Below are positions 1 through 64,000 of a stretch of DNA of 64,000 nt, in pieces. Numbering within the stretch: position 1 is the stretch's first letter; each line of letters starts with the position of its first letter. The DNA lies in assembly GCA_963931085.1 (NCBI GenBank), contig OZ006973.1:670812-734811 (forward strand). Direction: 5' to 3'. This DNA is from an uncultured Clostridia bacterium (GTDB taxonomy: Bacteria; Bacillota; Clostridia; TANB77; CAG-508). The notes under the pieces are model-generated. The model was not told the origin of the DNA, did not search any database, and was given only the letters and a program-made list of their open reading frames with translations. A program made the translations under genes and the position numbers.

Positions 1-45
1 TCTTCCACATACGACTCCTAAATCGTAAAATTTATTATCACTCAT
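1..45 (-). CDS. N-terminal fragment of a gene that runs out of the window (MSDNKFYDLGVVCGR...), product unknown
   Basis: ATG at 45..43 on the minus strand is preceded by an AGGAGA ribosome-binding site (revcomp of 50-56). The ORF is open to the window edge. Confidence 0.35.
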   Translation of the reverse strand, partial: MSDNKFYDLGVVCGR

Positions 46-106
46 AATAATTCTCCTAAAATATTTTAATATGTATTTTTTCTAATAGTTATTGCTGATT
101 ATTTTT

Positions 107-1414
107 TTATCGAATATCCTGATTATCTAAAGAATTAACATTTATCTTTTTAGATTCAGATGTGGTTTTTGAATCTTCTAAATCAGGAAGTAGAGAAGAA
201 TCTATCTTATATCTTTCATCAAAAGAAGTTTTTGCTTCAGTAATCTCTTCAGATGGATTATAACTTTTTTCTATTTCTTTAATTTCTTTTAAAACTTCAT
301 TTAGAGCATCAGTACCATATATTTTAGATAGTTCTTCAATACTTTTATCTGGCTCTATAAAAGTATTCATAAAAGTTTGTGCAGTTTCCAAAATAGAAGA
401 GCCTCTAAACATAATATTTGATAACGGTTTTGGAGAGATTCCAGTTCCGTCTTTAGATGAAAACATATGAATTTTTCCATCTTTATATATGCCTATACCA
501 GGATTTGTAGGATCTACAATAAGTGTCAGTTTTTCTTTAGGCATATCTATTACAGTTACTACATGATTACCAATAAACTCTATAGAATTGTCTACTATAT
601 TTTCTATTAAAGTATTTGAATTTTCATCAGATTCATTTTCTTGCTCATCTGTATCAATTACAGTTCTATCAATATCAGCAAGATTAAACATTGCATCATA
701 AGACATATATACAGTTAAATTTCTTGCATGAAAATCTGGATTTATCTCATTTAAAATAGCAGTAGTATCATCTGCCATATGCTGACAAACTCCTACAGAA
801 GGATCTTCTAGAAAGCTTAATCTTTCATACCCAAAGATAGTTTCTTTAGGGTCACCATATCCATCTATTTTTTCCCACATATCAGACATTACTTTCATAA
901 TAATTTGAAGATCTGTTAAATTTAATTCTTTTACACTTTTTGCATATTCTTCAATTTGTTTATTATATTTTTCGATTTCTTCTGCATAAGTAATACCATT
1001 TTCTTTTACATCTTTTAATCCTTCTACATTAAATGTTGTGATTGTTACAGGAGGTAAAAGAAGAGTTGCAGATAAAAATAATGGAGCTATCTGATGTTTT
1101 AGTAAATATGTAATTTTGCTAAAAAAAGATTTTGGTTTACTACCAGTTTCATAATAAACTTCAGCTTCTCTCATTTTAGCAAGTAAGCTATTATACGTGC
1201 TTTTTCCATATTTATGATATATATCTTCAAACTTTCCTTCTGAAAATAGTTTATTAATATCTTGTTTTTTATATTTTCTAGGGACTACTAAAGTATATAT
1301 AGTTTGACCATATGAAGAATATATTTCATCATATTTTTTATCTTTTAGTAATCTATGAATATGTGAAAGTCTATCTTTACTTTTAAGTACTTTTAGTAAA
1401 TCTTTTGTATTCAT
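107..1414 (-). CDS. hypothetical protein with an acidic C-terminus; no family recognised
   Basis: 435-aa ORF with no overlap problems. It lies divergent to ldh. Confidence 0.55.
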   Translation of the reverse strand: MNTKDLLKVLKSKDRLSHIHRLLKDKKYDEIYSSYGQTIYTLVVPRKYKKQDINKLFSEGKFEDIYHKYGKSTYNSLLAKMREAEVYYETGSKPKSFFSKITYLLKHQIAPLFLSATLLLPPVTITTFNVEGLKDVKENGITYAEEIEKYNKQIEEYAKSVKELNLTDLQIIMKVMSDMWEKIDGYGDPKETIFGYERLSFLEDPSVGVCQHMADDTTAILNEINPDFHARNLTVYMSYDAMFNLADIDRTVIDTDEQENESDENSNTLIENIVDNSIEFIGNHVVTVIDMPKEKLTLIVDPTNPGIGIYKDGKIHMFSSKDGTGISPKPLSNIMFRGSSILETAQTFMNTFIEPDKSIEELSKIYGTDALNEVLKEIKEIEKSYNPSEEITEAKTSFDERYKIDSSLLPDLEDSKTTSESKKINVNSLDNQDIR

Positions 1415-1547
1415 AAAATCTCCAATATCAAATAGATAATAATTAATATATTTTTTATTACATAAATAATATATTAAAAGGTGATAAAAGTAAATAACAA
1501 TAAATTTATAAAATAAAAAATGTAAGTAAAACTAAAAAAATCGTAAA

Positions 1548-1577
1548 TTGACAATAAAATAAATGTAGTGATATAAT
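1548..1577 (+). promoter_or_regulatory. sigma-A type promoter for ldh (TTGACA, 18 nt spacer, TATAAT)
   Basis: Consensus -35 at 1548-1553 and -10 at 1572-1577, about 90 nt upstream of the ldh ATG. Confidence 0.45.
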
Positions 1578-1666
1578 TTATAAGGTGTAAAAAAGCCTTA
1601 ATAAAATTGGTAGTAATAAATAATACTATAAACTATATAAATAAAAAACAGAAAGGGAGTATTAGT

Positions 1667-2617
1667 ATGGTTGATAAAAGAAAAATAGTTTTAGTAGGTA
1701 CAGGTTTTGTAGGAATGAGTATGGCATACTCATTATTAAATCAAGGTGGAATTAATGAACTTGTATTAATTGATGTATTAAAAGATAAAGCGATTGGAGA
1801 GGCTATGGACTTAGCTCATGGAATGCCTTGTGCTCCAGAAGATATGATAATAAAAGCTGGTGATTATGATGAGTGTAAAGATGCAAACATAGTTGTAATT
1901 ACTGCAGGATTAAATCAAAAGCCAGGACAAACAAGATTAGATTTAGCAGCAGCAAATGCTAAAATTATGAAAGAAATAACAGAAAATGTTGTAAAGAGTG
2001 GTTTTGAAGGAATATTTTTAGTAGCAAGCAATCCAGTTGATTTAATGACATATGTTGTAAAAGAAGTTTCTCATTTTCCAAGTTCAAAAGTTATTGGATC
2101 AGGTACAGCTTTAGATACAGCAAGATTAAGATATTTAGTAGGAAAATATTTAAAAGTATCAAGTAAAAATGTACATGCATATATTATGGGAGAACATGGA
2201 GATTCTTCTTTTGTTCCATGGAATCATGCTTATGTTGGATGCAAAAAAATGAAAGAGATTATGAAAGATAATAAACATCCAGTTTCAGATTTAGAGAAAA
2301 TATATACAGAAGTACAACAAGCAGCATATGAGATAATTAATAGAAAAAAAGCCACTTATTATGGAATAGGACTAGGCCTTACAAAAATAATTAAAGCAAT
2401 TATTAATAATCAAAATGAAATTATGACAGTATCTACATACTTAAATGGTGAGTATGGTCATAAAGGATTATATATAGGTGTTCCAACTATTATAAACAGT
2501 AAAGGTGCAAGAGAGATACTAGAATTACAATTAGAAGGAGAAGAAAAAGAAAAGTTTGACAAGAGCTGTAATACTTTAATGAATATGAAAGAAGAAATTG
2601 ATAAAGTTATAAAATAA
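1667..2617 (+). CDS. ldh: L-lactate dehydrogenase
   Basis: KIVLVGTGFVG Rossmann motif and LDH/MDH family features. The internal ATG at 1667 has an AAAGGGAG ribosome-binding site. The track ORF starts at 1607. Confidence 0.9.
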   Translation: MVDKRKIVLVGTGFVGMSMAYSLLNQGGINELVLIDVLKDKAIGEAMDLAHGMPCAPEDMIIKAGDYDECKDANIVVITAGLNQKPGQTRLDLAAANAKIMKEITENVVKSGFEGIFLVASNPVDLMTYVVKEVSHFPSSKVIGSGTALDTARLRYLVGKYLKVSSKNVHAYIMGEHGDSSFVPWNHAYVGCKKMKEIMKDNKHPVSDLEKIYTEVQQAAYEIINRKKATYYGIGLGLTKIIKAIINNQNEIMTVSTYLNGEYGHKGLYIGVPTIINSKGAREILELQLEGEEKEKFDKSCNTLMNMKEEIDKVIK

Positions 2618-2658
2618 TTTTAAAAAATAAAAGTAAAAATTAAATTCTAAATAAAAAA

Positions 2659-2692
2659 CGCATATTCTAAAAATGAATATGCGCCTTTTTTT
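2659..2692. terminator. bidirectional rho-independent terminator between ldh and the NifX-like gene
   Basis: A CGCATATTC / GAATATGCG stem is flanked by an A-run and a T-run. Confidence 0.6.
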
Positions 2693-2770
2693 ATTTAGAT
2701 GGTAAAAATATATTACTAATGATTTGATTGGCAACCATGCTTATCCTCGTTACAATTATGACTATTACAA

Positions 2771-3127
2771 TCATGATCTTCGCCTTCGTGGCCGAGTACA
2801 TGTAACATTATCTTTGTATTCTAATGCATCATGTAATAGTGCATCTACAACTTCGTCAGCTTTTCCAACGACTCCACCATAAAATTTAATATTTAATTTT
2901 TTTAGTGTTTCAATAGCTCCACTGCCGATGCCTCCGCAGATAAGTTCATCTACATTATTGTTTTTTAGAAGAGTAGCAATAGCACCATGACCATTTTCTG
3001 CTACATCAATAATTGTTTCTGAAGTGATTTGTTTATCGTTAATATCATATATTTTAATATATTGTGTATGTCCAAAATGTTGAAAAACTTCTTTAGTTTC
3101 TTTATCATAAGTTACAGCGATTCTCAT
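2771..3127 (-). CDS. NifB/NifX-family dinitrogenase FeMo-cofactor-domain protein. The C-terminus may be frameshifted; see findings.
   Basis: The MRIAVTYDK...FGHTQYIKIYDI N-terminus and the ICGGIGSGAIETL motif are typical of the family. Confidence 0.7.
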   Translation of the reverse strand: MRIAVTYDKETKEVFQHFGHTQYIKIYDINDKQITSETIIDVAENGHGAIATLLKNNNVDELICGGIGSGAIETLKKLNIKFYGGVVGKADEVVDALLHDALEYKDNVTCTRPRRRRS

Positions 3128-3234
3128 AATAATTCCTCCTTTTATAAAATAAATAATATCAAATTAAGTTAAATTAAATAATTCAAATTTAATAATTGTG
3201 TTAAAACTAAAAAATAATACTTAATAACTGAAAA

Positions 3235-3345
3235 ATAAATATTAAAAATAATATTTAAAATAAAAATTTAAAATAATATTTAAAATAAAAATTTAAAATA
3301 ATATTAAAAATAATATTTAAAAATATTAAAAATAAAATTTTAAAT
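3235..3345. repeat. AT-only tandem repeat (about 26-bp unit AATAATATTTAAAATAAAAATTTAAA, 3-4 copies)
   Basis: Direct reading of the sequence. Confidence 0.7.
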
Positions 3346-3372
3346 AAAAACTTAAAAAAATAAATAAGAAAT

Positions 3373-4038
3373 TTATAAATTTTTATATAATAAAGTTATT
3401 TTTCTACCATTTACTTCTATAAATTTTTCTTCTTTTAGATGTTTTAATTCTCTAAACATTGCAGAGCGATCAACTGCTAAATAATCTGCTAAATTTTTAA
3501 GAGAAAAGTCAAGATAAATATTTTTTTGACGTGTTTTTTTATGTTCTATTTCAAAAAAATCTAATAACTTATCACGGATTTGTTTTTTTTCTAAGATTCT
3601 AATTCTTTCATTTGCTTCTTTAAATTTTACATTTATAATATCAAATAAATTATTATAAAAAATATTAAAGTAATTATGATTTAAGTTATTAGGATTAATT
3701 AATTTATCATAATCTATAACTAAAATAGTAGTATCTTTTTTTGCAATTATTTGATAATCTTCGTAATTTGTTCCTGAAATATTAGTTCCAAATACACTAT
3801 TTTTTTCTAACTTTTCTTTTATAGTTTCATTTCCATTATACTCAATATTTACTATCTCAGCTAATCCATCTAGAACTATTGCTATTATATTATCGTATTT
3901 TATAGTAGGTAAAATTTCTTGATTTTTTTTATAAGGATAGATGTGAGTGCCGAGTAAAATAAATAATTTATTTTTTTGAAAATCTGTTAATCCATCAAAT
4001 GGACTTCTCATAATGATCACCCGATTTGATTTTAACAC
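3373..4038 (-). CDS. Crp/Fnr-family transcriptional regulator (cNMP-binding plus C-terminal HTH)
   Basis: Domain order and a C-terminal HTH signature (RSAMFRELKHLKEEKFIEV). The true start may be the internal Met at 4011, which has a GGGTGA ribosome-binding site. Confidence 0.7.
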   Translation of the reverse strand: MLKSNRVIIMRSPFDGLTDFQKNKLFILLGTHIYPYKKNQEILPTIKYDNIIAIVLDGLAEIVNIEYNGNETIKEKLEKNSVFGTNISGTNYEDYQIIAKKDTTILVIDYDKLINPNNLNHNYFNIFYNNLFDIINVKFKEANERIRILEKKQIRDKLLDFFEIEHKKTRQKNIYLDFSLKNLADYLAVDRSAMFRELKHLKEEKFIEVNGRKITLLYKNL

Positions 4039-4134
4039 AGAAAGTAAATCAGTTGCAAGTGCAACTTTTTTATTTTATTTATTATTGATATAAAGAACTT
4101 GTAAATAACAAAACGAGGAAGGAGAAAAAAACAA

Positions 4135-6327
4135 ATGAAGGTTATCAAAAGAGATGGACATATTGTAGACTACGATCCAGAAAAGATTAGAGTCGCAATA
4201 GGAAAAGCTAATAATGAGGTTAAAGGACATAAGAAAGTTACAAAAGAACAAATTGAAGAAATTATAAAGTATATTGAGGAATTAAATAAGAAAAGAATAT
4301 TAGTAGAAGATATTCAAGATATTATAGAAGAAAAATTAATGGAGTTTGATAAATACGAACTTGCTAAAAAATATATTACATACAGATACACAAGAGAATT
4401 AGTTAGAAAAGCAAATACAACAGATAAATCTATAAAAGAATTAATCGAAGGTGAAAACGAATATTGGAATAGTGAAAATTCTAATAAAAATGCTGAAGTT
4501 GTAACAACTCAAAGAGATTATTTAGCAGGAATAACTAGTACAGATATTACTAGAAGATTTCTTCTTCCTGAAGATATAGTAGCAGCACATGATGCAGGAA
4601 TTATACATTTCCATGATGCTGACTATTTTGCACAAAATGCACTTCACAATTGTGAACTTATAAATTTAAATGATATGCTTCAAAATGGAACAGTTATAAA
4701 TGGAGTAATGATTGAAAAACCACATAGATTTATAACAGCAGCAACAATAGCAACACAAATTATATTAGCTGTTACATCATCAAGTTATGGTGGAGCTACA
4801 GTATCACTTACACATTTAGCTCCTTTTGTAAGAAGTAGTTATGAAAAATATTTAAAGAAATATAAAGAAAGAAAATTAAGCAAAGAAGAATGCGAAAAAT
4901 TCGCAATGCAAGATACTAAAAAAGAAGTTGAAGATGGTGTTCAAACATTTAATTATCAAGTAAATTCTATGACTAATACTAATGGACAAGCTCCATTTTT
5001 ATCAGTATGTATGTACTTAGGAGAAACTGATGAATATAAAGATGAACTTGCAATGATTATAGAAGAATTTTTAAAACAAAGAATTTTAGGATTTAAAAAT
5101 GAAAAAGGTGTATATATAACACCAGCATTTCCTAAACTTTTATATATACTAGAAGAAGATAATGTTCGTGAAGGAAGCAAATATTGGTATTTAACAAAAC
5201 TTGCTGCTGAATGTACAGCAAAGAGAATGGTTCCAGATTACATTTCTGAAAAAATAATGCTTGAATATAAGAAAAATGAACTTGGAAACGGTGAATGTTA
5301 TCCATGTATGGGATGTAGATCATTCTTAACTCCTGATAGAACAATGCACTTAGGAAATATTGCTAAAGCAAAAGATTATGTTGAAGGAAAAGGTAAATAT
5401 TATGGTAGATTTAATCAAGGTGTTGTAACAATCAATCTGCCAGATGTTGCTTTATCTTCAAAAGGTGATATGGATGAGTTCTGGAAGATATTTGATGAAA
5501 GATTAGAGCTTTGCCATAGAGCACTTCAAATAAGACATAAGAGATTGAGTAATGCAACTAGTGATGTAGCACCAATACTTTGGCAACATGGAGCACTAGC
5601 TAGACTAGAAAAAGGTGAATCAATTCATGAATTATTACATCATGGATATTCAACAATTTCACTTGGATATGCTGGACTTTATGAATGTGTTAAATATATG
5701 ACAGGACACTCTCATACAGATAATGGTGAAGGAAAAGAATTTGGACTTAAAGTAATGCAACATTTAAATGATGCTACAGCAAAATGGAAGAAAGAAGAAG
5801 ATATTGATTATTCTGTTTATGGTACACCAATAGAATCTACAACATATAAATTTGCAAGATGCTTAAAAGAAAGATTTGGAACAGTAAAAGGAATTACAGA
5901 TAGAAAGTATATTACAAATTCATATCATGTTCCTGTTTTTGAAGAAATAGATGCATTTACAAAATTAAAACTTGAAAGTGAATTCCAAAGATTAAGTCCA
6001 GGTGGAGCTATTTCATATATTGAAACACCTAACTTACAAGGAAACTTAGATGTTGTAATAGAAGTTATGCAATTTATTTATGATAATATTATGTATGCTG
6101 AACTTAATACTAAATCAGATTATTGTCAAAAATGTGGTTATACAGGAGAAATTCTAATAGATGACGACCTAGAGTGGTATTGTCCAAACTGCGGAAATAG
6201 AGATCATAATACATTAAATGTAGCAAGACGTACTTGTGGTTATATTGGAACTAACTTCTGGAATAAAGGAAGAACAGAAGAGATAAAAGAAAGAGTATTA
6301 CATATTGATAATAAGGTGGCTGATTAG
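4135..6327 (+). CDS. nrdD: anaerobic ribonucleoside-triphosphate reductase
   Basis: N-terminal ATP-cone, a C-terminal CxxC...CxxC zinc ribbon and the glycyl-radical region (RTCGYIG). Confidence 0.95.
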   Translation: MKVIKRDGHIVDYDPEKIRVAIGKANNEVKGHKKVTKEQIEEIIKYIEELNKKRILVEDIQDIIEEKLMEFDKYELAKKYITYRYTRELVRKANTTDKSIKELIEGENEYWNSENSNKNAEVVTTQRDYLAGITSTDITRRFLLPEDIVAAHDAGIIHFHDADYFAQNALHNCELINLNDMLQNGTVINGVMIEKPHRFITAATIATQIILAVTSSSYGGATVSLTHLAPFVRSSYEKYLKKYKERKLSKEECEKFAMQDTKKEVEDGVQTFNYQVNSMTNTNGQAPFLSVCMYLGETDEYKDELAMIIEEFLKQRILGFKNEKGVYITPAFPKLLYILEEDNVREGSKYWYLTKLAAECTAKRMVPDYISEKIMLEYKKNELGNGECYPCMGCRSFLTPDRTMHLGNIAKAKDYVEGKGKYYGRFNQGVVTINLPDVALSSKGDMDEFWKIFDERLELCHRALQIRHKRLSNATSDVAPILWQHGALARLEKGESIHELLHHGYSTISLGYAGLYECVKYMTGHSHTDNGEGKEFGLKVMQHLNDATAKWKKEEDIDYSVYGTPIESTTYKFARCLKERFGTVKGITDRKYITNSYHVPVFEEIDAFTKLKLESEFQRLSPGGAISYIETPNLQGNLDVVIEVMQFIYDNIMYAELNTKSDYCQKCGYTGEILIDDDLEWYCPNCGNRDHNTLNVARRTCGYIGTNFWNKGRTEEIKERVLHIDNKVAD

Positions 6328-6328
6328 T

Positions 6329-6820
6329 ATGAGATATAATTTAATAAGAAAAATGGATATAGCAAATGGACCAGGTGTTAGAGTATCTGTATTTATGCAA
6401 GGATGTCCTTTCCACTGTAAAAATTGCTTTAATCCAGAAACATGGGATTTTGAAGGTGGAAAAGAATTTACAGACGAAACAATAAATAAAGTTTTAGATT
6501 TATGTGGTAAAGATGAGGTAAAAGGACTTTCAATCTTAGGAGGGGAGCCAATGCATCCTTCTAATATTGAAGGAACTGCAAAACTTGCAAAAGCGTTTAA
6601 AGAAAAATATCCTGGAAAAAATGTATGGGCTTGGTCTGGATTTAAATATGAAGATATAAAAGATAAAGATGCTTTAAAATATATTGATGTTTTAGTAGAT
6701 GGAAATTATGAAGAAGAATTACATGATCCAACTTTAAAATGGAAAGGTTCATCTAATCAAAGAGTAATTGATGTTACTAAAAGTAGAGAAAATAACGAAG
6801 TAACTTTATTTAATAAATAA
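6329..6820 (+). CDS. nrdG: anaerobic RNR activating protein (radical SAM)
   Basis: GCPFHCKNCFN cluster. It overlaps the nrdD stop. Start chosen at the Met with an AAGGTGG ribosome-binding site; the track ORF starts at 6305. Confidence 0.9.
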   Translation: MRYNLIRKMDIANGPGVRVSVFMQGCPFHCKNCFNPETWDFEGGKEFTDETINKVLDLCGKDEVKGLSILGGEPMHPSNIEGTAKLAKAFKEKYPGKNVWAWSGFKYEDIKDKDALKYIDVLVDGNYEEELHDPTLKWKGSSNQRVIDVTKSRENNEVTLFNK

Positions 6821-6892
6821 GAATAAAATACTAACATAAAAATTAATATAATAATTAAAATAAAATTTAGAACTTAAAATTCAAAACTAAAA

Positions 6893-6933
6893 ACACAAAA
6901 GAATGAAGAAATTCTTTCTTTTGTGTTTTTTTC
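6893..6933 (+). terminator. rho-independent terminator after nrdG
   Basis: An ACACAAAAGAA / TTCTTTTGTGT stem followed by a T-run. Confidence 0.65.
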
Positions 6934-7042
6934 TTATGATTTTACAATTGTAAAATGATTATAGAAAGTATATAATGAAAAAAATAAAAAATAAAAAATA
7001 AAAAATCAAAAGTAAGAAATGTAATTTAAGAGAGGTAAATTT

Positions 7043-7699
7043 ATGAGTATTGAAAATAAAAAAACTGTAGAAATCTATGAAGAAAAAGCTGCAACATATT
7101 TAAAAACAACTATTGAGCATGATAAATTAGATGAGGAAAAAGCAAAACGTAAAAAGGAAAAGCTACAAAATTTTATAAAAGAGAACTTAGAACAATTTAA
7201 AAAAGGTTCAAAAGTTTTTGAGATAGGATCTGCAGATGGAGAAAATGCAAAATATATAGAAAGTTTAGGATATAATATTACTGCAAGCGATATAGCAGAT
7301 GCTTTTATAAATGAAACAAAATCTAAAGTAGAAAATACTGTTAAATTTAATGTTTTAGAAGATGATTTTAAAGATAAATATTTGGCAGTACTTGCTTGGA
7401 GAGTTTTTGTACATTTTACAAAAGAAGATTTAGATATAACTTTAAATAAAGTTCATAAAGCTTTAGAAAATGGAGGAATATTTATTTTTAATATTATGAA
7501 TAGAGAAACTAAAGTTTGTGATGAAGAATGGGTAGACTTTCCAAATGAATATCATATGGATGCTGAAAGATATTATAAATATTTCTTAAAAGAAGAAGTA
7601 GATAGTTTAATATCAAAAACAGATTTTAAGATAAAATCATTTCACATGGAAGGCGGAGATAACAAAAACAAATGGCTTGTGTATGTTTTAGAAAAATAA
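7043..7699 (+). CDS. class I SAM-dependent methyltransferase
   Basis: VFEIGSADGENA motif I-like segment at a size typical of small methyltransferases. Confidence 0.6.
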   Translation: MSIENKKTVEIYEEKAATYLKTTIEHDKLDEEKAKRKKEKLQNFIKENLEQFKKGSKVFEIGSADGENAKYIESLGYNITASDIADAFINETKSKVENTVKFNVLEDDFKDKYLAVLAWRVFVHFTKEDLDITLNKVHKALENGGIFIFNIMNRETKVCDEEWVDFPNEYHMDAERYYKYFLKEEVDSLISKTDFKIKSFHMEGGDNKNKWLVYVLEK

Positions 7700-7749
7700 A
7701 TTTATAAGAAGATTAATTAAAAGATGAAATTTAAAAATTAGGAGAAATT

Positions 7750-8379
7750 ATGGTAATTACAATAGATGGATTAAGTGCTAATGGAAAGACTACTCTAGCT
7801 AAGATGATTTCAGAAGAATTACATATACAAAATTTTAATACTGGTGCTATATATAGATGTATAGGATATACAATATTAAAAGAAAAATTAGATATCAATA
7901 ATATTTCTGATGTTATAGAAAAAATAAAGAAAATAAAAGTTACTTTTGAAGAAGGAAAAACTTTTTTAAATGGAGAAGATGTAACAGATAAAATAAGAGA
8001 AGAAGAAGTTACAGTATGCTCAAATAAATGGGCTACTATTTTAGAAATTAAAGATGTTGTAAGAAATATTCAAAAAGATTTCATAAAAAAGTATGATTCT
8101 GTAATGGAAGGTAGAGATATAGGTACTAGAATTGCAAAAGATGCAGATTTTAAGTTTTATTTATATGCAGACTTTGAGACAAGAGTAAATAGATTATGGG
8201 GCTTAAAGAAGAATATAGATAAAAATATTATAAGAGAAAATTTAAAAATGGTTGATGATGTAGATATAAATGAAGGTAATTTTATAAAACCAGAAAATGC
8301 AATAGAAATTGATACATCTAATTTAAGTATAGATGAAGTATATAATATTATGATTAATCATATTAAAAATAAAGTATAA
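7750..8379 (+). CDS. cytidylate kinase-like (d)CMP kinase family protein
   Basis: IDGLSANGKTTLAK P-loop and a Cmk-like N-terminus (TGAIYR). Confidence 0.65.
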   Translation: MVITIDGLSANGKTTLAKMISEELHIQNFNTGAIYRCIGYTILKEKLDINNISDVIEKIKKIKVTFEEGKTFLNGEDVTDKIREEEVTVCSNKWATILEIKDVVRNIQKDFIKKYDSVMEGRDIGTRIAKDADFKFYLYADFETRVNRLWGLKKNIDKNIIRENLKMVDDVDINEGNFIKPENAIEIDTSNLSIDEVYNIMINHIKNKV

Positions 8380-8631
8380 AGTATAAAATATTAAAGTATA
8401 AATTATAAAAATTAATGGGGGAAAAGTGAAAAACAAATTTATTTTTTTAATTCAAATAATTTTAAATCTTGTTTTTATTGGAGCTATAATATGGATGCAT
8501 GGTGATATGACTCAATTTGAAAAGATAGTTTCATATCCTTTTATAGGAATTCGGGATATTTAATATAATAATAGTAATAGTTAATTTTTTTCGGGAAAGA
8601 AAACAAAACAAAAGGCATATATAAAGTTTTT

Positions 8632-9240
8632 ATGATATTATTACTATTATATTGTTATATAATTACTATTTCTTCTTTAATTACAAGTATATATGATAAA
8701 GAATATAAGAAAATTATATTACTTGGGATAGTATTTATAGTAGAGATTATAGTATCTGCAAAAGTGTTTTTTAATAAAAGTATTTTAAGTTTACTTGGAC
8801 AAAAATATGGCTTTTTTAATATGAAACAATTAAGTATATATTTATTATTATTTATAACTTTTATTGTAGGAATTTGTTTGATTTATTTTGGAATAAAAAA
8901 TCAAAATGAATTAAAAGAGAAATCAAAAGATTATCTAGAAACAGAAGGATATTATACAAGTTATTCTACTTATGGTGAAAGTGATACACATAAATTAATA
9001 TATACATATGAGGTAGATGGAAAGGAATATAATATTTCTACTGATTATGGAGCAATGATAATTCCCAAAGAGAATAGTACAAAAATAATAAAATATGATA
9101 AAAATAATCCAGAGGAAGCTATTATAGAGGGAATAAACAGAAATAATATAGATATATGTCTTGGAGCAGTTTTTATTATAATTTCAATAGCATTATCAAT
9201 ATCACATTTAAAAAGACTAAAGAAAGTATTAAATAATTAA
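8632..9240 (+). CDS. membrane protein (DUF3592-like)
   Basis: Several hydrophobic helices flank a soluble YEVDGKEY-type segment. Confidence 0.45.
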   Translation: MILLLLYCYIITISSLITSIYDKEYKKIILLGIVFIVEIIVSAKVFFNKSILSLLGQKYGFFNMKQLSIYLLLFITFIVGICLIYFGIKNQNELKEKSKDYLETEGYYTSYSTYGESDTHKLIYTYEVDGKEYNISTDYGAMIIPKENSTKIIKYDKNNPEEAIIEGINRNNIDICLGAVFIIISIALSISHLKRLKKVLNN

Positions 9241-9264
9241 ATATATTTTTAAAGGAGCTTTTAT

Positions 9265-9798
9265 ATGATATATACATCTACATATAATTCTATCTTAGGA
9301 AAATTATTACTTGCTAGCAAAAATAATAAGTTAATTGGAATATGGATTGAAAATCAAAAATATTATTTAGGAGATTTTAAGAATAGCAATGAAGAAATAA
9401 AAGAAAAAGATGATGAAGAAATATTAGTGAAAACAAAGAATTGGTTAGATAGATATTTTAATAAAGAAAAACCAGATATTTGCGAACTTGATATACTTTT
9501 AAGTGGTAGCTTTTTTAGAAAAGAAGTACTAAAAATATTATGTACTATCCCATATGGTAGTACTATGACTTATGAAGAAATATCTAAAAAAGTTGCTAAA
9601 AAATTAGGAAAAGATAAAATGTCTGCACAAGCAGTAGGAGGAGCGGTAGGACATAATCCAATATCAATTATAATTCCATGCCATAGAGTCGTTGGAAAAA
9701 ATGGTAGTCTTACAGGATATGCAGGTGGAATAAATAATAAAATAAAATTATTAGAACATGAAAATATAGATACAAGTAAATTTTATATTCCAAAATAA
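9265..9798 (+). CDS. ogt: methylated-DNA--protein-cysteine methyltransferase
   Basis: IPCHRVVG active-site motif. Confidence 0.85.
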   Translation: MIYTSTYNSILGKLLLASKNNKLIGIWIENQKYYLGDFKNSNEEIKEKDDEEILVKTKNWLDRYFNKEKPDICELDILLSGSFFRKEVLKILCTIPYGSTMTYEEISKKVAKKLGKDKMSAQAVGGAVGHNPISIIIPCHRVVGKNGSLTGYAGGINNKIKLLEHENIDTSKFYIPK

Positions 9799-9890
9799 GA
9801 TAGCTATAAAAAAAATAAAAAGAAAGTAAAAAATGAAGATTAAAAATTTAAATTTAAAATATGAAAAACAAAGTAAAGAGGTAAAATAAA

Positions 9891-10442
9891 ATGGATGATA
9901 AAAAAAGATGTAAATGGTGTAATTTAAAAAATAAGTTATACGTTAAATACCATAATGAGGAATGGTGCAAAGAAAATTTTGATGATAAATATTTATATGA
10001 AATGTTAATATTAGAATCTTTTCAAGCTGGACTTTCATGGGAATGTGTATTAAATAAAAGAGAAGATTTTAGAAAAGCATATGATAATTTTGATATAGAT
10101 AAAGTTATATCTTATGATGATAAAAAAATTAATGAATTATTATTAAATGAAAAGATTATAAGAAATAAGTTAAAGATAAAAGCAAGTATTAATAATTCTA
10201 AAATATTTAAAGATATTCAAAAAGAATATGGTTCTTTTTATAATTATCTAAAAACATTTACAAAAGGAAAAAAAGTCTATGAGATAAATAAAACAACATC
10301 AGAGTTATCAGATAATTTATCAAAAGATCTTAATAAAAGAGGTATGAAATTTGTAGGATCTACGATTATCTATTCATATCTGCAAGCTATTGGTGTTATT
10401 AATTCGCATGATAAAGATTGTTTTTTATATGAAAAGATATAA
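9891..10442 (+). CDS. tag: DNA-3-methyladenine glycosylase I
   Basis: Tag family; CxW...H...C zinc-binding residues and a size of about 183 aa. Confidence 0.8.
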   Translation: MDDKKRCKWCNLKNKLYVKYHNEEWCKENFDDKYLYEMLILESFQAGLSWECVLNKREDFRKAYDNFDIDKVISYDDKKINELLLNEKIIRNKLKIKASINNSKIFKDIQKEYGSFYNYLKTFTKGKKVYEINKTTSELSDNLSKDLNKRGMKFVGSTIIYSYLQAIGVINSHDKDCFLYEKI

Positions 10443-10490
10443 TATAAATATAAAATTGTATTAATAAAGTTTAGAAATTTAGGTGATTAT

Positions 10491-11366
10491 ATGGTTGATA
10501 TGCATATTCATTCAGTTTATTCTGATGGAGATAAAAGTGTAGAAGAAATATTAAAAATGTGTGAAGAGAAAAAATTAGAATACATTTCTTTAACAGATCA
10601 TAATACATGCAAACAATATGATGATTTAACATTTAGTTCTAGTGAAAAAATATTTAGTGGAAAAATTATAAAAGGTGTAGAATTAAATACAGTGTTTGAT
10701 GGAAGAAATATTGAAATTCTAGGATATAATATAAATCCAGATATAATAAATAAATGGCGCCTTAAATATTATAAGGAAGATGTGTTAAATAAACAGCAAA
10801 AAATATTTGGAAAAATGTTATTAGAGAAATGTGATAAAAAAGGTTTAATATATGATAAAAATATATTATACAAAGATATTCCAGTTACAGATTTTATTGA
10901 AATACATATATATGAAGAATTAATTAAGCATAAAGAAAATTTAAGTATATTAGGAGAGCTTGCAGAATCTGGAGGAATATTTTATAGAAAAGGATTAGCA
11001 AATCCTGAAAGTGATTTTTATATAGATAGAAATTCCGTAAGACCTAAATATGAAGAAGTAATAGATATAATCCATTCTTCAGGAGGAAAAGCTTTTTTAG
11101 CTCATCCTTTTGAATATAGAATTAAAAATTTAGAAGAATTTATGGACAAGATGGTTAAAGACTCTAAAATAGATGGTATAGAATGTTTCCATCCATCAGC
11201 AGAAGAAGATGGGAAAATAGATTATTTAATAGATTATGCTAGAAAAAATAATTTATTTATAAGTGGTGGAAGTGATTTTCATGGAAAGAGAAAATTAAAT
11301 ATTGAAATTGGAAGCGGAAAAGGTAGTTTAAATATCCCAAAAGAATTTATAGAAGAATGGATATAA
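10491..11366 (+). CDS. PHP-domain (polymerase/histidinol phosphatase-like) metal-dependent phosphoesterase
   Basis: MHIHSVYSDG N-terminal PHP signature. Confidence 0.75.
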   Translation: MVDMHIHSVYSDGDKSVEEILKMCEEKKLEYISLTDHNTCKQYDDLTFSSSEKIFSGKIIKGVELNTVFDGRNIEILGYNINPDIINKWRLKYYKEDVLNKQQKIFGKMLLEKCDKKGLIYDKNILYKDIPVTDFIEIHIYEELIKHKENLSILGELAESGGIFYRKGLANPESDFYIDRNSVRPKYEEVIDIIHSSGGKAFLAHPFEYRIKNLEEFMDKMVKDSKIDGIECFHPSAEEDGKIDYLIDYARKNNLFISGGSDFHGKRKLNIEIGSGKGSLNIPKEFIEEWI

Positions 11367-11439
11367 ATAAAGTAAAAATCATTGATTTTTATTTATGCAG
11401 ATGTTAAAATTATATAAATTAAATTTAGTTATGTTTTAA

Positions 11440-11660
11440 AAAGAAATAAAGTAGAGTTTTATAGTATACTTATAGAGAGATAATGTATGGTGGAAATTAT
11501 CAGTATATAAAATTTCGAATTACAATTCTTATTAGTAACTAACGTGTAGCTACGAACAGGCAGATAATGAGACAATACAAAAACTTGTATTGTAAATAAA
11601 GGTGGTACCACGAAGCTGATTCGTCCTTTAAGGATGAACCAGCTTTTTTGATTTTGGAGG
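11440..11660 (+). promoter_or_regulatory. T-box leader riboswitch (tyrosine specifier) controlling tyrS
   Basis: Conserved T-box AAAGGTGGTACCACG at about 11588-11605, followed by a terminator/antiterminator hairpin (AGCTGATTCGTCCTT/AAGGATGAACCAGCT plus T6). A GCUACG specifier region contains UAC. Confidence 0.7.
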
Positions 11661-11782
11661 TGATGTTTTTGACCCAGTCGTTTAGAATGAAAATAATTAT
11701 CGATGGGTTCTTCTACAAAAATTCATATAAATGTATTAAAAATGGAAAAGTAAAAAAGTAAAATAGAAATGGAGAGATTTAT

Positions 11783-12964
11783 ATGAATAGAGAAGATAAT
11801 TTAGATTTATTAGAGATAATTAAGAGAAAAGCAGTTCAGATTTTTTCAGAAGAAGATTTAGAAAGAAAAATAAGAAGTGGAAAGAAATTAACAATAAAAC
11901 TTGGAGCAGATCCGTCAAGACCAGATCTTCATATAGGACATAGTGTTGTTTTAAGAGTATTAAAACAATTTCAAGATATGGGACATGAAGTCGTTTTTGT
12001 TGTAGGAGATTTTACAGGAATGATAGGAGATCCATCAGGAAAAAGTAAAACAAGACCAGCACTTTCTTTTGAAGAAACAAGAAAATCAGCAGAAACTTAC
12101 TTAGAGCAAGCTACTAAAATATTAGATAAAGATAAGACGAAAATTAGATTTAATTCAGAATGGCTTTCAAAAATGAATTTTAATGATGTAATTAATCTAA
12201 CTAGTAAATATACAGTAGCAAGGATAATGGAAAGAGATGATTTTAAGAATAGATTTGAAAACAATCTTCCACTCTCAATGCATGAGCTATTATATCCACT
12301 TATGCAAGGATATGATTCTGTAGCTTTAAATGCAGATATTGAAATAGGAGGTACTGATCAAACATTTAATCTTTTAGTAGGAAGAGAGCTTCAAAAAGAT
12401 TATGGACAGGAACAACAAGTAGTAATGACATTTCCATTACTTGTTGGACTAGATGGAAAAGAAAAAATGAGTAAATCTTTAGATAATTACATAGGCCTTA
12501 CTGATTCTCCATTTGTTAAATTTGAAAAAAGTATGAAAATACCAGATGAAGTTTTAAGACAATATTTTGAACTTGCAACAGATTTAAAAAATTCAGAAAT
12601 AGATGAAATAATGTCAAAAGATATAAGAGATGCTCATATGAGATTTGCAAAAGAACTAATCAAAATGTATAACAATGAAAATGACTATGAAATAGCAAAA
12701 GAAAAATATATGAGTATAGCAAAAGGTGAGATTCCAGATAATATAGAAGAAATAAAGATAGAAGAAAATGAAATTAATATATGTGATTTATTAGTAAAAA
12801 TAGGATTTGCCTTATCTAAAAGTGAAGCTAAAAGAAATATTTTGGGAAACGGTATAAAAATAAATGGAAAACAAGTAAATAATACAAATGAAATAATTAG
12901 ATTAGATAAAGATTTAGTTGTTCAGTTCGGAAAAAATAGATTTAAAAAAGTTAGCAGCAAATAA
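11783..12964 (+). CDS. tyrS: tyrosine--tRNA ligase (type 2, with C-terminal S4 domain)
   Basis: HIGH motif variant (PDLHIGH), a KMSKS motif and a C-terminal S4-like domain. Confidence 0.9.
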   Translation: MNREDNLDLLEIIKRKAVQIFSEEDLERKIRSGKKLTIKLGADPSRPDLHIGHSVVLRVLKQFQDMGHEVVFVVGDFTGMIGDPSGKSKTRPALSFEETRKSAETYLEQATKILDKDKTKIRFNSEWLSKMNFNDVINLTSKYTVARIMERDDFKNRFENNLPLSMHELLYPLMQGYDSVALNADIEIGGTDQTFNLLVGRELQKDYGQEQQVVMTFPLLVGLDGKEKMSKSLDNYIGLTDSPFVKFEKSMKIPDEVLRQYFELATDLKNSEIDEIMSKDIRDAHMRFAKELIKMYNNENDYEIAKEKYMSIAKGEIPDNIEEIKIEENEINICDLLVKIGFALSKSEAKRNILGNGIKINGKQVNNTNEIIRLDKDLVVQFGKNRFKKVSSK

Positions 12965-12972
12965 TAAGAAAT

Positions 12973-13185
12973 ATGGAGAAAAGTATGGATAAGAAAAAGC
13001 TAAGAAAATTAAATTTATGGTTATATGGATTTGCTATTATAATAAGCTCTATTGCACTTTATACTTTTATATTTGTTTTTGACAACGGTATTTATTGGAA
13101 AATATTTTTGATTATTGTTGGTATTTGTTGGCTTTTATCAGCAATTTCTGGATTTATAAAAAACTTAGAAAACAAAGATGAATAA
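12973..13185 (+). CDS. small membrane protein (70 aa, two TM helices)
   Basis: ORF tightly following tyrS; hydrophobic. Confidence 0.4.
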   Translation: MEKSMDKKKLRKLNLWLYGFAIIISSIALYTFIFVFDNGIYWKIFLIIVGICWLLSAISGFIKNLENKDE

Positions 13186-13218
13186 ATAACAATTTTGTAG
13201 TAATGGAGATATAATTTT

Positions 13219-13419
13219 ATGGGATATATAAAAGATATTAGAAAATATGTTGGACATGCGCCATTAATGTGCTGTGCAGTAGGAGCGATAATTATTAATA
13301 AAAAAAATCAAATTTTATTACAGAAAGTAGAGATTTATATAATAGATCTCTATTTTTTTTGTAACCTTTTTTTAAAAAGTGTTACTATATTAGTAGAAAA
13401 TGATAAGGAGAAAATCTAA
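13219..13419 (+). pseudogene. truncated remnant of a NUDIX hydrolase gene (N-terminal about 35 aa only)
   Basis: MGYIKDIRKYVGHAPLM..AVGAIIINKKNQILL resembles a Nudix N-terminus. Similarity then ends and a terminator hairpin (AGAGATTTATATAATAGATCTCT plus T8) follows. Confidence 0.35.
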
Positions 13420-13972
13420 AGTGGAAACAAATAAATTATGTGATTATATGGAAAATGAAACATTAGATATAGATATGTTAATTGATGATTACTATAGTTA
13501 TATCTATATTGTTGTAAAAAATGGAATAAGTATAAATATTTCACAAGAAGATATGGAAGAAATTATATCAGATACTTTTGTTGCTTTTTGGAAAAACAGC
13601 AAATATTTAAGAAAAGATTTATTAGTAAAACCTTATTTAAAAGGAGTTGCTAAAAATTTAATTAAAAATAAATATAGAGATAGTAACTTAAATGTATCTA
13701 TAGAGAATTATGAAAATACTTTAGTAGGAGATTTTGACATAGATGATATTTTAGAAAGTAATGAGAAAAATGAGCTTATAATAGATACTTTAAAAACATT
13801 AAATAAAAATGAATACAGTATATTTATGATGTATTACTACGAAGGGAAAAATATAAAAGAAATATCTAAAGAATTAAATTTATCAGTAAGCAATGTAAAA
13901 ACAATATTACATAGAGTTAGAAAAAAGATTAAGAGAAATTTAGAAGAAGGAGGTTATAGCTATGGAAAATAA
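13400..13972 (+). CDS. ECF-type RNA polymerase sigma-70 factor
   Basis: Region 2 (FVAFWKN) and a region 4 HTH (KEISKELNLSVSNVKTILHRVRKKI). Confidence 0.85.
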   Translation: MIRRKSKVETNKLCDYMENETLDIDMLIDDYYSYIYIVVKNGISINISQEDMEEIISDTFVAFWKNSKYLRKDLLVKPYLKGVAKNLIKNKYRDSNLNVSIENYENTLVGDFDIDDILESNEKNELIIDTLKTLNKNEYSIFMMYYYEGKNIKEISKELNLSVSNVKTILHRVRKKIKRNLEEGGYSYGK

Positions 13973-15329
13973 TTTTTTAAATAATGATATAAAAATATCA
14001 AAAGAAAACATAAAAAATAAAGTAAAAGAAAAAATAGCTGCAACTGCCTATGAAGAAGAAATGAGTGGAAAGTTAAATAAAAAAGTAAGAAAAAAAGTAA
14101 ATAAAAATAAAAATGAAAATAAAAATGGAAACTATAATAATCTAAAATTAAGAAAAGTTCTTACAATTGCCGCGTCTTTAATGATTGTACTGTTTTGTAG
14201 TATAGGAGTATATGCGGTAATTGGAGAAAAGATAACAGGAAAACCAGTTATAGAATGGCTAGGAATTAAATTTTCGGATGATTATAATAAATATAGAAAA
14301 GAAGTTGTAGGAGAAGAACTTTCAAATAAAGAAACTAGTATTAATTTAACAGGTACTGTATGTGATGAAGGTTTTACTATATTAGAGTTTGATGTAACAA
14401 TAAGTGATGAAGATAAAGAAAAATTAAAGCTAGGAGAGAAGATTCTTACTGATGAATATATGAATGCTATGCCAGAAGAGTTAGGAATATCAGAAGAAGA
14501 TAAACAAGATGTAATAAAAGAATATGGAGATAAAACAATAGATTCTATATATTTATCATTTAATAACAAACTTATAGAAGATGAGACAGGAACATATTTG
14601 GAAGGATTAAATAATTTTAAAATTATTATAGATGGAAAAGAATATTGGATTAGACCACGTTCTGCTCAGACAGCTACTAAGATATCAGATAACAAATATA
14701 AAGTATATCAATTATACTTTTTAACAGATAAAGAACTTGGAAATAAAAAAGAATTTAATATAACATTAAAAGATGTCGTGTTAGAAGCGGAAAATACACA
14801 ATATGGTTCTGAAGAAGTTTTAATTCCTATTGAAGGAGAGTTTAATGTATCTGTTTCTAAAGAACAGACTTTAAAAGATACAAATATTTTTTCTCCTGAG
14901 ATAAAAGATATAAAACATGGTGATTTAACAGGAAAGATAGACAAAGTGATAGATACGCCACTTCAAACAATAATTAAGATTTCTTATAATTATAAAGATG
15001 TTAGTTTAAATAAATTATCTCAATCATGGAATAAAGATTTTATTGACATTTTAGAATATAATGCGTATGATGAAAATGGAGAAAGTTTAGGAATACTTTC
15101 TTATGAAACAGAAAGAAAAATAACATATGCAAATGGAAAAGAAGAAGAGTGGGCAGTAGGAGACATCGGAACTTTTATCAATTTTACAAATGCAAAAATG
15201 GATATAACAGAATATTTGATTATTGAAAAGGAACAAAATAATTCAAAAATCAAAGTTGAAATAAAAGAACAATCAGATAAAAAGCCTTTTGATAATTTTG
15301 AGATTGATTTAAAAAGTGAAGAAGAATAA
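13962..15329 (+). CDS. putative anti-sigma factor (single TM, large extracytoplasmic domain)
   Basis: Overlaps the sigma factor stop. One TM segment (LTIAASLMIVLFCSIGVYAVIG). Confidence 0.55.
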   Translation: MENNFLNNDIKISKENIKNKVKEKIAATAYEEEMSGKLNKKVRKKVNKNKNENKNGNYNNLKLRKVLTIAASLMIVLFCSIGVYAVIGEKITGKPVIEWLGIKFSDDYNKYRKEVVGEELSNKETSINLTGTVCDEGFTILEFDVTISDEDKEKLKLGEKILTDEYMNAMPEELGISEEDKQDVIKEYGDKTIDSIYLSFNNKLIEDETGTYLEGLNNFKIIIDGKEYWIRPRSAQTATKISDNKYKVYQLYFLTDKELGNKKEFNITLKDVVLEAENTQYGSEEVLIPIEGEFNVSVSKEQTLKDTNIFSPEIKDIKHGDLTGKIDKVIDTPLQTIIKISYNYKDVSLNKLSQSWNKDFIDILEYNAYDENGESLGILSYETERKITYANGKEEEWAVGDIGTFINFTNAKMDITEYLIIEKEQNNSKIKVEIKEQSDKKPFDNFEIDLKSEEE

Positions 15330-15408
15330 AACTACTAAATTAAATATTATAATATTAAATATTTAAATAATAAAATGTTGTAAAATTTTAAGAAAGAAGG
15401 TAATAGAT

Positions 15409-16110
15409 ATGAAAAAATTTGGTTTATTTATCTTACTTATTTTAGCGATAGCAATTTGTGCAGGAGGTGTTTATTTAATAAGATATTATAATTTTATGCC
15501 ACAAGATGAAACAGCAAATACAACTCAAAAATCAAATGAAACTATAGAAAATGAAGTAACAAATAATTTAGAAAATAGCGTAAATAATACAAATACTATG
15601 GATACTTCTGTAACATCTGAAAATGAGAGATTTAGCATTCAAAAAGTAAGTAATTCTGATTATAGTAAATATTATAAATTAGAAGAAGAAATGTCTATTA
15701 TAGAAGAAAGTTATTTTAAAGTAGAAAAGAAAGATGATAGCATTACTATAACATTAGTTGAATCAGAGCAAAATGATGCATTAATTACAGATGATGTATT
15801 AAAATATGACACAGAATATAAAGTAGAAAATATAGTAGCAGAAGATATAGATAAAATATTTGTTGGTGGAGAAGGTCAAGATTTAGTTTATCCAAATATA
15901 TATTTACTTGCAAAAGACGGCTCAGTAAAAGGAATTGATGTAAAAGAGGGATATGAAAAAGGTACTTTTACAGCATATGATATTTCAGGACTTAAAAATG
16001 TAGAGTCTATTGATCAAGTTTCAGTAGCAAAACCTAATGATAGTGGATATGAAGCAATAGTTGCATCTACTAAAAATAATGAATATTATGAGTTAAGGTA
16101 TGAAGAATAG
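15409..16110 (+). CDS. membrane-anchored/secreted hypothetical protein
   Basis: N-terminal signal/TM segment; follows the sigma/anti-sigma pair. Confidence 0.5.
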   Translation: MKKFGLFILLILAIAICAGGVYLIRYYNFMPQDETANTTQKSNETIENEVTNNLENSVNNTNTMDTSVTSENERFSIQKVSNSDYSKYYKLEEEMSIIEESYFKVEKKDDSITITLVESEQNDALITDDVLKYDTEYKVENIVAEDIDKIFVGGEGQDLVYPNIYLLAKDGSVKGIDVKEGYEKGTFTAYDISGLKNVESIDQVSVAKPNDSGYEAIVASTKNNEYYELRYEE

Positions 16111-16175
16111 AAAAATATTTTAAATATAAATTTATAAAGTTTTAAAAACAAAAATAAAATAAAGATGAAGTAATT

Positions 16176-16715
16176 TTATGCTTCATCTTTATTTTTAGTC
16201 ATTATTTCTAATAATTCTTCAGGAGATTCTTTCATTCCACGAGAAAACCATTCATTAATAATTCCAAAAAGTCCATATCCAATAAATGCTTTTGCATATG
16301 CTTCAATATTATTTATTGATTTATCCATCTCCATAGCATGTAAAATCGTTTCTAAAACAATTCCTGATAGATTTTCTCTATATAAAATTAAATAAAAATC
16401 TTTATGCTTTTTATAATGACCAATTAATGATGGTATTAATATTTCAGGTTTTGATTCTTTTTCATTTTTATTATCATTTTCAAATGATTTTCCCCATTTT
16501 TTGATTAGTTTTTTATCATATCTTTTTAATATATCTTCTTTTGTATTAAAATTTCTATAAAAAGAAGCTCTACCAATATGTGCTTCGTTACATAAATTAC
16601 TTATAGAAATATCATCTAATTTATTTTTCTTTAATAATTCTAACAAAGTTGTAGTTAATTTGTTTATAACATATGAATCTTTATTATCTGATACACTTTC
16701 TTTATTTTGTATCAT
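16176..16715 (-). CDS. TetR/AcrR family transcriptional regulator
   Basis: N-terminal HTH (ISISNLCNEAHIGRASFYRNF). Divergent to the ABC transporter. Confidence 0.85.
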   Translation of the reverse strand: MIQNKESVSDNKDSYVINKLTTTLLELLKKNKLDDISISNLCNEAHIGRASFYRNFNTKEDILKRYDKKLIKKWGKSFENDNKNEKESKPEILIPSLIGHYKKHKDFYLILYRENLSGIVLETILHAMEMDKSINNIEAYAKAFIGYGLFGIINEWFSRGMKESPEELLEIMTKNKDEA

Positions 16716-16799
16716 TTTATATCACCTCATTGATTTAATAAATTAAAGATGATACAATTGTATCATCTTTAAAATGAAAAAGAAAGGGAAAGAAGAAAA

Positions 16800-19247
16800 A
16801 TGTTAGAACTAAAAAATATTTCTAAGAGTTACAAAGTAGGTGACTCAAAGTGGCAAGTACTTAAAGATATTAGTATTAAATTCAGAAAAAACGAATTTGC
16901 ATCAATACTTGGAGCTTCTGGTAGTGGAAAAACAACATTACTAAATATTATAGGAGGACTTGATAAATACGATGATGGAGATTTAGTAATTGAAGGAACA
17001 TCTACTAAGAAATATAAAGATAAAGACTGGGATACTTATAGAAATTATCGTGTTGGATTTATTTTTCAAAGTTATAATCTAATTTCTCATCAAAGTGTAT
17101 TATCTAATGTAGAAATAGCGCTTACTTTATCTGGTGTATCTAAAAGAGAAAGAAGAAAAAGAGCAAAAGAAGCTTTAGAAAAAGTTGGATTAAAAGAACA
17201 TATAAATAAAAAGCCAAATCAATTATCTGGTGGACAAATGCAAAGAGTTGCTATAGCAAGAGCAATAGTAAATGATCCGGAGATAATTCTAGCTGATGAA
17301 CCAACAGGAGCATTAGATTCAAAAACTAGTGTTCAAATAATGGAATTATTAAAAGAGATTTCAAAAGACAAATTAGTAATAATGGTTACACATAATCCAG
17401 AGCTTGCTAAAGTTTATTCAACAAGAATAATAGAACTTAAAGATGGTGAAATATTAGAAGACAATAATCCTTATGATGGATCAGGAGAAGAAGCAGTTTT
17501 AGATAAAGGAAAAAAGAAAAGAAAAACATCAATGTCACTTTTTACATCACTAGGACTTTCATTTAATAATTTACTTACTAAAAAAGGTAGAACTTTTTTA
17601 ACAGCATTTGCAGGATCAATTGGTATTATTGGAATTGCATTAATACTTTCTTTATCTCATGGTGTTAATGATTATGTAGCAGATATGGAAAGAGAATCAC
17701 TTTCAAACTTTCCAATAGTACTTGAAAAAACTACATATAATTTTGAAAATTTACTAAGCCTTGCGACTGTGACAGAAGAGAAGGGAAAAGATAATGTTGT
17801 AACATCAAAAGATGATATAACAAGCCAGCTTAATTTAATGACAGAAGAGTTTGTATCTGAAAATGATTTAAAATCATTTAAAAAATATATAGAAGAAAAT
17901 CAAGAAATAAACGATTATGTAACAGAAATAGAATATGGATATAATTTAGATTTACAAATATATTCTACAAAAAATGATAATTATACAAGAGTAAATCCAA
18001 ATAACTTCAATGTACTTTCTGGTAAAATAGGAGAAGAAAGTAGTGAAGAAGGAATAAACTTAAGTGTAGATACTACTGAAACACCAGTGTTTCAAGAAAT
18101 GTTAGATAATAAAGATGTACTAAATAGCAAATATGATGTAGTTTCAGGAAGACTTCCTGAAGAATATAATGAGCTAGTTTTAGTAGTTGGAAATGATAAT
18201 ATTATTCCAGATTCAGTTTTATATGCTTTAGACATTAAAGACAGAAGAGAAGTAACAGATATATTAAACAGACTAAATAGTGAAGAAGATGTAAAAATAG
18301 ATAGCACAGAATATTCATATGACGATTTATTGAATCTATCTTATAAATTAATATTAAATACAGATTATTATAAATATGAAGACGGAATGTATAGAGACTA
18401 TTCAAATGATAGTAAATATATGAAAAAAATTATTGATAATGGATTAGATATTAAAGTAGTTGGTATTTTAAGAAACAAAGAAAATAATACCGATAGTGCA
18501 GGATATATTGGATATAAGCATTCTTTGACTGAATATGTTATAAATAATATAGCAAAAACAGATATATACAAAGCACAAACAGAAAATAAAGATATAAATG
18601 TTTTGACAGGTGAAAAGTTTGATGAACTTACAAATACATATGAACAAAATTGTAAACTTTTAGGAATCGCTGATTTAGATGATCCATACACAATTAATAT
18701 TTATCCTAAAGATTTTGATAATAAAGAAAAAATAATTGCATATATTGACGAATATAATAATAAACAAGAAGATAAATCAAAAGTTGTAAATTATACAGAT
18801 TTAATAAAAACAGTTATAAGTGGTGTAACATCTATAATTAATATGGTTTCAATTTTATTAATTGGATTTGTTGCAATAAGTTTAATTGTATCTAGTATAA
18901 TGATTGCAATAATTACATATATAAGTGTATTAGAAAGAACTAAGGAAATAGGAATATTAAGAGCAATAGGTGCTAGTAAAAAAGATGTTTCAAGAGTATT
19001 TAGAGCAGAGACAATGATAGAAGGTTTAATTGCAGGATTACTTGGAATTGGTATTTCACTTGCAATATCTTCATTAATAAATGTTATTGTAAAAACTGTA
19101 GCTGGAATTGATAAAATAGCTAGCTTACCACTTTCTGGTGCAATTATATTAATTTTACTAAGTGTTTTATTAAATGTAATTGCAGGACATATTCCATCTA
19201 AGATGGCAAGTAAGAAAAATCCTGTTGAAGCTTTAAGAAGTGAATAA
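16800..19247 (+). CDS. ABC transporter with fused ATP-binding and FtsX-like permease domains (MacB-type)
   Basis: Walker A (GASGSGKTT), ABC signature ([14 protein letters not shown]), Walker B, then a large periplasmic domain and C-terminal TM helices. Confidence 0.9.
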
Positions 19248-19448
19248 TAAGATTTAATAAAATATTTTAAATAAAAAAAGAATGAGTTTTAAAAATATAT
19301 ATTTAAAATTCATTCTTTTTAATTGAAATTATGTCAAAAAAGTGATATGTAATAAATAGCATGATACAAATTTTTAAGATAAAAAAATTAAAATGAAAAA
19401 TATTGAATTAAATTAAAATAAAAGTAAATTGTAAAAGGGGGCATTTTT

Positions 19449-19916
19449 ATGGATAATGTTTTAGTAGTATATTTTTCTGCAAGTGGAGTTACTAGAAAAG
19501 TTGCAGATAGGTTAGCAAGAACTATAAGAGCAGATCAATATGAAATAGAGCCAGTAAATAAATATACAGGAGTAGATTTAGATTGGCATGATAAAAGAAG
19601 TAGAACAACTATTGAAATGGAAGATAAAACAGCAAGACCAGAAATGAAAGAAAAACATATAGGACTTGAAAAATATGATACTATAATACTAGGTTTTCCT
19701 GTATGGTGGTATACAGCTCCAAGAATTATAAATACATTTATAGAAAGTAATAATTTAGAAGGTAAAAAAGTATATGTATTTGTAACAAGTGGAGGTTCTG
19801 GATCTGAAGGAAGTTTTAAAGATTTAAAAGAAACATATCCTAATATTAACTTTATAAGTAGCAGAAGATTAAGAGGAACAGAGACAGAAGATGACTATAA
19901 AGAATGGATTAAATAA
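19449..19916 (+). CDS. flavodoxin-like protein
   Basis: VVYFSASGVTRKVA flavodoxin N-terminal signature. Confidence 0.75.
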   Translation: MDNVLVVYFSASGVTRKVADRLARTIRADQYEIEPVNKYTGVDLDWHDKRSRTTIEMEDKTARPEMKEKHIGLEKYDTIILGFPVWWYTAPRIINTFIESNNLEGKKVYVFVTSGGSGSEGSFKDLKETYPNINFISSRRLRGTETEDDYKEWIK

Positions 19917-20033
19917 AATATAAATATAAAAGTATAAAATAGATAACTAAAAAAATAAAAAAGTTTAGGCAGCACAAAATTAGGTTATCTATTTTTTTAT
20001 GTTTATGATATAATCAGAAAACAAGGAGTAATT

Positions 20034-20603
20034 ATGGATTATAGAATTTTAGTTTGTGGTGGAAATGGAAGCGGAAAAAGTACAATAGGAAAAGAGCTTG
20101 CTAAAAGATTAAGTTGCAAGTTTATGGATATAGAAGATTATTATTTTAATAAAGAAAATATAGAAACAGATATAAAAAATGATAATGAATCAAATAGAGA
20201 TTATAAATACAAGAAATCTAAAACAAAAGAAGAAGTAATAAATAATCTTTTAGAAGACATGAGAAATAATAATTCATTTGTAATGTCAGCAGTAACTGCA
20301 GATTATGGAAGTAAAGTTAAGTCTTTTTTTAATCTTATAATTATGCTAGAAGTAGATACAAAAACTAGAATGAAAAGAGTATATGATAGATCTTATAAAA
20401 TGTTTGGTGATAGAGTAAAACAAGATGGAGATTTATTTGAAAGTGAAAAGCTTTTTTTCAAAAAAGCAGAAGAAAAAGATAATGAATATGTCAGAAAATG
20501 GGCTAATACATTAAATTGTGATAAATTATTTTTAGACGGAACAAAAGAAATATCTGAAAATATAGATATTATATTAAATAATCTAAAAGAAAAGGAGAAT
20601 TAA
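20034..20603 (+). CDS. P-loop NTPase (AAA/nucleoside kinase-like)
   Basis: GGNGSGKST P-loop. Confidence 0.55.
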   Translation: MDYRILVCGGNGSGKSTIGKELAKRLSCKFMDIEDYYFNKENIETDIKNDNESNRDYKYKKSKTKEEVINNLLEDMRNNNSFVMSAVTADYGSKVKSFFNLIIMLEVDTKTRMKRVYDRSYKMFGDRVKQDGDLFESEKLFFKKAEEKDNEYVRKWANTLNCDKLFLDGTKEISENIDIILNNLKEKEN

Positions 20604-20604
20604 T

Positions 20605-21072
20605 ATGTCACTAGAAAAAGCAAAAGAACATTTAAAAAAATATGGGTTAGAAGATAGAGTAAAAGAATATAGTATATCTTCTGCAACAGTAAAAGAAGCT
20701 GCTATAGCAGTAGGTTGCAAAGAAGAAGAGATTGCAAAAACTTTATCTTTTATTGTAGACGATAAACCAATCTTAATAGTAACATCAGGAGATCAAAAGA
20801 TAGATAATCCAAAGTATAAAGCAGAATTTCATACTAAAGCCAAAATGATTCCTTTTGATGATGTTGAAAAGCTAACAGGTCATATGGTTGGCGGAGTATG
20901 TCCTTTTGGAGTTAATGATAGTGTAGATGTATATTTAGATGTATCACTTAAAAGATTTGATATAGTTTATCCTGCATGTGGAACTCCCAATAGTGCAGCT
21001 AAGCTAAATATAGAAGAATTAGAAAAAGCTTCTAATTTTAAAAAATGGATAGATGTATGTAAAAATATATAA
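20605..21072 (+). CDS. ybaK: YbaK/EbsC-type aminoacyl-tRNA deacylase
   Basis: Family size and the GGVCPFG motif. Confidence 0.75.
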   Translation: MSLEKAKEHLKKYGLEDRVKEYSISSATVKEAAIAVGCKEEEIAKTLSFIVDDKPILIVTSGDQKIDNPKYKAEFHTKAKMIPFDDVEKLTGHMVGGVCPFGVNDSVDVYLDVSLKRFDIVYPACGTPNSAAKLNIEELEKASNFKKWIDVCKNI

Positions 21073-21291
21073 AATTAGAAAACATGATATAGAAAAGTAT
21101 AATGGTTTTATAATGAAAGTTTATGAAGAATAATATGTAGAATAATGAAGATGAATAATTATTGATTTAAAATTTAAAGTATGTTATATTTTAAAAAGCT
21201 TAAGCGAAAATTAATCTTGTAGAAAACAAAAGAGAGGGACTAGGATTTATTCTAGTCCTTTTTTGCGTTTAAAAGATAAAGGAGATGTAAT

Positions 21292-22762
21292 ATGATTAAA
21301 TCAAAAATAAATTCACTTTTAACAATAGAATATATGTGCAATGAAAGAGAAAATCAATTTTTCGAAAGGAAAAGTGCTAAAAAAGATATAAGAGAATTAG
21401 CTAATAATATAGCAGGATTTGCTAATGCTAGTGGAGGTACTTTAGTTATAGGAATTTCAGATGACGGAAAATTAGAAGGATTTGAAGAATTTCCAGAAAA
21501 GTATAATAAATTTTTAAAGATAACATCGGGAGACTATTTAAAAACTATTCCAAAATATGAAAATGAAATTTTAAATATAATTAATTATAAAGGAAATAAA
21601 GACAAATTATTATTAATTCATATTAGTCCGAGTATAAATACTTTAATAAGAAATGTAAAAGATGAAGTGTATTTAAGGCAAGGAGATTCTACAAATAAAT
21701 TATCTTCAGAACAAGTTAAAATAATTGAATCAGATAGACATGAAATATCATATGAAGAACAATTAAATGTTAGATCAAGTGTAGAGGATATAGATATACA
21801 GATGGTAGAAACATATAAAAAAGCAATAGGCGCTGATGAACAAGATTTGTTAGATATCTTACGTGCTAGAAGATTCTTAATAAAAGATGATATAACCAAA
21901 AAAGAATACCTTACAAATGCAGGAACATTACTGTTTGCTAAAGATCCATCACTCTTTTTTCCTACAGCCAGAATTAGAATAATAAAGTTTGAAGGAAAAG
22001 AAATGCAGACTGGAGCGGATTTAAATATTGTAAAAGATAAAACATTTGCAATGCCATTATATAAACAAATTAAAGAGTCTCAAAAATTCGTTGACACTCA
22101 ACTTAGGGAATTTACACATTTAAGCAATAATGGAGAATTTATAACAGTACCAGAATATCCTAAATTTGCATGGGAAGAGCGGAATTACTAATGCTATAAC
22201 TCATAGAAATTACTCGATTAGTGGCGAGCATACAAAAATATTTATTTATGATGATAGAATGGAAATTATGAGTCCAGGAGATTTGCCTGGGATTGTTACG
22301 ATAAATAATATTAAAGAAAAACGTTATGCCAGAAATCCCATAATATCACGAACTTTAACAGAACTTGGAGTTGTAAAAGAATTAAATGAAGGTGTTTTAA
22401 GAATATATAGAGAAATGAGTGAATTCTTTCTTGAAAATCCAATTTATATAGAAGAAAAAGGAATTTCTTTGAAATTGATATTAAAAAACAATATAGTAAT
22501 GAGAAATAGAAGAAAGAATGAATCGCTATTAAAAAATAAAAAAATAAACTTAGTATGGAATAATTTAAATTCAATGGAAAAAAAGGTATTGCAAATTATA
22601 TTTGATAAAGGAGATGTAACTCCTATTCAAATAGGTGAAATAATAAATAAAGATAAAAGAACAGTTCAAAGAGTTCTAAAGAAATTAGGTGATAATAATT
22701 TAATAGAATGGTTTGGAACATCAATTAAAGATCCTAAAAAAATTTATAGAATTAAAAATTAA
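21292..22762 (+). pseudogene. AlbA_2 (Schlafen-like DNA-binding) plus HATPase-like 'putative transcriptional regulator/RecG-like' gene, split by a frameshift at about 22166-22191
   Basis: Two overlapping ORFs in different frames (21292..22191 and 22166..22762). Together they match the family: an FERKSAKKDIRELANNIAGFANASGGTLVIG domain and an NAITHRNYS motif. Confidence 0.55.
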
Positions 22763-22769
22763 TTTCTTC

Positions 22770-23089
22770 TGTCGCACATTTGTCGCATCTTTGTCGCATC
22801 TTTGTCGCACTTCTGTCGTATCTCTGTCGCACCTTTGTCGCACTTCTGTCGTATCTCTGTCGCACCTTTGTCGCACTTCTGTCGTATCTCTGTCGCACCT
22901 TTGTCGCACTTCTGTCGTATCTCTATCGTACCTTTGTCGCACTTCTGTCGTATCTCTGTCGCACCTTTGTCGCACTTCTGTCGCATCTTTGTCGCATCTT
23001 TGTCGCACTTCTGTCGTATCTCTGTCGCACCTTTGTCGTACCTTTTATCGTACCTTTGTCGCACCTTTGTCGTACTTTTGTCGCACCGT
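22770..23089. repeat. tandem array of about 29 x 11-bp units TGTCGCAYYTY with a 33-bp higher-order period
   Basis: Direct reading. The units stay in register (one 12-mer) from 22770 to 23089. Confidence 0.95.
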
Positions 23090-23399
23090 TAATGTAATTC
23101 GATTAAAGTCATTTCTACTAATCAAATTTATAAGAAAGAATATTAAAAAAGATATAATCAATAAAAATTAAAGTAATTGTCGGAAAGAAAATAGTATTAT
23201 CCTACAATTAGTTTAAAATATTATTTTTGAGAATAATTATGAGTTATACATATAATTAATATCAAACTCTAAAGAAATTAGCGATATTATTTACTTTAAA
23301 AATTTACAAAAATTAAAAAAATACTACACAAGAAAGTAAATATGTGTTAAAATAATATGCGAAGTTTTTAAAAAATAAAAAATAAAGGAGGAATTATCA

Positions 23400-24128
23400 A
23401 TGTCAGGACATAGCAAATGGCATAATATTGCAGCAAAAAAAGGTAAAGCAGATGCTGCAAGAGGAAAAGTATTTACAAAACTAGGAAGAGAATTATTAAT
23501 AGCAGTAAAGCAAGGTGGACCTGACCCGGCTGGTAATTCAAAATTAAAAGATGTTATTGCAAAATGCAAGGCAGCTAATATGCCAAATGATACAATAAAT
23601 AATGCAATAAAAAAAGCATCAGGAGCTGGAGAATCAGCAAACTATGAAGAAATAACATATGAAGGTTATGGAGTAAATGGAGTTGCTGTTATAGTAAATG
23701 CGTCAACAGACAATAGAAATAGAACAGCTGCAGATATAAGACATGTATTTGATAAAGCTGGAGGAAACTTGGGTACAACAGGATGTGTATCATACATGTT
23801 TGAAAAGAAAGGTGTTATTGTAATTGAAAAATCAAGCACAGATTTATCTGAAGAAGATTTAATGATGCTTGCAATAGAAGCTGGAGCAGAAGATTTTGAG
23901 TCATCAGATGAATATTATGAAATAACAACTGCACCAGAAAACTTTTCAAGTGTAAGAGAAGAACTTGAAAAAAACAATTTAACATTTGTTGAAGCAGAAG
24001 TGCAAATGGTACCAAATACATATGTTAAATTAGATGAAAAAGATTCAGAAAGAATGGAAAACTTCTTAGAGAAACTTGAAGACTTAGATGATGTGTCTAA
24101 TGTTTATCATAACTGGGAAGAAGAATAA
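23400..24128 (+). CDS. yebC: YebC/PmpR-family DNA-binding regulatory protein
   Basis: [10 protein letters not shown]...[11 protein letters not shown]-terminus diagnostic of the family. Confidence 0.9.
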
Positions 24129-24172
24129 TATTAGGAAGGTATAGCTTAAAAACTAAATAGGTAAATAACAAG

Positions 24173-25177
24173 ATGAATATATTAGTTACTGGTGGACTTG
24201 GATACATTGGTTCACATACATGTGTAGAATTACTAAATAAAGAGTATGATGTAATAATTGTTGACGATTTAAGTAACAGTAAAGAAGAAGTTTTAGATAG
24301 GATAGAAAAACTTACAGATAAAAGACCAAAATTATATAAATATGATTTAAAAGAAATTGAAAAAGTAGAAGAAATATTTAAAGAAAATAAAATAGATGCA
24401 GTAATCCACTTTGCTGGATTTAAAGCAGTTGGAGAATCTGTAAAAAAACCAATTAAATATTATTGTAATAATTTAAAGACGACATTAAATTTATTAGAAG
24501 TTATGAATAAATATAATGTTAAAAAATTAGTATTTAGTTCATCTGCTACTATATATGGTGATCCAGGTGTTCATGAATATAAAGAAGAAATGGGAAGAGG
24601 AAAAACATCTAATCCATATGGAACTACTAAATCAATGATTGAAAAAATATTAGAAGATGTATATGCATCTGATAATTCATGGGCAATTAGTATCTTAAGA
24701 TATTTTAATCCAATAGGAGCTCATGAGAGTGGACTTTTAGGTGAAGAACCAAATGGTATTCCAAATAATTTAATGCCATATATTATGAAAGTTGCTGCAG
24801 GAAAAATAGATGTATTAAGTATATATGGAAATGACTATCCAACGAAAGATGGTACTGGTGTAAGAGACTATATACATGTTGTAGATCTTGCAGAAGGACA
24901 TGTAAAAGCTTTAGAGAAAATTGAAAAAGATGGATCAGGTAAATATATATATAATCTTGGTACAGGTACAGGATATTCTGTAATGGATATAGTAAATACT
25001 TTTGAAAAAGTAAATAATTTAAAATTAAAATATGTTATTGCTCCAAGAAGACCAGGAGATTTAGCAGAATATTATGCAGATCCAACTAAAGCAAAAGAAG
25101 AGCTTGGATGGGTTGCAAAAAGAGGATTAGAACAGATGTGCAAAGATTCTTGGAATTTTATGAAAAATAATATGTAG
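24173..25177 (+). CDS. galE: UDP-glucose 4-epimerase
   Basis: GGLGYIGSH NAD-binding motif, a YxxxK motif (YGTTK) and a length of 334 aa. Confidence 0.9.
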   Translation: MNILVTGGLGYIGSHTCVELLNKEYDVIIVDDLSNSKEEVLDRIEKLTDKRPKLYKYDLKEIEKVEEIFKENKIDAVIHFAGFKAVGESVKKPIKYYCNNLKTTLNLLEVMNKYNVKKLVFSSSATIYGDPGVHEYKEEMGRGKTSNPYGTTKSMIEKILEDVYASDNSWAISILRYFNPIGAHESGLLGEEPNGIPNNLMPYIMKVAAGKIDVLSIYGNDYPTKDGTGVRDYIHVVDLAEGHVKALEKIEKDGSGKYIYNLGTGTGYSVMDIVNTFEKVNNLKLKYVIAPRRPGDLAEYYADPTKAKEELGWVAKRGLEQMCKDSWNFMKNNM

Positions 25178-25185
25178 GTAATAAA

Positions 25186-25761
25186 ATGCAAAAGAGAATT
25201 ATTTTAGGAATTTTAATAATTATATGGATGATTACTATATTTTTATTTTCTAACCAAGATGGTATGGAATCAGAAAACACAAGTGATATTATTACAAATA
25301 GATTAGTTAATGAAACTATAGAAAATAATATAGAAATAGAAGAAAATGTAGATAATACAAATAATGAAAATATTAATAATTCAGTAAATGTAGCTAAATA
25401 TAATTATGAATTTGAAATGTATAAAGGAGAAGTTAGATTAGTAGTTAGAAAATCTGCTCATTTTATAATATATTTAGTAGGTGGTTTTTTATTATTTAAC
25501 TTTTTTAGAACATATAATATTAGTTTAAGAAATCAAATAATATATGCGATTTTAGGAATTATCTTATATGCTTCATCCGATGAATTTCATCAATTATTTG
25601 TAAATGGTAGAACAGCTAGAGTAGAAGATGTGTTATTAGATACTTTAGGTGCGATAGTTGGTATTCTTCTAAATCTTATTTGTTTAAAAATTGTGTACAA
25701 GATAAAAAACAAAAAAGATAAATCTATAGAAAATAAAAGTAATTTAAGTAGAGAAAATTAA
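25186..25761 (+). CDS. VanZ-like family membrane protein
   Basis: TM topology and a conserved Arg/His-containing helix (VRKSAHFIIY). Confidence 0.6.
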   Translation: MQKRIILGILIIIWMITIFLFSNQDGMESENTSDIITNRLVNETIENNIEIEENVDNTNNENINNSVNVAKYNYEFEMYKGEVRLVVRKSAHFIIYLVGGFLLFNFFRTYNISLRNQIIYAILGIILYASSDEFHQLFVNGRTARVEDVLLDTLGAIVGILLNLICLKIVYKIKNKKDKSIENKSNLSREN

Positions 25762-25884
25762 AGACTTTGCTAAAAAATTTAAATAAAATTAATTAAACTT
25801 GCTTTCATATTTTTATGAGAGCAAGTTTTTTATGAGATTTGATTAAAAAAGTTAATAAAATGTGTAGAAAATTTGCGAAAAGTA

Positions 25885-25913
25885 ATGACTTTTGTGGAAA
25901 TTTGTGGTATAAT
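25885..25913 (+). promoter_or_regulatory. candidate promoter of the capsule operon (ATGACT -35; extended -10 TGGTATAAT)
   Basis: TGnTATAAT at 25905-25913 lies about 75 nt upstream of the first cps gene, after the vanZ terminator hairpin (25795-25832). Confidence 0.45.
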
Positions 25914-25987
25914 ATTTCCAGTTTTGCTCGAAAAAATTTAAGCACGAAATAAATATATAATATAAAGGATGTAAATTAGGAGGAAAA

Positions 25988-27688
25988 ATGGAAGAGCTAG
26001 ATTTAAAAGAGATTTTAAGCATGTTCTGGGAAAAGAAAATTTTAATTATAATCATTACAGTTTTATGTATGATTATAGGAGGGGTATATTCATACTTTAT
26101 TATGGTACCAGAATATACTGCAACAACAACTATAGTTTTAACAAAAACAGATGAGAAAACAAATGCAGAAACAGGAGAGACAACAGAGTCAATTACTCAA
26201 ACTGATGTAATGTTAAACCAAAACTTAGTTGCAACTTATAGTGTGATTATTAAAAGTAATAATATTCTAAGAGAAGTTATTAGTAATCTAGAAAATTTAA
26301 AATTATCAGAAAATAGCTTAAGAGATAGTATTGAAGTTACAGCAAAAGAAGATACAGAAGTAATTGAAATTAATGTTACAGATATAAATGCTAAAAACGC
26401 AACATTAATAGCAAATGAAATATCAGAAGTATTTTCAAGAAAAGTATCAGAAATTTATAAGATAAACAATGTTTATGTATTAGATAAAGCAGAAGTGCCA
26501 ACTGCACCATCTAATATAAATCATATTAGATTTATATTAATATCTGCAGCAGTAGGTATAATAATTTCTTGTGGATATGTTGTAATTAGAAATTTATTTG
26601 ATAACTCAATAAAGAAAAAAGAAGATATAGAAAATGCATTAGATATGCCAGTACTAGTTTCTTTAGATAAAAGTGAAGGAGAACAAAAAGTAGTAATTAG
26701 TGATAAAGAGTCTAAATCAATTTTAGCAGAATCAGTTAGAACTTTAAGAACAAATCTTCAATTTATGGGTAAAAGTAAAAAGACTCAAACAATACTAGTA
26801 ACAAGTACTACTTCAGGAGAAGGAAAAAGCTGGGTATCATCTAATTTAGCCGCAGCATATGCTCAAACAGGAAAAAGAACAATATTAGTAGACTCTGATA
26901 TGAGAAAAGGATCTATTAATACAATATTTGATCTTCCACAAACTCCAGGACTTTCAAATTACTTATCAGGAGTAAATATTAGTGAAAATGGACTTGCTGA
27001 AGTTCTTCAAAAAACAGAAATAGAAAACCTATATGTAATTACAGCAGGAGATATACCACCAAATCCATCAGAGCTTATACTTTCAGATCAAATGCTTAAA
27101 TTATTTGAAGATTTAGAAACATTTGCAGATGTAATTATATTTGATGGTACACCATCACTTATAGTTACTGATTCTACTATACTATCTAGACTTGTTGATT
27201 CAACAGTCCTTGTAGCAGAATATAATAAGACTAAAAAGAATGATTTAAAACAAATAAAAGAAAGTATAACTAAAGTTGGCGGAAAAATCGCTGGTGTAGT
27301 ATTAAATAAAATCCCTGTAAAAAATAAAAAAGGATATGGATATGGGTATGCTTATGGATACGCATATGGTTATATAAATAATGACGAAGCTAGAAATATT
27401 CATGAAAAAGCAATTACTAAAAAAAAGTCTAGTAAAGTAAAAGAAGCTATAATTTCTTTTTTAAAATTAATAGGAGCTTTCTTTTATAAAATAATAAATG
27501 CTATATATAAATTTTTTAAAGCTATAATTGTTATGATTTATAGATTAATAAAAATATCATGTATATTTATTAAAAACTTATTTAAAAAAGCATATAAGAA
27601 ACCAAAACAATTTTTTAATGGATTAAGTAACAAAATGGAAGTGTATATAAGAAATAATGAAAAGAAAGCTACAAAATATAATAAGTAG
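25988..27688 (+). CDS. fused chain-length determinant (Wzz/CpsC) and BY-tyrosine kinase (CpsD/Wzc-like), with an internal Tyr cluster and a C-terminal amphipathic extension
   Basis: N-terminal TM with Wzz region, Walker A (TSGEGKS), a Walker A'/B DxD, a tyrosine cluster GYGYGYAYGYAYGY, then about 110 further residues. Confidence 0.85.
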   Translation: MEELDLKEILSMFWEKKILIIIITVLCMIIGGVYSYFIMVPEYTATTTIVLTKTDEKTNAETGETTESITQTDVMLNQNLVATYSVIIKSNNILREVISNLENLKLSENSLRDSIEVTAKEDTEVIEINVTDINAKNATLIANEISEVFSRKVSEIYKINNVYVLDKAEVPTAPSNINHIRFILISAAVGIIISCGYVVIRNLFDNSIKKKEDIENALDMPVLVSLDKSEGEQKVVISDKESKSILAESVRTLRTNLQFMGKSKKTQTILVTSTTSGEGKSWVSSNLAAAYAQTGKRTILVDSDMRKGSINTIFDLPQTPGLSNYLSGVNISENGLAEVLQKTEIENLYVITAGDIPPNPSELILSDQMLKLFEDLETFADVIIFDGTPSLIVTDSTILSRLVDSTVLVAEYNKTKKNDLKQIKESITKVGGKIAGVVLNKIPVKNKKGYGYGYAYGYAYGYINNDEARNIHEKAITKKKSSKVKEAIISFLKLIGAFFYKIINAIYKFFKAIIVMIYRLIKISCIFIKNLFKKAYKKPKQFFNGLSNKMEVYIRNNEKKATKYNK

Positions 27689-27697
27689 GAGTTAGAA

Positions 27698-28453
27698 ATG
27701 ATAGACTTTCATGCACATATATTACCAGATACTGATGATGGAGCAGTAGATATTATTCAAACAAGAAAAATGCTTGAAGAAGCAAGAATGGCTGGATTTA
27801 CAGATATTATTGCTACATCACATTATAAAAAAGAAGTATTTGAATTAAATGAAATATCAAGACAAAATAGAATAAACATTATAGAAAAAATAGATAACAA
27901 AGTAAAATTACATATAGGAAGTGAAATATATATCACAAAAGATTTAGTAAATCTTCTAAAAGATAAAAAAGCTTCTAGTATTAATAATACAAGATATGTT
28001 TTGTTTGAACTTCCTTTTAGAGATAATTTACTTATATTTAATAGTGTAATAGATGATTTAAAAAGAAATAAATTAGTTCCTATACTTGCACATCCAGAAA
28101 GATATGAGATTGTTAAAAATAACCCTAAAATCGTAGAAGACTGGATAAAAAGAGGAATATATATGCAAGCAAATTATCTAAGTATATTAGATAAATATGG
28201 AAAAGATGCAAGAAAAACATTAGAAATATTATTAAAACATAATCTTATCCATTTTTTAGGATCAGATGCACATAGACCAGATAATACTTATCCTAAAATA
28301 GCAGAAGCAACAGAAAAAATTAAAAAAATAATTGGAGAAGATAATTTTTATAAATTATCAGAAGAAAACCCAAGAAAAGTGTTAAATAATGAAAAAATTG
28401 AATTTTTAAAGACAACAGAAATAAAACAATCAATTTTTAACAAATTTAAGTAA
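27698..28453 (+). CDS. PHP-family protein-tyrosine phosphatase (CpsB/YwqE type)
   Basis: MIDFHAHILPDTDDGA N-terminus. Confidence 0.85.
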   Translation: MIDFHAHILPDTDDGAVDIIQTRKMLEEARMAGFTDIIATSHYKKEVFELNEISRQNRINIIEKIDNKVKLHIGSEIYITKDLVNLLKDKKASSINNTRYVLFELPFRDNLLIFNSVIDDLKRNKLVPILAHPERYEIVKNNPKIVEDWIKRGIYMQANYLSILDKYGKDARKTLEILLKHNLIHFLGSDAHRPDNTYPKIAEATEKIKKIIGEDNFYKLSEENPRKVLNNEKIEFLKTTEIKQSIFNKFK

Positions 28454-28494
28454 AATTATTTATCAAAAAAAGGAAAAAAATATCAAAAAATACC

Positions 28495-29307
28495 TTGTAC
28501 CAAAAATGTGGTTGTGATAAACTAAAAAAAGAGTTTTTTCAAAAAAGAAATTTACAAAATATAGGGGATGTAAATAATATGAAAGCTATTGAGATGGAGG
28601 CTGAAAATCAGCAGAATGAAACACTTTATTTAGAAAATGTATCAAAATTTAGAAGTTTTAAATATCACGCTAGAAAAAAATTATGGAATATGTTTTATGA
28701 AGGATCTAAAAGATTATTTGATATATGTTGCGGTATTGCAGGATGTATATGTTTGGTTCCTATATTAATAATTGTAAAATTAGCATATTTAAAAAATCAT
28801 GATACAGCTCCAATACTTTTTAAACAAGAAAGAATTGGAAAAGATGGTGAAAAGATTTACATATATAAAATTCGCTCTATGGTAGACCATGCAGAAGATG
28901 TCTTAGAAGAACTTATGAGAAGTGATCCTAAGATAAGAGAAGAATATTTAACTAATAAGAAATTAGAAAATGATCCACGTGTTACTAAAATAGGAAGATT
29001 TATAAGAAGGACAAGCCTTGACGAATTTGGACAATTTATAAATGTATTAAAAGGTGAAATGACAATGATTGGTCCTCGTCCTTATCTTCCAAGAGAAAAA
29101 GAAGATATGAAAAGATATTATAGAGATATTATTACTTGTAAGCCAGGCATTACAGGACTTTGGCAAGCAAGTGGTAGAAGTAATGTAAACTTTGAAAATA
29201 GATGTAGATTAGATAGCTTCTACAGTAAGCATAAATGTTTAATATTTGATATGAAAATATTTACTAAAACATTTTCAGCTGTACTAAATAGTGAAGGAGC
29301 AAAATAG
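28495..29307 (+). CDS. undecaprenyl-phosphate sugar phosphotransferase (bacterial sugar transferase family; priming enzyme)
   Basis: C-terminal catalytic domain (MTMIGPRPYLPRE, ITGLWQ). The true start is probably the downstream Met, around 28579. Confidence 0.85.
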   Translation: MYQKCGCDKLKKEFFQKRNLQNIGDVNNMKAIEMEAENQQNETLYLENVSKFRSFKYHARKKLWNMFYEGSKRLFDICCGIAGCICLVPILIIVKLAYLKNHDTAPILFKQERIGKDGEKIYIYKIRSMVDHAEDVLEELMRSDPKIREEYLTNKKLENDPRVTKIGRFIRRTSLDEFGQFINVLKGEMTMIGPRPYLPREKEDMKRYYRDIITCKPGITGLWQASGRSNVNFENRCRLDSFYSKHKCLIFDMKIFTKTFSAVLNSEGAK

Positions 29308-29310
29308 AAA

Positions 29311-30537
29311 ATGAAAATATTAATGGTTAATAAATTTCATTATCTAAAAGGTGGTAGTGAAAAATATTATTTTGAATTAGCTGAACTTTTAAAAGAAAAT
29401 GGCCATGAAGTGGCTTTTTTTTCTATGAAGGATGAAAAAAATATAAAAACAGATTGTAAGGAATATTTTGTAGAACCTATAGACTTAAATACAGGAAGCA
29501 AGTTAAAAGCTTTAGATGTAATATATTCAAAAGAAAATAAAAAGAAAATGGAAGAAGCTTTGGATGAATTTAAGCCAGATATAGTTCACTTAAATAATTT
29601 TCAAAGACAATTATCTGCTTCAATTATAGATCCCATAAAAAGAAGAAATATTCCTATTGTATTTACTGCTCATGATTTAGAATCTATTTGCCCTAATAAA
29701 ACTATGTTAGACTCAAAATTTGAAAATTGTACTAAATGTATTAAAGGAAATTATATAAATTGCATAAAAAATAATTGCATAAAGACCTCAAAATTAAAAA
29801 GTATTTTGGGAGCAATAGAAGCAAAATATTATAGGAATAAAAAAATATATACAAAAGAAATAGATTATATTATTACACCAAGTAATTTCTATAAAGAGAA
29901 AATGATAGAAGATGGAATACCAGAAAATAAAATAAAAGCACTACATAATTTTGTTGAACTTAAAGATTATGATTTAGAAACATCTGATGAAGGATATGCA
30001 TTATATTTTGGAAGACTTTCAAAGGAAAAAGGAATCTTAAATTTAATAAATGCTTTTACTAAATTAAAAGAGGGTAAATTATATATTGCAGGAGAAGGTC
30101 CTGAAAAGGAGACTATTGAAAATATAATTAAAGAAAACAAATTAGAAGACAGAGTAAGACTTTTAGGATTTTTAAATTCAGATCAAATGAAAGAGACTAT
30201 TAGAAAATGTAAATTTGTTGTTTTACCTTCTATTTGGTATGATAACTGTCCATATTCTGTAATGGAAACTTTAGCGATAGGAAAACCTGTAATAGGTGCA
30301 AATATTGGTGGAATACCAGAGCTTGTGATTAATAATAGAAGTGGATTCATATATAAATATGATAATATAGAAGAACTTTCAAAAAAAATGAAAGAATTAT
30401 TTGAAAATAATGAATTAGTCAGAGAATATAGTAAAAACGCTAAAGAACAAGCAAAAAATAATTATTCTAAAGAAATATATTATAATGAAATAATAAAAAT
30501 ATATAAGTATGTTTTAAAAGGAGAAAAAAATGTTTAA
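29311..30537 (+). CDS. glycosyltransferase family 4 (group 1)
   Basis: GT-B C-terminal motif ([21 protein letters not shown]). Confidence 0.85.
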
Positions 30538-31228
30538 TAAATTATTAAGCAAGCTAATAAGTAAAATAAAAAAAGAACCTTATAAAGTTGATGAAGCTTT
30601 AACGTTAGGAACTATAATTGTACTAGTATGGGATAAAGGTTTTATGGTACTAAGAGGTTTGTTACATAAATTGCTATTTAAAAAATCAAATGGAATAGTT
30701 TTTATAGGAAAAAGAGTTAAGATAAGAAATCACAGAAAAATTAGATTAAATGGAAGTGCAACAATAGAAGATGGCTGTCATATAAATGCTTTATCTAAAG
30801 GTGGAATAACTATTGGTGGTAATTTTTCATTAGGAAGAAATAGTATTATTGAATGTACAGGAGTTATTAGAGAATTAGGTGAAGAACTTGTTATTGGTGA
30901 AAATGTTGGAATAGCAGCTAATGCTTTTATAGCAATGAGAGGTAAAGTTGAAATAGGAGATAATACTATATTTGGCCCGAATGTAAGTATACATGCTGAG
31001 AATCATAATTTTAATGATTTAGAAACACCTATAAGATTACAAGGTGCAACAAGAAAAGGCGTAAAAATAGGAAAAGATTGTTGGATAGGAAGTAAGGCAG
31101 TTATATTAGATGGAGTAAACATTGGAGATCATGTAATTGTTGCTGCAGGTGCAGTAGTTAATAAAGATGTACCAGATTATGCGATAGTTGGCGGAGTGCC
31201 TGCTAAAGTATTAAAAATGAGAAAATAA
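30530..31228 (+). CDS. left-handed beta-helix (hexapeptide) acetyltransferase
   Basis: Hexapeptide repeats ([26 protein letters not shown]). Confidence 0.8.
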
Positions 31229-31243
31229 TGAGGATTTAATAAT

Positions 31244-32374
31244 ATGAAAATAGCAATGATAGGACACAAGAGAATTCCTTCAAGAGAAGGTGGAGTTGAA
31301 GTTGTAGTAGAAGAACTTGCAACAAGACTTGTAAAAAAAGGACATTGTGTTGAAGTTTACAATAGAAAAGGGAAAAATGTACAAGATAAAAATGCTGATT
31401 TAGATAAGCAAAAATTAAAAGAATATAAAGGTGTAAGAATTATTACTATTCCTACTATAAATAAAAAAGGAATAGATGCATTATTATATTCGTTCTTTGC
31501 AAGCATTAGAGCATTATTTGGAAAGTATGATGTTATTCATTATCATGCTGAAGGAAGTTGTGCAATGCTTTGGATACCTCATTTATTTAAGAAAAGAATT
31601 GTTGTTACAATTCATGGATTAGACTGGCAAAGATCTAAGTGGGGTGGATTTGCAACAAAGTACATAAAATTTGGTGAAAAATGTGCTGCTAAATACGCAG
31701 ATGAAATAGTAGTACTTTCAAAAGGTGTACAAAAATATTTTAAAGATACATATGGTAGAGAAACAAACTTTATACCAAATGGAGTAGAAAAACCTATTAT
31801 AAAAGAAGCAAATATAATAAAAGAAAAATTTGGATTAGAAAAAGATAATTATATTTTATTTTTAGCAAGAATAGTTCCTGAAAAAGGACTACATTATTTA
31901 ATAGATGCTTTTAAGCAAATAAAAACTGATAAAAAATTAGTAATTGCTGGAGGAGCAAGTCATACAAATGATTATTTAGAAGAAATAAAGAAGAAAGCAT
32001 CAGAAGATGACAGAATAATAATGACTGGGTTTGTTCAAGGTGAAGAACTAGAAGAATTATTTAGTAATTGTTATTTGTATTGCTTGCCAAGTGATATAGA
32101 AGGTATGCCAATTAGTCTATTAGAAGCAATGAGCTATGGAAGAAATTGTTTAGTAAGTAATATAGAAGAAAATATGCAAGTTTGCGAAAATTATGCAATT
32201 TCATTTGAAAAAAGCAATAGCCAAGATTTAAAAGAAAAACTTGAAAATTGTTTAAATGGAAAGATACAAAGAAAAGATGCTACTGAGATATCTAATTATG
32301 TTTTAAATAAATATAACTGGGATGATGTGGTAGAAAAAACAGAAAAGTTATATAAAGAAAATTTAAATATATAA
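31244..32374 (+). CDS. glycosyltransferase family 4 (group 1)
   Basis: GT-B fold signature (EGMPISLLEAMSYG). Confidence 0.85.
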   Translation: MKIAMIGHKRIPSREGGVEVVVEELATRLVKKGHCVEVYNRKGKNVQDKNADLDKQKLKEYKGVRIITIPTINKKGIDALLYSFFASIRALFGKYDVIHYHAEGSCAMLWIPHLFKKRIVVTIHGLDWQRSKWGGFATKYIKFGEKCAAKYADEIVVLSKGVQKYFKDTYGRETNFIPNGVEKPIIKEANIIKEKFGLEKDNYILFLARIVPEKGLHYLIDAFKQIKTDKKLVIAGGASHTNDYLEEIKKKASEDDRIIMTGFVQGEELEELFSNCYLYCLPSDIEGMPISLLEAMSYGRNCLVSNIEENMQVCENYAISFEKSNSQDLKEKLENCLNGKIQRKDATEISNYVLNKYNWDDVVEKTEKLYKENLNI

Positions 32375-32397
32375 ATATTGAAAGGAAGAAAGAAGTC

Positions 32398-33573
32398 ATG
32401 TCAGAGAAAAAATTAAATGGAACAGTAATTGTAACTTATAGATGTAATGCTAGATGTACTATGTGTAATAGATATAAAGCACCATCTAAACCAGATGAAG
32501 AAATATCAATTGAGACAGTTAAGAAATTACCAAAAATGTATTTTACTAATATTACAGGAGGAGAGCCTTTTATAAGAGAAGATTTACCAGATATAGTTAG
32601 AGAACTATATAAAAAATCTGATAGAATAGTAATTTCAACAAACGGATTCTTTACAGATAGAATAATTAAACTTTGTGAAGAGTTTCCTAATGTAGGAATA
32701 AGAATTTCAATTGAAGGATTAGAAGAAACAAATAACAAAATAAGAGGCTTAGAAGATGGATTCAATAAAGGATATTCAACTTTAAAGAAATTAGTTGAAA
32801 TGAAACATCCTGATGTTGGATTTGGTATGACAGTACAAGATGCTAATGCAAAAGATTTAGTTGCTTTATATGAAAAAGCAAATGAACTAGGAATGGAATT
32901 TGCAACAGCATCATTACATAATAGTTTTTATTTTGTTGAAGCTAAAAATATAATAAAAGATAGAATGATGGTAGCAAAAGAGTTTGAAAAATTAATAAAT
33001 AGATTATTAGAATCAAATTCTCCAAAGAAATGGTTTAGAGCTTACTTTAATCATGGATTAATTAATTACATATTTGGACAAAAAAGATTACTTCCATGTG
33101 ATATGAGTTTTGATACTTTCTTTATTGATCCATATGGAGATGTAATGCCATGTAACGGAACAAAAGATAAAGAAGTAATGGGTAATTTAAATGAACAAAC
33201 TTGGGATGAATTATGGAATTCAGAACAAGCGGAAAAAGTAAGAAAGAAAGTAAGACATTGTGATAGACAATGCTGGATGATAGGATCAGTAAGTCCTGCA
33301 ATGCACAAATACATTTGGGTTCCAGCTTGGTGGGTAATTAGACATAAATTCTTTAGATTCTTTAAGAAACAAAAATATTCAATGTTTGAAAACAAAATTG
33401 TAAGAGACTATAGAGATGGAAAAGTAACTAAAGAAGAACTTGATAGATGTTCTACTTGTGATATGCATGCAAAGATTAATAATGGTTTATCTGAAGCTTC
33501 TATGGAACAATTAAAAGATAAAACAGGTGAAGAAATAGTAGATGCTGATATAGCAAACCAAATGAAGAAATAA
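32398..33573 (+). CDS. radical SAM enzyme with a C-terminal SPASM-type auxiliary Cys clusters
   Basis: CNARCTMC (CxxxCxxC), plus LPCDMSF...DVMPCNG and HCDRQC downstream. Confidence 0.8.
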   Translation: MSEKKLNGTVIVTYRCNARCTMCNRYKAPSKPDEEISIETVKKLPKMYFTNITGGEPFIREDLPDIVRELYKKSDRIVISTNGFFTDRIIKLCEEFPNVGIRISIEGLEETNNKIRGLEDGFNKGYSTLKKLVEMKHPDVGFGMTVQDANAKDLVALYEKANELGMEFATASLHNSFYFVEAKNIIKDRMMVAKEFEKLINRLLESNSPKKWFRAYFNHGLINYIFGQKRLLPCDMSFDTFFIDPYGDVMPCNGTKDKEVMGNLNEQTWDELWNSEQAEKVRKKVRHCDRQCWMIGSVSPAMHKYIWVPAWWVIRHKFFRFFKKQKYSMFENKIVRDYRDGKVTKEELDRCSTCDMHAKINNGLSEASMEQLKDKTGEEIVDADIANQMKK

Positions 33574-33587
33574 ATGAGGTAGGTTAA

Positions 33588-34682
33588 ATGAAAATATTAT
33601 TATTGAATCCAATAATATATACATCAGAAACAAGTCCTGTAATGAAAAAAGAAACCATAAAAGATACGATGGGATACAATTTGTGTGTTGAAATGAAAAA
33701 ACAAGGAATTGAACCAGTTTTGATTGTTGCAGAAGATTATAAGCCTCAAAAAGATGAATCATATGATTTTGAAGTAATCTACTTAAAAACTTGTTGTAAA
33801 AAAATTTTCAAACCTAATTGTTTTCCCTGGCTTAAAAATTTAAACAAAACAATTAAAGATGTTAATCCAGACTTGATTATTTCTAGTGAAGTTTTTTCAT
33901 TATGGTCATTACTTGTTGCAAGAAAATATAATAAAAAAACCATTATTTGGCATGAGTTAGCCAAACACAATAATATGATGAAAAAAATTCCTTCACGCAT
34001 TTGGTATAATATTATTGCAAGATTTTTTATGAAAAATGTTAGAGTAGTTGCTAGAAGTAATAATGCTAAAGATTTTATTAAGAGATATTGTAATAATGTT
34101 AGCGAAGAATTTATAGATCATGGCGTTGAATTAGATAAATTTAATTATTTAAAAGAAAAAGAAAATGTATTTGTTGTTGTTTCTCAGTTAATTGATAGAA
34201 AAAGAATAGATGGAATTATTATTGAATTTAATAAGTTTTTAAAAAAACACAAAGAGTATAAATTAATTATAATTGGTGATGGTGATAAAAGACAGAATCT
34301 AGAGAGCTTAACTAAGAACTTAAATATTTCTTCAAATGTAGATTTTAAAGGAAATAAAAGTCATAATGAAATCATCCCAATACTAGCTAAATCAAAAGCA
34401 ATGATTATAAATACGATAAAAGATAATAGTATGTTAACAATTGTTGAATCAATTGCTTGTGGGACGCCTATAGTAACAACTGATGTGCCATACAATTGTT
34501 ATTATATTGAAAAAGATAATTTAGGTATAGTTTGCAAAGATAATATTAAAAGTAATGATTTAGAAAAAATAACTAAGGAAAATGATAAATATGTTAAGAA
34601 TTGTATAGATTATAGATATTTTGTTTCAAACGAATATCATATAAGACAATTTATAAGTGAAAGTAAATTTTTAAATAATTAG
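33588..34682 (+). CDS. glycosyltransferase (GT4-like)
   Basis: C-terminal ESIACGTPIVTTDVP GT-B motif. Confidence 0.7.
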   Translation: MKILLLNPIIYTSETSPVMKKETIKDTMGYNLCVEMKKQGIEPVLIVAEDYKPQKDESYDFEVIYLKTCCKKIFKPNCFPWLKNLNKTIKDVNPDLIISSEVFSLWSLLVARKYNKKTIIWHELAKHNNMMKKIPSRIWYNIIARFFMKNVRVVARSNNAKDFIKRYCNNVSEEFIDHGVELDKFNYLKEKENVFVVVSQLIDRKRIDGIIIEFNKFLKKHKEYKLIIIGDGDKRQNLESLTKNLNISSNVDFKGNKSHNEIIPILAKSKAMIINTIKDNSMLTIVESIACGTPIVTTDVPYNCYYIEKDNLGIVCKDNIKSNDLEKITKENDKYVKNCIDYRYFVSNEYHIRQFISESKFLNN

Positions 34683-34694
34683 GAGTATATAGAT

Positions 34695-35669
34695 ATGAAA
34701 AGTATAGCATATGTGCTACCATACTTTGGAAAGTTTCCAAAAGGTTTTGAGTTATTTTTGCTTAGTTGTAAAAATAACTCTACAATAGATTGGCTAATTT
34801 TTACAGATGATAGGACAGAATATGATTATCCGTCAAATGTAAAAGTTACATATTATACATTTGAAGAAATAAAAGATAAAGTACAAAAGAACTTTAATTT
34901 TAAAATAGTTTTAGATAAACCATATAAATTTTGTGATTATAAACCAGCATATGGAGAGATTTTTTCAGAAGAGTTAAAAGGCTATGATTTTTGGGGAATG
35001 TGTGATCTCGATTTAGCATGGGGAGATATAAGAAAATTCATTACAGATGATCTTTTAAACAAATATGAAAGAATTGGTTTTTTAGGACATTCTACAATTT
35101 ATAAAAATACGACTGAAGTGAATTCGAGATATAGAACAATATTTGATGGAAACAATTATAAAGTTGTTTATACTAATCAAGGGGCATATGCTTTTGATGA
35201 AGTAGGAATGGATAATATTTATAAAATATTAAATATACCATATTACAAAGAAATAATATTTGCAAATTTAGAAAAGTATAGTTACGGTTTTTCATTAGAT
35301 TTAATGCCGAAAGAAGAAGATTTTAAAAATAAGTATCAAATATTTACTTTAGAAGATGGAAAATTATACAGATATTACTTAAATAATGGAATGATAGAAA
35401 AAGAAGAATATTTTTATATACATTTTTGGTGTAGACCAATGACATATAGACCTAAAGTTTATGATATAAATAAAAAGTATATAATTTATCCTGATGTTGT
35501 GGATTATTTAAAAAAAGATATTACACCTAAATTAATTTACAAAAAAGGAAAAGGAAATATGATTATATATTATATTAAGAGTATATGGAAAAATAGAAGA
35601 AAAATTACAATAGAAAAGATTATTTTTAATATAAAAGGAATGATTAATTATAGAAAAACAAACAATTAA
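34695..35669 (+). CDS. putative nucleotide-sugar-dependent glycosyltransferase of an uncharacterised family (DxD-like CDLDLAWGD)
   Basis: Position inside the cps operon and a DxD-like motif. No well-known family recognised. Confidence 0.4.
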   Translation: MKSIAYVLPYFGKFPKGFELFLLSCKNNSTIDWLIFTDDRTEYDYPSNVKVTYYTFEEIKDKVQKNFNFKIVLDKPYKFCDYKPAYGEIFSEELKGYDFWGMCDLDLAWGDIRKFITDDLLNKYERIGFLGHSTIYKNTTEVNSRYRTIFDGNNYKVVYTNQGAYAFDEVGMDNIYKILNIPYYKEIIFANLEKYSYGFSLDLMPKEEDFKNKYQIFTLEDGKLYRYYLNNGMIEKEEYFYIHFWCRPMTYRPKVYDINKKYIIYPDVVDYLKKDITPKLIYKKGKGNMIIYYIKSIWKNRRKITIEKIIFNIKGMINYRKTNN

Positions 35670-35688
35670 TTATAAAGGAAAGTTTAAT

Positions 35689-36909
35689 ATGTTATTTGAA
35701 AAGAATAAAACAATTAATATTTATAATGCTATATTTGGATTTACTATAATTGTATATTTATTAAGCGAAGGATGTCCATACGTATTTGACTGGTTAGATA
35801 AATTACATATAAAACACTTTCTTCTTATGTTTTCAATTTTTTTAGGTATTACTAATTTTAAAAGAAATAAGGCTGAAAAATGGAGTGATAATATATTAAA
35901 AATAATATTAGTTAATACGTTAATATTATATGTAATTTCACTTTTATACCAAATATGGAATGGAGCATTTAAATTTTATGCAATAGAAGAAGTTTATTAT
36001 TTTTTAGCTCCTTTAGTATTCGTTTTTTTATTATTTAATAGATGTAAAAACGATAGTATAGATATATATATTAATATATTTTTATATGTTGGTTTATTTT
36101 CTTTTGTTGTCACAAGAATTCAAGAAGGAGTATTTAATTTAGAAAATTTAAAAAGCATGTTTAGTTTAAAATCATTATTTATTGATTCCGTTTCGGCAAT
36201 GAATGAAAGTGATTTGTCCGTTTTTTTTATGATTTTAACAATATATTATGCATATAAAGGTAAAAAAGGGAATATGATTTTATCTGCTATTGGTACTTTT
36301 TTGGGTTATAAAAGGATAGCTATACTGTTTTTGATTGCTTTTTTAATAATTTACAGAATTATAAAAAATAAACACAAAAAAGTAAATACTTGTATATTTA
36401 TATTAACAATATTGGTATTTATTAGTGCACCCTTTATTGTTTATTATATGTGTAATGATAGCTTTGCCATGTGGTTTTACAATAGGTTTGGTATAGATTT
36501 TAATGAGTTTACAATGACTAGATTTGAAATTATTAATACAGTTATAGATGCTGATTTAAATAATTATGGTTTGGGTACTGTTACTAACTTTTTAGAAATA
36601 AGAAATCATGCAGGGCAGACTAATATGCATAATGATATTTTAAAAATTTATATGGAGACAGGAATAATAGGAACTATTTCGTTTACTTTATCTTATTTTA
36701 TTATATGTAGAAAAAGTTATTTTTCATACTTGATTATGTTATTTATTTTTATCGAATTATTTGTAGCTCATTTTATAGGTGTTGGAACAGTGAGTTTCTG
36801 GATACTAGCTTATTTAACAATATTCGAAATAAATAAAGATGTTTATAGAAAAAATGAAATGAATTTAATTAATAAAAAACAGGAGGGTAATTATGAAGAA
36901 ACTATATGA
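35689..36909 (+). CDS. Wzy-type oligosaccharide repeat-unit polymerase (O-antigen ligase-like, about 10 TM)
   Basis: Polytopic membrane protein in a cps operon. Confidence 0.65.
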
Positions 36910-37480
36910 TATTTGGGATAAAATAAAGAGGAATTATATAAATTTGAAGTTAATAATTATAAGGAATGGCTGGAAAAAAGCAGAATACTTAAAAAATAAA
37001 AAAATATTCTATCATATAGGAAGTAATTGCTATTATCATCCTAATATTTTACCTGCTGAACCATTTTTAGTGTGCTTGCATGACAATGTAGTTATTTCAG
37101 CTGGTGTTAGATTAATTACTCATTCAGCTTTGAATTGCGTTTTTAATAACGAAGACGATAACAGATTTAGCTTTAAATGTAAGTACGGTAAAATAGAAAT
37201 TCATAATAATGTTTATATTGGAGCAGATGCTATTATTAATTATGGAGTAACTATTGGTGAGAATTGCATTGTCGCAGCTGGTGCAGTTGTTACAAAGGAT
37301 GTACCAAGTGGAGTAGTTGTAGGCGGTGTGCCGGCAAGAATAATAGGAAATTATGAAGAAATAAAAGAAAAAAATAGAAAGTTTTCGAAAAAATTTGAAA
37401 ATTTAAAAGAAGATGTGACTGTTAAAAACATGCTCAATATTCTTCCTGTTGAATTTGATATAGATAGAGAGAGAGAGTAA
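36893..37480 (+). CDS. hexapeptide-repeat O-acetyltransferase (maltose/galactoside acetyltransferase-like)
   Basis: Hexapeptide repeats ([25 protein letters not shown]). Confidence 0.8.
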
Positions 37481-38932
37481 ATGGGAAAAAATAAAAAGAA
37501 TTATTTGTATAATATTTCATACCAACTATTTGCATTATTTGTTCCACTAATTACTACACCATATATTTCAAGAACTCTTAGTGTTGAAGGAATAGGAACA
37601 TATAGTTATACATATTCAATGATGAGATATTTTTGGTTGTTAATGGCATTAGGAACTGCAACATATGGTACAAGATTAATTGGAGTTTGTTATAAAAGTA
37701 AGAAAGATAGAAGTGAAAATTTTTGGGGATTATTTATACTAAAATTTATTTTATTTATGATATTTGGTTTTTGCTACATAATTTATAGTTTATGTTTTGC
37801 AAATAGTAAAATTATTGCTTTAATACAGGGAATTTATTTAATAGGAGTATTACTAGATATTACATGGTTCTTTCAAGGAATGGAGGATTTTGGAAAAGTT
37901 GCCTTCAAAAATTTCATTGTAAAAGTTTTGAATGTTATATTTATTTTTATATTTATAAAAAATGAAGACGATTTAATTTTCTATATTTTAGGATTAGCAG
38001 TTTTTCAACTTATTGGAAATGCTTCAATGTGGTTATCGTTGAAGAAGTATTTAATAAAAGTAAATATTAGGGATGTGAAACCATTTAAACATCTGAATGA
38101 ATCAATTCAATTATTTTTACCAAGTATTGCAACACAAATTTTTTCTGTATTAGATAAATCAATGATAGGTTGGATAACAAAAGATAATTTAGAAAACGGA
38201 TATTATGAACAAGCATTAAAGATTGTTGAAATGGCCTTAGTATTAGTTACGACATTAGGAACTGTTATGATTCCAAGCATATCAAGAGCTTTTAGTGAAA
38301 GAGAGAGAAAAAAAGTTAAAACATATATAGACAGATCTGTTAAATTTACATTATTTTTATCATTACCAATGATGTTTGGCTTAGTTGGAATTTCAGATAA
38401 ATTTGTTCCAATATTTTTTGGAGAAGAATACTATCCTAGTGCAATAATACTAAAAATATTAAGTATATTGTTTGTTTTTATGGGTTTAAACTCTGTTTTT
38501 GGAACGCAATACTTAATATCAATAAATAAGCAAAACACTCTAACTAAAATGATGTTAATTGGAGGTTTTATTAATATAATTGGAAATTTTATATTTATAT
38601 ATTTCTTTGGTGCAGCTGGGGCTGCAATAGGAACAGTTTTAGGAGAGTTTGCAACAGTATTAATAGAAATTATATATTTAGAGAAAACAAATCAATATTC
38701 ATTAAAAAATTCAAAAATTAATTTCATTAAGTATTTAATATCATCATTAATTATGTTTATATTTTTAATATTCTTTAGTAAATATATTAAAAATATAATA
38801 GAATTATTGTTATGTATAGGTGTTGCTAGTTTTATCTATTTAATTTTTACAATTTTGTTAAAGGATGAATTTATAATAGATGAATTAAAAAATATTAAGC
38901 AAAAATTAGTTGAAAAATGCTATTTAAAATAA
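37481..38932 (+). CDS. Wzx-type polysaccharide flippase (MOP superfamily)
   Basis: About 12-14 TM segments and a typical Wzx N-terminus (LYNISYQLFALFVPLITTPYISRTL). Confidence 0.8.
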   Translation: MGKNKKNYLYNISYQLFALFVPLITTPYISRTLSVEGIGTYSYTYSMMRYFWLLMALGTATYGTRLIGVCYKSKKDRSENFWGLFILKFILFMIFGFCYIIYSLCFANSKIIALIQGIYLIGVLLDITWFFQGMEDFGKVAFKNFIVKVLNVIFIFIFIKNEDDLIFYILGLAVFQLIGNASMWLSLKKYLIKVNIRDVKPFKHLNESIQLFLPSIATQIFSVLDKSMIGWITKDNLENGYYEQALKIVEMALVLVTTLGTVMIPSISRAFSERERKKVKTYIDRSVKFTLFLSLPMMFGLVGISDKFVPIFFGEEYYPSAIILKILSILFVFMGLNSVFGTQYLISINKQNTLTKMMLIGGFINIIGNFIFIYFFGAAGAAIGTVLGEFATVLIEIIYLEKTNQYSLKNSKINFIKYLISSLIMFIFLIFFSKYIKNIIELLLCIGVASFIYLIFTILLKDEFIIDELKNIKQKLVEKCYLK

Positions 38933-38979
38933 ATTTATTATTCTAGAAGTTACTAATAATGTTTTTAGTAACTTCTTTT

Positions 38980-40107
38980 CTATTTTACTTTCTTATCTAT
39001 CTTTTTATCAATTGATTGAACTGTATCAGAAGGAGTGTAATCATCTTCACTGAATAGCTGCTTATGAAGTTTTTTTACATCATCTTCTAAACTAGTTGGA
39101 ACACTATAATAAACTTTATTTATCATTTGTCCTTTTTTATGATAAGGAAAGCCAAAGTTATCTGTAATATTTATAGATGCAACTTGTGGTATCATGGCCA
39201 TAATTTCATTTTCTGTAATATTTGTTGAAACATGAGGAAGTATTTCATCTGCTAAATCATTTAATTCAGGAATGCTTAAATGTTTTACTTTTTCAAATAC
39301 TAGATTTAATACATCTCTCATACGTTCTGTTCTTTTATAATCTCCACCTTCTGTATAACGAATCCTTGCATAAGATAGAGCTTGAATTCCATTTAATTTA
39401 TAATCTCCTTCTTTAGTAATGTGTTTTGTATTAGTCTTATATATTCTATTTAATTCATCTATATATCCATTTATGTATTTAGTTTCTTCTTTAGTAATAT
39501 GCATATTTATTCCACCAACTTTATCTACTACTGTACGTACTGTATCAAAGTTTATCGCAACAAATTCAGTAATATTTAAGTCTAAGTTTTTATTTAAAGT
39601 GCTTAGTGCAAGTTTTGGACCACCATAAGAATATGCATGAGTTACTTTGTCTAAACCATATTCATCTATATCTAAATAAGAGTCTCTATATACTGACATT
39701 ATTTTAGCTTCTTTAGTTTGTTCATTTAAACTTAATATCATTATACAATCGCTTCTATATCCTTTACTGAAAGTATCTTTTCTAGCATCAATACCAAATA
39801 GAGCGATGTTTCTATAAGTAGATAAGTTTGATTTAACAGCTTCATCAATATATATTTGTGATTTATCTATTGGGACATATTGTATTTTACTTAATTTGCT
39901 TTTTAAGTAAAAATATCCACTTGCTGCTAATATAAGATCTATTATTATGAATACAACAAATATTATAAGAAGTATTTTTAAGATTGATTTTCTTCTTTTT
40001 TTCTTTTTTTCGATTGCTATTAAGTCTTTTACTTCATTATTTGGTTTAATTGTTGTATTTTTTATTTCTTCATTTTTATTATTTTTATTTGCTATATTCT
40101 TTTTCAA
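38980..40107 (-). CDS. LytR-CpsA-Psr (LCP) family protein
   Basis: N-terminal TM plus an LCP domain (RSDCIMILSLNEQT...). Convergent with the cps operon. Confidence 0.85.
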   Translation of the reverse strand: MKKNIANKNNKNEEIKNTTIKPNNEVKDLIAIEKKKKRRKSILKILLIIFVVFIIIDLILAASGYFYLKSKLSKIQYVPIDKSQIYIDEAVKSNLSTYRNIALFGIDARKDTFSKGYRSDCIMILSLNEQTKEAKIMSVYRDSYLDIDEYGLDKVTHAYSYGGPKLALSTLNKNLDLNITEFVAINFDTVRTVVDKVGGINMHITKEETKYINGYIDELNRIYKTNTKHITKEGDYKLNGIQALSYARIRYTEGGDYKRTERMRDVLNLVFEKVKHLSIPELNDLADEILPHVSTNITENEIMAMIPQVASINITDNFGFPYHKKGQMINKVYYSVPTSLEDDVKKLHKQLFSEDDYTPSDTVQSIDKKIDKKVK

Positions 40108-40274
40108 GTATTTTCCCTCTTTCTAAAAAATATACTAATATATTATAACCCATTTTTAGGAAAAAGTAAAGGAAAAGAGTGCTTTGCGCTAAGGTTTGAT
40201 CAGTGTTTAAAGCAAAAAAATAAAACCATGGTAGTGTTCCATGGTTTTGAATGTGAGGGGGAATTTTTAATTAG

Positions 40275-40775
40275 TTACTTTGTCTGAGGAACGTCCCAGA
40301 CATTTAGTTTTTTATCGATGATATAGTTTTTCCCTTCAACCGTAAACTGAAGGGATGTTTCTGTTCCGGATGATGATAGATAGACATTTCCGTCTTCATC
40401 ACAGTAGCCCGAACATTTTTCGATTTCTTTGAAATCGGTGACGCCGGGAATTTTAAAAAATATGGTTTCGCTTCCGTCAATATTGCCTATTATGAATTCA
40501 AGGCTAGGATCTTCAGAAACATATCGATATCCGAATACTGGACCATAAGTCCAATTTAAAATCTCGAAATACCGATAGTCTCCGCTATAGTTAAACATAT
40601 AATTCTGGCCTTGCGGAAGATTTTTGAAAAAGCTTCTTGCGTCTTCAAGATCCTCATCAAAGGAATCAGAGACCTGCAAGCTTTTGCTTGTGGGTTTGGA
40701 CTGGAAAGAAATCCAGCACACACCTACCAACAAAATAACAGTTACAATAATAAAAGCAGTCCAAAACTTTTTCAT
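40275..40775 (-). CDS. hypothetical lipoprotein/secreted protein in a GC-enriched islet (about 40% GC against about 27% background)
   Basis: Signal peptide MKKFWTAFIIVTVILLVGVCW. Strongly atypical composition visible directly in the sequence. Confidence 0.55.
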   Translation of the reverse strand: MKKFWTAFIIVTVILLVGVCWISFQSKPTSKSLQVSDSFDEDLEDARSFFKNLPQGQNYMFNYSGDYRYFEILNWTYGPVFGYRYVSEDPSLEFIIGNIDGSETIFFKIPGVTDFKEIEKCSGYCDEDGNVYLSSSGTETSLQFTVEGKNYIIDKKLNVWDVPQTK

Positions 40776-40914
40776 AATAATACCATACTGCTACACCTCA
40801 CATTCTGCAGCCCCTTATATTATAATTATATTACGTTTGCTATATTATGTCAATTTTGGCACTTTTAGTATAAAAATATCTTTAAAGTTTATAATAAAAT
40901 AAAGGAGTGATTTT

Positions 40915-41850
40915 ATGTATAATTTTAGAACTGATTTAGCTTTAGAAAGAAGAGATATTTATAAAGAGACTAATAATATAAAAGGAGAAATAGATGGTAT
41001 CATATCAGAAGAAGAGGAAGTTTCAAAAACTATAAAAGTTACTAGAGTAAATGTTATAAATGAAAATGGTGCAAAGTCTATTCAAAAACCTATTGGAACA
41101 TATACAACTATTGATGTAGAGAAGATGAGAAATATTACAGAAGAAGAGATTAGTAAGATATCAAATACGATGTCTGAGGAATTAAAAAAATTAATAAATA
41201 AACATGTAGGAAAAACAGATGAAATTTTAATAGTAGGACTTGGAAACGAGTATTCAACTCCGGATTCTTTAGGTCCAAAAGTCGTAAGAGAAGTTGATGT
41301 AACAAGACATATATTTAAATACTTGCCACAATTTGTCGAAGATGGAGATAGAGAAGTATCTGCTATAGCTCCAGGAGTACTTGGCGTAACAGGGATTGAA
41401 ACACAAGAGATATTAAAGGGAATAGTAGATAATGTAAAGCCAAAATTAATAATTGCAATAGATAGTCTAGCATCTAAAAGTATTGACAGGATAAGTAGTT
41501 CTGTTCAATTATCTGATACTGGAATAATACCGGGAGCGGGCGTTGGGAATAAGAGAAGAGAGCTTTCTAGAGATACTCTAGGAGTGCCTGTAATCGGGGT
41601 TGGAATACCGACTGTTGTTGAGCTTGCAACTTTAGTATCAGATGGTATTGATATATTTATAAAAACTCTTCAAGAAAAAGCTGAGTCAAATGATTATTTA
41701 AATAAGCTAAAGGAAAATGACAAATATGAAGAGGTAAAAGAAGCTTTAAATGTAGGTGAATATAATATGATAGTAACTCCAAAAGAAATTGATGATTTGA
41801 TTGAGAATATGAAGAATATAGTAGCTAGAGGAATAAATTATGCAATTTAA
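40915..41850 (+). CDS. gpr: germination protease (spore protease Gpr)
   Basis: MYNFRTDLALE N-terminus and conserved GITGIE / DTGIIPGAGVGNKR / DTLGVPVIGVGIPTVV blocks. Confidence 0.9.
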   Translation: MYNFRTDLALERRDIYKETNNIKGEIDGIISEEEEVSKTIKVTRVNVINENGAKSIQKPIGTYTTIDVEKMRNITEEEISKISNTMSEELKKLINKHVGKTDEILIVGLGNEYSTPDSLGPKVVREVDVTRHIFKYLPQFVEDGDREVSAIAPGVLGVTGIETQEILKGIVDNVKPKLIIAIDSLASKSIDRISSSVQLSDTGIIPGAGVGNKRRELSRDTLGVPVIGVGIPTVVELATLVSDGIDIFIKTLQEKAESNDYLNKLKENDKYEEVKEALNVGEYNMIVTPKEIDDLIENMKNIVARGINYAI

Positions 41851-41854
41851 ATAA

Positions 41855-41912
41855 ACATATTTACAACCGTGCTACAAAATGTTAAAATGTAGGCACAATT
41901 GTAAAACAATTG
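41855..41912. repeat. palindromic repeat element, copy 1 (TTTACAACCGTGCTACA ... TGTAGGCACAATTGTAAA)
   Basis: 17-bp inverted arms with a 12-13 nt spacer. A second copy lies at 43360..43420. Confidence 0.85.
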
Positions 41913-41929
41913 TGAAGAGAGGGATTTAT

Positions 41930-42514
41930 ATGGAAGATAAGATATTAGAAATAATGAAAAATAATAATAATATTATAACACCATCAAAGTTAGAGAAAGC
42001 AGGAATATCAAGAGTTTATTTGTATAATATGGAAAAAGATGGACTTATTGAAAAAATAGATAGGGGAATATATGTAACAAAAGAATTTATATATGATGAA
42101 TATTATTTATTTCAATTTAAATATCCTAAAACTATTTTTTCACACAATACAGCATTATATTTTAATAATATGACTGAAAGAACTCCTATAAATATGGATG
42201 TAACAATATGCAGAGAATATAATCCACATAGATTTAAAGACTTAGTAAATATTTATAAAGTTAGCAAAGAAATATTTGATTTAGGGGTTGTAGAAAGAAA
42301 ATCACCACAAGGGATGGATGTTAAAACATATAATTTAGAAAGAATAATATGTGATATTATAAAAGATAAAAATAGTTTGGATATTGAAACAAGAAATAAA
42401 GTTATTAGAAAATGCATTAAAAGTAAAGAGTTTAATTCAAATCTAATGTTTGAATATGCAAAAAAAATGAAAATATATGACAAAGTTAGAAATCACATGG
42501 AGGCAATTATATGA
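41930..42514 (+). CDS. abiEi: AbiEi-family antitoxin/transcriptional regulator (type IV TA)
   Basis: N-terminal AbiEi_4-like wHTH (ITPSKLEKAGISRVYLYNMEKDGLIEKIDRGIYV). ATGA overlap with the next gene. Confidence 0.75.
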   Translation: MEDKILEIMKNNNNIITPSKLEKAGISRVYLYNMEKDGLIEKIDRGIYVTKEFIYDEYYLFQFKYPKTIFSHNTALYFNNMTERTPINMDVTICREYNPHRFKDLVNIYKVSKEIFDLGVVERKSPQGMDVKTYNLERIICDIIKDKNSLDIETRNKVIRKCIKSKEFNSNLMFEYAKKMKIYDKVRNHMEAII

Positions 42515-43343
42515 TTAAAAATGCAAAGAGCTTAATTGACGAATCAAAAAATAAAGCTGTACAAAATAATATTACAGTAAACGAAGTACTACAGAATTAC
42601 ATGTTTGAGAGAATATTAGAAAGACTATCTATTTCTGAATATAAAAATAATTTTATATTAAAAGGATGAGTATTATTATCTTCTATAATGGGATTGATAC
42701 TAGAACTACAATGGATATGGATACTTGTTTAAAAGGTATAAACTTAACGGAAGAACAATTATATAAAGTTTTAAAAAATATTTTAGATACAGATGTAAAA
42801 GATGGAGTGACTTTTGAGATAAAAAATTCTAAACCTATAAGGGAGGATGATGAATACGGAGGTTTAAAATATAATATATTAGCCAAGTTTGATAATATTA
42901 AAGTTAATTTAAGTATAGATATAGCAACAGGAGATGTGATTACACCAGGTGAAATAGAGTATAATTATAAGATGATGTTTGAAGACAAAGCATTGAAGAT
43001 AATGACATATAATATAGAAAGTATTATTGCAGAAAAATTTCAAACAATAATTTCAAGAAATGTATTAAATAGTAGAATGAAAGATTTTTATGATTTATAC
43101 TATTTAATAAAATATTCGACTTTTTCAAAAGATGATTTAAGACTTGCTATAGAAAAGACTTTTGATAAAAGAAATACAGATATTAAATTAATTAATTCTA
43201 ATATTAGTGTTATTCAAGAAAGTGATCTTTTACAAGATTTATGGAAGACATATTCTCAAAAGCATAAATATACTAAAGATATAAAGTTTGAAGACATAAT
43301 TGAGACAATTAAAAAGATAAGCAAATTAATTACTCAAAAATAG
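42511..43343 (+). pseudogene. abiEii: AbiEii/AbiGii-family nucleotidyltransferase toxin, frameshifted at an A4 run near 42657-42668
   Basis: The N-terminal 52 codons (…NNFILKG) stop at TGA. The rest of the family-typical sequence (FYNGIDTRTTMDMD..., DUF1814-like) continues in the -1 frame. Confidence 0.7.
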
Positions 43344-43359
43344 AATAACTAGGTATTAT

Positions 43360-43420
43360 AAAACATATTTACAACTGTGCTACATTTTTAAGATTTTGTA
43401 GCACAATTGTAAAAAATAAT
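43360..43420. repeat. palindromic repeat element, copy 2 (TTTACAACTGTGCTACA ... TGTAGCACAATTGTAAA)
   Basis: Arms near-identical to copy 1; only the spacer differs. Confidence 0.85.
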
Positions 43421-43439
43421 AGATTTATTATGAAAGCAA

Positions 43440-43565
43440 GGAATTCCTTGCTTATTTTTATATTTTTATATTTTTATATTTTTATATTTTTATATTTTTA
43501 GTTTTATATAATTTTTAATTTTTTAACTTTTTAACTTTTTTTTATTTTTATTCATTTTTATTCTT
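43440..43565. repeat. AT-rich microsatellite-like tract ((TATATTTTT)n, then TTTTTAAC repeats)
   Basis: Direct reading. Confidence 0.7.
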
Positions 43566-43634
43566 TAAATTTGTTTGTTACTTATAAGTATTTATGATAA
43601 AATACAAAAAAGAAATTTACTCAAGGAGGAAATA

Positions 43635-44186
43635 ATGAATATCTATTATGTAAGACATGGACAAACAGATTGGAATAAAGTAAGAAGATTACAAGGAAGA
43701 ACAGATAATCCATTAAATAAAGTAGGAATTGAGCAAGCAAAAAAGACAAGAGATTTATTAAAAAATGAGAAGATAGATTTAATAATATGTTCTCCACTTA
43801 AAAGGACAGTAGAGACTGCAAACATAATAAATGAGGGTAGAAACATAAAGATAATAAAAGATGAAGGTTTTATAGAAAGATCTTTTGGTGAATATGAAGG
43901 TGAATATAGTGCTAATACACCCTATGATGATTTATGGGATTATAAGAAAGATATAGATTTAGGGGAAAATGGAGAAAAGATGAGTGAGCTTTTAGCAAGA
44001 GCAAAAAATTCTCTTGAAAGAGTAATTAATACTTATTATCCAAAAAATATATTAATAGTAGCACACGGTGGACTTGGAAGAGCTGTAAAATGTTATTTTA
44101 ACGGACTTCCAAAAGATACTACTTGTCTTTCTAATTTAGAGCCTAATAATTGTGAAGTATTAAAATATGAAATAAGGAGAGGTTAA
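43635..44186 (+). CDS. histidine phosphatase (phosphoglycerate mutase-family) protein
   Basis: RHGQTDWN catalytic motif and a second His in AHGG. Start chosen at the ATG with an AAGGAGG ribosome-binding site; the track ORF starts at 43575. Confidence 0.8.
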   Translation: MNIYYVRHGQTDWNKVRRLQGRTDNPLNKVGIEQAKKTRDLLKNEKIDLIICSPLKRTVETANIINEGRNIKIIKDEGFIERSFGEYEGEYSANTPYDDLWDYKKDIDLGENGEKMSELLARAKNSLERVINTYYPKNILIVAHGGLGRAVKCYFNGLPKDTTCLSNLEPNNCEVLKYEIRRG

Positions 44187-44187
44187 G

Positions 44188-44637
44188 ATGCAAGATATTA
44201 AAATGGGAATAGGTGTAGGAGTAATATTATTTAATGATAAAAAAGAAGTATTACTTGGACTTAGAAATTCAGATAAAGACATAGCAGATAGTGATATGAG
44301 ACTTGAAGGTACATATACACTTCCAAGTGGAAAAGTAAGATATAAAGAGTCTTTTGAACAAGCAGGAATTAGAAAAGTGAAAGATGAGACTAATTTAGAT
44401 GTTTCTAAAATAAGAGTAATAAGTCTTCAAAATGATATTAATGAATATGCACATTATGCAACTATTGGTTTAATTGCAGATGAATATTCAGGCAAAATAA
44501 AGATAAAACCAACAAACGAACTTGTAAGATGGGATTGGTTTAGTTTAGATAACTTGCCTAAAAATTTATGTTTTCCTAGCAGAAAGATTTTAGATTGCTA
44601 TGTAAATAATAAATTTTATAATGAAGAGATAGAGTAG
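44188..44637 (+). CDS. NUDIX hydrolase
   Basis: Nudix box-like GKVRYKESFEQAGIRKVKDETNL. Two nt after the upstream stop. Confidence 0.75.
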   Translation: MQDIKMGIGVGVILFNDKKEVLLGLRNSDKDIADSDMRLEGTYTLPSGKVRYKESFEQAGIRKVKDETNLDVSKIRVISLQNDINEYAHYATIGLIADEYSGKIKIKPTNELVRWDWFSLDNLPKNLCFPSRKILDCYVNNKFYNEEIE

Positions 44638-44698
44638 TTATTAATTATCTATAATATGTAGATTTTATAATAATTAAGATGTAAAAAGAGGAAGAAAT

Positions 44699-45238
44699 AT
44701 GAATGTAGTATTTTTAGATTTTGATGGAGTAATTAATACACCTACAGGATATGATGTAAATGGAAGTTATAGAGATTCTTTTAATTATCCATCAGATGGA
44801 AGAGTAAATAATTATAATGCAATATGCTTATTAAATAAATTATGCAGAGAACAAGATTTAGCTGTAGTTGTTTCTAGTAAAGGTAGTTGGAGGTATACTT
44901 TTAAAAAAGACGAAAATGGTGAATATACTATAAGAAATTATAGAAGAATATTGTATGATAGTGGACTAGATGATCATACATATATTTATGGACATACTCC
45001 TGCTACAGATTTTAGTAAAGATATGGAGATAAAGATTTTTTTAGAAAAACATCCAGAAATAGAAAAGTTTATAATATTAGATGATTGCGAAGATGAGATA
45101 AGTGATGACTTAAAAGCTTATTTAGTATTATGTGATACAGCTGAGGGATTTACAGAAGAAAAGTATAAGGAAGCTGTAAGAATCTTAAAAGAGCAAAAAG
45201 AAATAAAAAGAAGTAATTCATATCAGGAGAATAGATAA
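44699..45238 (+). CDS. small HAD-superfamily phosphatase-like protein
   Basis: Motif I FLDFDGVIN and motif IV ILDDCEDE. Confidence 0.6.
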   Translation: MNVVFLDFDGVINTPTGYDVNGSYRDSFNYPSDGRVNNYNAICLLNKLCREQDLAVVVSSKGSWRYTFKKDENGEYTIRNYRRILYDSGLDDHTYIYGHTPATDFSKDMEIKIFLEKHPEIEKFIILDDCEDEISDDLKAYLVLCDTAEGFTEEKYKEAVRILKEQKEIKRSNSYQENR

Positions 45239-45240
45239 AT

Positions 45241-46149
45241 ATGCAAAATAGCGAAAATAAAGTGAAAAGAAGGCAAAAGTTTTTAAAGGTCTATATTGAG
45301 ATTACAAATGTATGTAACTTAAGATGTTCTTTTTGTCCTGAACCTAAAAAAGAGAAGAGATTTATAAGTGTAGAAGAATTTGAAAATATAATAGAAAAAA
45401 TATGTGATTATACAGATTTAGTATGTTTTCATATAAAAGGAGAACCTTTATTAAATCAAAATTTAGATAAATTTTTAAATATATGTGAAAAGTATAATTT
45501 AAAAGTAAATATTACAACTAATGGACTTTTAATAGAAAAGTGGATAGATGTATTTAAAAAATCAAATTCATTAAGACAACTTAATATTTCACTTCATTCA
45601 GTAGAGCAAAATGAAAATATAGATGAAGAAAAATATTTAAATTATATTTTTGAAAACGTAGAAAATATAAGAGAATCTTCAGACATAATAATATCATATA
45701 GGTTATGGAATCTAAATTCTTTAGAAAATAATAAAATGAATAAAAAGATATTAAATGAAATAGAAAAGTTTTATAAAATAAAGAAAATAGAAAAAAGGGC
45801 AAGAAAAGAAAAATTTATAGAACTTGAAAGTAATGTTTTTTTAAATCAAGATTATAGATTTGTATGGCCAGATATAAATGGAAAGATAATAAATGAAAAA
45901 GGAAAATGTTATGGCTTAAGAAATCAACTTGGCATTCTTTCTGACGGCACGATAGTGCCATGTTGTTTAGATTCAAATGGTGATATTCCTTTAGGAAATA
46001 TTTTTGAAATAGATTCTTTAGAAGAAGTAATTAATTCAAAAAGATCTATAAATTTAGTTGATGGATTTAAGAAGTGTGAACTACGAGAGAATCTTTGCAA
46101 AACTTGTGGATTTATAAAAAGATTTGAAGTAGAAGAAAAGAAGAAATAA
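45241..46149 (+). CDS. radical SAM enzyme (about 300 aa) with a C-terminal twitch/SPASM-like Cys cluster
   Basis: CNLRCSFC (CxxxCxxC) and C-terminal C...GTIVPCC...C..C. Three nt after the HAD gene. Terminator hairpin at 46150-46185. Confidence 0.8.
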   Translation: MQNSENKVKRRQKFLKVYIEITNVCNLRCSFCPEPKKEKRFISVEEFENIIEKICDYTDLVCFHIKGEPLLNQNLDKFLNICEKYNLKVNITTNGLLIEKWIDVFKKSNSLRQLNISLHSVEQNENIDEEKYLNYIFENVENIRESSDIIISYRLWNLNSLENNKMNKKILNEIEKFYKIKKIEKRARKEKFIELESNVFLNQDYRFVWPDINGKIINEKGKCYGLRNQLGILSDGTIVPCCLDSNGDIPLGNIFEIDSLEEVINSKRSINLVDGFKKCELRENLCKTCGFIKRFEVEEKKK

Positions 46150-46253
46150 AAATTTTATTTCTTCTTTTTTGGTATTATTATTTTTCTTATTCTAATTTAA
46201 TCTAGATTAATTTTATATATCTAATTGTTTTATGTTTTATTTATCTTTTATAA

Positions 46254-46950
46254 TTATCCAATTAAAGATCTAATAATACAGAATAATGTTAAATGAACGG
46301 GGTAGAATGCATAAAATCCCATTTTTATGTATTTATTAGATTTACCAAGTTTTCCGTTATATGCAGCAATTAATAATAATGAACCAACAGCAAAGATTGA
46401 AAGTGCTAATTGTTCTACTATTAAAGGATAATAAAATGGTTCAAATGCTGGAACTATTGTTAATCTACTTATAACTAAAATTAAAGAAGCAATAAGCATC
46501 ATAATCATTTTATGAGCTCTTAAAATGTAAAATATAGCAATTAATAATACTCCAAGCATACCATAATCTACATGTAATAGTTCTCCTGCAAAAGAAGTTA
46601 GGAGAACTAAAAAAAGTCCAATAGGTTTACTTTTTGATTTATCATAAAATCTGATTGCAAGCAATCCAAACGCTAAAGTAAAAAATATATTTAAATATGG
46701 CTCTCCATTTAGATATGGCTCTAATAATAAATATGCAGGAATCTGAGATATTACTGCAAAAATTAAAAGCCTTCCTAAGTATTTAGCAAAATTTCGTGTA
46801 TGAATATAACCTTCAGAAATAAAAAAAGCATATATTGGAAAAGCAATTCTTCCGAAGAAAATTATTTACATTATTAGTTCCAAAAACAAATCTTGTATGA
46901 TCTATAAACATAGAGATACATGCAATAATTTTTAATAAAAATGCTGACAT
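46254..46950 (-). pseudogene. traX: TraX-family membrane protein, frameshifted near 46850-46858
   Basis: N-terminus MSAFLLKIIACISMFIDHT (46950 downward) stops early. The remainder (IFFGRIAFPIYAFFISEGY...) continues in another frame into ORF 46254..46664. Confidence 0.65.
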
Positions 46951-47083
46951 AATATTTACTCCTTCTTCAAATATTATATCAATATAAGTTAAAATAAAGC
47001 AATATAAAAGATGATAATAAATTTGTAATTGATAAATATTAATATTTATGCTATATTAATACCATAGAATAAGGAGTGATATT

Positions 47084-47392
47084 ATGAGTGAAAAAATATA
47101 TACAATTAATGAAATAAAGAAGATACTGAAAGATTTATTAAAAGATAAACCTGTATATCGTGTTATTCTTTTTGGTTCTTACGCAAAACATGAAGCAACA
47201 AAAGAAAGTGATGTGGATTTAATAATAGATACTAATTCAGAATTAAAAGGGTTTGCTTTAATAAAATTAATATGCGAAATAGAGGAAAAACTAAAAAAGA
47301 ATATTGATGGATTCGAAAAATATGAAATAATCGAGGGTTCACCAATAGATAAAGAAATAAAAGAAACAGGAGTTATAGTATATGAAAAATAA
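47084..47392 (+). CDS. mntA: MNT-type minimal nucleotidyltransferase antitoxin
   Basis: ILFGSYAKHEATKESDVDLIID (GSx...DxD) motif. Confidence 0.8.
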   Translation: MSEKIYTINEIKKILKDLLKDKPVYRVILFGSYAKHEATKESDVDLIIDTNSELKGFALIKLICEIEEKLKKNIDGFEKYEIIEGSPIDKEIKETGVIVYEK

Positions 47393-47723
47393 AGAATATA
47401 TGTCCATAAAAAAGATGATAGAGTATATAGATAAAGCTTTAAGATATACAAAAGAATGTAATTTCGAAACATTTTCAAATAATGAGGAAAAAGTAGATGC
47501 AACGATTTTTGCGATTAGCCAAATAGGTGAATTAGTTAAAAATATTAGTAAGGAAACAATGGAAAAATATACTAATATAGAATGGATTATTATAAAGAAC
47601 TTAAGAAATAAAATTGTTCATGATTATGATGGAATAAAATTAAATCTGATATGGGATATAATTACAAATGATATAGTACAATTAAAATTGAATTTACAAA
47701 AAATATTAGATAATAATAAATAA
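47382..47723 (+). CDS. hepT: HepT (DUF86) toxin of a HepT/MNT type VII TA pair
   Basis: RNKIVHDY (Rx4HxY) motif. Overlaps the MNT stop. Confidence 0.8.
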   Translation: MKNKEYMSIKKMIEYIDKALRYTKECNFETFSNNEEKVDATIFAISQIGELVKNISKETMEKYTNIEWIIIKNLRNKIVHDYDGIKLNLIWDIITNDIVQLKLNLQKILDNNK

Positions 47724-47811
47724 AAAAATAAAATTAAAGTAAAGTTCAAAAAACGCTCAATTTTTGAGCGTTTTTTGATTTGCTTTTGATAAAAAATATA
47801 TAGCCTAGTTC

Positions 47812-48666
47812 TTATTTTTTTATTACTTTATTTTTATAATAGTTACATATTTCGCAATCAGTACATATATAAATTGTATCTTCAAATATTAGTTTCAATG
47901 TTTGAATGAATTCATCTTCATTATCTATCAAATGAATATAAAGCTTTTTAGGAACAATATTTAATAGAGTATTTAAAGAATAATCATTAGAAGAAAATTC
48001 AATATTTGAATATTTATTTAAAAAACTTGTATCTAGAGAAGTGTTTATAATATTAAAGCTAGAATCTAATAATATACTTTCATTATTTAAATATATAAGA
48101 TGTACAATATCACAAGTTGATTTTTGTTTTTCTAAATAGTTTTTTAATAGTTTAATAAATTCAAAATATTCTCTTTTAATTAAATAATTATTTACTGATA
48201 AATCTACAACATAGTCTAATACTTCTATATAATCTTTTAATCTAAATGTTATAAATCCATCTAATATCATTTTTTTATTTCCTTCTTTAAAATATTCTTT
48301 TAAAGAGATATTAATTAATTCTTTCCTTCTGCTATGTTCATCAGAAGATATTAATTCATCTATTATATTTTTAATTTCAATTTGTTCATAATCTAAAAAA
48401 TAAAAATAATTTGACATTAATAATTTATTTAAAATTTCATTTTCATAAGTATTTATTATAGATTCAGTAATATAATTAGAAAGTTTTTCATAAAATGTAT
48501 TAATATTATTTCCTTTGTAATGAATAAAAATATTATCATATATTTTTAATTTCTTTTTTTTAATAAAAATGTCATCAGAAATTATTTTAGATATATTATT
48601 AAAGAAATAATCTATAAATTTATCATTATTAGTTTTTATACAAAAAGAAGACATATTTTCCTCCAA
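47812..48666 (-). CDS. hypothetical protein; C-terminal CTDCEIC Cys knuckle
   Basis: 284-aa ORF with no family recognised. Confidence 0.5.
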   Translation of the reverse strand: MEENMSSFCIKTNNDKFIDYFFNNISKIISDDIFIKKKKLKIYDNIFIHYKGNNINTFYEKLSNYITESIINTYENEILNKLLMSNYFYFLDYEQIEIKNIIDELISSDEHSRRKELINISLKEYFKEGNKKMILDGFITFRLKDYIEVLDYVVDLSVNNYLIKREYFEFIKLLKNYLEKQKSTCDIVHLIYLNNESILLDSSFNIINTSLDTSFLNKYSNIEFSSNDYSLNTLLNIVPKKLYIHLIDNEDEFIQTLKLIFEDTIYICTDCEICNYYKNKVIKK

Positions 48667-48989
48667 ATTATAATATAGTATTTACTATAATGATATATTT
48701 TATTCTTCTTTAGTTTGTTCTGATACTAAATAATAGAGTCGTTATGAATATTAAAAATTAGAATAAGTTAGAAAAAAATAAAATAAAAATAAAATGAAAT
48801 AAAATAAAATATAATAAAAATTAAATTTAAGAAAAGAAAATAAGGAAAATAAAAATAAAATAAAATTAAAATAAAAGAACAAGACAAAAAATAATCAAAA
48901 AAAGAAAGTAGAGTAGATCTACTTCCTTAAGGTGAGCATTTATGTGTTTACAATAAATTTTATTTAAAACATATTAATTTAAGTAAAAC

Positions 48990-50579
48990 TTATCTGTAGA
49001 TATTATAATCAATATTATCAAAAATTAAATCTTGAGCATATATTCCTTTTACAAAATCTTTATCAATTTTATCATTTTTTATTTGGTAGTATAACTTAGT
49101 AAATCTACCAATATGTTCTTTAATTCTTTTCTTAGCATAATCAACCATAGTTCCATTTGTAATTATAAATAACCAATCACTACTTTGAGCAAGTAATAAT
49201 TCTCTTGCACATTGGTTTAATGCATCTTTTCTTAGTCCGTCTTTTTCATTAGGGTATAAGTTTGCAAGTTCAACCATTCTATCACCAGCTTTATGAAGAT
49301 GACGATGTGCATAATCATTTGATTGATTAAGCCAAACTTCACTATAACCATTAGCACCCCAACTAGATCTACAAGGAGTAGATTCTTGGATATATGGGTG
49401 TCTATCTATATAATCACCAGGAGTGATTAAAGAAAAGTTACAATCATCATAATAAATCTTTTTAAATAAAATATATAACCAATATGGACCTTCATACCAC
49501 CAGTGACCATAAAGCTCTGCGTCATAAGGACATACGACAATTGGAGGAGTGTCCATGACTTTAGATAAATCTCCAATTTGTTTTATTCTACAGTCAAAGA
49601 AGTGACCTGCTTGTCTTTCAGCAGTATCTTTAGCCCATTGCAAATTATAATAATCTTTTTCTCCAAATTTAGAAGTTATCCTATAATATTTAATTCCTGT
49701 ATGAACTCTAACACCATTTTTTGCAATATAAGGTTTAATATAATCATAATCTACATCATAACCTATATCTCTATAATATTCACGATAATTATAATCTCCA
49801 GGATATCCTATAATAGAGCTCCAAACTTGTTTAGATGATTCAATATCTCTACCAAAAGCACATATTCCAGTAGGAGAGATGATTGGAGCAAATGTACCAT
49901 ATACAGGAGCTGGATCTGCATATAATATTCCATGAGATTCAGTAATTACATATTCTATACCAAATTCTTTTAAATATTTATCAGCTTCAGGGACATAACC
50001 ACATTCAGGAAGCCAGATTCCACGAGGATTTCTTCCAAAGTATTTTCTATAAGTTTGAACTCCAACTCCAATTTGAGCTCTTACAGTATTTGGATTAACA
50101 TATAAAATAGGAAAGTATCCATGTGTTGCACCACAAGTAATTATTTCTAGAAAACCAGCATCTTGAAAATGTTTAAATCCAGAAATTAAATTACATTTAT
50201 AGACATCCTTAAAGACATGTAAGTCATTTGTATATCTTGCTAAATAATATTTTGAAAGTTCATTAAGTCTTGCATCATAAGATGTTCTTTTAACTTCTTT
50301 TTCACAAAGTTCAATATGTTTTTTTAAATATTTTATATATCTTTTTTGTAATAATTTATTATCAAGCATATAAAGAAGAGGAGGAGTAAGTGTCATTGTT
50401 AATCTGAATTTAACATTCTCTTCTTCTAATTTTTGAAAATTTAATAATAGTGGTATATATGTTTCTGATATTGCTTCATACAACCATTGTTCTTCAAGAT
50501 AATCTTCACTTTCGGGATGGTGAATAAATGGTAAATGTGCATGAAGTATAAAGCTAACATATCCAGTATTTTTATTCAT
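48990..50579 (-). CDS. glycoside hydrolase family 57 (alpha-glucan branching enzyme type)
   Basis: GH57 N-terminus YVSFILHAHLPFIHHPE and a size of about 530 aa. Confidence 0.85.
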   Translation of the reverse strand: MNKNTGYVSFILHAHLPFIHHPESEDYLEEQWLYEAISETYIPLLLNFQKLEEENVKFRLTMTLTPPLLYMLDNKLLQKRYIKYLKKHIELCEKEVKRTSYDARLNELSKYYLARYTNDLHVFKDVYKCNLISGFKHFQDAGFLEIITCGATHGYFPILYVNPNTVRAQIGVGVQTYRKYFGRNPRGIWLPECGYVPEADKYLKEFGIEYVITESHGILYADPAPVYGTFAPIISPTGICAFGRDIESSKQVWSSIIGYPGDYNYREYYRDIGYDVDYDYIKPYIAKNGVRVHTGIKYYRITSKFGEKDYYNLQWAKDTAERQAGHFFDCRIKQIGDLSKVMDTPPIVVCPYDAELYGHWWYEGPYWLYILFKKIYYDDCNFSLITPGDYIDRHPYIQESTPCRSSWGANGYSEVWLNQSNDYAHRHLHKAGDRMVELANLYPNEKDGLRKDALNQCARELLLAQSSDWLFIITNGTMVDYAKKRIKEHIGRFTKLYYQIKNDKIDKDFVKGIYAQDLIFDNIDYNIYR

Positions 50580-50648
50580 TATAATCTCCTTTATTTTAAA
50601 TAGACAACCATATAAGCAATAAGTCTATTATAATTTTAAGAATTTACT

Positions 50649-51938
50649 TTATTTAAATGTTGAAGTAGGATTTCCGGATGATGGATTGTTCAAATCAAAG
50701 AATTCATTTATATCTTCAACATTATACAAAACTTGATATAAGCTATAAAAATCAAGAATTTTACCATCTTTAATAACATTAGAAATGTTTTTGAAAATTA
50801 CTTCATTAGTTTTAGCATTTTTATATTTTATCTTTGGTTTGATTTCTTCTAGTAGAACATGATCATTTGGAGCGATAATTTCATTTGATTCTTTTATATA
50901 AATATATGGTGATTCAAATTTTGGCATATTTTTATATTTTCTTCCAAGTTCAATAGAATAGGTACTTCTTGGATCAGAGATATGTATGTACCAACTATTT
51001 GCAAAATCATTTATAGGAATTTCTTCTACATATCCTTTTGTTTCGTTTTTTACTAATAAAACAGGGTATGTAGTATCAAAAAAGTCTTCACCATAATGTA
51101 ATTTATATTGATCTCTGTCATGATCTGATATATCCCAATACACAAACAATACTTTTGGGGTTTGTGCTAATACTTTTACTGTTGTTTCATTATATCTATA
51201 AGGCAAGTCAAAATATTCTAATATTGCAGTGTTTTTCTTTAAATACTGTTTTGAAAGGTTTAATGTCTTAACAAATCTAATTGTTCTTTTATCTTTTGAA
51301 GTTTTAGAAATCTTTTTAGTAGAAGATTTTTTTGTAGCAGTTTTTTTCTTAGTAGACGCAGAAGTAGCTTTTTTAGTAGTAGCTTTTTTTGAAGTAGTAG
51401 TTTTGGTAACTTTTTTAGCTTTTGCTTTAGGTTCAGCATCGTCTTTTTTATCTATTTTCGTTGTCTTTTTAGCAGAAGCTTTTTTAGTAGTTTTTGTTTT
51501 TTCTTCTTTAATTTTTTCTGGCTCTTTTTTAGTTTCTTTAATTTCTTCTGTAAGAGCTACTTTTCTTGGATGACCTCTTTTTTTAGGTTTTTCTTCTGGT
51601 AGAGAAGTATCTTTTACTTCTTCCTTTTCTAAAGCTTTAGTAGTCTTAGACACCTTTTTAGTTACTTTTTTAGTTTCTTTTTCTACTTCTTTTTTATCAT
51701 CTTTTTTAGATACTATTTCTTTTTTAGTTACAGCTTTTTTAGGAGTAACTTTAGTTTCTTTTGCATCTTTTTTAGCATCAGTTTTTTCTACAGCTTTTTC
51801 AGTTGTAGCTTTTTTTGTAGCTTTTGTATCTGCTGATTTTACTGGGGTTTTAGATACTTTTTTAGCTACTTTTTTAACTGCTTTTTCTTCTATTTTTTCT
51901 TCTTCACTTGCAATATCTTTTGTTAATTTTTTAGACAT
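50649..51938 (-). CDS. protein with an about 230-aa Lys/Thr/Glu-rich low-complexity N-terminal region and a globular C-terminal domain. I recall the architecture as DUF4912-like; unverified.
   Basis: Long ORF read in the codirectional frame with GH57. KKxT repeats and a KKRGHPRK AT-hook-like motif. Confidence 0.65.
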   Translation of the reverse strand: MSKKLTKDIASEEEKIEEKAVKKVAKKVSKTPVKSADTKATKKATTEKAVEKTDAKKDAKETKVTPKKAVTKKEIVSKKDDKKEVEKETKKVTKKVSKTTKALEKEEVKDTSLPEEKPKKRGHPRKVALTEEIKETKKEPEKIKEEKTKTTKKASAKKTTKIDKKDDAEPKAKAKKVTKTTTSKKATTKKATSASTKKKTATKKSSTKKISKTSKDKRTIRFVKTLNLSKQYLKKNTAILEYFDLPYRYNETTVKVLAQTPKVLFVYWDISDHDRDQYKLHYGEDFFDTTYPVLLVKNETKGYVEEIPINDFANSWYIHISDPRSTYSIELGRKYKNMPKFESPYIYIKESNEIIAPNDHVLLEEIKPKIKYKNAKTNEVIFKNISNVIKDGKILDFYSLYQVLYNVEDINEFFDLNNPSSGNPTSTFK

Positions 51939-52267
51939 TTTTTCCTCCTTAGTAAATATAAGAATTATTTCCTACTATAGTATACCATAAAAATATTTTT
52001 TTCAACACTAATATACATAAAAAATAGAAGTTTTTTGTAAATTTTTTTGTAAATTTTATTAAAAAACAATTAAAAAAATAATTTAAGTTAATTATAAATA
52101 AACATAAAACAGGAGAATAAAAAAGTAATTTGTCGAAAATGTGAAAAAAATAAGAAAATTTGCAAAAAATAGTTTACTTTTTAAAAAATTATATATACAA
52201 TATGAAATGAAATAAGAGAAAAAAAGTAAAAAGACAAAAGAGAAAATTTGAAAGGAGTCATGTGTAG

Positions 52268-53560
52268 ATGAAAATTTTAATGCTTTCATGGGAATATCCA
52301 CCAAGAATAGTCGGAGGAATATCAATGGTTGTACATGATTTATCTCATAGACTAATAAGTGATGGACATGAAGTTACTGTAATTACATATAGAGATGGAG
52401 ATGCACCATATTATGAAAATGATAAAGGAGTAGAAGTATATAGAGTTGATAATTATATGATTCATCCTAATAATTTCATAGATTGGGTGCTTCAACTTAA
52501 TTTTAATATGATTTCTAAAGCTACAGAAGTTATAAATAAAAAAGGAAAATTTGATATAATTCACGCACATGATTGGCTTGTAGCATATGCTGCTAAGACT
52601 TTGAAAAACTCTTTTGATATACCAATTACTGCAACTATACATGCAACTGAATCTGGCAGAAATAGTGGAATTCACGATGATATGCAAAGATATATAAATG
52701 ATACTGAATGGATGCTTACATATGAAGCTACTGAAGTAATTGTAAATAGCAATTTCATGAAATGCGAACTACAAAGATTATTTGGACTTCCTTTCGAAAA
52801 AATTGATGTAATACCAAATGGTATATCACAGACAATATACAATGGTGTAGAAAAAGAATATGAATTTAGAAGAAGATTTGCAAGAGATAATGAAAAGATA
52901 ATATTATTTACAGGAAGATTAGTATATGAAAAAGGAATCCAAAATTTAATTGCAGCAATGCCTAAAATATTAAATGGATATAATGATTCTAAGTTAATTA
53001 TATGTGGAAAAGGCGGTATGCTTGATGAACTTCGTGAGCAAGTAAATTACTTAGGAATAAATAATAAAGTTTACTTTACAGGACAGATGAATAGAAAAGA
53101 TTTGTGCAAAATGTATAAATGTGCAGATATAGCTGTATTTCCTAGTACTTATGAACCATTTGGTGTAGTAGCAATAGAAGCTATGTCAGCAGGAATCCCA
53201 ATAGTTGTTTCTGATGTTGGGGGGCTAAATGAAATAGTAGAACATGGTGTAAATGGAATGAAAAGTTATGCTGGAAATTCTAATTCATTGGCAGATTCAA
53301 TATTAAGTTTATTATATAATCCAGATCTTTGTGAAAGAATTGTAAAAAATGCAAAACAAAAAGTAAAAGAAGTATATAATTGGCAAAAGATTGCACAAGA
53401 TACTCACTTTACTTATCAAAAGGCAATATGTCAAACAATGGCAGAAAGACAAGCACATCAAATTGCACAAGATACAGCAAAGAAAACAAAGAAAGCAAAA
53501 AATACAGAAGGAGAAATTTCAAATTTACTTGGTTTCAAAAAGAGACAAGCTTATGCTTAA
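52268..53560 (+). CDS. glycosyltransferase family 4 (glycogen-synthase-like GT-B)
   Basis: N-terminus MKILMLSWEYPPRIVGGI and a GT-B C-terminal motif (FPSTYEPFGVVAIEAMSAGIPIVVSDVGG). Confidence 0.85.
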   Translation: MKILMLSWEYPPRIVGGISMVVHDLSHRLISDGHEVTVITYRDGDAPYYENDKGVEVYRVDNYMIHPNNFIDWVLQLNFNMISKATEVINKKGKFDIIHAHDWLVAYAAKTLKNSFDIPITATIHATESGRNSGIHDDMQRYINDTEWMLTYEATEVIVNSNFMKCELQRLFGLPFEKIDVIPNGISQTIYNGVEKEYEFRRRFARDNEKIILFTGRLVYEKGIQNLIAAMPKILNGYNDSKLIICGKGGMLDELREQVNYLGINNKVYFTGQMNRKDLCKMYKCADIAVFPSTYEPFGVVAIEAMSAGIPIVVSDVGGLNEIVEHGVNGMKSYAGNSNSLADSILSLLYNPDLCERIVKNAKQKVKEVYNWQKIAQDTHFTYQKAICQTMAERQAHQIAQDTAKKTKKAKNTEGEISNLLGFKKRQAYA

Positions 53561-53586
53561 TTTGTCAAAATATAATATATAATAAA

Positions 53587-53651
53587 GAGAGATACTTTTT
53601 CGAAGTGAACAAAATCTTAATTTATTTTGCTTCAATTTAGTATCTCTTTTA
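53587..53651. repeat. about 64-bp structured direct repeat, copy 1 (long imperfect hairpin)
   Basis: 62/63 identical to copy 2 at 54358..54420. Confidence 0.9.
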
Positions 53652-53841
53652 TTATTTTTAAAAAATTTTAATATAAATTAAGAATAAATCAGTTTTAATG
53701 ACCATACTATAGTAATTTATAAAATATTATGTTATACTAAAATAGTAATAAATATTGAATTTTTAAAAACAGTGATTAAAGAAGTTATATATGAATATGT
53801 TTTAATAATTATGAAAAAATAAAAATAGGAGGGTTATAAAG

Positions 53842-54117
53842 ATGATGTATCCTTATTGTAAATATGCAGATGAAACAGAAGTAGTCTTTTCGCATATTAT
53901 GAAAAATGAAAATGGAGAAGAGATTATACATGTGCATTTTGAAAGACCAACAGATAATGGATTTGATAGCGTTAGATTTGAACTTCCAAGTTGTAGAATA
54001 CTATATAAAGATGGAAATTATACTGATGAAGAGATTGAAACCTTTAAAACGATCGTAGAAAGGGGATTACCTTCTTTTTATAGATGGGCAAGACAAGGAG
54101 GGATTCTTAGTGCCTAA
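53842..54117 (+). CDS. small hypothetical protein (91 aa)
   Basis: ORF with a ribosome-binding site (AGGAGGG). Lies between the two 64-bp repeats. Confidence 0.5.
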   Translation: MMYPYCKYADETEVVFSHIMKNENGEEIIHVHFERPTDNGFDSVRFELPSCRILYKDGNYTDEEIETFKTIVERGLPSFYRWARQGGILSA

Positions 54118-54140
54118 TATTTTAGAAATTTTACTGATAT

Positions 54141-54310
54141 AAAATTTATTTTTGGTCAAATGAGAATAATGAACCAATACACATACATATTTCGAAAGGA
54201 AAACCTACTAAAAATTCAACAAAAGTATGGTTAACTAAAAGTGGAGGATGATAATTATTTTTATATAATTTCAGAATGGAAAAAGCATTTTCCAGATGAA
54301 GAAGTAAAAT
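54141..54310 (+). pseudogene. degraded DUF4160-like small gene (no start codon, internal frameshift)
   Basis: KIYFWSNENNEPIHIHISKGKPTKNSTKVWLTKSGG, then a shifted ...SEWKKHFPDEEVKFYC tail. Family assignment is from memory. Confidence 0.4.
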
Positions 54311-54357
54311 TTTATTGTTAATAAATAAAATACAATAGTAATATTATTGAGTATTAT

Positions 54358-54420
54358 GAGATACTTTTTTGAAGTGAACAAAATCTTAATTTATTTTGCT
54401 TCAATTTAGTATCTCTTTTA
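54358..54420. repeat. about 64-bp structured direct repeat, copy 2
   Basis: See copy 1. Confidence 0.9.
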
Positions 54421-54508
54421 TAATTTTCCTTGAAAAATAAAGAAAAATGTGATAAATAATATTACTAGTAAAATAAATAAAAAAAGTTATGTTTGAGGAG
54501 GATTTTTT

Positions 54509-54862
54509 ATGGATACAAAAATGGAAAATGTTAATGTATATGATAGCGTAAATAATCTAGCAGCTACAATAAGAAAAAGTAAAGAATATTTAGAATATAA
54601 ACAGATAAAAGAAAAAGTAATGAAAGATAAAGATGTAAAAGATAAAATTGATGAATTTGAAAAGATAAGATATGAAGAGCAACTTTTAGCAATACAAGGT
54701 GAAAAACAATCTGAAGAAAAAATGAAAAAACTTCAAGAATTATATGCAATTTTAGTTCAAAATCCAGATGTTAAGAATTATTTTGATATTGAAGTAAGAT
54801 TTAATATAATGATAGCAGATGTAAATAGAATAATTGGTGAAGCAATTAAAGATGTTTTATAA
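54509..54862 (+). CDS. YlbF/YmcA-family (RicA/RicF-like) regulatory protein
   Basis: Helical protein of about 117 aa with the family-typical layout (…IDEFEK…KLQELYAIL…NPDVKNYF…). Confidence 0.55.
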   Translation: MDTKMENVNVYDSVNNLAATIRKSKEYLEYKQIKEKVMKDKDVKDKIDEFEKIRYEEQLLAIQGEKQSEEKMKKLQELYAILVQNPDVKNYFDIEVRFNIMIADVNRIIGEAIKDVL

Positions 54863-54996
54863 AAAATATAGATTTATTATTTTTTAATAAGTAAAATAAA
54901 AATAGGCAAAAATACCGTCAAAGTATTGACAATACTAACTTATCTAAATATAATAGTCTAAAATCAAGCAATATTCTAGAAAGGACAAGCTATTTG

Positions 54997-55641
54997 ATGC
55001 AAAACTTATATTTTTCTAACAGTAAATATGACAATATAGAAGACGAAAAATTAATTAAATTAATAAAAGAAAATAACGATACAGATGCATTGAATTATTT
55101 GTTAGACAAATACACAGATTTAGTAAACATGAAAGTTTCTAAATATTTCATAGTGGGTGCAGAAAAAGAAGATATTGTTCAAGAGGGACTTATTGGCTTA
55201 TTTAAAGCTGTAAAAAATTTTGATAAGACAAAGCTTAGCTCTTTTAAGACTTTTGCGAATCTATGTGTAGAAAGACAACTTCAAACTGCGATTAAGTCTT
55301 CAACAAGGCAAAAACATATGCCTCTTAATTCATATTTATCATTAAATACTTCTGCATATGAAGATGATAATGATATGACTGTGATGGAAATGCTTGATTT
55401 AAACACATCAGAAGATCCACTAGATACTATAACAAAAAAAGAATATTATAAATTTGTTGAAAATAGAATAGAGAAAACTTTAAGTGATTTTGAAAAACAA
55501 GTTTTACATAGATATGCAAATGGTGAGTCTTATGTAGAAATTGCAAAAAAATTGAATTCACCTGTAAAATCAGTTGATAATGCAATACAGAGAATAAGAA
55601 AAAAAGCTACAAAAAATATAATGCAAGATGATGATATATAA
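54997..55641 (+). CDS. sigH: RNA polymerase sporulation sigma factor SigH
   Basis: Strong match to the SigH region 2-3 core (EDIVQEGLIGLFKAVKNFD...SFKTFANLCVERQLQTAIKSSTRQKHMPLNSYLSLN). Terminator hairpin at 55648-55668. Confidence 0.8.
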   Translation: MQNLYFSNSKYDNIEDEKLIKLIKENNDTDALNYLLDKYTDLVNMKVSKYFIVGAEKEDIVQEGLIGLFKAVKNFDKTKLSSFKTFANLCVERQLQTAIKSSTRQKHMPLNSYLSLNTSAYEDDNDMTVMEMLDLNTSEDPLDTITKKEYYKFVENRIEKTLSDFEKQVLHRYANGESYVEIAKKLNSPVKSVDNAIQRIRKKATKNIMQDDDI

Positions 55642-55670
55642 AATAATAAGCTATTTTAAATAGCTTATAT

Positions 55671-55746
55671 GCTTCTATAGCTCAGTTGGCAGAGCGCATC
55701 CATGGTAAGGATGAGGTGGCCAGTTCGATCCTGGCTGGAAGCTCCA
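55671..55746 (+). tRNA. tRNA-Thr (anticodon GGT)
   Basis: Manual cloverleaf: 7-bp acceptor stem (one G-U pair), D-arm GCTC/GAGC, anticodon stem CATCC/GGATG with loop ATGGTAA, T-arm GCCAG/CTGGC, and an encoded CCA. Confidence 0.9.
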
Positions 55747-55761
55747 AAGTAAATAAAATAA

Positions 55762-55795
55762 AAGCGGGACGGAAATGTTACTTTCCGTCCCTTTT
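55762..55795. terminator. bidirectional terminator hairpin (GGGACGGAAAGTAACATTTCCGTCCC)
   Basis: GC-rich stem with flanking A/T runs. Confidence 0.6.
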
Positions 55796-55797
55796 GC

Positions 55798-56346
55798 TTA
55801 CTTTAGCTGAAGCTTGAATATCCCGATTCTGTTTTGGTTTATTACGTTTACTGTGCCAATCTTCGTGCCGCGTCCGAGATTTTGAAAACCGCCGGGAAAG
55901 CCCTCTTTTCCCATCCATTCGCCTTTATGCGGAATGTACCGCAAGAAGTGAAACTGTTCGTGTTTTCTGAACATTCCACTTATATAGTTTGAGTAAAAAG
56001 CAATAAGGATAGTTTTCCTATCAAGGATAGAGGGAAGATAGTCTTCACTTGTTTCTTCAGCTTTGATGCCCAGCACATCTAAATCGTTTATCAGAGCTTG
56101 TTTTAGCTCTTTTGCATTATGGTACTGCGTACCTGAAAAACGACCGATGGAACCAAAGTAGGAGCCATTTTCGCAAACCATGCTCTGAAGAGTGTTATCG
56201 TCTACAAGTATTTCTGTTGGGACAGTAGAGCAGACTGCGAACATGTAGCAGTTAAAATGGTTTTTGGGAAGCTTCCGAAAAGGTTGGACCTTTCCCCAGT
56301 TTTTACGGATACTTTCGCGAATCAAATTAAGATAAGCTTCATTCAT
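55798..56346 (-). CDS. hypothetical protein in a GC-enriched (about 43%) islet next to tRNA-Thr
   Basis: ORF with an AGGAGG ribosome-binding site ahead of the Met at 56346. Composition atypical. Confidence 0.55.
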   Translation of the reverse strand: MNEAYLNLIRESIRKNWGKVQPFRKLPKNHFNCYMFAVCSTVPTEILVDDNTLQSMVCENGSYFGSIGRFSGTQYHNAKELKQALINDLDVLGIKAEETSEDYLPSILDRKTILIAFYSNYISGMFRKHEQFHFLRYIPHKGEWMGKEGFPGGFQNLGRGTKIGTVNVINQNRIGIFKLQLK

Positions 56347-56491
56347 GAACATTCCTCCTAGCAATAGTTTAAGAGGAATACACCTCTTAAACCGAAATAC
56401 TTAAAAAAGCTTTGTTTAAAAGGTGTTAAAACCTTCATGTAATTAAATATATTAGCACACTTTACATAAAAAAGCAATATAAAAAAAGAGC

Positions 56492-56512
56492 CCGCGTGGT
56501 GCGGGCATTTGT
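56492..56512. terminator. GC-rich hairpin terminator (GCCCGCGTGGTGCGGGC)
   Basis: Stem with flanking T/A runs on both strands. Confidence 0.55.
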
Positions 56513-56514
56513 TT

Positions 56515-56877
56515 TTATGCAACATAAGAGAGAACTACATATTTTGAATAATATACTGTAGAAATTATGAGCCTTCCAAGAGCTGGTACTGTTATATAAC
56601 AAAATGTGAACATTGGTGAATCATATGTTGCATTTTCGTATTCAGCTTGCTCTTGCTCTTTTTTAGTTTCATATTTGCAAATTTTAAGTTTGTATGAAGA
56701 ATAAGTGGCTTTGTCCATTGATGATGTTTTTATTTTTTTAAATTCTCCATATATCTTGTTTGCAAGGTTATTAATTGTTTCATCAGATATTTTTTCACCA
56801 AACTCTCTTTTAAGTTGCATTCTTATTTCCCGTTTTGATGGGGAAATATCCAAAAAGTATTTAAGTGTTTTAAGCAT
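56515..56877 (-). CDS. hypothetical protein (moderately GC-enriched)
   Basis: ORF with a GGAGGA ribosome-binding site ahead of the Met at 56877. The track ORF extends to 56919. Confidence 0.45.
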   Translation of the reverse strand: MLKTLKYFLDISPSKREIRMQLKREFGEKISDETINNLANKIYGEFKKIKTSSMDKATYSSYKLKICKYETKKEQEQAEYENATYDSPMFTFCYITVPALGRLIISTVYYSKYVVLSYVA

Positions 56878-57162
56878 ATGCTTTTCCTCCATGAAAGAAC
56901 ATGTAAGGTGCATTTTCACTATGCACCTTACAAAATTATTTTGTTATAAGTGCATAATGAAAAAATAATGTATGCTTTTAATATTATAACGTGGTATACA
57001 TAATGTAGTAAAGTAAAATTTATATAAAGTAATTTTATATAAAGCAAATTTATTAAATAAATATTTATCTAATATAAAAAATTATCTATAAATATTTTTA
57101 AGCGTATGGTATACTTAAAGTGATGTGAAAATATTAAATTTAAAAATAAGAGGAGAAAAAGT

Positions 57163-57450
57163 ATGATAAAACATATAGTAATGTGGAAATTTAAAGAAAA
57201 TACAGAAAAAGAAAGAGAAGAATTTTTAGAAAGATTACTTGCATTAAATGGAGTAATCCCTGAATTAAAGGATGCAAAAATAAAAAGAAATGTAAATTTA
57301 AATGGAGAAAATTATGATGCGATGCTTATTTCTACATTTGATACTTTAGATAATATGGAAAAATACAAGATAGATCCAAGACATGTAGAAGTATCTAATC
57401 TATGTAAATCAATTAGGATTTCAAGAGCTTCTATAGATTATGAAGAATAA
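57163..57450 (+). CDS. Dabb-family stress-responsive alpha/beta-barrel protein
   Basis: About 95 aa with an MIKHIVMWKFKE N-terminus. Confidence 0.65.
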   Translation: MIKHIVMWKFKENTEKEREEFLERLLALNGVIPELKDAKIKRNVNLNGENYDAMLISTFDTLDNMEKYKIDPRHVEVSNLCKSIRISRASIDYEE

Positions 57451-57572
57451 ATAATTACAATATTTTGATATTTACTTTTGTGCAAAATATAGTATAATAT
57501 ATAAGAATTTTATATTAATTGATAAGCATTATAGATGTATTAAAATATGCAAAAAGAAAGGATATGAATAAA

Positions 57573-58664
57573 ATGAAAATAGGAATTGTAGGACTTCCTA
57601 ATGTAGGAAAAAGTACAATGTTTAATAGTATAACAAATGCAGGAGCAGAATGTGCAAATTATCCATTTTGTACAATAGAGCCAAATGTAGGTGTAGTAGC
57701 AGTACCAGATGAAAGATTAGATAAATTAACTGAAATGTACCATCCACAAAAAACAACACCTGCTGTAATTGAATTTGTTGATATTGCAGGATTAGTAAAA
57801 GGTGCAAGCAAAGGTGAAGGTTTAGGAAATAAGTTTTTATCTCATATAAGAGAAGTAGATAGTATTGTAGAAGTTGTAAGATGTTTTGAAGATCCAAATA
57901 TAGTTCATGTTGATGGAAGTATAGATCCTATAAGAGATATAGAAACAATTAATCTAGAACTTGTATTTGCTGATATGGAAACAGTTGATAAAAGATTAGA
58001 TAGGGCAAAAAAGAATTTAAAAGGTGATAAAAAATACCAAGCAGAGATAGATGTATTAGAAAAAGTAAAAAAAGTTTTAGAAGAAGGAAAACCAGCTAGA
58101 GTATTAGATTTGACAGAGGATGAAAAAGAATTAATTAAAGAAGCATTTTTACTTACAATGAAACCAATACTTTATATTGCAAATGTTTCTGAAAATGATT
58201 TAGAAAATCCAGATGAGAATGAGTATGTTAAAAAAGTAAGAGATTATGCAAAAATAGAAAATGCAGAAGTAATTCCTTTATGTGTAAAACTTGAAGAAGA
58301 ATTATCAGTATTAGATAAAGAAGATAAAAAAGAAATGCTTAAAGAGCTAGGATTTTCTGAATCTGGTCTTGATAAAGTAATTAAAGCTAGTTATAAATTA
58401 CTTGGACTTATGTCATTTTTAACAGCAGGAGAGCCAGAAGTTAGAGCATGGACAATAAAGATTGGAACAAAAGCTCCACAAGCTGCAGGAAAAATTCATT
58501 CTGACATTGAAAGAGGATTCATTAGAGCAGAGGTGGTTTCTTTTGATGACTTGATAAAATGCGGAAGTATGGTTCAAGCTAGAGAAAAAGGTTTAGTAAG
58601 ATCAGAAGGAAAAGATTATATAATGCAAGATGGAGATATAGTATTATTTAGATTTAATGTTTAA
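57573..58664 (+). CDS. ychF: ribosome-binding ATPase YchF
   Basis: MKIGIVGLPNVGKSTMFN G1 motif, a TGS-like C-terminus (DGDIVLFRFNV) and 364 aa. Confidence 0.9.
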   Translation: MKIGIVGLPNVGKSTMFNSITNAGAECANYPFCTIEPNVGVVAVPDERLDKLTEMYHPQKTTPAVIEFVDIAGLVKGASKGEGLGNKFLSHIREVDSIVEVVRCFEDPNIVHVDGSIDPIRDIETINLELVFADMETVDKRLDRAKKNLKGDKKYQAEIDVLEKVKKVLEEGKPARVLDLTEDEKELIKEAFLLTMKPILYIANVSENDLENPDENEYVKKVRDYAKIENAEVIPLCVKLEEELSVLDKEDKKEMLKELGFSESGLDKVIKASYKLLGLMSFLTAGEPEVRAWTIKIGTKAPQAAGKIHSDIERGFIRAEVVSFDDLIKCGSMVQAREKGLVRSEGKDYIMQDGDIVLFRFNV

Positions 58665-58678
58665 ATGGAGAAAAACAT

Positions 58679-59761
58679 ATGATAAAAAATGAAAATGGTA
58701 GAGTTATTAATTTAATTCTTAATTTGTTTTTAAAATTATTAATTACTATAGCATTAGTTATTATTGTTGCATTTATTACAATGAAGGTTCTTGGTGTTGA
58801 ATTAAAAGTTAGTTATGAAAACGGAAAATTGAGCCTTCAAAAACAAAAAGAATTTAAAGTTCAAGTAATTGATGATGAATATCCAAATATTGCTGATTAT
58901 CAAGAAGATTCATATTTTTATAATCAATTAGATGATAATGCAAAAGCAATCTATCTTGGAATTCAAGATAATTTAGAAAATATGAAAAGTGGAAATTATA
59001 GAATAGACTTTGGCACTAGATTTAATACATTACTTCAAACTAAAGAAGGTCAAGAGTCATTATCTATTTCTTATCAAGATGCAGTAGATGCTCTAAAGCA
59101 AGATACACCAGGACTTTTTTATATAGATTTTTCAAAAGTATATTTAAATACTTATTCACTAACAGAAGGAAATACAACTACACATACTGTTTTTATAGAT
59201 CAAGGAGATAATCAAAATTATTTTGCAAAAGGATTTAATACAAAATCAGATGTTGTAAGAGCAGTAGCTCAAGTAGAAGAAGTTAGAAATTTAGTAGTAA
59301 GTGCTATTCCTGAAGGAAGTAGCAATTTTGAGAAGATCTTATATGTACATGATTGGCTTGTTGATAATTTAAGTTATGATGAGACTTTATCAAAAGATAA
59401 TAGAAGTAATGTCTTTGGAGCATTAGTCGAAAAAAGTGTTACATGTCAAGGATATGCAAAAGCTTTTAAATATATAATAGATAGCTTATCTGTTCCATGT
59501 ATCTTAGTAAAAGGTGATGCTACAAATTCACAAGGTACAACAGAAAAACATGTATGGAATTATGTACAAATAAATGATGGTTGGTATGCAGTTGACGTTA
59601 CATGGGATGATCCTATTATCATTGGTTCAGGAGAGCTTTCACCAGAAATAAAATATACATATTTTTGCAAGGGAAAGAGTTTTTTAGATAATCATGTAGA
59701 AGAAGGTACTCTTCCAGGAAGTGAAGAATATTTTAAATATCCAGAATTAGTTTCTGACTAA
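58679..59761 (+). CDS. transglutaminase-like cysteine protease superfamily protein, membrane-anchored
   Basis: N-terminal TM. Cys-His-Asp core (VTCQGYAKAF ... KHVWNYV ... WYAVDVTWDD). Confidence 0.7.
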   Translation: MIKNENGRVINLILNLFLKLLITIALVIIVAFITMKVLGVELKVSYENGKLSLQKQKEFKVQVIDDEYPNIADYQEDSYFYNQLDDNAKAIYLGIQDNLENMKSGNYRIDFGTRFNTLLQTKEGQESLSISYQDAVDALKQDTPGLFYIDFSKVYLNTYSLTEGNTTTHTVFIDQGDNQNYFAKGFNTKSDVVRAVAQVEEVRNLVVSAIPEGSSNFEKILYVHDWLVDNLSYDETLSKDNRSNVFGALVEKSVTCQGYAKAFKYIIDSLSVPCILVKGDATNSQGTTEKHVWNYVQINDGWYAVDVTWDDPIIIGSGELSPEIKYTYFCKGKSFLDNHVEEGTLPGSEEYFKYPELVSD

Positions 59762-59970
59762 TAAAAATAAAAAATATAAAACAAAATATTTAAATTATAC
59801 AAACAAAAAAGAGAAGAAAAATATATACCTTAAACAAAAATTTTAAGGTATATATTTTTATGTAATAAAACATTTGATATAAATAGGTTATCTATATTAA
59901 AAACCTTGAAAAATTCCATAAAATATAATAAAATTACAAAAAACAATATAGGAAAAACGGAGAGATTAAA

Positions 59971-61284
59971 GTGAAAAAATATATGATTATGACATTTGGA
60001 TGTCAATTAAATGAAAATGATTCTGAAAAAATAGCAGGAATGGTAGAAAATCTAGGTTATGAGAAAACAGATGATTTAAGTAAATGTGATTTAGTAGTAT
60101 TTAATACTTGTTGTGTCAGAGAAAACGCAGAAGAAAGATTATTTGGAAAAATTGGAGAAATCAAAAAACTTAAAGAAGAAAGAGGCACAATAATTGCTAT
60201 TGGCGGATGTATGATGCAAGAAGAACATATATTAGAAAAAATTAAGAAAAGTTACAAATATATAGATTTAGTATTTGGTACTCATACATTAAATAAATTT
60301 GAAGAAGATTTGAAAAAAATAATTGAAGAAAAAAAGAAAATAAGAGATGTAATAGATATTGATGGTGAAGTAATTGAAGGACTTCCAATTAAGAGAAATG
60401 ATAAATTTAAAGCATCAGTTTCAATTATGTATGGTTGTAATAATTTTTGTTCTTATTGCATAGTTCCTTATGTAAGAGGAAGAGAAAGAAGTAGAAAAAA
60501 AGAAGATATATTAAAAGAAGTTGAATCTTTAGCAAAAGAGGGATATAAAGAGATTACTCTTTTAGGGCAAAATGTTAATTCTTATGATGGTGGAGATGGA
60601 TATAAGTTTTCTAATCTTTTATATGATGTGTGTAAAATAGAAGGTATAGAAAGAATTAGATTTATATCTCCTCATCCAAAAGATTTTACAGATGATGTTA
60701 TAAAAGCAATAAAAGATAATAAAAAAATAAGTAGAATAGTGCATCTTCCACTACAATCTGGAAGTACAAAAGTATTAAAAGAAATGAATAGAAAATATAC
60801 AAAAGAACAATATTTAGCCTTAGCTGAAAAGATGAGAAAAGAGATTCCAGATATTTTATTTTCTACAGATATTATTGTTGGTTTTCCAGGCGAGACAGAA
60901 GAAGATTTTGAGAATACATTAGATGTTGTAAGAAAAATGAATTATGAACAAATTTTTATGTTTATATATTCAAGAAGAGTAGGAACTGTAGCAGATAAGA
61001 TGGAAAATCAAATCCCAGAAGAGATAAAACACAAAAGGTTTGAAAGACTAAAAAAACTTTATGATGAGAATGTTTCAAAAAATAATGAGAAGTTTATAGG
61101 AAAAGTAGAAAAAATTTTAGTAGATGGAGAAAGTAAGAATAATGAAAATATGTTTACAGGAAGAAATGATGCAAATAAAGTAATTATTTTTGAAGGAAGC
61201 AAAGATTTGATAGGTAAAATGATTAATGTAAAAATTACAGAAGAACATAAATGGTATTTAAAGGGAGAAGTTGAAGGAAAATAA
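59971..61284 (+). CDS. miaB: tRNA-i6A37 methylthiotransferase
   Basis: UPF0004 N-domain (TFGCQLNENDSE), radical SAM CSYCIVPYVRG and a TRAM domain. Confidence 0.9.
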   Translation: MKKYMIMTFGCQLNENDSEKIAGMVENLGYEKTDDLSKCDLVVFNTCCVRENAEERLFGKIGEIKKLKEERGTIIAIGGCMMQEEHILEKIKKSYKYIDLVFGTHTLNKFEEDLKKIIEEKKKIRDVIDIDGEVIEGLPIKRNDKFKASVSIMYGCNNFCSYCIVPYVRGRERSRKKEDILKEVESLAKEGYKEITLLGQNVNSYDGGDGYKFSNLLYDVCKIEGIERIRFISPHPKDFTDDVIKAIKDNKKISRIVHLPLQSGSTKVLKEMNRKYTKEQYLALAEKMRKEIPDILFSTDIIVGFPGETEEDFENTLDVVRKMNYEQIFMFIYSRRVGTVADKMENQIPEEIKHKRFERLKKLYDENVSKNNEKFIGKVEKILVDGESKNNENMFTGRNDANKVIIFEGSKDLIGKMINVKITEEHKWYLKGEVEGK

Positions 61285-63935
61285 TGAAAAAAGAAAATGA
61301 GTCAAGTTTAGATAATATCAATACAGATGATTTATCACCAATGATGCAAAATTATATGGCAAAAAAAGAAGAATATAAAGATTGTATATTATTTTACAGA
61401 TTAGGTGACTTTTACGAGATGTTCTTTGATGATGCTATTTTAGCATCAAGAGAACTTGAGATTACTTTAACAGGAAGAAATTGTGGTTTAGAAGAAAGAG
61501 CTCCTATGTGTGGAGTTCCTTTCCATGCAGCAGAAATTTACATATCTAAATTAATAAACAAAGGTTACAAAGTTGCAATTTGTGAACAATTAGAAGATCC
61601 TAAAAAAGCTAAAGGAATGGTAAAAAGAGATGTTATAAGAGTTGTAACACCTGGAACTGTTATAGAATCTAATATGTTAGATGAAAAAAGAAATAACTTT
61701 ATAATGTCTATTGTTAAAAAAGGTTTGTTTTTTGGTATAGCAGTATGCGATGTAAGCACAGGTGATTTTTATGCAACACAAATTATTGAAGATAATAATT
61801 TCTTTAAATTATTAGATGAAATTGCAAGATACCTTCCTGCAGAGATAGTAGTAAACTCAATGATGAAAAATTCAGAAGTAGAATTAAATCAGATTAAAGA
61901 TAGATTAAATCCATGTATTACAGAATTAAAAGAAGAAGATTTTTCAGAAGATACTGATTTTATATCTAATATGTATAATATAGTAGATTCTTCTGGAAGA
62001 AAATTTACAGATTACAAATCACACCTTCTTGTAGTAGCTGCAATTAATGGATTAAATAATTATTTAACTGAAACACAAAAAATAAAACTTGAACATATAA
62101 ATACTATTAAAATATATGAGACTACTAAATACATGGCATTAGATATCAATGCTAGAAGAAATCTAGAGCTTACAGAAAGATTAAGAGATAAATCTAAAAG
62201 AGGAACTCTTTTATGGGTATTAGATAAAACGTCAACATCAATGGGTGGAAGACTCTTAAGAAGATGGATAAATGATCCACTTATAGATGTTAAAGAAATA
62301 AATAATAGATTAGATGCTGTAGAAGAGTTAAAAGAAAATCTTATTTTAAGGGGAGATATTTTAGAAAGTCTAAAAAAAGTTTATGATATTGAAAGATTAG
62401 TTGGGAAAATATCTTATGGAAATGCAAATGCAAGAGATATGATTTCACTTAAGACTTCTTTAAGTAATCTTCCTGAATTAAAAAGTATTTTGAGTAACAC
62501 AAAATCTAATTTACTTAATAATTTATATGAAGAATTAGATGAGCTTAAAGATGTAACAGAACTTATTGAAGAATCAATAGTAGATGATCCACCAATTACA
62601 ATAAAAGAAGGCGGAATTATAAAAGATGGATATAGTAGTGAAATTGATGAATGTAGAAAAGCTTCAGTAGAGGGGAAAAATTGGATATTAAATATAGAAG
62701 CAAAAGAAAAAGAATTAACAGGAATTAAAAACTTAAAAGTAGGATATACTAAAGTATTTGGATATTATATTGAAGTTACAAAATCATTTTTATCACAAGT
62801 ACCAGATAGATATATTAGAAAACAGACTTTAACAGGATGTGAAAGATATATTACAGAAGAATTAAAAGAGATAGAAGATAAAGTTTTAGGAGCAGAAGAA
62901 AAGATAACATCACTTGAATATGATGAATTTACTAAAATAAGAAATAAAATCTCTAGTCAAATTGAGAGAATTCAAAAAGCTTCTAATATAGTAGCAACTG
63001 TAGATGTTTTATCTGATTTTGCTTTAGTTGCTGATGATTATGGATATAATAAACCAAAAGTAGATAATGAAGATGTGATAGATATAAAAGATGGAAGACA
63101 TCCAGTAGTAGAAAGAATGGTAGAAAGAGGAACTTTTGTTGAAAATGATACATTCTTAAATGAAACTACTGATAGACTTTCAATTATTACAGGTCCTAAT
63201 ATGGCAGGAAAGTCTACATATATGAGACAAGTAGCTTTAATTTGTCTTATGGCTCAAATAGGATCTTTTGTACCTGCAAGCTCATGTAAAGTTGGCGTTG
63301 TAGATAAAATATTTACTAGAGTTGGTGCATCTGATGATTTAAGCATGGGACAAAGTACATTTATGGTAGAGATGATGGAAGTTTCTACTATATTAAGAGA
63401 AGCTACAAGAAAAAGTCTTGTAATATTAGATGAAATAGGAAGAGGAACTTCCACATATGATGGACTCTCTATTGCGTGGGCTGTTGCTGAATATATGGCA
63501 AATCCAGAGACTGCAGGATGTAAAACTTTATTTGCAACACATTATCATGAACTTACAAGTTTAGAAGAAAAAATAGATGGGGTAAAAAATTATCAAGTTG
63601 CAGTTAAAGAAAAAGGAGAAGATATAGTTTTCTTAAGAAAAATATTACCAGGAGGAACAGACGAAAGCTATGGTATTCATGTAGCAAGACTTGCCGGAGT
63701 TCCTAAAAAAGTAATATCTAGAGCAAATGAGATATTGAAAACTTTAGAGAAAAAGGTTAAAATAAGAGAGAAGCAAGAAGAAAAAGAAATGAAAAAACAA
63801 GTTAGTGGACAACTTGATATGTATAATTATAAATTAGCAGATGTAGCTTCAGAACTTGATAAAATAGATGTAAATGAACTAACACCTATAGAGGCACTAA
63901 ATGCTATTGTTAAAATAAAAGAAAAATTAAAATAG
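61284..63935 (+). CDS. mutS: DNA mismatch repair protein MutS
   Basis: Mismatch-binding N-terminus (GDFYEMFFDDA), Walker A GPNMAGKST and an HTH C-terminus. Confidence 0.95.
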   Translation: MKKENESSLDNINTDDLSPMMQNYMAKKEEYKDCILFYRLGDFYEMFFDDAILASRELEITLTGRNCGLEERAPMCGVPFHAAEIYISKLINKGYKVAICEQLEDPKKAKGMVKRDVIRVVTPGTVIESNMLDEKRNNFIMSIVKKGLFFGIAVCDVSTGDFYATQIIEDNNFFKLLDEIARYLPAEIVVNSMMKNSEVELNQIKDRLNPCITELKEEDFSEDTDFISNMYNIVDSSGRKFTDYKSHLLVVAAINGLNNYLTETQKIKLEHINTIKIYETTKYMALDINARRNLELTERLRDKSKRGTLLWVLDKTSTSMGGRLLRRWINDPLIDVKEINNRLDAVEELKENLILRGDILESLKKVYDIERLVGKISYGNANARDMISLKTSLSNLPELKSILSNTKSNLLNNLYEELDELKDVTELIEESIVDDPPITIKEGGIIKDGYSSEIDECRKASVEGKNWILNIEAKEKELTGIKNLKVGYTKVFGYYIEVTKSFLSQVPDRYIRKQTLTGCERYITEELKEIEDKVLGAEEKITSLEYDEFTKIRNKISSQIERIQKASNIVATVDVLSDFALVADDYGYNKPKVDNEDVIDIKDGRHPVVERMVERGTFVENDTFLNETTDRLSIITGPNMAGKSTYMRQVALICLMAQIGSFVPASSCKVGVVDKIFTRVGASDDLSMGQSTFMVEMMEVSTILREATRKSLVILDEIGRGTSTYDGLSIAWAVAEYMANPETAGCKTLFATHYHELTSLEEKIDGVKNYQVAVKEKGEDIVFLRKILPGGTDESYGIHVARLAGVPKKVISRANEILKTLEKKVKIREKQEEKEMKKQVSGQLDMYNYKLADVASELDKIDVNELTPIEALNAIVKIKEKLK

Positions 63936-64000
63936 AAAATAAAAATAAATAAATGATAGCAAGAAGTAAAAAATAAATGTAAATATTAATAAATTTACTA

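Follow-up and report, generated by a model that had tools for sequence, protein, structure and literature searches.

Phased 11-bp repeats directly behind a split Schlafen gene are candidate docking sites for the winged helix of the encoded protein

Introduction

A block of 11-bp repeats lies between a split gene and yebC on a contig of an uncultured Clostridia bacterium (assembly GCA_963931085.1, contig OZ006973.1). The locus raises the question of what the block does and to which of its neighbours it belongs. This was addressed in the window, the whole stretch of 64,000 nt that was analysed (positions 670,812 to 734,811 of the forward strand), and in related loci from other genomes and metagenomes. 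Positions are counted from the first nucleotide of the window.

A sequence-only reading of the window had offered three candidate roles: a regulator-binding array, a nucleoid-organising array and a contingency switch. Comparative evidence favours the first, a regulator-binding array in helical phase with the neighbouring AlbA_2 protein as the putative binder. No support was found for the nucleoid-organising role. The array probably consists of cognate docking sites for the C-terminal winged-helix (wHTH) domain of the protein encoded directly upstream, with self-limitation of that protein as the likeliest consequence.

The protein in question is of the Schlafen type. Prokaryotic Schlafens have only recently been shown to be widespread tRNA-cleaving defence effectors; according to PMC13056530 the Slfn domain is the tRNA-cleaving anti-phage part, and the Slfn-HisKinase-HTH class makes up about a fifth of these proteins (19.2% of 5,930).

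Structure of the Repeat Locus

The array occupies 22770..23089 on the + strand and contains 29 units of 11 bp with the core T-G-T-C-G-y-A. Tandem Repeats Finder (TRF) gave a period of 11 with 28.8 copies at 22770-23087 (77% matches, no indels) and a period of 33 with 9.5 copies at 22770-23083 (91% matches, consensus TGTCGCACTTCTGTCGTATCTCTGTCGCACCTT). The pattern TGTCGYAYYTY had 25 matches in a single register from 22781 to 23078, compared to 0.11 expected and a maximum of 2 in shuffled sequence. Parsing yielded 29 units, and a lone 12-nt unit at 23045 (TTATCGTACCTT) accounted for a 1-nt slip. TRF, pattern scan and parsing therefore agree with the head-to-tail units, single slip and 33-bp super-period first reported from the letters alone. 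That report had also placed CATCTT variants at both ends of the array, which held only in part: the second pair is at 22979-23000, about 90 nt before the end.

The stop codon of the upstream ORF is at 22760-22762, leaving 7 nt before the array, and 310 nt separate the end of the array from the start of yebC at 23400. These coordinates agree with the position originally claimed, just past the AlbA_2 gene stop and about 310 nt before yebC. The GC content of the array is 0.46-0.50, compared to 0.17-0.30 in the flanks and about 25% for the genome. The AT skew is about -0.6 and the + strand is pyrimidine-rich; the same bias and the higher GC content had been noticed in the sequence-only reading. 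All six frames are open through the array because the 11-bp unit contains no stop codon. The region 21001-23400 was 100% identical to ENA metagenome contig L003 (tig00019283), which has a long-read-style name and is possibly not independent of the source of the window.

Several known kinds of repeat were considered and rejected. CRISPR repeats are about 23-50 bp and are separated by unique spacers of similar length. The 11-bp units here run strictly head to tail with no spacers between them, so that a CRISPR array was rejected, as it had been in the sequence-only reading. That reading also took the array to be non-coding. This is upheld by the period, which is 11 here and 10, 11 or 12 in relatives rather than one kept frame; the frames are open only for want of stops, and a protein-coding repeat was rejected. 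A structured RNA was rejected as Rfam gave no match and the array folds worse than shuffled sequence (z=+1.86). The only Rfam match in the whole window was one tRNA, with none at the array or in the spacer at 23090..23399. An iteron origin of a plasmid was rejected: the neighbours are the Schlafen gene, a ybaK-like gene and yebC, and across the loci no Rep family was found and the neighbours were diverse. A partition centromere (parC/tubC) was rejected as there were no Par genes around the array or in related loci. The tract lies past a stop codon, neither within an ORF nor between promoter hexamers, and a phase-variation contingency tract was rejected; the proposed contingency switch thus gained no support.

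The gene upstream of the array probably encodes, as judged from its domain matches, a prokaryotic Schlafen of the Slfn-HisKinase(HATPase_c_4)-HTH class. All three domains of this class were found by Pfam but are divided over two frames. ORF 1 (21292..22191, + strand, 299 aa) has the Schlafen/AlbA_2 domain and corresponds to the N-terminal part of pSlfn (PF04326, E 5.4e-16); it also matches the SLFN part of the PADLOC pAgo model (E 4.6e-29). ORF 2 (22166..22762, + strand) encodes the HATPase_c_4-wHTH part (PF13749, E 4.7e-19), and its residues 133-196 have TrmB, MarR and HTH_24 Pfam matches. The predicted recognition helix H3 (KRTVQRVLKKLGD, ORF 2 residues 164-176) was assigned from the secondary structure of an AlphaFold model, and its codons are at 22655..22693 on the + strand. 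The wHTH was modelled with pLDDT 81-93, and the rest of the model was poor (mean pLDDT 62). Foldseek returned generic MarR/CodY/ScpB/TFE-type winged helices and 3LMM, an uncharacterised entry that was also the single match in a PDB sequence search. In an unsplit homologue the N-terminal 400 residues match the SLFN-GHKL part of the PADLOC pAgo model, and the C-terminal wHTH gave weak PADLOC matches to the wHTH of SoFic and Csa3/CasR. A terminator-like hairpin from the terminator scan (21237..21258, + strand) follows the ybaK-like (tRNA_edit) gene. The scan reported it on the - strand; the + strand reads GGACTAGGATTTATTCTAGTCC followed by TTTTTT.

A candidate programmed +1 frameshift site, GAA GAG CGG AAT TAC TAA (22174..22191, + strand), was located by homologue comparison and codon rarity. 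Compared to unsplit homologues the site has one extra C, and the 0-frame stop is three codons past CGG. Unsplit homologues read GAA GAR GGR ATA AC, whereas GAA GAR C GGA AT is found in the window and in two further diverged lineages. CGG occurs once in 12,213 codons of the long ORFs of the window; the identical 1-nt insertion, at this very rare codon, is kept in all three lineages. In the protein database, almost every close homologue is annotated as separate proteins of about 200 aa. Such a pattern is suggestive of programmed +1 frameshifting, or of a two-gene split maintained by selection, and not of decay. The gene had earlier been described as frameshifted; the split itself stands, and the idea of a merely broken gene probably does not, given the insertion shared by three lineages.

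The spacer at 23090..23399 (+ strand) is AT-rich and includes sigma-70-like hexamers (23227-23256, 11/12 matches) and the yebC ribosome-binding site. This stretch probably forms the promoter region of yebC, separate from the array, the nearest promoter-like hexamers being about 140 nt downstream of the repeats. The yebC gene (TACO1/YebC family, PF01709 and PF20772) is at 23400..24128 on the + strand and is not implicated. YebC had been suggested as a partner or target of the array, which is not borne out, as the position of the array is fixed to the upstream stop codon across homologues.

Repeats Behind Homologous Genes

Homologous loci were retrieved by protein similarity alone and not by the repeat. 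A metagenome scan with the HATPase_c_4-wHTH alignment gave 80 loci of 41-89% identity, most of which encode unsplit proteins of about 500 aa; the 78 with a stop codon were scored. An array was called when TRF found repeats with a period of 10-12 (or 20-23/33) that began between -15 and +80 nt relative to the stop. The sites of an operator array recur next to homologous genes, and here a post-stop array was found in 63 of the 78 loci, the first unit usually lying -6 to +24 nt from the stop. As background, the remaining 348 kb of these loci contained 24 arrays of this kind (0.0066 per 95-nt stretch). In most of the 15 loci without a TRF call, 2-4 copies of a short motif can be recognised by eye.

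The repeats of relatives have a period of 10, 11 or 12 and number 3-45 units, and their orientation is constant within the Schlafen family. Among homologues found by exact-protein look-up, one of 64% identity has six TGTCATAGTAA units directly after the gene, and others have TGTCGCAGTAA units or TTGAACGGYTR units. One group (L094) has AACTCTCAAG repeats spaced about 21 nt apart and another (L087) has palindromes in place of direct repeats. Intrinsic terminators were found downstream of the arrays in several loci, so that RNA polymerase has to pass through the array. In most loci the motif does not occur in the promoter of the gene itself, and an operator at that promoter was rejected.

Four phased TGTCGNANNTN units were also scanned for in 185,579 genomes. 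Matches were found at 59 loci in many phyla, mostly with unrelated neighbours, and a universal motif was rejected. Pfam analysis of 110 ORFs flanking these loci gave mostly unrelated housekeeping genes. By chance about 0.13% of any 11-bp tandem repeats (22 x 4^-7) would match the pattern. Because of this estimate and the housekeeping neighbours most of the 59 loci were taken to be unrelated repeats, and the Clostridia group and the Fic-associated TGTCGCAAGTT group were kept as related. The Clostridia group has the same split Schlafen gene with an array 14 nt past its stop, upstream of yebC in several loci. The same pattern had two matches in viral contigs, which were uninformative.

The core of the repeat changes with the recognition helix. 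TGTCGCA accompanies the H3 sequences KRTVQRVLKKL, RKTAQRILKKL and RRTASRVLSKL; TGTCGGA accompanies QRSATRVLKGL, TGTCGTA accompanies QRTATRVLKG and TGTCATA accompanies KRTAIRIINKL. More distant cores are TTGATARAG with RPTANRILNKL, TTGACTAG with RNTVLSYLRNL and TTGAACRG with KNTV(L/I)..LKKL (e.g. KNTVIGMLKKL, the TTGAACGG class). The core GGTTCGAGTA was found with VK(I/V)SRPTLRGL and GGTAAGAGTA with VKVSRQTLRGL. A Mantel comparison of wHTH distance with array 6-mer distance gave r=0.28 (0/5000 permutations, 41 non-redundant loci). When the HATPase_c_4 region was controlled for, the partial correlation of array and H3 was r=0.32 (0/3000, 36 loci), a co-variation of site and recognition helix beyond phylogeny as in an operator array. 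The reverse partial Mantel, array against the rest of the protein, gave r=0.19 (2/3000, 36 loci). The co-variation is partly inherited, as array likeness also tracks the remainder of the protein. TGTCGCA is kept by GC-rich relatives of 45% identity, whereas the cores differ in AT-rich relatives of 55-64% identity.

A second protein family has the same arrangement. Fic_N-Fic-wHTH proteins of Bdellovibrionales and Chitinophaga are followed by TGTCGCAAGTT arrays of up to 45 units, 3-25 nt past the stop. These proteins belong to the SoFic defence family (PADLOC SoFic, E 9e-63) and have only the wHTH in common with the Schlafen family; their helix RRTLQRDLK resembles the recognition helix of the window. 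Three more SoFic-like genes, on viral contigs, have post-stop arrays of TTACGACA, CTGTGACA/CTACGACA and TAGGACA, the reverse complements of which are TGTCGTAA, TGTCACAG/TGTCGTAG and TGTCCTA. Post-stop arrays of the TGTCGCAAGTT type were present 0-25 nt from the stop in 7/7 evaluable SoFic-like loci, in reversed orientation. Two families with a common wHTH that share core and post-stop position in opposite orientation would be expected if duplex DNA is recognised, since the two orientations are equivalent only as a duplex, and not for an RNA element. A tblastn search of plasmids with the Fic protein gave only relatives below 33% identity, and no array was found at the distant Fic-wHTH relative on Enterobacter plasmid p5-20710, which has a different wHTH. 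By comparison of all these loci, the placement of phased repeats after the gene and its stop codon characterises the whole Schlafen-HTH family, and also those SoFic-like Fic toxins whose wHTH is related.

Variation Between Strains

Ten contigs encoding an identical YebC protein were taken as the strain set. One of the ten, L003, equals the window and has both gene and array. In eight (L001, L002 and L004-L009) the Schlafen gene is deleted except for the last ~50 codons and the array is kept with intact cores. These eight share one deletion junction, right after the hairpin at 21237..21258, which forms its left edge. Their arrays have about 7-20 units in differing orders. L010 encodes the same YebC next to another island (AbiEii, metallophosphatase) and has neither array nor Schlafen gene. 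Where the Schlafen gene is missing, the array would be either a relic or bound in trans. Orphan arrays exist elsewhere too (L049).

Array length was about 7, 8, 10, 14, 16, 17, 19, 20 and 29 units in nine assemblies, of which short-read assemblies may under-count. The copy number thus differs between strains of one species as in a VNTR or minisatellite, and the length variability suggested in the sequence-only reading was confirmed. Length would change through slippage or unequal recombination. Among 136 units from 9 strains, positions 1, 4, 5 and 7 are invariant (136/136) and positions 6, 8, 9 and 11 show C/T flips. The 33-bp super-period looks like a recent block amplification of this lineage and not a functional unit, because sister strains show other unit orders. 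With 29 units compared to the usual 3-8 in the family, the array of the window is an unusually expanded copy.

Discussion

The array is read as a set of wHTH docking sites because of its recurrence behind homologous genes, the co-variation with H3, the SoFic-like family, its geometry, the constraint on its units and its position. Predicted binding of the units by the cognate wHTH is well supported by these comparisons. Each 11-bp unit would offer one TGTCGyA core about every helical turn, and the periods of 10-12 bp in relatives also equal one turn. With one wHTH monomer per turn, the domains could then follow each other head to tail along a single face of the DNA and cover it from 7 nt past the stop onwards.

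Self-limitation would be the most likely consequence: an RNA polymerase roadblock at the stop codon would cap the production of a potentially toxic effector. Once enough protein has been made the array would be occupied, and polymerase would be blocked at or just before the stop codon. The blocked transcripts would be truncated and without a stop codon, and products without a complete wHTH would be discarded. New protein might also become tethered beside the gene that encodes it, as a by-product or as an alternative. A roadblock is favoured because the first unit is within ~25 nt of the stop, there is no intervening terminator, and terminators lie past the array in several loci. A roadblock site is situated at the end of the regulator's own ORF and inside the transcription unit, which is where the first unit is found in most loci. 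Several observations weigh against a simple docking story: strains without the gene keep the array, orphan arrays exist, 29 units are far above what a roadblock needs, and the Fic-wHTH proteins studied so far regulate themselves at promoters. The partly inherited co-variation, the palindromes of L087, the wider spacing in L094 and the array-less Enterobacter relative also count against it. A wider reading is put forward only tentatively. The locus may represent a general, undescribed safety-catch architecture for toxic anti-phage effectors, in which the C-terminal winged helix reads its own post-stop array and the effector is restrained by a polymerase block that yields non-stop transcripts and discarded product, by storage as an inactive DNA-bound filament, or by both. 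Such a system would act in cis as a sensor of its own dose or of the condition of host DNA.

The main rival keeps the same sites and drops the transcriptional feedback. The array would be a parking or tethering platform where the effector (in SoFic an AMPylase, here a predicted tRNA nuclease) is held beside its own gene as an inactive DNA-bound filament, to be freed or activated when infection perturbs the DNA. Both array-carrying families are toxic abortive-infection-type effectors (PMC13056530, PMC12249575), wild-type SoFic being described as toxic in the latter. The wHTH domains of Fic enzymes bind DNA with an effect on activity (PMC9755527, PMC10628234, 10.64898/2026.07.09.737422), and in one enzyme DNA binding acts as the switch (PMC10628234). 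The wHTH is made last, with the sites right behind the stop, and an array of 3-45 units is better suited to stoichiometric storage than to a simple block. However, tethering does not need a first site within about 25 nt of the stop, which is the most conserved feature, and a single chromosomal array holds only a handful of molecules. Pure tethering is accordingly given a minor share of the probability. It is unlikely that the tract in the window is a neutral, slippage-prone minisatellite, perhaps the relic of an ancestral short operator, without present function. The range of 7 to 29 copies, the reshuffled unit order, the 33-bp super-period indicating recent block duplication and the 8/10 strains that keep the tract with the gene deleted would all fit such a relic. 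Neutral drift is contradicted by core positions that stay invariant in every unit while others vary, and by a layout that dozens of diverged homologues and a second protein family have in common; the strain of the window, moreover, still has the gene.

Action of the repeats as RNA, in the form of a repeated protein-binding or stability element in the 3' UTR of the Schlafen mRNA, is very improbable. The terminators downstream of arrays in several loci imply that the array is transcribed, orientation is constant in the Schlafen family, and the Slfn domain binds RNA (PMC13056530). In single-stranded RNA there would be no reason for a period of 10-12 nt, though, and behind SoFic-like genes the TGTCGCA-type core is present as its reverse complement. 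The array also folds poorly and has no Rfam counterpart, and the co-variation tracks a DNA-reading helix. The least probable reading is an upstream operator or enhancer-like control of the next gene, here yebC, and it was rejected as a candidate. The array does lie 310 nt before yebC and about 140 nt before a promoter-like site, and it is upstream of yebC in several related species. Yet the downstream gene is unrelated across homologues, with 15 co-directional loci and 13 of 28 convergent. The conserved distance is to the upstream stop and not to any downstream promoter, and L010 has the same YebC without array or Schlafen gene.

The docking reading would give the Schlafen HTH a concrete candidate target, with the recognition sequence predicted straight from the genome for dozens of members. 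The pairs of recognition helices and DNA sites form a natural table that could be used for dissecting or re-engineering specificity, and the same array logic links Schlafen effectors and SoFic-type Fic toxins. If the array does limit or tether the effector in cis, this would be a new answer to how single-gene abortive-infection toxins stay harmless before infection. Under the safety-catch reading, the 47-aa ORF that has been reported downstream of E. coli SoFic as the 'AS1 antitoxin' might function as DNA and not as protein. As the arrays break short-read assemblies and vary between strains they are also possible strain markers.

The proteins beside the arrays belong to known families, the Slfn-HisKinase-HTH Schlafens and the SoFic/Fic-wHTH enzymes. 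Text searches of PMC13056530 found neither a DNA target named for the HTH nor any discussion of repeats. Text searches of the Fic papers gave promoter or non-specific DNA binding and no post-stop repeat arrays. CccR and SoFic bind their own promoters (PMC9755527; 10.64898/2026.07.09.737422), and the Fic-wHTH proteins so far studied are described as autoregulated at promoters, not at 3' ends (PMC9755527). The arrays were not described in the literature found by searches on AlbA_2/HATPase_c_4, COG2865, 11-bp repeats and SoFic, in keeping with the sequence-only reading, which knew of no described element of this form. The 11-bp repeats of SARP and PhoP regulators do appear in the literature.

Phased arrays read by small DNA-binding domains are already known from iterons, parC/tubC, Pho boxes and LacI-O3; placement directly behind the stop of Schlafen-HTH or SoFic-type defence genes is apparently undescribed. 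The Pho boxes and other OmpR/PhoB-type sites are 11-bp direct repeats, head to tail, with a 7-bp core and a 4-bp spacer per winged-helix monomer. The array has the same 11-bp geometry with, as proposed, one winged-helix monomer per repeat, but Pho sites are in target promoters, number 2-6 and are read by response regulators. Plasmid iterons are usually about 17-22 bp, and the origin in which they are situated also has DnaA boxes and an AT-rich unwinding element. They are bound by winged-helix Rep initiators, and the specificity co-varies between replicons. Iterons resemble the array in being direct repeats beside the gene of a wHTH protein, and differ in that there is no Rep protein here. In tubC/TubR a wHTH protein, TubR, coats direct repeats cooperatively. 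The parC site of R1, bound by ParR, has 11-bp iterons (PMC2241845). Both partition sites share with the array direct repeats of 10-12 bp in helical phase that adjoin the gene of the binding protein. They differ in that no partition NTPase (ParM or TubZ) is near the array, which has a chromosomal or defence-island context and follows its gene rather than overlapping the promoter.

The functional precedent is LacI at O3, which blocks lacI transcription and gives truncated lacI mRNA and SsrA-tagged LacI (PMC3711431). DNA-bound proteins can likewise trap transcription-translation complexes, with coupled ribosomes, before the stop codon (PMC13584721). In lacI, as here, the site of a DNA-binding protein is at the end of its own coding region, polymerase must cross it and occupancy feeds back. 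LacI uses a single palindromic operator that loops to O1, whereas 3-45 phased direct repeats are found past the stop here. LacI is also a dedicated repressor; the protein for which a roadblock is proposed here is a multidomain defence effector.

Split of the Schlafen gene

The Schlafen gene upstream of the array is split into two ORFs by a 1-nt insertion in GAA GAG CGG AAT TAC TAA (window 22174-22191). The insertion produces a CGG codon, with a stop codon three codons further on. CGG has a frequency of 1 in 12,213 codons in the window. Sequence comparison placed the insertion at an identical position in three diverged lineages. The site is a candidate for a putative programmed +1 ribosomal frameshift, as opposed to the mark of a pseudogene.

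Genomic setting of the gene and its array

The Schlafen gene and its array occupy a variable island, bounded by the ybaK-like tRNA_edit gene on one side and by yebC on the other (window 21073-23399; L010 1-4000; L084 3595-6376). AbiEii and metallophosphatase genes replace the Schlafen gene in one strain of the same species (L010). In a related species (L084) the slot contains the remnant of a HAD::wHTH chimera, together with a short array and a gene of the beta-lactamase family. The island appears to be a hot spot for defence or cargo genes.

Homologues were also found in mobile or defence-type settings. A split Schlafen gene of 64% identity lies with its array inside a Tn4451-like mobilisable element with TnpV and Mob_Pre (L072-L076; about 3600-5360 in L072). 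On its 3' side, non-coding DNA of about 540 nt precedes an ORF of 64 aa and a reverse transcriptase of 318 aa (RVT_1), which together may form a retron-like defence module. Another Schlafen homologue (L087 3296-5519) has the palindromes AACCCTGTCA/TGACAGGGTT past its stop codon in place of direct repeats. Downstream lie HATPase_c, Multi_ubiq and ThiF/E1-like genes, a ubiquitin-like, defence-type cluster.

Other tandem repeats

Five contigs from a single Flavobacterium MAG (L021, L022, L026, L032, L042) terminate in identical 11-bp arrays of TGTCGTATATA, which recur in two further Flavobacterium genomes (L016, L028). No wHTH gene ends at these arrays and their neighbours are unrelated housekeeping genes. 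They are a dispersed array family. An orphan array of four units of TGTCGCAAGTT, at which no gene ends, was found in a Planctomycetota genome (L049 2485-2528). An unsplit Schlafen-HATPase_c_4-wHTH gene, with a different helix of its own, lies 150 nt downstream of this array. The other tandem repeats of the window are AT-only and of low complexity (3232-3362, 43453-43572 and 48752-48894). One has a 25-bp unit in 5.4 copies, another an 8-bp unit in 14.6 copies, and the third is an (AAAAT)n tract; none resembles the GC-rich array.

Comparison with known systems

Phased arrays of up to 45 units of TGTCGCAAGTT, in reversed orientation, begin 0-25 nt past the stop codon of SoFic-family Fic toxin genes on genome contigs (L015, L037, L047, L054) and viral contigs (L177-L179). 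A 47-aa antitoxin ORF, 'AS1', has been reported downstream of E. coli SoFic, and purification of its protein was not achieved (PMC12249575). This ORF might overlap a post-stop repeat array.

Several homologues (L116, L140, L161, L170, L125) carry two clusters of 3-4 units, 50-100 nt apart, within the first 150 nt past the stop codon. The spacer is a GC-rich hairpin in some of them. This arrangement is reminiscent of R1 parC, which has two iteron blocks.
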